A stretch of DNA of 33,785 nt from NCBI GenBank assembly GCA_002269645.1, contig NIVC01003364.1, positions 1 through 33,785 on the forward strand, in the 5' to 3' direction. Shown piece after piece: positions 1-33,785 of this stretch (its first letter is position 1; the number at the start of each line of letters is the position of its first letter). The notes beneath the pieces were generated by a model. It did not search any database and was not told where the DNA came from. It worked only from the letters and a program-made list of their open reading frames with translations. Source of the stretch: Macrostomum lignano (taxonomy: Eukaryota). The position numbers and the translations under genes are program-made.

Positions 1-368
1 CTGGCTGTTCCCCTTTTACAAATAAAACAAATAAAAGCGATGCACTTCTGCTTCGTCTGGTCTAACGCTTCTTGCAGACCACTAAAATATCATATACTCC
101 AGGAAAGAAGTATAGAAGTATAGTTTTACTACTTGGATTCACAGATATTCAGAACCGATTTGGGTTCTGTAATTGGCAATTTGAAAAGCCTATATAAACT
201 TTGAAAATGGGCAACGAATGAGAAAAGACTGAGAAATTCTCCGGCTCCAACTGACCGTCTATCACATCACTTTGCCGTCTATTGAGTGTACTGAATCTAA
301 CGCATTGCAGCCTTCTTTGACGCTAGTAAAAAGTACTTAATACGAGTATGTTCTCTACAAAATTTCAG

Positions 369-1849
369 GTCGAACTGGTGTTGCCTTGATTTTCACAGAG
401 TATTTATTCGATGCTGTCAGAAACTACCAAACGTTTCTTGAGTACGCAAGCTTTAAAGTACACGTGGACCGCACACGTGGTGACATGAAATCGTTAAGAA
501 AAGCGTTCGATCGTGAGAAAGACCATTTTCAAAAAGACCTCGTAGTTATTGTTGTCGTGCGCCAACGTCATAGCGATGGGGATCTGTGGCGAATAATCCG
601 CGATATTGGTATCGCGAGATCGACAGAAGCTCGCCACAGCATACTGCTTATCTATTGCGAGGTCTATGACACCGAAGAATCTTCTCAGAGGGAGTTACAG
701 GTAGCCCGGCAAGTAGAAAACTTGCCTGACAAGTTCAGCATGGCCTGTTTCTTTGGCAATGAAGAGGAAGTCAAAGAATTTCTTGACTCATTGCTCCAAG
801 ATGCGAGGATGTCAGAAAGCCTGAATGGAATTTCCGTTGTTGGCAGAAATTTTCAAGACGGGCGCACCTCTCAAAGAGAGAACTTCGTGTTCAAGCGTAA
901 TGATGAAATCCCAAAATGGGCAACGGGAAGAGTGATTAAATGGCTAGGCAACTATACTATCAAATCAAGTGTTCAACGATCTACTACTGCGCAGGACGAC
1001 ACCGTTCAGTCAGAAGTTGTAGTTGATGAGTTCCGACTGTCCGAAACGCGGAAGAGATGGCACCCAAAGCTCCCCCCAGCAATCGAATCCACTTCAGAAT
1101 GTGTCAGAGCACCCAGAGCACTCATCGTGCACAATGTTATCTTCAAAGAGAAACTAAGCGCTAGGCTCGGTAGCCAGCATGACTGTCAAAGGCTGACAGA
1201 GAGTCTCCTAAGACTCGGCTACAAGGTCTCGATCAGGTCGAATCTCAACGGAGCTGAAATTAAACACGAAGTTAAGAAGTTTTCCGAAGAGTCTGACGAC
1301 GGCAGGTCATCTGTCGTTGCGTTTATGTCTCACGGACGCCTCGGCGAAGTCTTCGGCTCTGATGAAGAGCCTGTAGGAGAAAAAGATGTATTACAACTTT
1401 TCTCAGATGAATCAGGGACAAAAGACAACTTTCAGCTAGCCATATTTCAGTGCTGTCGTGTTCCAGGTCAATTACCAGACGAGGTGTCGTGTCTGGCCTT
1501 CTACCCGGGTATGATAATCGCTCACTCTACCCTGCCAAATGACTTCAGTCTGCGTGTGAAGAGCAAGGGCAGCCGGTTCATCCAGAGCTTCTGCACAGTG
1601 CTGGATCTTTTTCCTCACAATGACATTGTAACGATCATTCCTCTGGTGAATTACTTAATGCTCAACTCGATTTATCAAGGATTCAGTCAGCAGCCTTGGT
1701 GGTTTGTTCAAAGCGGAAAAAGGTTCTGGCCCAAAGTTCAAGGTGCTGGTGAAAATTCACAAAATCCGTCAGAATGCAACAATGCTTTTGACTTACAGGA
1801 GTTACAAAATAATTATCGAATCAGATCACCAGGATTAGCCTGCAGTTGA
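369..1849 (+). CDS. Caspase-family (peptidase C14) protein 1, 5'-partial: uncharacterised N-terminal alpha/beta domain plus C-terminal caspase domain with intact His/Cys dyad
   Basis: The 487-aa ORF has caspase motifs in order: PRALIVHN (nt ~1112), RLGSQHD, FMSHG (His 1331-1333), AIFQCCR (Cys 1454-1456), MIIAHST, SLR..KGSRFIQSFC. The ORF track start (TTG 386) is not a true start. An acceptor tttcag ends at 368 and the exon opens in phase 1 (xGT-R-T-G-V-A-L-I-F), matching the phase-1 intron position in gene 2. The first exon was not located with confidence. Confidence 0.88.
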
Positions 1850-2217
1850 GGATCGTGGAGCAGCCCCTGTTCCAGGTCATTGATACCCTGTGTGGATCAT
1901 CGGGCAGAGCATGATGATCTTAATGCGGTTGATTCACTAACTTCTAATGGGATTCGTCTGACTGATGACGCTCCTGATGCTCCATATAATTCTAAAAGTT
2001 GTGCTGGAGTGGACAGCCCTATCCAACTGCGTTGAGTATAATTAATTATTAAACGTTGATTAATGCGCAAAAGTAAGAGTAAATTTATTTATACTATAAT
2101 ATAGCACGTTTTTTAATAATTCTCACCCATTGTTAATTGTTGTAATCCAATTATAGGTAAATGTAATACAAATCAGAAATTCTCCATAAAGTACACTGGC
2201 AGATCTAATGAGGGATC

Positions 2218-2719
2218 GAAGCTACTCCGTACGTTGCTTGGTCCACTACACCCCAAGCACAGCAGCACCTGGTACATTAAATAGACTATTTTATTTCAAA
2301 TATTCCCATTCCTACGGACATATTTCTTGCTATGGCTTGCCCCTCTCGGTTGTTCTGCGAACGCGTCCGCGCAAAGTCTAGCTAGATCTCTTTTTGTCTG
2401 TGCTTTTGTCTGCGTCGCGCTATATATATATATGGCTGAGACTCAGACACCGGGTCCTTGGTCGGTTTAGGGGCAGACATAGAAACCGTCCAGCCAAACC
2501 TGTCTAGCTAGAGCACATAAAATTGAAATTGAAATAAAAAATGATTGCAATTGAATAGCCGCGTGTAAGCCGAAGACACAAAAGGGACAAAATGTGTTTA
2601 TTGAATCCTTGTTTTTATTCGCACACTATCTTTTACTCGCTCAACGATTTGCTTCTAACCTCTTTACACATTATCGTTTAGTTCGTGTGGTTGATTAAAA
2701 AACCTGTACATATTTTATT
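2218..2719. repeat. Dispersed repeat, copy 1 (probable non-autonomous transposon fragment, unclassified)
   Basis: Near-identical to 9950-10348 in the same orientation, from gaagctactccgtacgttgcttgg to ctgtacatattttatt. Copy 1 has 100 extra bp (2338-2437). No TSD or TIR recognised. Confidence 0.85.
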
Positions 2720-3507
2720 ATTTATACCGGAAATTTTCAACACATTTTTCTTGAACTAATTTTTAATTTGTATTTAAATCCTTTATACCAAATTTAAGCT
2801 CAGATCGCGTCATAAACTTAGCTAAAAACAATTGTTTAAAATAATTTTCACATTCTTGCTATTTGAGAATTAATCTGACGTCAACTACTTGAAGTAATAA
2901 CGTACGTTCCGCAACTATTGCGATGACTTTTTAATAGAAAGTTTTTACTGCTCAATGTATGAAGCTTAACGTATTTAGTTAATAATTATTAGTACTATTT
3001 TTTTCAGCCAACTATCATTAACAATCCTCGGCTAGCTCTTGATTATGAGTAATTTACAGTTAATTATTTGTGAAGTTCCACTGTCCTGCTGTTTCTGTCG
3101 CTTAACAGTTTTTTTCTAACAATACAGCAAAAAATGCTTCATCATTCACCTCAAACCGTTTCAATTGACTTTCATTTTCTACGAGCAGAAACGTGTTAAA
3201 TAGAAACTAAATTTAGATAGAGATTTAGGTATATTGATTTAGCTGTTTCAAAATGCTAAGACAGTTCGAAGTCAAAAGATAAATCGAGAGCACACAAATC
3301 AACAGTTTTCTAAAATAAAAATCACTCGTAAAATCACTTTATGCACTGTCAGGTAGTTCAGGCAAGTGTTTTGTACTCGTACTGCAAACAGCTAAATTTC
3401 ATAACAATTTGCTACCGAATTTATGCCCCTTTTCAGCGAGAATTTTTCAAAGGCAACTTGAGAGATTTAAAACAAATAAAAACATCCGTTGATTTCTATC
3501 AGAAAAC

Positions 3508-6025
3508 ATGACGAAAGACGCTTCAACTTTTATTGGTAAGGGGTTCGCTTTCTTCATAAATTTTCTATAGCTGACGAAAGATCTATAAAATACGTATACT
3601 TGAATAAACGTTTAAGCCGAAACTTTTAGAACGATCGTATGGCAACCGCCCAAAACGAGACAATTTTTTTAATTTTTACCCTTTCAGATCATCGCCGACT
3701 GCTGCTGGTCTTCGCTGATGAACACAAAGACATGCTGATAAATTATACCGAGTTTATGGAGAGTAAATGCGGATTTTTTAGGAAGACATTTCCCCTCGCA
3801 AACATTTCTGCGGCTTTGCTGAACTCGACAGCGGTCCAGTCATTCAAGTTGTCTGCGCCGTCGTCTGCTCGGAGACATCCGCATGCAACATGGAAGACTT
3901 CCTGAAGCCTCTTATTGCTCGGTTTGGGAAAGATGTCGATCAGCTGCTGCTGTACTGCAGAGTCTGTGATGGCAACCCAAATGAGAAGGATGAAGAATTA
4001 AAAAGTAAATTCAACGCCAGTGGATTCGAATACAAAAATTCGACAATTTCTTACATTGCTGACAGTTCTGACAATATTAGAAAGTTCCTAAGTGACAGCC
4101 TAATCAAACAGAAGACCAAGCAATGGAATGCCGAAACTTGTGCAGCTGATGTTCTTTACAACATTGAGGGTTTTGAAAAATTGTGCGTACAAAAGACAAA
4201 GAATTTTTTGCGACACATCTCGGAACCACATACGTCTGGGCAATCTGGCGCCATTTCATTCGCTGAGCCGTTTACCAATCATATCAACACACAGATCCCG
4301 ACAATTCGTTGATTTATCCTAATAGTCGTGAAACTTTTCCGAAGGCTCTTATCATTTTAAACATCTACCCAGAAAATAATATCAGCAAAGCAATGCTCAC
4401 GGACTGGAAGCGTCTGCTGTGGCTGTTCGACAAACTGCAGTTCAAAGTCACAGATGTGCAAACCGACGCCAGTACTGAGAACGCAGCAGAAACCAGTGTG
4501 AAGAATTTTGCAAACTCTGAATACCATGGAGATTCGTGCGTCTTAGTGATTCTGTCTGAGCGCAAGCTCAGCCAAAACTTTATTCGCAATACCAGCGATT
4601 CTATGGCAGCTGGCGAACAACTCCAGGACAAGCCCAGACTGATCATCCTGCAGCACTGGGAGACCGAACCGCCAAGTGCCGATGGCGCGCCCGCTGGACT
4701 TTCCCAGTTCGTGCCGGCTATTGTTGACTCAATCCGGACCCGCCGCAAACACACAAAGCCTGAAGTGCGAGTTCATCCGCATGGCGGAATGATTTGGTGC
4801 CAGCCGGCTGCTGCAGACTCCGACACTGATGACGGCAGCTCACTAGTTTGGGTGATCTGCGACACCTTCATCAAATATTCAGCCACTGAGGACGTGGTGT
4901 CAATGATTTCGCTGATCAATGAGAAGCTGAAGGCCTCGCCTCCACTGTGGTGTGTGCAGACTACCAAGTATTTCTTCATCACAGACACCAGTCGTCCATT
5001 GAATAACTCACGTGAGTACCTTTTTTGAGCTTATTCAAATTATACTTCGTATTTTATATTCCATAACTTATCTTTCGACTGTGAAATCGTTTTGTCGAAT
5101 TGTGCAGTTGCTCTGTGATTCGGAATTACGTGCATTATTACTAACCAGAACAGGTAGAAAAGAGCAAATGTATTCGTAATTACGTTAAATCAGCCAGCAC
5201 AAAAAGGTAGCACAATAAGCTAATGAGGGTCAGTCGATGGAAAATCTTAAACACTATTTCAGTCTAAAAGCTGCCTCATTCCATCGATAAAATGTCTCTT
5301 AAAAAACCTTTTTCAGTCGAGCCACCTTCCACTAAAGAAAGCGCAAAAGCGGGTCTCGCCTTAATAATAATTACACATTTAAGAACGACTGTACAAATTT
5401 GTAAGAGAAGGAAGCGACATCGATCGTGAAAAATTGAAAAGTACTTTCAAAAAGTTTGGTTACGACACTAAAATTGCGGAGGATCTCAGTGCAGAGAAAG
5501 TTCAATCTGAAGTGAAACAATTTGCCGATGATAGCCGTCACGGTGACACCTGCATTGTGGTCATCATGTCCCACGGAAAACTGGGAAAAATCATTGGAGT
5601 CGATCACTCGGAAGCGTCGGAAACGAAAATCTAAAATACTGAACGATAGCAAAAGCCTTTCAGGAAAGAAAAAACTCGTCATATTTCAGCTATGCCGAGA
5701 TCACCCAGATGGAAGCCCATCGAGCAATTCTGACCATCCCACTCGACTGGTCTACCCGGACATGATCGTGGCGCACTCGACAAGCATAGGTGAAAAAAGC
5801 TTTCGCAGAACAGATCAAGGCAGCCGGTTTGTGAATAGCCTGTGCGATGCTCTTGACAAGTTCGGGAAAGGCTCAGACATCGTCTCGCTCATCAGTGCCA
5901 TCAACTACATTATGATGAGAAGTTTTTACGATAAAACTAGTACAATTAAAGATGACACCCAGCTGCCCTTCTGGCTGGTGCAGACCACGGGCCCTTTTGT
6001 TCTCGCCAATCTTACGGATGGCTGA
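3508..6025 (+). pseudogene. Caspase-family gene 2, frameshifted as assembled (pseudogene or consensus errors): N-terminal alpha/beta domain + inactive caspase domain + catalytically complete caspase domain
   Basis: Exon 1 is 3508-3535 (MTKDASTFI, donor gtaag). Exon 2 is 3688-5011 (acceptor tttcag, donor gtgagt). Exon 3 is 5317-6025 (acceptor tttcag, phase-compatible). The N-terminus aligns to gene 1 (LVFADEHKDMLINYTEFME vs LIFTEYLFDAVRNYQTFLE; QLLLYCRV vs ILLIYCEV). Domain 2 (4309-5011) has PKALIILN, but ILSERK and ILQHWE stand in place of SHG and QACRG. Domain 3 has GLALI, REGSDID, IMSHG (His 5572-5574), IFQLCR (Cys 5693-5695), MIVAHST and GSRFVNSLC. Frame changes are needed at about 3782-3840, 4267-4310, 5365, 5402 and 5630. 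Confidence 0.75.
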
Positions 6026-6439
6026 GAAGTCGCTCGCACTGGTTCCGATAAGGGCTTTGGCATCCGAATAAGGGCAAAATGCATGACAGACACTCGCAGT
6101 GTTAATTTTTTTATTTATATCACTAATTCAATTTTAGCTTCTAAAACATTGTTTTTAAACAATCATAAGCCCTACCGTCAGTAGAATTTTTTTGACATTT
6201 TGCGTTTTTCAGTCGGTGCTTGCGCGATATTTATTGGTTTATAGACGCACAATTTTCTGATTGTTGCAAATTATAGTGCCTCTACTTTTACCATGGCCAA
6301 ATGTGCCAATGGATTGATTCTGTTCTACGCGGCCACCCACATTGAAATAAAAAAATTAAGAAATAAAAAATACCAGGGAGCGGGCACCCTAGCTGCAGTC
6401 ACTGCAAATGTACAAACTTAGATTGCTTCCTTCATCATC

Positions 6440-6640
6440 ACAATCACAATATACTAAATCTTCATCACAATATACTAAATCTCTAAGGTTTGTTTGTTTT
6501 ACCGGTATCACAATATACTAAATTTCTAAGGTTTGTCTGTCTTATACTTTAAATCTCTAAGGTATGTCTGTCTGACCGGTATTCTAGTCTACAGCCTGAA
6601 TGCCTGAACCGTTTTTTTAACATGCTTTATTCAATTGCAA
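6440..6640 (+). mobile_element. Helitron/Helentron-associated (DINE-1/HINE-like) short element fragment with repeated 5' end
   Basis: The motif cacaatatactaaatctctaaggt(t/a)tgt(t/c)tgt recurs 3-4 times. It is followed by tgtctgtctg and gcctgaaccgttttttt, which resembles the microsatellite-plus-core layout of DINE-1-like elements. Class recalled from pattern only. Confidence 0.4.
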
Positions 6641-6984
6641 ATTCTTGTGAGATTTTGTGGATTTAATTGTGAGGCAGAATCCTTATAAACTATGTATATT
6701 ACTTATAACAGTAGTTAAACCCGAGTTTTAATCACAGCCAATCAGAAATTTTCTTCCCCATTTGTTTAAATTCCCCAAACAAATCAAATTCTTTTGTTAT
6801 AATTTTAGTAATTGTTAAAATGCGTCCCACCTTCCCCAAATTTTCTGTATATATGGAATCAGGTTGACGCTAGAAAAATATAACCTCGGCGATCGTCCTC
6901 AATAATTGCCTTTAACTATTCTTGCGAGAATCTTTTAGCGAAACAAATCTAAATTTGGCTAAGACTTATCTCGTTATTTCTTTC

Positions 6985-7110
6985 ATAAGATAGGGAAACC
7001 AGAGGTCGTGGAGACCCAAAACCAGGACTCTAGATAGGGAAAACCAGAGGTCGTGGAGACCCAGAACTTGGGATCTGGTTAGGAAACTTGAGGTCGTGGA
7101 GACCCAAGAA
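6985..7110. repeat. Short local repeat, 3 copies of gaggtcgtggagaccca
   Basis: The 17-mer GAGGTCGTGGAGACCCA occurs three times with variable spacing; the first two are preceded by gatagggaaa(a)cca. Confidence 0.7.
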
Positions 7111-7902
7111 TAGAAACCTGAGTAGGGAGATCGAGATCGTACAGATCCTAAGAAAGCCGTACAGGCCAATAATAGGCATTAGGCATTAAGAGATTAGGTA
7201 TTAGGGAAGTAGATTAGTTACCGCTGGACACCCTTGATCCCTGGAAAACGCTAGACTTTCGGACTGAACTAGTAGGGAATTAGACAGTGTCTTACCGCTC
7301 GGGCACTACACTCTATCGCAAGGTTTCTAGGAAATCGTGTGAAATTAGAAATCTCTAGGAAAGAGTCATAGATTAGGGCTGCCAACGCTACTCAAAGTAG
7401 ATATATTAGTGACAATTTATAGGATAGAGAAATTAGAACTAAAGGACTGCAGCAAATTGGTGAGATAATTTCAGTAGGAACCAGAAGGGCTAGCACAATT
7501 GCATTGAAAAATTCGAATGGGAAAGTGGTTAAATATTCGAAAAACGAGTTTTCCCAATGCTTTCAATCGGAGGCTAGAAAAGGTCAAAATCTCGACTAAC
7601 TGAATAGCAATTCCAATTAAGATTGCGCCACAACTTTTCTCTTTTCACTGTGTAGGCCTCAATACAGGCTGCCGTGTGCAGCGGAGAGGAAAATACACAG
7701 TGGCTGCGTGTGTACATTCTGACCCTGGCTCTGACTCCATAGAAAATTGCTATTTATAGATCTCACTCAACTGTGCATTGGCTCTGCCTGCATACAACCT
7801 GTGCACACTGAGCAAGCCTATCACTGCTATGAACATGTATTTGACTGCAGTGCCGAAGCATATATGGCAGATTTTTGTGCTCTCCGATCAGTAGGTGGAA
7901 TA

Positions 7903-7973
7903 GCCGAGGTGTAGGCACTAGGATTAGGTTTAGTCTCGGCATAAGGTCCAAGGTTCGAGTCTGCCTCCTCGGC
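7903..7973 (+). other. tRNA-like segment (pseudo-tRNA or SINE head)
   Basis: 71 nt bounded by a perfect 7-bp stem GCCGAGG/CCTCGGC, with a B-box-like GGTTCGAGTC at the T-loop position. D, anticodon and T stems do not pair well, so it is not a functional tRNA. Confidence 0.35.
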
Positions 7974-8470
7974 GGATGATTAAAATCAAATAAATTTATT
8001 CATATATAGCTTGGACCTCAACTAATTGGAATATTTTTTGTTGAATTAGCAAAGCAAAGCCAGCTACAGTGAGAGGCCTGCAAGTTAATGCATTGAAATT
8101 AAAAACCAAGCCAATGCCCAGGACTAATTGAATAGCGACACCCGCCCCTCAATTTCAATATCAAAAATGTGTTGCGCAACCTTTCAACGCTTGTAGCTCT
8201 CCACGCGAGTGTAGAGAACCAATGCTATAGTTGGCACTGAGTTATGATGCAATACAATTGCATCGACAGTCAGAATGCTTCTCAATCAAAAAGAAACTGT
8301 TTGAACTTTAAAAAACGGGGCAAAAAATCGAGTTTTTCGAATATTTAATCCCGAAAAAATTAAGCATTCCTTTGCAAAAATTTGTGTACCAGCGCTCCAT
8401 AAATACGCATCGAATGCAGAAAACCCCACAAAATTCTGACTACGCAGAGTCAAGTTAAACGAAGGTTCCT

Positions 8471-8471
<1 letters not shown>

Positions 8472-8502
<31 letters not shown>

Positions 8503-8556
8503 GTAGGTAGGTAAGTAGGTAGGTAGGTAGGTAGGTAGGTAGGTAGTTAGGTAGAT
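8472..8556. repeat. Compound microsatellite (TAGA)n-(TAGG)n
   Basis: Read directly: a TAGA run switches to a TAGG run at about 8500. Confidence 0.95.
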
Positions 8557-8929
8557 ACATAGTTTTTATTTTTAGTATAGTTGGATTTTTAGTATATCTG
8601 ACTAGCCATTTAGCCTTTCTCCGGGTGGCTTCTTAGCAGTTTAGCGCTTGTCTATAAGCAGTTTTGTACAGTCGCTGAGCAAATGCCACTAATCTGAAAG
8701 CAGTTTTGCAGTAGCAAATATCTAAGCAGTTTCAGACCGAATTATACTGAGTTACATTTCTCAATGTTTGTAACTTTGCGATGTCAGTTAATTAAAAGGT
8801 CTCTCACGGCTCGTATAGTTATTCTATATTTTTTGTCTAAGTTAGTCTTGTTTTCACAATATTAAACTTCGCACTAGTTGCACGATAAACCTGACATGAG
8901 GATTACCATCAGAGTTGCTCTACTCTCCC

Positions 8930-9760
8930 CAGTTTGGCACCACTCCCACCCTGATAAGCACACCACTCCCACCTTGATTAGCACCACTCCCATCTGATTA
9001 GCACTCTCCTCACAGATTAGCACTGCTCCCACCGGGATTAATATCCACTCCCTCAGATTACCCCCACTCCATACATTAGCACCAATCCTCCAGATTAACA
9101 CTACTCCCCATATTAGCCCCAATTCTCCTATATTTGTCCCACTGTTAGATTAGCCCCACTTCTTCAGATTTGCACTACTTCCATAAGATTAGCACCAGAT
9201 TATCACCACTCCTCCAGATTAGCCTCCCTCCCCAGATTAGCACTGCTCCCCAGATTAGGACCGCTCCCCAGATTAGCACCGCTCCCCAGATTAGCACCGC
9301 TCCTCAGATTAGCACCGCTCACCAGATTAGCACCGCTCCCCAGATTAGCACCGCTCCTCAGATTAGCACCGCTCACCAGATTAGCACCGCTCCTCAGATT
9401 AGCACCGCTCCTAAGATCAGCACCGCTCCCCAGATCAACACCGCTCCCCAGATTAGCACCGCTCACCAGATTTAGCACCGCTTCCAGATTAGCACCGCTC
9501 ACCAGATTAGCACCGCTCCTAAGATCAGCACCGCTCCCCAGATTAGCACCGCTCCCCAGATTAGCACCGCTCACCAGATTAGCACCGCTCCTAAGATCAA
9601 CACCGCTCCCCAGATTAGCACCGCTCACCAGATTAGCACCGCTCACCAGATTAGCACCGCTCACCAGATTAGCACCGCTCACCAGATCAGCACTATTTCC
9701 CCCCAGATTAGCACCATACATTAGCACCACTAGCCCAGATTAGTCCCACTCTTCCAGATT
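8930..9760. repeat. 18-bp minisatellite, unit CAGATTAGCACCGCTC(C/A/T)C, with degenerate flanks
   Basis: About 25 well-conserved units in the core (~9229-9700). It accounts for the QISTAP-repeat and SGANLx-repeat ORFs in the track. Confidence 0.95.
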
Positions 9761-9949
9761 AGTAATAAATACCTGAGTAGTAGCACATACTCACAACAGA
9801 CTTGCACTGCTTTAGAAGATTAATGCAGTCCCAGAATAATATCATTAAATGAACATTTCAAAAAATCTGCATCAATCTGCATGGGAGGAGACATCATTAT
9901 TGCCACGAGTTAAGAGAAAAACTTTATGCCTCACTGCAGACTGGATATA

Positions 9950-10348
9950 GAAGCTACTCCGTACGTTGCTTGGTCTCTCCACCCCAAGCACAGCAGCCTG
10001 GTACATTGAATAGACTATTTTATTTCAAATATTCCCATTCCTACGGCCATATTTTTTGCCATGGCTGAGACTCAGACACCGGGTCCTTGGTCGGTTTAGG
10101 GGCAGGCATAGAAACCGTCCAGCCAAACCGTCTAGCTAGAGCACATAAAATTGAAATTGAAATAAAAAATGATTGCAATTGAATAGCCGCGTGTAAGCCG
10201 AAAACACAAAAGGGACAAAATGTGTTTATTGAATCCTTGTTTTTTATTCGCACAATATCTTTCACAACGCTCGACGATTTGCTTCTACTTCTTTACACAT
10301 TTATCGTTTAGTTCGTGTGGTTGATAAAAATACTGTACATATTTTATT
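9950..10348. repeat. Dispersed repeat, copy 2 (paralogue of 2218-2719)
   Basis: Direct-orientation match to copy 1, lacking the 100-bp segment between the two ATGGCT motifs. Confidence 0.85.
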
Positions 10349-11015
10349 GTTCCATGATTTATGATTTGTAGATTTCCTGGAAAGAAAGAGTAGATTCTTA
10401 GAATTTAAGGAAAGAGAGGGCAGAATCGGAGGGAGAGCGGTTTCTTAGAACTCAGACAGAGAGAATTCTGGGTGGTAAGAGGCGGATTCGAAAAGAAGAA
10501 GTTGAAAAAGAATCGGATGGTAGATGATAGAAAATAAATAAAGTATATTCTTTCTCAATATGCCAAAAATTAGTGTAGGTGTGTCATGCCGTGTTATGCA
10601 TCTGTGATGAAGAAACAGTCAGAAGCAACTCGAATCATAAAATTCGAGTAAAAATTAACAACCAGTTACCGTTGCGTATAGGCAGCATCTATACGCTGAG
10701 TGTTTACCCTCTATATTTAATTTTCATGTGCACTCATTTTTATGACAAATCCACTGCAGTTCTCATGAATAAGAGATGATTCAGTGATTCAGTGATGGTG
10801 CGATCAGCGGGACATTATGGTACTCAGTGGGAACTCGAAGTAATTATAGCTGCAGCCAATACTCGTACCTGCTCCGATGAATATAGAAATTGGGAGCGTT
10901 GAAGACCCAGTTGATTTACACGAACTGTGGGCGGTGTTATTACGATTATTGATTCCGCTTTTAGTATGAAATCTTCTCACTGAAAAGTGCATCACGCAGC
11001 GTTCTTTTAAATTGC

Positions 11016-12234
<1,219 letters not shown>

Positions 12235-13982
12235 AATGGGTCCAAGAAACGAAAATAGCTCGGATTTCTCGAGTCCACGGGGAGCCGTGACTAGTCGAGT
12301 CCATGCCATCGTGGACCCATCGTCTAGTCGAGTGTTTTTCATGTAGTGGAATGCCTGACTAGTCCGGGCCGATGGGCTGAAACAGAAGCTCTAGGCGGTT
12401 GAGCAGGCCAAATAGAAAATCGATAACCCTCTAGCCACCACCCCAACTATATCTAGGCGTGAATAGAAATCGTTGGCCAGATGTACATACAAGCAGAATT
12501 GCAGAGTGAATCTAGCGGAGTCGACGGGGGTAAAAGTGTACATTAGAATTAGAAAAGCACGCACTTTTTAGAAAATCGATAATCTTGACTCACCAACCCT
12601 ATGCACTGACGGGGAAGACGGCAATAAGAAAGTTACAAACTACTGCATGTAAGCGGCCTAGAAAGACGCAACACACCATTGGATGCACTATCCAATTAAG
12701 GCTAACATTGTTTGAAGTTCATATTATTTGTGTTGCACCAACCGTTGAATAAAGTATTCTCCGGCCTTTACATTCGTTTTCTCGAATTAACTGAGTCTGT
12801 TGAGGCAAATCTAATTAATTTGTATCAAAATTCACTCAGCAACACTGAAAAGTCGCCATCACAAAAGATTCCGTATGTGGTCGCCACTTTTGAGAGTGCA
12901 GGTAAAGCCTCTCAATCTTGGCGAGTGACGCAACTCAGCTACGCCACGGCAGATTTGAGTTGAGGAATGAAGTGGGGGGAGCGGTGTGCGAGGGTTGGAC
13001 AGATTATAGCTACCCTGATCAGTTTTCTCGTATCTTCTATTTCAGAATAAGTCCAAGAGACATTGCTCACTGGCGCATAGAGTGGCGACTTAAAATAATT
13101 TGGCGAGTACAAATTAAATGCTGAATTCACACTCTCCTACTTCAAATATACTAAAAATCTAGTAATACTAAAAATGAAAATCTAGCCAAACCATTTTTTC
13201 GTAAACCAGCTAGAATCAGTAATTGGACATTATACTTTTCTGAAGTTACGAGTAGGCTCTCGTAGTAGAAAAGGTTTTAAAAATGCTAGGCAAAACTTTC
13301 TTAATGGATATCTTTTTTAATTGTTTTGGTGTTTTGAAAAGATTTTCGTAGCGTTTTCCGGCCGTTGGGAAGCCAAACAAGAAAAAAATATATTTTTTAA
13401 TAAACTACATGTAGCTAGAATAATTCAGCCTTAGACATCTCAAACTCTTATAAAAATGACTTTTAAGACAGAAGACTCAATCAGGACTGTTTCGTATAGT
13501 TTTATTGTCAAAGAGTTCTAATAACCGGTATTGATTTTATTGTTCAAACTTAACTAAACACACACAAAATAGATTTAATGCTTTAATCGTCAATTTGAAA
13601 AGTAACAAAAACTAGTTTAGCAAATTAACAAACCTAGCAAAACACCAATAAAAATTGAAACAATAATTATAGTAATTAACGCACAGATTTTAACACTTTA
13701 ACAAACAGATACTAACGGCGAAACATTCGGAATAGAAAAATGATAAAATTAAGAGCAACACTACAGTAGTACTAAATATATAGTTAAAAGAAAAATAAAT
13801 AAATTTCACCTGGATAAATAAAACTGGTTTCTTGACAAAAGTAGTGCGCCTAACTAATTTTGACGTTAAATAAATTTTAATAGTCTACTTTGCAATTATG
13901 TATTTCAATCCGGACTTGAGAAAGCCTTCTCAATCCATCAAAAATCAGAGTTTTGTTTAATTTAGTGCCAACTTTCAAATTT

Positions 13983-16900
13983 TCAATGCTCGTTTAAATC
14001 GCCCAGTAGCTGGCCAACATCCTCTCGGACGCCATCCTTGATGTCCTTGGCGGCGTCGAGACCCCGACGAACCGCGGCCGAGGCCGACTCTCTGAGATCG
14101 TCGCCGCTGTCGTCTTCTCCGCCGGATGAGGAGCCGAAAAATCGAATCAGAAGGCGGTTCACCTGATCCGGGGCGTCCTGCTGCACCCAGTGGCTGGCCT
14201 GGGGCACCAGCTGGAACTCCATCTGACTGCAGTACTTGCCTGCATGTTATGGGAGTGGCGATTGATCGAAGCTATTCAAAAAGATACCAACTTGGGAAGC
14301 GCACTAGTTGGGAACCCGGCGATTTAGAAACCTACTATTTAGAAACCCTACTAAAAAATTTAGGAAATCTACCATTTAGAAACCATGAGACATGACTTAT
14401 ATGTTACTCGTAGGCACCCTACTATTAGGTAGGAACCCTACCATACTATTTAAGAACCACAAAGTTTAGGAACCCTATCATTCAGGAACCATACAATTTA
14501 GGAACCCTACAATTTAGGAACCCTACAATTTAGGAACCCTACAATTTAGGAACCCTACCATTCAGGAACCCTACCATTCAGGAACCCTACCATTCAGGAA
14601 CCCTACCATTCAGGAACCCTACCATTCAGGAACCCTACCATTCAGGAACCCTACCATTCAGGAACCCTACCATTCAGGAACCCTACCATTCAGGAACCCT
14701 ACCATTCAGGAACCCTACCATTCAGGAACCCTACCATTCAGGAACCCTACCATTCAGGAACCCTATCATTCAGGAACCCTACCATTCAGGAACCCTACCA
14801 TTCAGGAACCCTACCATTCAGGAACAATACAAGATTGGAAACTAGAAAAACCGTAACAGAGTTAAAGGACATACGGGCACTGCAATAAGCAACTGTCTTT
14901 ATTCGAAACTCACTAGACAATTTAGCCACTTCCTGCGTGATGTACTTATCGTTGGCGCCAAACACCAGCATGGTTGGCACTGTAAGCTGCTTCCTGCTGC
15001 CGCCTTCGGCGCCCCGGCTAGGATAGCGGAACGCGGCCCGGTAAAAGTTAATGGGTCCAGTTAGAGCCGTAGCCGACGAGAAGGTGTACTTGAAAGCGTC
15101 CAATTCCTGCTGGTTAACAACGCCTTTCAAAGCGATGTCCATCGAGACGAGATCTTGACGAGTAATGAGCCATTCCGGAAAGCAAGGCAGCTGGAAGAAG
15201 AACATGTACCAAGACTTGAGGAACTGGGTCAGATTCGAGCGAATGTAGGTCTGGAATGCCACGGGATGTGGGCAGTTGAGTACGGCCAGTTTGGTGACCA
15301 TGCCCGGGTGAGCCATGGCGAACGACCAGACAACTGCACCGCCCCAGTCGTGACCAGCCAAGTAGCACTTGTCGTAGCCTGGTGTTGGTGAAATAATTTT
15401 TTTTCTTACCTGGTATCTAGTTTACGATTACTCAATCATAACTCTTATAATTACTGCATTGCTGCCCATTCCGCCGACTCCCCTAAGCAGGCACACAAGC
15501 GCGCGGATACGTAAGCAGTCAAACGCACAGGAGTGTACAGCGGCCCCGACTTTATTTTTTGGGAAGGCCTGTACACTTCACTGCGCCTTGGGGGTTGGCC
15601 CTCAAGGATGTCAACTGCACGAGCAGAGCAAATCCGAGATTCCAATTTAGCCCCAAAATTAATGCAACTACACTTGGAATCGAGCCTGGGCCGCTGGTCC
15701 ATATGTGCGCCAGGATAAACCACTAGTCCTCTCCCAAATCATCACAACTATGATTGTAAAACTCAACAGCCTACCAGTAAATCACAGCCTTTGTTCAAAG
15801 TGAAATATTAAGCTACAGGAAACGCAAATCTTACCCAAAGCGTTAATAGCCTGTCGGATATCTTCAACCAGTTTTTCAATTCGATAATTCACAACGCCGC
15901 GCGGCTTGTCGCTGTCGCCGTAGCCGCGCATGTCTATGGCCACAATCCTGTGGGCGAGGCGAGAATTGACAAGATCAAGATCTGGACACTACCATTTCGC
16001 TAACCCCTGAGCAAACACACGCTCACACAGGGTGTGCGCTTCTTAGTACTCTTAGTAAACTACTGTTAGTAGCTCGTAATGTGCTGCATGTGCAGGTTTA
16101 TTTTAATTGATTTAAAATTTCACTAACCTGTAGTTCTCAGCCAGATCGCTGTCAAGCTGATGGCGCCAGCTGAACCAGAACTCTGGGAAGCCGTGCACCA
16201 GCAGTAGGAGGGGTTTCCGGGGATCGCCATTCTCAATGCAGTGCAGCGTGATGTCCTGTTAAGTAAAGTTAAACAGATACATGCAAGTGGAGCAGGTTAA
16301 GACGTTAAAACATTACAACAAAGCAGTTTCATTAGTCATTATGGGGACGCCATTTTCATTTTGAGTGGGTTCCAGCAAATAAGTGTCAAGTAGCGCCAAG
16401 GGCCAAGGCGATACTGTAAGGTGGCGCCAAGGCTATGCTGTAAGGTGGCGCCAAGGCTATACTGTAAGGTGGCGCCAAGGCTATGCTGTAAGGTGGCGCC
16501 AAGGCTATGTTGTAAGGTGGCAACAAGGCTATACTGTAAGGTGGCGCCAAGGCTATGTTGCAAGGTGGCACCAAGGCTATACTGTAAGGTGGCGCCAAGG
16601 CTATGTTGTAAGGTGGCGCCAAGGCTATACTGTAAGGTGGCGCCAAGGCTATGTTGTAAGGTGGCGCCAAGGCTATACTGTAAGGTGGCGCCAAGGCTAT
16701 GTTGTAAGGTGGCGCCAAGGCTATACTGTAAGGTGGCGCCAAGGCTATACTGTAAGGTGGCGCCAAGGCTATGTTGTAAGGTGGCGCCAAGGCTATACTG
16801 TAAGGTGGCGCCAAGGCTATGTTGTAAGGTGGCGCCAAGGCTATACTGTAAGGTGGCGCCAAGGCTATGTTGTAAGGTGGCGCCAAGGCTATACTGTAAG

Positions 16901-19900
16901 GTGGCGCCAAGGCTATACTGTAAGGTGGCGCCAAGGCTATACTGTAAGGTGGCGCCAAGGCTATACTGTAAGGTGGCGGTGGCGCCAAGGCTATGTTGTA
17001 AGGTGGCGCCAAGGCTATACTGTAAGGTAGCGCCAAGGCTATGTTGTAAGGTGGCGCCAATGCTATGTTGTAAGGTGGCGCCAAGGCTATACTGTAAGGT
17101 GGCGCCAAGGCTATGTTGTAAGGTGGCGCCAATGCTATGTTGTAAGGTGGCGCCAAGGCTATACTGTAAGGTGGCGCCAAGGCTATACTGTAAGGTGGCG
17201 CCAAGGCTATACTGTAAGGTGGCGCCAAGGCTATGCTGTAAGGTGGCGCCAAGGCTATACTGTAAGGTGGCGCCAAGGCTATACTATAAGGTGGCGCTAA
17301 ATACTTTCGCTAGCCGATTTTGCGGGTGAAGATTCAAAGTCGCTTTTTTTCAAAAAGCTCGATGTTCACGAGCAGAATGCATGACTGCACTTGGAGGTAG
17401 GGATTCCAAAATCCCGACATTTTACAATCCCGGGATTGAATAGTCCCGAAATCCCGATGCTGTTGAAATCCCGGGATTCAAAATCCCGGAATCCCGGTGC
17501 TTTTGCAATCCCGGGATTAAAAATCCCGGGATTCGATTCCCAAAAAAATCCCGGGATTCAAATCCCGGATTTTTGGCCCCAATCCCGGGATCCCGGGATC
17601 CCGGGATTGAAATCCCTAAATTGCTAGACGGACTGTGCGGCGTGCCGCGTGCAGTAGTCATGGTCTCGCGACTCTCAGAGTCTCAGGGCCTTTTCATATT
17701 ACCAATTCCAGAACCAGAATCGGTTCGGAATTCGAAGAAAAACAGCAGTATAACTATTAAACTCTGTTAATATTTAACTGCCTTAACAGCCTCACTTAGC
17801 ACAATTTTTCACTTTCTTCTTGGCGACTGTCATTCAATAATAAAAACTTTATAGCACGTATCTCCCTCTAGTTATGGAGACAAAAAGTTTATACTTCACA
17901 AATTGGTTCTTGTTCTGGAACCAGAGCAAGCAATATGAAAAGGCCCTCAGTCTCGTCTCGTGGTAGAAAACGAAAAAAAGTTAAAATTATCTATAATTTA
18001 CAGTTCACATTAACAATTTTTAGCTCAATTAGGACAGGAGCTTTGCAAATGTTTAACGTTTCATTGAGAAACAGCAAAAACAAATAAATGTTTTATTATT
18101 CAAATAAACGTTTAGACTTTAAATTATCTAATTTAGGCATTGAAAGGTCGTTCTAATCCCGGACCAATCCCGGGATTAAGGCCTTGAAATCCCGGGATCC
18201 CGATCCCGGTCTTTTGCAATCCCGGGATTAAAAATCCCGGGATTCGATTCCCAAAAAAATCCCGGGATTCAAATCCCGGATTTTTGGCCCCAATCCCGGG
18301 ATCCCGGGATCCCGGGATCCCGGGATTGGAATCCCTACTTGGAGGGGCTTGTGTTGTGCTGCGTGATAGAATTGCATCCACGAGTGTCCACTTTTGACTT
18401 CTATCATATTATCTTAACTAACCAATCGACTGAAACAGTCTAGTCAAAGTCCGACTGTAATAAAACTTCACTTAGTAAACAAACTTTGAACGCGACGCTC
18501 AAGTGACGCCCATGTCTCAGTGTGCAGTGTTTAGTTAATCAAAAATACAAGTCCCAGCTGATAAGGCGGGGTCAGCTTTTAATCAGTCAACAGTGGCACT
18601 TGTTTTGCGAGTGAATCAAGTCAAACCCAGTCAGCCCAGGCACGCAGCAAAGCAGTGCTAAACTACAAAGTTCAAACAATCCAATTCCAGACAGATAACA
18701 GATAAGGCGCCTGGCCGCTAGTCTGGACACGAAGACAAGACAAAACAAGTCACTATAATGTCACACACGCTTGGGTCTCATAGTGGGGTCAAAGCTTCAA
18801 GGTCTAGTTTTGGAATGGACTTATTGAAAATACCAGTACAGTCCAGCCCAATGGAATTGGTTGGCAAAAATTTCCTACAATGTATCAAAGCATTCAAACT
18901 GTTGAAATAAAAAAGATCTCAACTTTGATCTTAGCTATATGCATGATTTATCAAGTCCATTATTAGTCTGAGAAACTTGGACTTTGATAACCTAGTTAAT
19001 TGTCATACCAGAGATATACTTAGATAAGAAATTGTACAAATAGATTTATATATATATTTCTCAAAAAAGTACATTTACATTGGATCATAATATTATTCAA
19101 GAGGCTTTACTTAATTAATTTAAATGCTATAAAAATGGGTTGTCTATATTTATGTACATATTTATGTATGTAGCTGTGTGATCAATTGGAGAAAAAATGG
19201 CTCAACCAATTTTCTTCAAACTTGCACCATTTAATCAGAAATTTTCCTGTGATGGTACATACATTTAAATGCTAAAAAACATCACTTTTTTGGTATCCTA
19301 ATTGCTTTTTGGTGCCTAAGTTAAAAATAAAACCTTCATTCTAGCATTTGACTGCAATGATCTAATCTATAAACAAAAACATTTATTTTGTTAAGCTAAT
19401 ATGCTTATATTAAATTTTGAAAAGTCTTCAATTTGAAATAAGATATTAGCTATATACAGTATATGGCTATACAGACCCTAGATTCTCAAATCTATTATAC
19501 TATAGTGACTTCCCTACACTTTATTTTCAGTTTTATGCTAGAAAAACTAATTTACTTGCAATATATGCACTAGACTCGGACTAGGAAGGTTTTTCCACAA
19601 TAAAGGACCTTTTTGCAGTATAACAATAAAGGACATTTTTGTGTTGCGATGTAAAGGATCCTTTCTTGTATTATGATATTTCAATCTTTTGAATGCCAAT
19701 AGCTACACCATACGATAGCTCTGTGGGATTGTTCCATATGCTAGATGCTAGATTGTATGCCAACCCTTTTATGTCTATTTTGTTTTCTAGAATTTTCTAG
19801 TGTATATATAAGATTTGCCTGATTTTGAAGTAGGGCAAAGGCCATATAGTAGAAACTTAAAAGATAAAAAATGAAACATTTTTATTAAAATTATGAATGG

Positions 19901-20600
19901 CTTAAATGCAACAAACTATTTTAAGAGCCTATAGTTTTGATTTCTTATTGGTAAAATATATTGATAAGATAAATTGATAAAATTTTGTTTAGGCTAGTTC
20001 TAATTTAGGCATTGTTACCCCAAAATCAAACTGGGTTAGGCCTACCAAAATGCCAGGTATCAAAAAGCATAAAAATGTAATAAATACTTTGCTATTAATT
20101 CATAACATTGCTAGAAAATTATAAAACCATTACATAAAATATAAAAAATAGTAATGCAACAATGATAATAAAGAACCTTATAATCAATCAATCCCAAAAA
20201 TGACAAGCTATATTATTTATGAAGTTTGAAGCAGTATTATTAAGCAAAAATAGCGTATGATTAACCTTGAAAATTATTATAAAAGTAGGAGCAGTACGCA
20301 AGAGCAATGGCCTACTGTTAATATTTTATTTCAGAGCAAACTCAAAGTCAAACCAGGTCAGTGTAAGTCAGTTGATTATAGAAAATGTAGAAAGAAAAAT
20401 GTTTTACTTACTTTTAAATGAAGGTAAGAAGACTTTCCGAACCTAGGGTCAGTTAGGATTCTCGGCCGGCTTCGATAGTTAACACCTTTGATCGTTTTTA
20501 ACCCTTGAGTAAAAACGGAAACAACGATCTTAAACGCTACTGGGATTGAGAAAATCAATCCAATGCAGCAGACAATAATATACTCGATGGTTTGCTTCAT
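13983..20600 (-). CDS. Epoxide hydrolase, alpha/beta-hydrolase of the EPHX3/EPHX4 (ABHD9/ABHD7) type, 383 aa, 5 exons
   Basis: Exons (minus strand): 20412-20600, 16128-16255, 15835-15947, 14914-15378, 13983-14239. All introns are GT-AG and phases join to 1152 nt without frameshift. Motifs: N-terminal hydrophobic anchor, HGFPEFWFSWRHQ oxyanion motif, IDMRGYGDSDKP, nucleophile GHDWGG, lid tyrosines (SWYMFFFQLP, PINFYRA), acid GAND, catalytic His in ASHWVQQDAP. Confidence 0.95.
14290..14826. repeat. 16-bp minisatellite in EPHX intron 4, unit TT(C/T)AGGAACCCTA(C/C)(C/A)A
   Basis: Degenerate units run from ~14290, then 3-4 TTTAGGAACCCTACAA units (14497-14560), then about 17 TTCAGGAACCCTACCA units (14561-14826). 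Confidence 0.95.
15445..15735 (-). mobile_element. Possible tRNA-derived SINE in EPHX intron 3
   Basis: On the minus strand an A-box-like GGACTAGTGG (15729-15720) precedes a B-box-like GGCTCGATTCC (15686-15676) at tRNA-like spacing. A GC-richer body follows within an AT-rich intron. Only one copy is in the window. Confidence 0.35.
16388..17298. repeat. 24-bp minisatellite in EPHX intron 1, unit GGTGGCGCCAAGGCTAT(ACT/GTT/GCT)GTAA
   Basis: About 37-38 head-to-tail units with no spacers. It accounts for the APPYSIAL, VRWRQGY and CKVAPRLY repeat ORFs. Confidence 0.97.
17398..18337. mobile_element. Non-autonomous hAT-type DNA transposon (940 bp) with 8-bp TSD and CCCGGGAT-rich subterminal repeats
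   Basis: Perfect 12-bp TIR TAGGGATTCCAA (17398-17409) / TTGGAATCCCTA (18326-18337). It is flanked by the identical 8-mer CTTGGAGG at 17390-17397 and 18338-18345. An 8-bp TSD with a TAGGG-starting TIR is typical of hAT elements. No transposase ORF is present. Confidence 0.88.
19140..19300 (+). mobile_element. Possible DINE-1/HINE-like element fragment in EPHX intron 1
   Basis: A tatgtatgta microsatellite followed by ggctcaaccaattttcttcaaacttg resembles the conserved core of such elements. Pattern recall only. Confidence 0.3.
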
Positions 20601-20921
20601 TACAAAGCTTTAAAAGTAATGTTTTGAAACTTAGACAAGATTTTTAATGCTGTATTGTCACTACAGAGTCAAAGACAATATTCTTATATTCATGCAAAAC
20701 TAACTGGATGCAAACTTCCTATTTTAAAATTTACCTTACGACTCGAAGTTAAATCAGCGCTATGTATAATATTGTTGTAAAGCAGTCTAACAAAGTAATA
20801 TTATCTAACATGACTAAGGCAACGTTAAAATGCTGTTTTTAATATCATTAATTAAAGTCTTAGCTTTAAAACATTCTTTATGTATTGCCAGAGTGTTCTC
20901 ATTAGTAACATGTTTTACAAA

Positions 20922-21583
20922 GGGTGTGTTCGAGTGACTTAAAATGACTTAAACTGCCATTTTAACGTCCTTAGTAAAACAAATGTTAAGCAGACTAAAT
21001 GTAAAAATAATCTAGGTAAATGATAGTCAAATTACAATTAAGAATTAATTCAATTTCTAAAACCGGTCTAAGATTAAAAAAACGTCGCCTATACTTCTTC
21101 CAACTCAACCTGAACGCCTAGGCACCGTTTTAACTTCGCTCGCAATTACCACATTTAATCGTAATTGAATATTTTGTATTCTTCACCTTTGTTCTATCAT
21201 TTGCTTTCACGTCTTTTTGCTCAGTTCAATAAATAAACAATATTTAAGCAATTATTCAAAGACTATAATGACGGGCAGCGAACTGAGCAAAAAGACGTGA
21301 AAGCAAATGATAGAACAAAGGTGAAGAATACAAAATATTCAATTACGATAAATGTGGTAATTGCGAGCGAAGTTAAAACGGTGCCTAGGCGTTCAGGTTG
21401 AGTTGGAAGAAGTATAGGCGACGTTTTTTAATCTTAGACCGGTTTTAGAAATTGAATTAATTCTTAATTGTAATTTGACTATCATTTACCTAGATTATTT
21501 TTACATTTAGTCTGCTTAACATTTGTTTTACTAAGGACGTTAAAATGGCAGTTTAAGTCATTTTAAGTCACTCGAACGCACCC
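20922..21583. mobile_element. Foldback/MITE element: 306/304-bp inverted arms with a 52-bp loop, possibly PIF/Harbinger-type
   Basis: Arm 20922-21227 is the near-perfect reverse complement of arm 21280-21583 (one terminal mismatch and two 1-bp indels seen). Ends are GGGTGTGTTCG and CGAACGCACCC, flanked by AAA on both sides (possible 3-bp TSD). Confidence 0.9.
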
Positions 21584-21919
21584 AAAGTTAAGGACGATTT
21601 TTAATTCCTCTTCCTCTAGACCCAACTCATGAGAAACAAGGCAAAAGGCAAATATACGCTTTTGCTACTGGACAGAGGGTAGCAAGTCAATCGATAGTGT
21701 TTAAGTGAACCATTGAGGGTATATTTAATATCCTTGTGGGCTTCTAAGCTGCATGTATGTAAGTCTACATACATGTATACATGTACATAAGGGGTCGGAA
21801 AACTCTAGCCCAGGCCGCGAAGCCTCTCTATTCGATGTCTACGGTCCTTTGAAACTTCCCAATAGCGATCCGGTCTTCGCAAGGGTTTTTTATATTCTAA
21901 GCTCTTTTTTTTATCTCGT

Positions 21920-22095
21920 CTCTCTTCTCTTTTCTCTCATCATCTCTCCCTTCTCTCCTCTCCTCTCCTCTCCTCTCCTCTCCTCTCCTCTCCTCTCCTC
22001 TCCTCTCCTCTCCTCTTCTCTCCTCTCCTCTCCTCTCCTCCTCTCCTCTCCTCTTCTCTCCTCTCCTCTCTCTCCTCTCTACTCCTCTCCTTTCC
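21920..22095. repeat. Polypyrimidine microsatellite (CTCTC)n
   Basis: Read directly; it gives the spurious SSPLL ORF at 21753-22178. Confidence 0.95.
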
Positions 22096-24097
22096 TATTT
22101 CATCTTTTAATACTCTCTATTCTCTATTCCAGCGATCTCTCTCTCCGCTTCCTAATGGATTCTGTATCTGGCCCTTGAGATAAAAAAGTTTGCCGACGCG
22201 AAATCTATGCATATGTAGGCAATGATTGACTATTAAAACTAGAAAATAATGGAATGTAATTAAGTCATCTGTTTCTGCAAGATTAGGGCAAGATTAGGGC
22301 TAATTTTCTACCAATCTTCGTACACCTGCAGGCCTATATAACCATGAAGCTTTTTCTCAAAATTAGCAAATCAATTAATTACATGCAGAATAAAAACATC
22401 CGCTTAAATTTTTTGTAGATATCAAACATTTCGCATAACCACAGCCTTGCGAACTTCAACTGCATGAGCAGTTCCTGTATTAAAGTTTTGCCATGCGTAG
22501 TACACATACGTACATTGAATTTAATTTTCGGTTTCAACAAGTGCAGATTCCGATTCTACTGATTAGAGTGAATAAGCTACTCTTTAGTAATAAACGCAGT
22601 GTTTCTGCATGCCGATCGAAAAGCTCAGCACACGTGAAAAGCAACCAAGCAATTAAGTGCAATTCCCAATCAGGAAACTAAAATGGGGCCAAATGAAGAT
22701 CGAGTACTAGCTCTCAGCTACTTATAAAGCAGGTGTAGCTTCTCACCCCTAATCAAATGCTCAGACTGCAGCCTGGTGGGCCAATGAATCCTGCAGATCG
22801 AGAGACCGCGCAAGTACCAGACTCGTACTAGCTGATCTGGAGTTATAGCCGACTCTCGATGAAGTTCTAGCAGGGCAAATCAGGGAAACGGGATCTCCAT
22901 CGAAGCGCGAGGTGAAAAACCAGGTTGAGTTCCTAGCAGGCAAAAAACCAGCGGTTTAAATTAAAACCAACTGAGGCATACAATTTGTTATTGTGGAATA
23001 CGTCGATCCTGATTGGCTGAGCTTGTTGCTACCCAGACCCGAAATGCAGAGAGACCCTATCGTGCCCCGGGAAAGCCTCAAAAAGTAACAGCTAGGTGCG
23101 GCCATAAATTATCCGATTTTGACACGGAATAATTTATGAGTTTAAGCAATGCCAAGTCCAAATTGAATATGAAAATATGCATTAAGATCGCGGATGAAGA
23201 GGCCGGAGAGTGCAATGGAATAATCCCCAAGAAGATTTCTCAGGAAGAGGGCAAAACTGTCAAAATATCACCGTGCTTGTATAAACACGAACAATAAACT
23301 GTAGTTTTAATCAAAAGAGAGAAAAAGAGCCAGCCAGACAATCTGGCCCTTGTACATGTACATGTAGATGTAGATCCTCAGGCCTGAATGCCAGGTAGCA
23401 TCTGGAGGTGATTTATGACCAGAAAAAGTATGATTGTATAGCAAAAAGGGAAGAAAAGAATGAAGAAGATAGCAGAAGAAAAACGGAAGAAGAAAATGCC
23501 ATTCCTACTGTTAGTTAGTAAATGCAGTATGCGGGAAAGAGCTCAAGTACCGGCACGTCCGTGCTGAAAGTCCGTCCTCATTGCAAAATAATGAAAGCAA
23601 AACAGAGCAGCCGATTAGGGTTTTAGGCGTACGTATTGGTGCACGAATTGACCTTGGGGTCGGGGTCCAATGCCTCACGATTAGAAAGTCAGAGCCGCTG
23701 TGTCACCCTTTGTGAGCTTGTGTATGAGTGCATGTCTGCGATCAATATCTGTGCTCCTGTCGGGAGTCACCGAAATAGGCAGAAATACACATTTGTAAAT
23801 TAAAATTTCTTTCTGGACTGATTGTTCGAGAGCACGTTTACACGTAAATTTATGATGCAGATTTAAAATTCGTTTTGCTAGCAGTCAATTATTGTCACAG
23901 ATACTAAATACGCTAGATGTTTCACTCAGTAATGTCCAGTTGGCGTATGCGTATATTTGCTTTATTTTTCTTTATGACATAAAAATATTTCGAGAAAATG
24001 ACAGTTAGCTTGCTCGTGTCACAGGAAACTTTGCCGCTTTCAATTCTTTATCTATGGCCAAACTTGGCAGTAGTGGATCAGGTGCTAGTTGAATAAA

Positions 24098-24375
24098 TCT
24101 CTCTCTCTCTCTGTAGTTGCCATACCGTCGGAGGACGTAAGCGACCACCGTCTTCCACAAAGCACGGTCCAATTGAGGCTCAAGTATTCCTAAGCTGTTC
24201 CTGTTCATCCACTGGGACAGGTTTTTCAGAAAGGTTCACTTTTCCTTCAATACGAGCTTCCATCCGAAGTAATCAAACTTCCTAAATACGAAATAGTTGA
24301 ATTTGAAAACTTGCTTCACATGTTCGCCATTTATATGATGATGTTGCACACGGGGGGCTTCCTTCTGTTGTGGTA
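24098..24375 (-). mobile_element. RTE-like LINE 3' remnant with (GA)n tail
   Basis: The minus strand gives NGEHVKQV and YLGSLITSDG (C-terminal RT region of RTE-type LINEs) in broken frames. These are followed by QLDRALWKTVVAYV and a GA-repeat tail at 24098-24112. Confidence 0.6.
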
Positions 24376-24404
24376 ACAATTATTCATTCTGTTTTCTTGC
24401 AGTT

Positions 24405-25223
24405 ATACTTCGCTTAAATGGAATATATTTCTTAAATTCGACTCTGCCCTTCTAGAGGACCAGAGTCTTATCCACGGATAGCTGGGGCATATAGCATATA
24501 GCACAGCAACTGCACTTGCTCCAGGAAGGGACGCATCTTTGCTGCAACGGCTCATCACTGATAAAGTTGATCGGATTTGTAGAAGCGCAGGCAGGACAAA
24601 AGTTGCTTGAATCGATCCCTTGACAGAGAGAACGGTTGCACCACAAAGACGCAGTAGTACACGGAATCACCCGACCAGTAGTGGGTCAGCTCCGCCTTCT
24701 TGTCAACGCCCATCAGAAGCATGATGTCTCGTCGGCCGTAAGTCTTTTCAGCTCATGATAATTTAATCTAGAAACACAGCCTCGACGGTCTCGTACTCTT
24801 CATAAGTCTTCCATGCCTTGCTGTTGGTCCATCTGCGTAGGTTCTCAAACCGATCGTCCGGCAGGTACAGCTTGAGGAAGGCTGACTCGTTTCCATCGGC
24901 AGTTTCAGGTGGCTGCCAGTCAGGTGAAAGCGTCGGAGATGGCCTGTTGTCCAGGTACCCCTTTTTTGTACAATCACCCGATCGCCAGGTGAAGCCACTC
25001 AAGGTTTTGTTCTATAACCTGGGCTGGTAGAGCTCTTCATAGTTGCTCAGCGACTCGTTATCGGTAACGATTGGGGACTCTGTCGCGTTGTCGGTCTCCG
25101 AATCAGATTAAGAACTCATGATCAAATTAATACTACGCTCGTACAGTTACAAGTACAACGCTGCTAGTAAAATGACGCTATATATCTAGCTAGTAGAATG
25201 AAACAAAAAACTAAGGAGGTTAA
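24405..25223 (-). mobile_element. piggyBac transposon remnant (5' half, decayed transposase)
   Basis: From ATG 25119 the minus strand reads an acidic N-terminus, then FLKLYLPDDRFENLRRWTN, LLMGVDKKAELTHYWS, LSRDRFKQLLSCLRF, KMRPFL and LSVDKTLVL*KGRVEFKKYIPFKR. These match piggyBac motifs in order, with stops and frameshifts. A candidate left end TTAA|CCTCCTTAG lies at 25223-25211. No matching right end was found. Confidence 0.85.
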
Positions 25224-26074
25224 CTGCACCGATGGGAACGCAAGGGCTGTGAGCGTCAAAATCTATGTGGCAAAAACTGCTTGAAAAGTTGCTTCAGTCT
25301 GGAAAGGTACACGAGCTTTAAAAACTCGAGCTCAAAATGTCTATGACACCATCTTGAACCAAGCTGTACATCGGGAACGGATGTGGCGGTATAGACGGGC
25401 AGTCAGGAAAAGGGTTAGACCGTCCTAATCCATCAGTCTGAGCCAATCGGGGGCGGTTTTGCTGATTGGGCACAAAATCGTGCCATGCAGTCTCGTCATG
25501 GTTAAACCTTTCTTGGTTAAACCTTAAAACTTTCCAATACGAGTTCTGGGAGGTCTCCAATCTCTCGCGGAATCTTCTCAATGTACACGCTGAACTTTGC
25601 TTCCAATAGATACATGTATTACTGAGAACTCGAATTAGTTAGGTAAATAAGTGTTACTCAACACTACCAGACAGAGAGAAGTTTTGCTAAATATAGTTGA
25701 GTGAACCAAAGAATCAAACTTCTCGTACACAGCAACCGGAAACGTATTGTCGTCTATTTTTTGTGCAGAGAAAAAGCTCACACCCGGGACATTAGGAAGC
25801 CAGACAGTCTAGACTAGAAACAGGATGTTCATTTCTAGAAGAGCTAGCTATCTAGGTTTGGATTCAAACGAAATAAAAAGTTAAACTGTTGTGAACCTAG
25901 ATACAAAATTTTTAGCTCTTTTTCCCTAATAGTTCTTAGTTCCAGAAGTGCGCTTCACTGAGCAGACGAACAAAATTGTTTTTTTAAACTTAATTTTAAA
26001 ACGTTTTCATATTTGGCTACTGCAGTGATTTTCTTACTTCTTAGAGCAAATGTACGAAACATAGAGAATTATTC

Positions 26075-29000
26075 ATGGATTACTTAGAGGCGCTTCTGTC
26101 AAAAAAGTTAAAAAACCTATCTAATCTGATCAAGACCGACAGTATTAGCCAAGTGAATCAGGCGCGGTACCAAGGCAACGGCCTTGTTCACGTAGCTGCC
26201 GCCAGCTCCGACCCGGAACTGACGCGGCTTGCCATCCAGGCCGGGCTGGACCTGGAAGTGCGAAACGACGAAGACATGACGGCTGTTCACGTCGCGGTTG
26301 CTAGCGGCAATGCCGAAGCGCTGAAGCTGCTGCTGCAGGCCGCAGCGGACCCGAACGCTGTCTACGGCAGAACCGGCTGGGGTCCCCTGCACCTAGCAGT
26401 TCGATCCGCCTCGACTGCCGCCTCCGTACAACTGGAGATGCTGCGCCTTCTGATGAAGAGCGGCGCCGATGCCAGTCTGACAGATGCGGACGGCAACACG
26501 CCGCTGCACCTGGCGGTGGAGGCCAACGCCGACAAGCGAGTCGTTGCTCAACTAGCTGACGCAATGGAGAATCGAGTCTCATTGAGAAACCTTCGCAGCC
26601 TGACGCCACTGGAATATGCAGCCATGAACGGCAATCGAAAAGCGATTCAGCAGCTGGTGAAGCGAGGCGCAGTGCCGCAGATTCGACTGCTGAACCGGTT
26701 TGGCTATATTGCCTACGTTGAGGTGTTTCTGGAGATCACCATCAACAAGTTGAGCACTGACTCTGTGGCCACTCTGCTCAGGCACCCGGATTTTCAGGCG
26801 CTGATTAACTACATTGTCTCCTACAAGATCAATGAACCCAATCGGCGCGATGCTCAGAGTGGTCAGTCGACAATTCTGAGCGATTTGGTTAATTCTCGGT
26901 ACAACGGTTTGGGCACCTTCAAGAGCCTGCTATTGAACAATATCAATACAAGATTCGCAAATTACCTATCTGACAATGCCAAGGCTAGATCAGCCTGGGC
27001 TGACCTGGTTATAACCTACGTCCTATTCAGAGAATCCGTATCCCTGATAAGGATGCTAATTGAGGACAAGCTTCTGTTCTTTCTAACTGACGCTGCAATC
27101 CAAGGCCAGCTGCACAATCTGTACAAAGGCAAGTTCAATCGCTACCTACCAAGCTCTTTGTCTCAGAGCTTCGTAGCGGACGATGGAGCTAGTAAGCAGC
27201 AGATTGAGCAGATGCTGCGTCGTTGGCTAAAAAGCAAATCCGGTATCTGTTTGATGAAATTCGGTTTCCCTAGCGAGGAAGCAGTCTCTATTGGTACTAG
27301 GCAGGTGTTTCGAGCGCCAGCCTTTAGCTTGATGACCTGGGCGACTGCGTCCGGTCGCTATCACCTGTTGCCCTATCTTTTCATAGCCGAAGACACGGAC
27401 AATATACCTCTCGGACTGTTCAGCATGGCGCTGCTCAATCGTCTTATGCAGGCGCGCAGCTCTGTCGGCACTCTATTCAGCCAGGATGCGGAGTACTATC
27501 GATTAGAGCTCGAAGTTCTCATACACTATCTCATATCCCGGATGTGGCACTTAGACAAGTCGCACGAGAAGTCCAACTCGGCGCTGTTCCAACTGCAACA
27601 GCTGCCCGTGTATGGCGGGGCCAGCATGCTAGACATGACTATGCAAGTTCGATCGTTGAAACTGCTCCAGTTTTCTAGCACTATCAGCGCTATGAGCCTA
27701 CTGTGGTATCGCGGCCTGTCTTGGATGTCAAGCTCTCACCGGTTCCTGTTTATAGCTTCATCATTAGGCCTCTGGTTTGTGCTGCTGATTCCGGTAATTG
27801 TGCCGACGTTGGAACGGCTGATTCCAGCGCGGTCGCCCGGCTTACAGTTCCTTAGAGTCGGCCTCCTGCTGTGTCTAGCGTTCATCAATCTTCTGATCGG
27901 GCTGGGCCTAGCTGGGCGCTACACCCTTCGAAGAATTGAGAAATTTCGACGAAAAGCATCAGCAGCCGAGAAGGAGCAACGACAAAAATTTGGCAGCCTC
28001 CTGCTCACTGGAGCGCCCGGCCAACGATGGCAGTTCGACGTCATGGCCGGGGACGCGCCGACGTCGAGCGCCGACTCCGTGCTGGAGTTTCTACGCACCC
28101 CAGCAGTGAAATACCTGGCCTTCTTGCTCACGTACTTAGCCTATGCGCTATTAGGTTTATGGATTGGCACGCGAAGCTTCCGGTACATCATTTCCGACGC
28201 AGAAATCGTCTATTGGATCTTCTTCTTCGGTTTCCTATTGGAGAACGGGCAGCAGTTTGTCCGCGCAAAATTATTTGGCAGTTGTTTCTATCGGCAGTCA
28301 ATCTTCTGGGCCATAGTGTCGGTGCTTACCTACCTGTTCGGCTTGACAGCGTTCATCTGGCGAATGGTTTACCACACTGCTCACCAATTCGAAAACAGGA
28401 CTGCGACTTCGTTTGAAGCGCGCGAAGTTGCCGACTCAACTTTCCTGGGCGTTCGCTATCTATTCGTGCTGTCCCATTCGCTAATGTTTATGCAACTCTG
28501 GCGATTCTTTTCCTCGAGGCCGTGCATCGGGCTGCTAATCCGCATGATTGAAAAACTGATTAGATACTACTTGTGCCAGTTTGTGCTGCTCATGCTGCTG
28601 GTCATGATTCGAGGAGCGTTTATCTTTGGCAGTATTTTGTATCCGCAGGTTAGTACACTCGCAGCTACCCTTGAAAAAGTTGATTTTCAAGTAGACAGGC
28701 CAGTGAGACGATGCATCGAACAGAATTAATTAGTTTCCTTGTGCACTTAAATGGATTCTTCAGTATACGGTGATGCACTCATTTGCTAGCATGAATTTAA
28801 ACTTGAAGTTTGAAAATTTAAATTGCGTATCAAGCAGGATAAAACTCGTAATTCTTGTGTGCAAATAAATGAAAGCAAAATTTGAAAAAAAAACTTTTCA
28901 GGGCTACGCAATGCACGCCAATAATGGCACGGTCACCCAGATGTCCACTCCGATCTACTTTCTAAGAGTGTTCGTGCACTCGTACTACTCAATAATGGGT

Positions 29001-29516
29001 GAATTCCTGTCAGACTATCTGAGTGGATTCGAATGCCAAGGCGACTCGATCTGTCCGGCAACTTACCTGGGCAGCTTTTTGGTTACAGTATTTCACATGT
29101 CCGGATACGCCTTCTACACCACTCTGCTGCTGCTTGGACTTCTCATCTCCTTGGTTACCATCATTGTTGACGAGCTCAACCGGAATCACATCGCTCACTG
29201 GCAGATTGCTCGGTACAACTTTGTGCAAGAGTTGAACTACTATTCTCTGCTTTATCCACCATTCAATGTGCTGCACATCTTAATTGAATGGATCGCCATG
29301 GCGAACGACTGGAAAGCCGTAGCTCAACTGTACGACCTCGGCCAGGGTTTCTACAGCCAGTCCAGCCTGATCAACAACCTGCTCAGTCAGGCGTATGTTT
29401 TGGAGCGAGATCGAGATCGAATGCTAGCCGAGATCGAGCAACGGCGAGAGCACCGGAACAAAACCAAGATTGATACTGGAAACAGTGGACTGCATCGTTG
29501 GCGTTGCTGCTTCTAG
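26075..29516 (+). CDS. TRP cation channel: 5 N-terminal ankyrin repeats on a TRPM/TRPS-type (MHR4 + 6TM + TRP box + coiled coil) body, ~1062 aa, 2 exons
   Basis: Exon 1 is 26075-28648 (donor gttagt) and exon 2 is 28902-29516 (acceptor ttttcag), joined in phase 0. There are five ankyrin repeats (LVHVAA, TAVHVAV, GPLHLAV, TPLHLAV, TPLEYAA). These are followed by an MHR4-like segment (LMTWATASGR...YGGASMLDM...LLWYRGL), S1 FLRTPAVKYLAFLLTY, pore YYSIMGE with a Cys pair (CQGDSIC), S6 LLLLGLLISLV, TRP box WQIARY, LLYPPF and a charged C-terminal coil. An in-frame acceptor at 26043-26044 means an upstream exon is possible. Confidence 0.9.
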
Positions 29517-29570
29517 GGGAACGCACTGTTGTCCAAAACCTAACACACAGGGAATTAATTTCCACCTATA

Positions 29571-29970
29571 CTCAGCAACAGTCAAAAGTTCGACAACTTT
29601 TCACTCACAATTCAACCCTCAAGTTACGCAACCAAGCCGCCCGCGAGAAAGGGAAAGTTAATTGAATCAATAATAAACGTCAGTCGCACAAAACAAATCA
29701 TTTTCTATGCAATATACAGTTAGAATCACGATGCTTAATAACGCGTGTGGGATCCCCTCGCACGCAGAAGTGCGGCGACTCGGCGGGGCATTCCCAGGTT
29801 GACACGGCGCAGAAAGTCCTGGGGAAGCTGCTGCCAAGCATTTTCAATGGCAGGACGCAGCTCCGCAACATTCTATGGTGGAATTTATGGTGGATCTCAA
29901 ATTCTGCGTTTTACGAAGTCCCCGACATCCTCGATGGGATTGGTGTCTGGGGGCCCGGAAGTGCAGAGTG
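29571..29970 (-). mobile_element. Tc1/mariner transposon 3' remnant
   Basis: The minus strand reads SGPPDTNPIEDVGDFVKRRI*...NVAELRPAIENAWQQLPQDFLRRVNLGMPRRVAALLRARGSHTRY* (stop 29737-29735). This is the Tc1 transposase C-terminus including the NPIE catalytic Glu, with in-frame stops. A probable terminus TA|CTCAGCAACAGTCAAAAGT lies at ~29570. Confidence 0.85.
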
Positions 29971-31481
29971 CCGTAAGTTGCGTCATCGCAAACCCAATAA
30001 GTGAGAAAAAGAAATCTCGCTTGGAGGGTGGAACTTTTGACTGTCGCAGAGTATTTATTATTTTTATCAACTGAAAGTCTGTTACTTGGTTAAGTTACTT
30101 AGTTAATTCTTAGAATTCTCTTGGACAAACTTTTGTTTTAACGAAGCCACGTTTATCACACCGGCTGTCGTGCACCAACGAAAAACGAACGCGTACACAT
30201 GCATACAGTAATACCGTTCAGTAAAACAAAGTTGAATGTTCAAATTCTAATTTAAATCGGTATCAAATTTTATTGAGTTGAAGTTTACGCAATGATAATA
30301 AAAGACTACGAATACATACGACCTGTACGCATATAGATTTTTCAAAATGGCTTCATTCAAAATCTAAACTGGTCATGAAAATACATGTTCATATGCAAAG
30401 TATTTTAAAAGTAAAAATGACTCGGAAAAGAGCGACCACTGCAGGGTAGGTTGGTGGGCCTAACATTAACATACCAGATTCATGAGAATTGTTAAATACT
30501 CGTTCGTATATGCATATATAGAGAGTAAAAATAAGCTTAGTTTTTTCATTTGCGATTCTAATGATCTTCACAAGTTTGTTCAACTTTAACCAAATTAAAA
30601 AAAAAATTACATGCATTCGCAGACGTCCTTTCGGACGTGTCCATTAAGTTTTTTTACCGATATTATACTCTGATAGCCCATCAAAAAGCATTTAAGAAAA
30701 CTTGTTTTTATATTTAATCAAATTATTGCTGCATGTGTTTGCCTTTAACTCACGGATTGCCAAAAACCCAAGATTTAGTTTCAGGAGCGTGGCTAAGCCT
30801 ATACACACTAGTGTATCAAAATTACGCTCGTATCAAAAAAAAGCAGCAGATAAAGAGAGAGAAAGTAATACAGTGAATTTCTATACTTATCGAGTAGGAT
30901 AATTAGATTTTCTTTTCAACAAAAAAACTCAACATCATGCGATCCGACTAGAAAAGTTAATTTACTCGTGTAGTTTGCAGGAACTGAAGCAAGTCACGCG
31001 TGTCAGGTAGCTACAATACGATTTCTAGCACACTGTAATAAACCAAAATTAACACAATAAATATACTAGCATTACCATCGAAGCACTTATCAAATATTAA
31101 AATATCACCGCTCATTTCTAGGAAAATACTTTTCGTTCAAAAACACAAATTTTCGTTGAACATATCTATAAAAAAATATATTCTAATCTTGGCTATAAAA
31201 AGTTAATCTTGGCTTAAGTCAACATTATGGAACTAGTCCCACAAAGCTTGTAGCCAGGGCACGGAGACAATATGGCGCCCCTTGCAGTAGCTAAAACTTT
31301 GTTTTAGTTGCTGCTAAAATTTAAATTATTTTATAGCTCTTACCTTAAATTTATACAACCAAAAACATCGAAGCCTATTAGCTTCTCTGAAAGCAACCCA
31401 TTGCCGCTAGTTTAGTAGCAACTGCAGTTGGTGACAAAAAGGGCAATTATTTGATAACAGAACTCATGGCTATGGTCATAC

Positions 31482-33785
31482 TCAGACAGATCCTTCAGGA
31501 TAGATAATCCGAGGTGCCAGGCAGCTCCTGTCAGTTGGCTGTGGCGACGCGGGCATGGCCAAACTGCTGCCGCCTCCGCTGCTGCCAACCCCGCCGAGCT
31601 CGATGGATTCTGGCAGCGCGGACATCGGGCTGGGGAGCCCAATGCCTTGGCCGAGAAATGATGATTGCTGCAGCTGTTGATGCTGTTGCAGCTGTTGCTG
31701 GTGCAGATGATGATGCTGATGGTGCAGCAGCGGATGCAAGGCTTGCAGGTTGGACTGTCGAGACATGGAAGCGGCTGCAGCCGCCGCGGTGGAGGGGCAG
31801 AGAGCGCACGAGAGGTCCTCGTCTGAGCAGCCGCGTCCGCTGTCCGATCGATTGCCGTCGGCGCCGGGTCCAGCTGTGGCCGCGGCGGCACCGGACGAGG
31901 CCGAGGATCCGGTGGCGGTGCCCGAGGAGGCTGGGATCGCCTGGCGGTGCCTGTACAGACTGGCCATGTCTTGGACGATGAACGGCCTGCCGCCGCACTG
32001 GAAGGTTCAACGGATGATGACGATGCTTGGAATGAATTGAACTTGGAATTGTGGCGTCACTCATTTATAACAAACGTAATCTCTTTTCAAAGCTGAATAT
32101 CAAATTACTTTACACAAACTGATAACATGCTACTGATAGCGACTGCAGAACCATGGGTTGTACTTTTTTAGTCATAAAATCCCGTGTCGATTAACCTAAC
32201 TAGCAGTTAGGAGTTAGGAGTAGGTTTGGCAGTTTGGAAATGAAGACAATATTTCATTTTTTGGATTCCTGTTGTGCAGAATTCTAAACTTCAAATCGTC
32301 CTCGTGCATCGTATTTGCGATGAAGACTCACCCCCATAGTACTGCACAGGTGAGAATGATGCGAGCCAACATCGCAACTGGCCTCTGTCAGCGGCGTCTC
32401 CTGCTCGTAATACCGTTGGTCCTCATCATCCGCGCCTTTGTTTCGGCCTCCAATGCTTGCGACGCCGCCGACACCCCTGCCGCCGTCCCGGCCACCTCTG
32501 CCGGCCCGGTAGGCGAGATCAAACAGGCCACCAGTGCACGACCGATTTATGCAAGCGACGGCTAAGATCAAAGCGACCGCCAATAGGGCCGATACTGAGG
32601 CCAGCGTGATTATAATGACGACGTTGCGTCGAGTGTGTCGCTCTGTCAGACTTGCCGCAGTCTCATCCGACGCGATTGGCAAAGAGTTGTCGACATCGAT
32701 GTAGATCACCTGTTGAGAAATTAATTATAGACAAGAATTATAGACAAGCTATCTTCGCACGTTTTGTACTAGTTAGCAGACCATGCAAAATCGTCAGAAG
32801 TTTGGTATTAAGCAACTTTATTTGCGTTGATGAAGTTATAGTGACCTATTTAGAGTTAGAGTCAGGGGGCTGTGTCCACATTGGTGCACTTAAACCGACA
32901 TTGTCGGTTTGCAGTCACCCAGGTCCCTCTCCCTGGGTGACTGCAATGGTAAAATGTCTATGGTCAAATCCTTCCATAGAGATACAGGATATTCTATAAA
33001 ATATGGAAACATTCTAGTACGAGCGTATGGCTTAGCTCCAATTCACTATCTTAAATACGAAATCCAGAGACAAGCTTATGAATCCAAGGTGTAAAATAGA
33101 CGCTCTTTCTTATCATTGGCTACTGCTAGCAACAACGCCCCTTTCCCTAAACCCTAGGAATATAGAAAATCTGGAAATCTCTGGATACTATTTTTTCTAG
33201 AACATACACACGAGCTCGGGACACTCTAGTGCAATGACTTCGACAACATCGTCCCACAACCAGCGCTGACTCCTGAGCACATACAAGCGCGCCAATAATG
33301 TTTGCAGGCACGATTTTCTAATCGTCAGGCATGTAAACTCGCTGCACGACACACCCCACGGCCAATTCAATGCAAAAAAAATTGAACCCGCGGTCGAGAG
33401 TCAGACGTTTTAACCTTTAATGTTGTCTGTTGTCTCTCCTATTCCTGCTTATTTTAATGCTCAATAGCTCACCCTGATATCGCTCCAGTTGTGTCGTCCG
33501 GCCGCCAACCACTTTGGCTATGATGGTATGCCTTCTCAGGTCCACAATGCCACAGCTCCCCGGCTACCCGAATGTCTCCGCTGCTCGAATCGATGCTGAA
33601 CCTGGCGGAAACGTCTCCGGCGCGATCAACTTGTACACCAATGGCGAGCATTCGCGCCGACATCCGGGTCAAGGCGCGCACTCGAATTACTAGCGCATTC
33701 TTCGGATGCGTGTAGATGCTGATGCGCACCGAGGTGCCATTTTCGCTGGCAAAGAAATCCTTGGCGGCTCGTCGTCCTCGTCAAT
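31482..33785 (-). CDS. Protocadherin-like cadherin, 3'-terminal exons (5'-partial): last cadherin repeat, transmembrane helix, cytoplasmic tail
   Basis: Exon >33785-33473 has DEDDEPP, DPDVGANAR and FSIDSSSGDIRV cadherin motifs in shifting frames (donor gtgag). Exon 32709-32332 has IYIDVDNS and TM VVIIITLASVSALLAVALILAVACI (donor gtgagt). Exon 31997-31482 has DSGRGCSDED plus His/Gln/Ala/Gly-rich tracts. DSGxGxSD is a delta-protocadherin-type cytoplasmic motif. Confidence 0.85.

What the first reader, a model, noticed from the sequence alone, without database searches (positions are those of the whole stretch)
369..6025. Tandem pair of multi-domain caspase genes built from repeated caspase folds
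Seen: two adjacent same-strand genes share an N-terminal domain and a phase-1 intron at the same aligned position. Gene 1 is [N-domain]-[caspase with SHG/QCCR]; gene 2 is [N-domain]-[dead caspase]-[caspase with SHG/QLCR]. Neither has a recognisable CARD, DED or death domain. Established: animal initiator caspases usually use death-fold prodomains and are activated by dimerisation. Inference: this may be a lineage-specific family in which caspase-fold domains themselves serve as the pro-domain or dimerisation module, a candidate undescribed cell-death or immune protease module.
Basis: partly seen in the sequence, partly recalled or inferred. Interest (0 to 1): 0.78.

Follow-up and report, generated by a model that had tools for sequence, protein, structure and literature searches.

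The report
Flatworm caspases with caspase-derived prodomains
This stretch of Macrostomum lignano (flatworm) DNA holds the last exon of one caspase gene and a frame-broken neighbour, both from a species-restricted family whose prodomain is made of dead caspase-like modules, a layout already described in coral caspase-X and mammalian caspase-16.

Summary
The window is Macrostomum lignano DNA, about 99% identical to NIVC01000988.1.

- **Gene 1 (369-1849)** is only the last exon of a larger gene. Upstream exons, outside the window, encode a further N-domain and a dead caspase. The full layout is N-A / dead caspase / N-B / active caspase.
- **Gene 2 (3508-6025)** is N-A / dead caspase / active caspase. 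It has lost N-B, and in this window its frame is broken at five places. It is probably a pseudogene, though assembly error is not excluded.
- **The N-domain** is an orphan, matching only five cluster representatives, all M. lignano, among 1.84 billion. Three weak but agreeing tests suggest a degenerate caspase-like fold.
- **Origin:** the dead domains are closest to the family's own active domains. Each N-plus-caspase unit starts at the same phase-1 intron, so the layout arose by internal duplication of that unit.
- **Active domains:** they resemble CED-3 and caspase-3 and keep the catalytic dyad and the aspartate pocket.
- **Precedent:** a dead caspase domain ahead of an active one is published for coral caspase-X (functionally tested), mammalian caspase-16 and mussels.

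This is a new, independent variant of a known kind. Regulation in cis by the dead domain is inference.

The parts
1..368 (+). 3' end of the long (about 2.1 kb) intron of gene 1, ending in acceptor AG 367-368
   Evidence: P0001's upstream exons map to L001 10001-10984, 11145-11188 and about 11312-11340. All lie before L001 13090, which corresponds to window position 1.
369..1849 (+). Gene 1, last exon (enters in phase 1; stop TGA 1847-1849). It encodes N-B plus a linker plus the active caspase and matches residues 350-829 of P0001 (BOX15_Mlig007987g1).
   Evidence: tblastn gives 98% identity. The ORF is listed and the homology search is.
371..865 (+). N-B domain of gene 1: an orphan alpha/beta domain, probably a degenerate caspase-like fold. 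It has no His and keeps a Cys in LLIYCEV (644-664).
1109..1750 (+). Active caspase domain of gene 1. SHG is at 1328-1336 and QCCR at 1448-1459, with the catalytic Cys at 1454-1456.
   Evidence: Pfam Peptidase_C14 E 1.4e-30. The family's active-domain profile gives CED-3 and caspase-3 as the best PDB relatives, E 5e-39 to 1e-35.
2215..2719 (.). Dispersed repeat in the spacer between the two genes. A second copy lies at 9947-10348.
   Evidence: Self-BLAST gives 92-95% identity.
3508..3535 (+). Gene 2, exon 1 (ATG plus 8 codons, ends in phase 1; donor GT 3536-3537)
   Evidence: Read directly from the sequence.
3688..5011 (+). Gene 2, exon 2: N-A domain (3690 to about 4174), linker, and dead caspase domain (4342-5008). 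The frame shifts near 3810 (-1) and near 4297 (-1). The exon ends in phase 1, with donor GT at 5012-5013.
   Evidence: With L001's variants the region is colinear with P0007 residues 49-490 at 43% identity.
5317..6025 (+). Gene 2, exon 3: active-type caspase domain. SHG is at 5569-5577, QLCR at 5687-5698, and the stop at 6023-6025. The frame shifts near 5367 (-1), 5390-5391 (+2) and 5630 (-2).
   Evidence: The annotated L001 counterpart is P0011, only 325 aa.

Best explanation
The region belongs to a Macrostomum lignano-restricted family of CED-3/caspase-3-like cysteine proteases. Their long prodomain is built from caspase-derived modules rather than from CARD or DED.

The building block is one exon that starts at a fixed phase-1 intron. 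It encodes an N-domain (about 150 aa, probably a stripped-down caspase-like alpha/beta fold without the catalytic His) followed by a caspase domain. A two-domain member of this kind still exists (P0009). Duplication of that unit inside a gene gave N-A / caspase / N-B / caspase. The first caspase domain then lost both His and Cys and became a pseudo-caspase.

The window holds the second unit exon of one such gene (gene 1: N-B plus active caspase). It also holds a neighbouring paralogue (gene 2) that has lost N-B and, in this copy, carries five frameshifts. Gene 2 is most likely a decaying duplicate.

Inferred, not shown: the active domain cuts after Asp. The pseudo-caspase pairs with it in cis through the usual caspase dimer interface and sets its activity, as cFLIP(L) does with procaspase-8 and as the dead domain does in coral caspase-X.
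For: - **Species and copies:** searches identify M. lignano. Window 1-8528 is 98.8-98.9% identical to L001.
- **Four-domain layout:** P0007 (1017 aa) carries all four domains. Its two unit exons are separated by only 73 nt. P0001, P0002 and P0004 agree.
- **Conserved gene order:** the tandem order is the same in a paralogous block, L002.
- **Same phase-1 boundary before every N-domain:**
- **Dead domain:** it lacks His and Cys but is well conserved, with 59% mean column identity. hhalign against the active domain gives E 1.8e-29.
- **Duplication within the lineage:** the dead domains score 25-79 bits against the family's active domains, best against P0009. They score 16-32 bits against five unrelated caspases and human caspase-3.
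- **Active domain:** the best PDB matches are CED-3 and caspase-3. The alignment keeps the Arg, SHG, QxCR and Arg...GSxFIQ positions.
- **N-domain as a caspase-like fold:**
  - hhalign score 38.7, E 2.5e-5, in register from column 1.
  - None of 200 block shuffles reached that score.
  - The best natural PDB sequence hit is an insect caspase, in register, at E 0.08.
  - The AF2 model has pLDDT 70.5 and pTM 0.70. Its highest TM-scores are to caspase-3 (0.59) and caspase-4 (0.58), against 0.27-0.53 for every other listed hit.
- **Gene 2 decay:**
  - There are five private frameshifts here and three different ones in L001.
  - Its indel density matches flanking non-coding DNA.
  - Six of its seven substitutions are non-synonymous.
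  - The N-B domain is missing.
- **Functional precedent:** PMC4715348.
Against: - No transcript data were seen here. The joins between exons rest on public gene models, and two annotations disagree for the L002 gene (P0003 at 318 aa versus P0002 at 738 aa).
- The N-domain's link to caspases is weak. hhalign probability is only 75%, the comparison with the dead domain is not significant, and Foldseek E-values are about 3e-3, with response regulators ranked alongside.
- The whole-protein model has pTM 0.36, so it says nothing about cis pairing.
- None of the eight frameshifts is shared by the two copies. That also fits long-read assembly error, and the contrast with gene 1 is only P = 0.09.
- Gene 1's seven differences from L001 are all non-synonymous, so its own constraint is uncertain.
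Confidence: 0.65

Rival explanations
1. Gene 2 is a working gene. The frameshifts in this window, and the three different ones in L001, are indel errors of a long-read assembly of a duplicated genome.
For: No frameshift is shared by the two 99%-identical copies. Choosing the open variant at each site gives an intact 687-aa reading frame that is colinear with P0007. A gene model exists at the L001 copy (P0011).
Against: - Most of the indels are not in homopolymers and several are complex, for example TG loss plus a substitution.
- Gene 1, next door, has no frameshift within its domains.
- Gene 2's indel density equals that of non-coding flanks.
- Six of its seven substitutions are non-synonymous, and it has lost a whole domain.
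Confidence: 0.3
2. The N-domain is not caspase-derived. It is a TIR-like or other flavodoxin-like signalling domain fused to caspases.
For: UniRef names P0008, which carries N-domains, a 'TIR domain-containing protein'. Foldseek ranks CheY-type receivers at similar E-values. TIR, CheY and caspase folds share the same parallel strand order (my own knowledge).
Against: - No Pfam TIR family matches at E up to 10.
- No TIR appears among the PDB sequence hits or the 50 listed Foldseek hits.
- The caspases have the highest TM-scores.
- The profile comparison with the caspase domain is in register and beats 200 block shuffles.
Confidence: 0.2
3. Gene 1 in the window is a stand-alone two-domain gene (N plus caspase). 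It would be made by spliced-leader trans-splicing at the 368 acceptor, and the longer public models would be fusions of neighbouring genes.
For: A two-domain member exists (P0009). The upstream intron is long, about 2.1 kb. NCBI splits the equivalent gene in L002. M. lignano uses trans-splicing (my own knowledge).
Against: - P0007 joins the same two units across a 73-nt intron.
- The upstream unit exon of gene 2 ends in phase 1, matching the phase-1 acceptor.
- Two independent annotations join the units (P0001, P0002).
- The first in-frame ATG after the acceptor (484-486) would remove the first third of N-B.
Confidence: 0.15

Closest known systems
Acropora caspase-X (AmCaspase Xa-Xd; Moya et al. 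2016, PMC4715348)
   Same: One polypeptide carries an N-terminal caspase domain lacking the catalytic His and Cys, followed by a typical active caspase domain. There is no death-fold prodomain. The family is expanded within its lineage. One Acropora digitifera prediction even has four caspase domains.
   Different: The flatworm family very likely arose independently. Its dead domains are closest to its own active domains and share the family-specific C-terminal motif P-x-W-x-[VI]-Q-T. It also carries the orphan N-domains, which the caspase-X description read here does not mention. No functional data exist for it. Orthology to the coral clade was not tested.
Mammalian caspase-16 (Eckhart et al. 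2025, PMC12198278)
   Same: The prodomain arose by duplication of caspase-domain exons and lost the catalytic site. Some copies are pseudogenes through frameshifts, as in human and mouse.
   Different: Caspase-16 is a mammal-specific lineage. It has one pseudo-domain, not up to three extra modules.
cFLIP(L) with procaspase-8
   Same: A pseudo-caspase domain acts as partner for an active caspase domain. This is the mechanistic model proposed here.
   Different: cFLIP acts in trans and is recruited through tandem DEDs. No DED is present here. Cis pairing in the flatworm proteins is not shown.
CED-3 / caspase-3 (MEROPS C14A)
   Same: These are the closest solved relatives of the active domains. 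The dyad and the S1-pocket residues align.
   Different: There is no CARD. The residue after QxCR is V, D, P or I rather than G. The intersubunit linker is short. The C-terminal strand motif is specific to this family.

Membership tests
Caspase family (Pfam Peptidase_C14, MEROPS C14A) | Sequence match above the curated Pfam threshold | tested here: met
   Gene 1 scores 107 bits against a cut-off of 21.4. The gene 2 dead domain scores 29.5 bits and the two pieces of the gene 2 third domain score 45.9 and 49.9 bits.
Caspase family (Pfam Peptidase_C14, MEROPS C14A) | Catalytic His (SHG) and Cys (QxCR) dyad | tested here: met
   Met in gene 1's active domain and in gene 2's third domain. Not met in the dead domains or the N-domains.
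Caspase family (Pfam Peptidase_C14, MEROPS C14A) | Asp-binding S1 pocket residues (Arg179, Gln283, Arg341 in caspase-1 numbering) | tested here: met
   The profile alignment to CED-3 keeps R in vRlgsqiD, Q in QaCR and R in sfRvkskGsrfiq.
Caspase family (Pfam Peptidase_C14, MEROPS C14A) | Cleavage after Asp by the expressed protein | not testable with these tools
   This needs recombinant enzyme and peptide substrates.
Double-domain caspases of the coral caspase-X type | An inactive caspase domain (no His, no Cys) N-terminal to an active one in the same polypeptide | tested here: met
   P0001, P0002, P0007 and frame-corrected gene 2 all show it. Within the window it is seen only in gene 2, and only after frame correction.
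Double-domain caspases of the coral caspase-X type | Common descent with the coral clade | not tested
   No coral sequences were at hand. The dead domains are closer to the family's own active domains than to five unrelated caspases and human caspase-3, which points to an independent duplication.
Double-domain caspases of the coral caspase-X type | The dead domain regulates the active domain | not testable with these tools
   The whole-protein AF2 model has pTM 0.36, so it gives no information on domain packing.
Death-fold initiator caspases and cFLIP (CARD or DED prodomain) | A CARD, DED or death domain N-terminal to the caspase domain | tested here: not met
   No such Pfam family was found at E up to 10 in gene 1's N region or five paralogues, nor at E up to 1 in gene 1's product or the gene 2 pieces.
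TIR domain (considered for the N-domain) | A match to TIR profiles or to TIR structures | tested here: not met
   There is no Pfam TIR hit at E up to 10 and no TIR among the PDB sequence hits or the 50 listed Foldseek hits. Only UniRef's automatic name for P0008 suggests TIR.
Caspase-like fold (considered for the N-domain) | Significant profile or structural similarity to caspase domains, in register | tested here: inconclusive
   - hhalign gives 75% probability, E 2.5e-5 and score 38.7, above all 200 block shuffles.
- The PDB profile hit to an insect caspase has E 0.08.
- Foldseek gives TM 0.58-0.59 at E about 3e-3 to 2e-2.
- The three results agree, but each is weak on its own.

The most novel reading that the evidence does not exclude
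The N-domains are true caspase-fold relics. The full proteins would then string four caspase-fold modules on one chain (two degenerate, one dead, one active). These would fold back on each other into a self-contained pseudo-oligomer, giving a caspase that needs neither a death-fold adaptor nor a partner molecule for activation.
Probability: 0.2. Interest if true: 0.6.

Novelty: new variant of a known kind. Interest (0 to 1): 0.42.

Why it matters
If the models hold, flatworms arrived independently at the same solution as corals and mammals: a dead caspase domain used as the prodomain of a live one. That strengthens the view that pseudo-caspase partnering is a recurrent way to control caspases without CARD or DED adaptors.

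The family also offers an extreme case, with up to four caspase-derived modules, in a laboratory flatworm that can be genetically manipulated. A 2024 survey of lophotrochozoan caspases reported only a kinase-prodomain oddity in this species (PMC11463336), so these genes appear to have been overlooked.

The practical value is modest until expression and activity are shown.

Tried and rejected
- **Homology searches.** The word-indexed searches returned almost only M. lignano proteins, so no deep alignment could be built for structure prediction.
- **Exhaustive N-domain search.** The profile search found five cluster representatives, all M. lignano. No outgroup is therefore available.
- **Whole-protein AF2 model of P0001.** It gave pTM 0.36 and no usable domain arrangement. 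The tool returns no coordinates or PAE, so cis pairing could not be examined.
- **TIR reading of the N-domain.** I considered it because of a UniRef name, but Pfam, PDB sequence search and Foldseek gave no support.
- **N-domain versus dead caspase.** The profile comparison is not significant.
- **Single-column shuffles in the hhalign control.** One of 100 gave an outlying score of 137.8, which I treat as unreliable. The block shuffles are the control I rely on.
- **Literature search by locus tag.** It found nothing.
- **Other caspase-like sequence in the window.** tblastn found none outside 362-6010.
Full report
**Source and setting**

The window is eukaryotic DNA. The 492-aa product of the ORF at 369-1849 is 98% identical to a Macrostomum lignano protein, P0001 (BOX15_Mlig007987g1, 838 aa). 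Every other significant relative is from the same flatworm.

P0001's contig, NIVC01000988.1 in assembly GCA_002269645.1, was fetched as L001. Window 1-8528 aligns to L001 13090-21640 at 98.8-98.9% identity. L001 is therefore a sister copy of this locus: an allele, a homeologue or a recent duplicate.

**Gene 1 is only a last exon**

Window 369-1849 follows acceptor AG 367-368 in phase 1. It corresponds to P0001 residues 350-829.

In L001, P0001's first 328 residues map to 10001-10984. Two mini-exons lie at 11145-11188 and about 11312-11340. All of these are upstream of the point where the window begins. Window 1-368 is therefore intron.

A second public model, P0004, extends the same gene further upstream with another N-type domain at L001 9558-9905. 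The full gene reads N-A / dead caspase / N-B / active caspase. The window holds only N-B (371 to about 865), a linker, and the active domain (1109-1750). The motifs MSHG and QCCR are confirmed.

**Gene 2 is present but frame-broken**

The gene model, read from the sequence, is:

| Feature | Coordinates | Note |
|---|---|---|
| Exon 1 | 3508-3535 | ATG plus 8 codons, ends in phase 1 |
| Intron 1 | 3536-3687 | |
| Exon 2 | 3688-5011 | ends in phase 1 |
| Intron 2 | 5012-5316 | |
| Exon 3 | 5317-6025 | |

Homology runs through three reading frames in exon 2: frame 0 to 3809, frame 2 from 3812 to about 4296, and frame 1 from 4306. It also runs through all three frames in exon 3, with three frame changes.

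A base-by-base comparison with L001 places the breaks near 3810 (-1), 4297 (-1), 5367 (-1), 5390-5391 (+2) and 5630 (-2). L001 is open at all five of these sites. It carries three other frameshifts where the window is open, at window positions 4618, 4755 and 5933. Its annotated product, P0011, is only 325 aa.

Taking the open variant at each site gives a 687-aa protein. It is colinear with the intact paralogue P0007 over N-A plus dead caspase (43% identity) and over the active domain (38% identity). It lacks P0007 residues 491-763, which hold the N-B domain and its linkers.

As assembled, translation from the ATG stops at 3903-3905.

**Pseudogene or assembly error?**

- Most of the indels are not in homopolymers, and some are complex.
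- Gene 2 has 8 frameshifting events in 2061 coding bases. The non-coding flanks have 14 events in 2758 bases, which is not different (P = 0.67).
- Gene 1 has one frameshift, 13 codons from its stop, plus one in-frame 3-base indel. The contrast between gene 1 and gene 2 gives P = 0.09.
- Six of the seven substitutions in gene 2 are non-synonymous.
- Together with the lost domain, I favour a decaying duplicate (about 0.6-0.7). Assembly error is not excluded, because no lesion is shared by the two copies.

**The dead and the active caspase domains**

The dead domains of gene 2, P0001, P0002 and P0007 align well, with 59% mean column identity. In them SHG is replaced by LS-E, LSLSNG, LSQTQ or LS-EG. 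QxCR is replaced by QHWE, NEWQ, HEWD or QEYQ. They are clearly caspase domains: hhalign against the active domains gives E 1.8e-29, and the best PDB relative is CED-3 at E 9e-11.

The active-domain profile is closest to CED-3 (E 5e-39) and caspase-3 (about 1e-35). The alignment keeps the pocket Arg, SHG, QxCR and the Arg...GSxFIQ segment. Cleavage after Asp is therefore the expected specificity, by inference.

Both dead and active domains end in the family-specific motif P-x-W-x-[VI]-Q-[TS]-x-[KG]-x-F. In BLASTP the dead domains score 25-79 bits against the family's own active domains. The best partner is the active domain of P0009, a two-domain member with the layout N plus caspase. The dead domain therefore arose by duplication within this lineage.

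**The N-domain**

Pfam finds nothing in it, even at E up to 10. An exhaustive profile search of 1.84 billion cluster representatives found five proteins, all from M. lignano. Two of them show two matched stretches each.

Three independent and individually weak tests point to a degenerate caspase-like fold:

- **Profile comparison.** hhalign of eight N-domains against the active domains gives 75% probability, E 2.5e-5 and score 38.7. Without realignment it runs in register from column 1 of both domains (N 1-102 against caspase 1-124). It places the N-domain's [FY]C[RE]V motif on QxCR. Reversed profiles score 13, and none of 200 block shuffles exceeds 31.5.
- **PDB sequence search.** The best natural hit is Spodoptera caspase-1, aligned from the first strand, at E 0.08.
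- **Structure.** An AF2 model of N-B (pLDDT 70.5, pTM 0.70) has the element order beta-alpha repeated five times. Its highest TM-scores in the PDB are to caspase-3 (0.59, rmsd 3.5 A) and caspase-4 (0.58). All other listed hits score 0.27-0.53, with CheY receivers and flavodoxins at 0.33-0.47. All E-values are only about 3e-3 or worse.

In the whole-protein model, N-B repeats the caspase element order through beta5 and alpha4 but lacks alpha5 and beta6. The catalytic His is absent. A Cys aligned with the catalytic one is kept in seven of eight N-domains.

UniRef calls one member (P0008) a TIR-domain protein. I found no TIR support.

**How the architecture arose**

Every N-domain is preceded by a phase-1 intron at the same residue:

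| Domain | Boundary |
|---|---|
| Gene 1 N-B | G\|RTGVALIF |
| Gene 2 N-A | D\|HRRLLLVF |
| L001 N-A | x\|VSRLALIL |
| P0007, both unit exons | A\|HQRLLLVF and N\|RPGVALIL |

In P0007 the two unit exons are residues 48-542 and 540-1017, and only 73 nt separate them. This leaves no room for a separate gene. Gene 2's dead-caspase exon also ends in phase 1.

The simplest history has four steps:

1. An exon encoding N plus caspase existed, as in P0009.
2. It duplicated in tandem inside a gene.
3. The upstream caspase copy lost its catalytic residues.
4. The whole four-domain gene then duplicated in tandem.

A paralogous block on NIVC01000896.1 (L002) has the same order: a P0002-type gene followed by P0007. 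Gene 2 of the window is the degenerate counterpart of P0007.

**Mechanism**

Shown here: the domain content, the loss of the catalytic residues, and conservation of the dead domain.

Inferred: the dead domain pairs in cis with the active one across the beta6 dimer interface and tunes its activity. For coral caspase-X, removing the dead domain increased killing of HeLa cells. A model of that protein resembled the cFLIP/procaspase-8 heterodimer (PMC4715348).

My whole-protein AF2 model has pTM 0.36 and cannot test this. The role of the N-domains is unknown. They may be further interaction modules.

**What is known already**

- Caspases with a dead caspase domain ahead of an active one are described in Acropora (PMC4715348).
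- Mammalian caspase-16 has a prodomain derived from duplicated caspase exons, and its human and mouse copies are pseudogenes (PMC12198278).
- Four Mytilus caspases have two CASc domains (PMC10967218).
- A 2024 survey of lophotrochozoan caspases reports, for M. lignano, only a kinase-like prodomain. It states that no other unexpected prodomain was detected in platyhelminths (PMC11463336).
- The flatworm proteins sit in public databases as hypothetical or caspase p20 domain-containing proteins. No paper in the library cites their locus tags.

**Verdict**

The gene models needed correction, and the concept already has published precedents.

This is an independent, more elaborate variant of a known kind. 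One member here is cut by the window and the other is probably dead. Interest is moderate.

Noticed in passing
window 565-665 (gene 1, N-B domain): All seven base substitutions between the window and the sister copy L001 within gene 1's coding sequence are non-synonymous (Q>H, W>L, R>G, A>T, I>T, Y>H, Y>H). They cluster within 100 bases, between strands 3 and 4 of N-B. The cause could be relaxed constraint, diversifying selection or a gene-conversion tract.
   Followed up: partly
window 1810 and 878-880: A 1-base indel 13 codons before gene 1's stop gives the window copy and L001 different C-terminal tails (...LQNNYRIRSPGLACS versus ...LQKIIESDHQD). A 3-base in-frame indel also removes one Glu in L001.
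   Followed up: no
window 2215-2719 and 9947-10348: A dispersed repeat of about 400-500 bp (92-95% identity) lies in the spacer between the two caspase genes. A second copy sits about 7.7 kb downstream.
   Followed up: no
window 11016-12212: A 1.2-kb (AGTT)n microsatellite of about 300 copies explains the extreme GC skew there. A similar array lies at the start of L001, upstream of gene 1.
   Followed up: no
window 8976-9716, 14468-14825, 16402-17297: There are three minisatellite arrays with periods of 18, 16 and 24 bp and 22-41 copies each. They account for the long repetitive ORFs listed on both strands.
   Followed up: no
window 26075-28729 and 28869-29516 (+): A long ORF of 884 aa has N-terminal ankyrin repeats (Pfam Ank_2, E 4.5e-23) and a hydrophobic C-terminal half. 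A 215-aa ORF follows it. This looks like an ankyrin-repeat membrane protein, possibly of the TRP-channel type.
   Followed up: partly
window 14795-15361 (-): An exon-like ORF shows a weak alpha/beta-hydrolase match (Abhydrolase_1, E 1.8e-4, below the Pfam cut-off). Its 3' end, at the low-coordinate side, overlaps the 16-bp repeat array.
   Followed up: no
P0008 (UniRef100_A0A1I8GM93), a paralogue elsewhere in the genome: UniRef labels this N-domain-bearing protein a 'TIR domain-containing protein'. None of my searches reproduced a TIR match.
   Followed up: partly

Follow-up and report, generated by a model that had tools for sequence, protein, structure and literature searches.

The stretch of DNA analysed here, which we call the window, comprises 33,785 nt of NIVC01003364.1, a small contig (33.8 kb) of Mlig_3_7 (GCA_002269645.1), the short-read polished PacBio/Canu assembly of the flatworm Macrostomum lignano. 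A Macrostomum-specific gene is present in three subgenome copies, one of them the locus at 3508-6025. These copies (that of the window, L001 and L002) are ~99% identical; L001 and L002 show 98.8-99.4% identity to the window over ~8.5 kb, and the substitutions 4590T, 4666G, 5809A and 5907A are diagnostic of the window copy. About 70% of the assembly consists of 3-copy blocks differing by 1-2%, 93% of read pairs are multi-mapping, and the assembly contains known errors (PMC10733133). Its gene models are RNA-seq-guided (PMC5730564). The exons of L001 translate exactly to P0001, a protein of 691 aa that is encoded by three exons and has three domains in the order d1-d2-d3; we found no literature record for the gene identifiers (Mlig018970 and others). 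The corresponding features of the window, and the paralog upstream of them, are as follows.

386-1849, forward strand: last exon of an upstream paralog (P0010-like), a d1-type dead domain and a predicted active-type caspase in one 487-codon ORF (ORF, Pfam)
3508-3535, forward strand: exon 1, ATG + 9 codons (MTKDASTFI), then a GTAAGG donor; matches the N-terminus of P0001
3536-3687, forward strand: intron 1, GTAAGG ... CCCTTTCAG; the L001 exon structure reproduces P0001 exactly
3688-4299, forward strand: first part of exon 2, d1, a putative degenerate caspase-like domain (three-way copy alignment)
4300-5011, forward strand: second part of exon 2, d2, a predicted pseudo-caspase (ORF 4309-5028, frame 1; Pfam, alignment)
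5012-5316, forward strand: intron 2, phase 1, GTGAGT ... TTTTTCAG; identical junction in P0001 (L001) and P0002 (L002)
5317-6025, forward strand: exon 3, d3, a predicted active-type caspase spread over three frames, with stop TGA at 6023-6025 (alignment, Pfam)
5528-6025, forward strand: P0009, 165 aa, the only publicly annotated CDS at the locus (public record)

The original prediction described two caspase-like domains, a dead one spliced in frame to a live one. The locus has three, since d1 precedes them, but both splice sites named for the junction are there: the donor (CAC followed by GTGAGT, at 5011/5012) and the acceptor (TTTCAG, ending at 5316), used in the same way in P0001 and P0002 of the sister loci. 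Removal of intron 2 joins c and tc into a Leu codon and keeps the frame at the junction, where both proteins read ..NNS-L-EPPSTKE... The in-frame splice is exact in these two proteins, but in the window the frame lasts only ~16 codons beyond it. A nematode origin, to which TTTCAG acceptors might point, was rejected because the contig is from M. lignano.

Loss of the catalytic residues and the S1 Arg in d2, another part of that prediction, was confirmed by alignment. The ORF at 4309-5028 matches Pfam PF00656 (Peptidase_C14, E=8e-7), with ILSERK (4549-4566) replacing SHG and ILQHWE (4645-4662) replacing QACRG. Glu takes the place of the His and Trp that of the Cys, and neither S1 Arg is left (alignment; match to CED-3). 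By its sequence, d2 is thus a pseudo-caspase, a domain of caspase homology with catalytic His and Cys gone. None of the four paralogous d2 domains has kept the His, the Cys (SHG to SER/SEC, QxC to QHW) or the S1 residues, and the identity of d2 between paralogs (32-52%, vs 34-40% for d3) indicates that the dead domain is conserved. Identity between d2 and d3 is 27% (E=2e-15), and their beta6 strands (PPLWCVQTTKYFF at 4939-4977 in d2 and LPFWLVQTTGPF at 5963-5998 in d3) have in common a W-x-[VI]-Q-T motif that canonical caspases lack. This lineage-specific motif makes d2 look like a local duplicate.

The claim that d3 keeps the His, the Cys and the Asp-pocket Arg stood up as well. All four motifs are present in the window (REGSDID 5404-5424, MSHGK 5566-5580, FQLCRD 5684-5701, SFRRTDQGSRF 5798-5830) and align with caspase-7/-3. 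Compared with caspase-7, the domain retains the SHG His, the QxCRx Cys and the S1 pocket residues Arg179, Gln283 and Arg341 (vREGSD, MSHGK, FQLCRD, SFR(R/S)TDQGSRF), and its pentapeptide is QLCRD, vs QACRG. Its pieces in the window match Pfam with E=1.6e-15 and 3e-13, and intact d3 matches caspase-7/-3 with E ~2e-22, Arg, His, Cys and Arg all being aligned. We therefore classify d3 as a predicted active-type caspase of the caspase-3/7/CED-3-like kind, with the full Asp-specific catalytic set.

The first domain is much more divergent. The d1 family aligns collinearly with caspases in HHalign (probability 61%, E=8e-5), and the d1 profile has weak matches in PDB, mostly to caspase large subunits; we read d1 as a strongly degenerate, caspase-like remnant. 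A TIR reading, after the UniRef name of P0003 ('TIR domain-containing protein'), was rejected, as the d1 profile retrieved no TIR chain from PDB and no TIR family from Pfam. In P0001, P0003 and the upstream paralog, no Pfam family besides Peptidase_C14 was above threshold (E=3.4e-44 for P0001), and neither a CARD nor a DED was found.

Multi-domain architectures of this type recur in the genome. At least six M. lignano genes encode one to three dead caspase-like domains followed by one C-terminal active domain, and several of these paralogs adjoin each other. The upstream paralog in the window has its active-type motifs at 1325-1345 (SHGRLG) and 1445-1462 (FQCCRV); the contig begins downstream of its 5' exons. 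In P0008, P0010, P0156 and P0158, a d1-type domain of ~200 aa sits between d2 and the active domain, and in most paralogs the active domain is directly preceded by a d1-type domain, not by d2. Homology searches found no d1/d2 relatives outside M. lignano; a word-indexed search with d1+d2 alone, too insensitive a method for such domains, returned three M. lignano proteins only. Multi-domain proteins could be annotation artefacts that merge adjacent single-domain caspase genes. Many multi-caspase database proteins of other animals are unverified automatic models, a caveat also made by Moya et al. 2016 (PMC4715348), but we consider this very improbable in M. lignano. In L001, one continuous ORF in exon 2 covers both d1 and d2, and the d1-type and active domains of the upstream paralog lie within one 487-codon ORF. 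The predicted intron linking d2 to d3 is a canonical GT-AG phase-1 intron at two loci in an RNA-seq-guided annotation, and models of two to four domains (P0003, P0156) come from a further, independent annotation in UniRef as well.

The intact gene of L001 contrasts with the state of the window copy. Relative to the L001 model, the three-way alignment revealed five frameshifting deletions that are specific to the window.

After 3810, forward strand: lesion 1, -1 nt, leading to TGA 3903-3905
After 4297, forward strand: lesion 2, -1 nt
Near 5364 (~5360-5369), forward strand: lesion 3, -4 nt, TAAT repeat slippage
After 5394, forward strand: lesion 4, -4 nt (TGGT), with a 6-nt deletion at the same site in L002
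5631-5636, forward strand: lesion 5, -2 nt (CC to C, AAAAA to AAAA), creating TAA 5632-5634

Lesions 1 and 2 part ATG 3508 from d2, and the spliced window mRNA reads 81 codons from this ATG before TGA 3903-3905 (codon 82). The frame of d3, uninterrupted in L001, changes three times in the window and meets the stop at 5632-5634: exon 3 is read in frame 0 from 5317 to ~5364, NNYTFKNDCTNL follows in frame 2, frame 1 carries the segment from REGSDID to SHG as far as the TAA, and that from QLCRD through SFRR to the stop is in frame 2. Because of the five frameshifts, the window copy as assembled cannot yield the d2-d3 fusion; what it can encode is limited to an N-terminal stub of 81 residues or fragments out of context. 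The single chain of d2 and d3 that had been proposed for this DNA thus exists in P0001 of L001, but not in the window.

As assembled, the window copy has the features of an unprocessed pseudogene: its introns are kept, an intact paralog exists and it carries disabling mutations. Most likely, it is such a pseudogene, decaying through redundancy after a recent genome triplication. It resembles a decaying homeolog left by whole-genome duplication in its ~99% identity to an intact copy, its frameshifts and introns, its near-neutral substitutions and the presence of a damaged third copy (L002, situated at the end of a contig, with three frameshifts of its own). It differs from such copies in that its lesions are known from an error-containing assembly. 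The five deletions might indeed be uncorrected assembly errors, in which case the window copy would be intact and encode the three-domain protein of 691 aa that L001 does, so that the proposed fusion would come from this locus as well. This is a serious possibility, although we lean against it. The contig is small, and multi-mapping reads impair the Pilon polishing of the PacBio/Canu sequence; 1-nt or homopolymer losses make up three of the five lesions (two single-base deletions, and two homopolymer contractions at 5631-5636); L002 also has many 1-nt deletions scattered over its non-coding DNA; and the window deletions total 12 nt, so that the last segment is back in the original frame. Yet the two 4-nt deletions are atypical as residual long-read consensus error, one being at a tandem TAAT and the other (lesion 4) at a site that differs among all three copies. 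An uninterrupted single-exon ORF of 884 aa elsewhere on the contig shows that the latter is not uniformly error-ridden, and the pN/pS among the copies (0.5-1.1, near neutral) is as expected of redundant copies. The density of window-specific indels does not separate decay from assembly error, because the counts are small and similar in coding and non-coding DNA (5 in 2.06 kb of CDS vs ~5 in 5 kb of flanking non-coding sequence, not significantly denser).

A decayed copy could still have a product of some use. In C. elegans, CSP-2 and CSP-3 are inactive caspase homologues that restrain the autoactivation of CED-3, and CSP-3 is a small-subunit-only protein. Like them, the dead domains of Macrostomum would be non-catalytic, caspase-derived regulators of an active caspase by direct association; unlike them, they are covalently linked to the live domain, whereas CSP-2 and CSP-3 are separate chains acting in trans. 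A truncated product of the window copy might act as CSP-3 does, in trans on intact family members, the candidates being a 243-aa ORF that starts at Met 4393 (d2 without beta1) and P0009, which has an out-of-frame ATG start and 35 out-of-frame residues followed by the C-terminal half of d3. Both ORFs are contained in the spliced mRNA, and one of them, P0009, has been annotated as a CDS, but the first AUG and several stops are a long way upstream of them, which predicts inefficient translation and makes the mRNA a target of nonsense-mediated decay. Since P0009 also opens with residues out of frame, and conservation of either product is unsupported, we hardly expect this to be the case.

What the dead domains do is best asked of the intact protein. 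In the AlphaFold model of P0001 (pTM 0.66), the pLDDT is >90 for d3, 75-90 for d2 and 50-70 for d1, and the overall pTM is about the fraction that would be expected if d2 and d3 formed one rigid unit. Foldseek searches with this model had CED-3 and caspase-3/-7 as best matches (target TM-score 0.75-0.83). A model of d2-d3 alone gave a pTM of 0.56 and a pLDDT of 30-58 for d2, values that are uninformative on domain packing because the alignment lacked the d2-bearing paralogs P0008, P0010 and P0011. From the full-chain model, an intramolecular d2-d3 dimer through the beta6 strands is plausible in P0001. In the alignment of paralogs, inspected by eye, neither the d2-d3 linker nor the inter-subunit loop of d3 has an Asp cleavage site that is conserved.

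To our knowledge, the coral caspase-X is the only chain of dead plus live caspase domains studied so far. Caspase-X of Acropora millepora is, like P0001, a single chain with an N-terminal domain without His and Cys and a C-terminal active caspase; it also lacks CARD and DED, belongs to a lineage-specific multigene family and has been proposed to mimic in cis the cFLIP/procaspase-8 heterodimer via beta6. The cFLIP/procaspase-8 structure 3H11 was the template for a model of its dead-then-live layout, and caspase-X was reported as coral-restricted, other multi-caspase predictions being called unverified (PMC4715348); one prediction from A. digitifera has four caspase domains (PMC4715348). P0001 and P0002 have the inactive-then-active layout of caspase-X with an RNA-seq-guided junction, which is true of the intact sister copy and not of the window. 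The likeness to cFLIP and caspase-8 raised in the original prediction therefore has a published precedent, but no DED was detected and d2 looks like a local duplicate. As in the complex of cFLIP-L with procaspase-8 (PDB 3H11), a dead caspase fold that has lost His and Cys stands beside an active-type caspase domain. In contrast, cFLIP-L comes from its own gene, works in trans and depends on tandem DEDs for its recruitment; no DED was detected in P0001, and d3 is closer to effector caspases and CED-3 than to caspase-8. The sequences point to d2 as a recent local duplicate, neither an orthologue nor a relative of cFLIP.

Overall, the explanation that we favor, and consider fairly probable, is that the window holds a decayed copy of an intact three-domain gene whose d3 is regulated in cis. 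In the intact protein, d3 would be the sole protease, against which the dead domain or domains would pack in cis; for d2, the contact would probably be made by the beta6 motif that it has in common with d3. Such a built-in partner would set the activity of d3 with no need for dimerisation by an adaptor (CARD/DED), as a cis counterpart of the action of cFLIP-L on caspase-8 in trans, which has likewise been proposed for caspase-X. Since a d1-type domain comes before the active domain in most paralogs, the partner of d3 may be either d1 or d2. Alternatively, the dead domains might form no cis heterodimer with d3. As a long pro-domain or a scaffold they could assist recruitment, localisation or the binding of substrates, or they could have other members of the family as partners in trans, d3 pairing with a second d3 in the manner of ordinary caspases. 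Without CARD or DED, another N-terminal module must regulate the protease; the d1-type domain parts d2 from the active domain in P0008, P0010, P0156 and P0158; d1 seemingly has no beta6 strand in the AlphaFold model; and neighboring paralogs could interact. We nevertheless think this rather unlikely, given that the full-chain pTM is suggestive of two or more domains in a defined arrangement, that d2 and d3 have the beta6 motif in common, and that in HeLa cells the dead domain of caspase-X damped killing and its removal raised it (PMC4715348).

Cis regulation of d3 would bear on how such chains evolve. The coral and flatworm proteins are from different phyla, and our searches found d1/d2 relatives in M. 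lignano alone; the flatworm proteins have one to three dead domains and add the d1-type domain, which is much more degenerate. An effect on killing is known for the coral protein, the flatworm ones being known from sequences and models. The beta6 motif common to d2 and d3, with relatives in M. lignano only, suggests that the flatworm family may have arisen by internal duplication, independently of caspase-X. We tentatively suggest that Macrostomum independently evolved single-chain proteases with several caspase folds, in which dead domains partner or scaffold the C-terminal caspase and replace CARD/DED dimerisation. This would be a second, convergent use of the cFLIP/caspase-8 principle, with redundant copies decaying. 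A flatworm family of proteins with transcript support and two to four caspase-like domains, the last alone being live, would make the dead-live fusion a recurrent evolutionary solution, and the existence of transgenesis in M. lignano opens this family to genetic study. More generally, in a triplicated and error-prone assembly a gene may appear on a single contig as a string of ORF fragments, and sister copies need to be consulted before a locus is called a functional fusion or a pseudogene. In a survey of lophotrochozoan caspases, the sole oddity noted for M. lignano was a caspase with a kinase pro-domain (PMC11463336).

The caspase-family gene copy in the window (3508-6025, forward strand; three exons) belongs to a gene that couples a dead caspase domain to a live one, but the copy itself, as assembled, is broken. 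The structure is that of a eukaryotic gene, and both splice sites between the second and third caspase-like domains (d2 and d3) are canonical (donor CAC/GTGAGT at 5011/5012, acceptor TTTTTCAG at 5316). Joining 5011 to 5317 gives a Leu, followed by ..EPPSTKESAKAGLALII.., and the products of the two sister loci, P0001 from L001 and P0002 from L002, carry the identical junction, NNS-L-EPPSTKE. In a homology search, the conceptual d2+d3 translation matched P0001 (BOX15_Mlig018970g1, 691 aa, Macrostomum lignano) with 96% identity over the full query, and secondly P0002, a 325-aa fragment model. The L001 exons (6001-6028, 6181-7506, 7813-8534) translate exactly to P0001. The window is the whole of contig NIVC01003364.1 (33,785 bp) in assembly Mlig_3_7 (GCA_002269645.1). 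Because the Mlig_3_7 gene models come from StringTie/TACO RNA-seq assembly and TransDecoder (PMC5730564), the splice has its origin in transcripts, if only for the family as a whole, mapped to L001/L002.

The original prediction had proposed a pseudo-caspase spliced in frame to an active-type caspase. Every motif it named lies where it was placed, the splice is real and the join continues in frame; the continuous reading frame is not there, since d3 is broken over three frames in the window (start of exon 3 in frame 0, REGSDID..SHG in frame 1, QLCRD..SFRR in frame 2). Its interpretation is partly supported, being right for the gene, intact in L001, and wrong for the window copy as assembled. 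Pfam Peptidase_C14 matches the ORF at 4309-5028 (E=8e-7) and the two larger d3 pieces (1.6e-15 and 3e-13). Translation of the spliced window mRNA, begun at the 3508 ATG, meets a stop after 81 codons, and the longest ATG-initiated ORFs of this mRNA are out-of-context fragments. The public annotation of the locus, only the 165-aa P0009 that exactly matches the ORF at 5528-6025, accords with this disruption. Three-way alignment of the window with L001 and L002 located five window-specific deletions in the coding sequence.

Window-specific deletions in the coding sequence (forward strand)
After 3810: 1 nt (A), leading to TGA at 3903-3905
After 4297: 1 nt, between d1 and d2
About 5360-5369: 4 nt (TAAT), one unit of a tandem repeat
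After 5394: 4 nt (TGGT), where L002 is missing 6 nt
5631-5636: 2 nt (CC to C, AAAAA to AAAA), leading to TAA at 5632-5634

These lesions might be assembly errors: the contig is small, three of the five are single-base or homopolymer losses, and Mlig_3_7 is a PacBio/Canu assembly polished with short reads (PMC5730564) of a genome in which 93% of read pairs multi-map (PMC10733133). Yet two deletions are 4 nt long, and an 884-codon single-exon ORF on the same contig is unbroken, so we lean towards real decay. Window-specific indels number 5 in 2.06 kb of coding sequence and about 5 in 5 kb of flanking non-coding DNA, a density difference that is not significant. The deletions total 12 nt, so that the first and last coding segments share a frame (window 3810-5636), probably by coincidence (chance about 1 in 3). 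L002 has three 1-nt deletions of its own (window equivalents 4618, 4757 and 5933). Situated at a contig end, L002 carries many scattered 1-nt deletions, non-coding DNA included, a sign that consensus quality in Mlig_3_7 probably differs from place to place.

L001 (NIVC01000269.1) and L002 (NIVC01000988.1) show 98.8-99.4% nucleotide identity to window 1-8554. This fits the published three subgenomes of a neopolyploid, reflected in three-copy paralogous blocks with 1-2% divergence that make up about 70% of Mlig_3_7 (PMC10733133). Only L001 is intact among the three loci. Substitutions among the copies are near neutral (pN/pS 0.5-1.1; 3-5 synonymous and 7-12 non-synonymous differences), and the window locus is an ordinary damaged redundant copy.

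Domains of the intact product P0001
About 454-691: d3, active-type; E about 2e-22 against caspase-7/-3 and CED-3
About 214-453: d2, pseudo-caspase; 27% identity to d3, E=2e-15
About 8-213: d1, degenerate

As predicted, d3 keeps its key residues, in register with caspase-7/-3 and CED-3: Arg (vREGSD), His (SHG), Cys (QLCRD) and Arg (SFRS). Its AlphaFold pLDDT exceeds 90, and its best Foldseek matches are CED-3 and caspase-3/-7. The predicted losses in d2 were also found (Glu for His, Trp for Cys, S1 arginines absent); d2 matches CED-3 weakly around HGDSxxLVILS and has pLDDT of 75-90. No Pfam match was found for d1, which is modelled with low confidence. HHalign placed a profile built from six d1-type domains collinear with that of caspases (probability 61%, E=8e-5). 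The PDB gave weak matches to d1, mainly large subunits of caspases, and these alignments begin at beta1 and end shortly before the SHG site. We regard d1, with moderate confidence, as a third caspase-derived domain, strongly eroded.

An exhaustive HMMER search and cluster look-ups found relatives bearing d1 or d2 in M. lignano only.

Paralogs in M. lignano
P0008: 1017 aa, d1-d2-d1-active
P0010: 838 aa, d2-d1-active; gene just upstream of the studied locus
P0156: 849 aa, d1-d2-d1-active
P0158: 745 aa, d2-like, d1-like, active
P0015: 580 aa, d1-active

In each of these proteins, His and Cys are kept solely in the C-terminal-most domain, and every d2 domain lacks both the catalytic and the S1 residues. 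As d2 is at least as conserved among paralogs as d3 (32-52% vs 34-40% identity), selection has preserved the dead domain. Both domains share the beta6 motif W-x-[VI]-Q-T-x-K-x-F (P-x-x-x-S-x-L-T-K in canonical caspases), also present in P0008, P0010, P0015 and P0012. This motif suggests that d2 arose by duplication within the Macrostomum lineage, and makes the strand forming the caspase dimer interface alike in d2 and d3.

Caspase-family features of the window (forward strand)
4939-4977: beta6 motif of d2
5963-5998: beta6 motif of d3
386-1849: last exon of a P0010-type gene (838 aa in L002); a single 487-codon ORF encodes a d1-type dead domain and an active-type caspase

The contig begins inside the P0010-type gene, whose 5' exons are therefore missing. 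Compared with L001 and L002, an inserted nucleotide at about 1806 alters the C-terminal tail of its product.

How might such proteins work? No CARD or DED was found, and the d3 inter-subunit loop is short, with no Asp conserved across paralogs (alignment read by eye). The idea that the single active domain may have a permanent partner in the dead domain(s) is therefore attractive. The 691-aa AlphaFold model of P0001 has a pTM of 0.66, close to the chain fraction made up by d2+d3, vs 0.56 for a d2-d3-only model in which just d3, half of the chain, is confident (its alignment lacked the d2-bearing P0008, P0010 and P0011). By this comparison, d2 and d3 appear to take up a defined position relative to each other in the AlphaFold model. 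However, the neighbour of the active domain is of d1 type rather than d2 in most paralogs. A cis-heterodimer of dead and active domains is a tentative proposal, to which we give slightly less than even chances.

The closest precedent is Acropora caspase-X, a cDNA-verified protein with an inactive then an active caspase domain, modelled with a beta6-beta6 interface on the cFLIP/procaspase-8 structure 3H11; it kills more HeLa cells without its dead domain, and its authors considered it coral-restricted (PMC4715348). The dead-plus-live idea itself is thus not new. The flatworm family follows the same dead-then-live logic, but its dead domains are more numerous and more degenerate, and it appears to be an independent invention. 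It is not kin to cFLIP, as no DED was found. Unverified automatic models predict multi-caspase proteins in a wide range of animals, among them insects, fish, amphioxus, molluscs and a jellyfish. In a 2024 survey of caspases across Lophotrochozoa, the sole oddity named for M. lignano is a kinase-pro-domain caspase (PMC11463336), and the family's gene IDs were not found in the searchable literature. The family behind the window locus is a variant, not described before, of the principle seen in caspase-X or cFLIP.

Other features of the window
26075-28729, forward strand: 884-codon ORF without interruption; ankyrin repeats at the N-terminus, C-terminal half hydrophobic
28869-29516, forward strand: 215-codon ORF downstream of the former
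13983-16025+, reverse strand: annotated multi-exon alpha/beta-hydrolase gene, 383-aa product, Abhydrolase_1
11016-12212: 1.2-kb (AGTT)n microsatellite
8976-9716, 14468-14825 and 16402-17297: minisatellites with 18-, 16- and 24-bp units
About 2430-2700 and 10061-10348: dispersed repeat of ~290 bp flanking the caspase gene

The 884-codon ORF looks like a TRP-type channel, the ankyrin repeats being the only feature detected in it, and the 215-codon ORF may be the next exon of the same gene. The repeat arrays account for two long artefactual ORFs, 9203-9730 and 16383-17329. The 16-bp-unit minisatellite lies inside the span of the hydrolase gene, and the copies of the dispersed repeat are about 94-95% identical (seen through L001).
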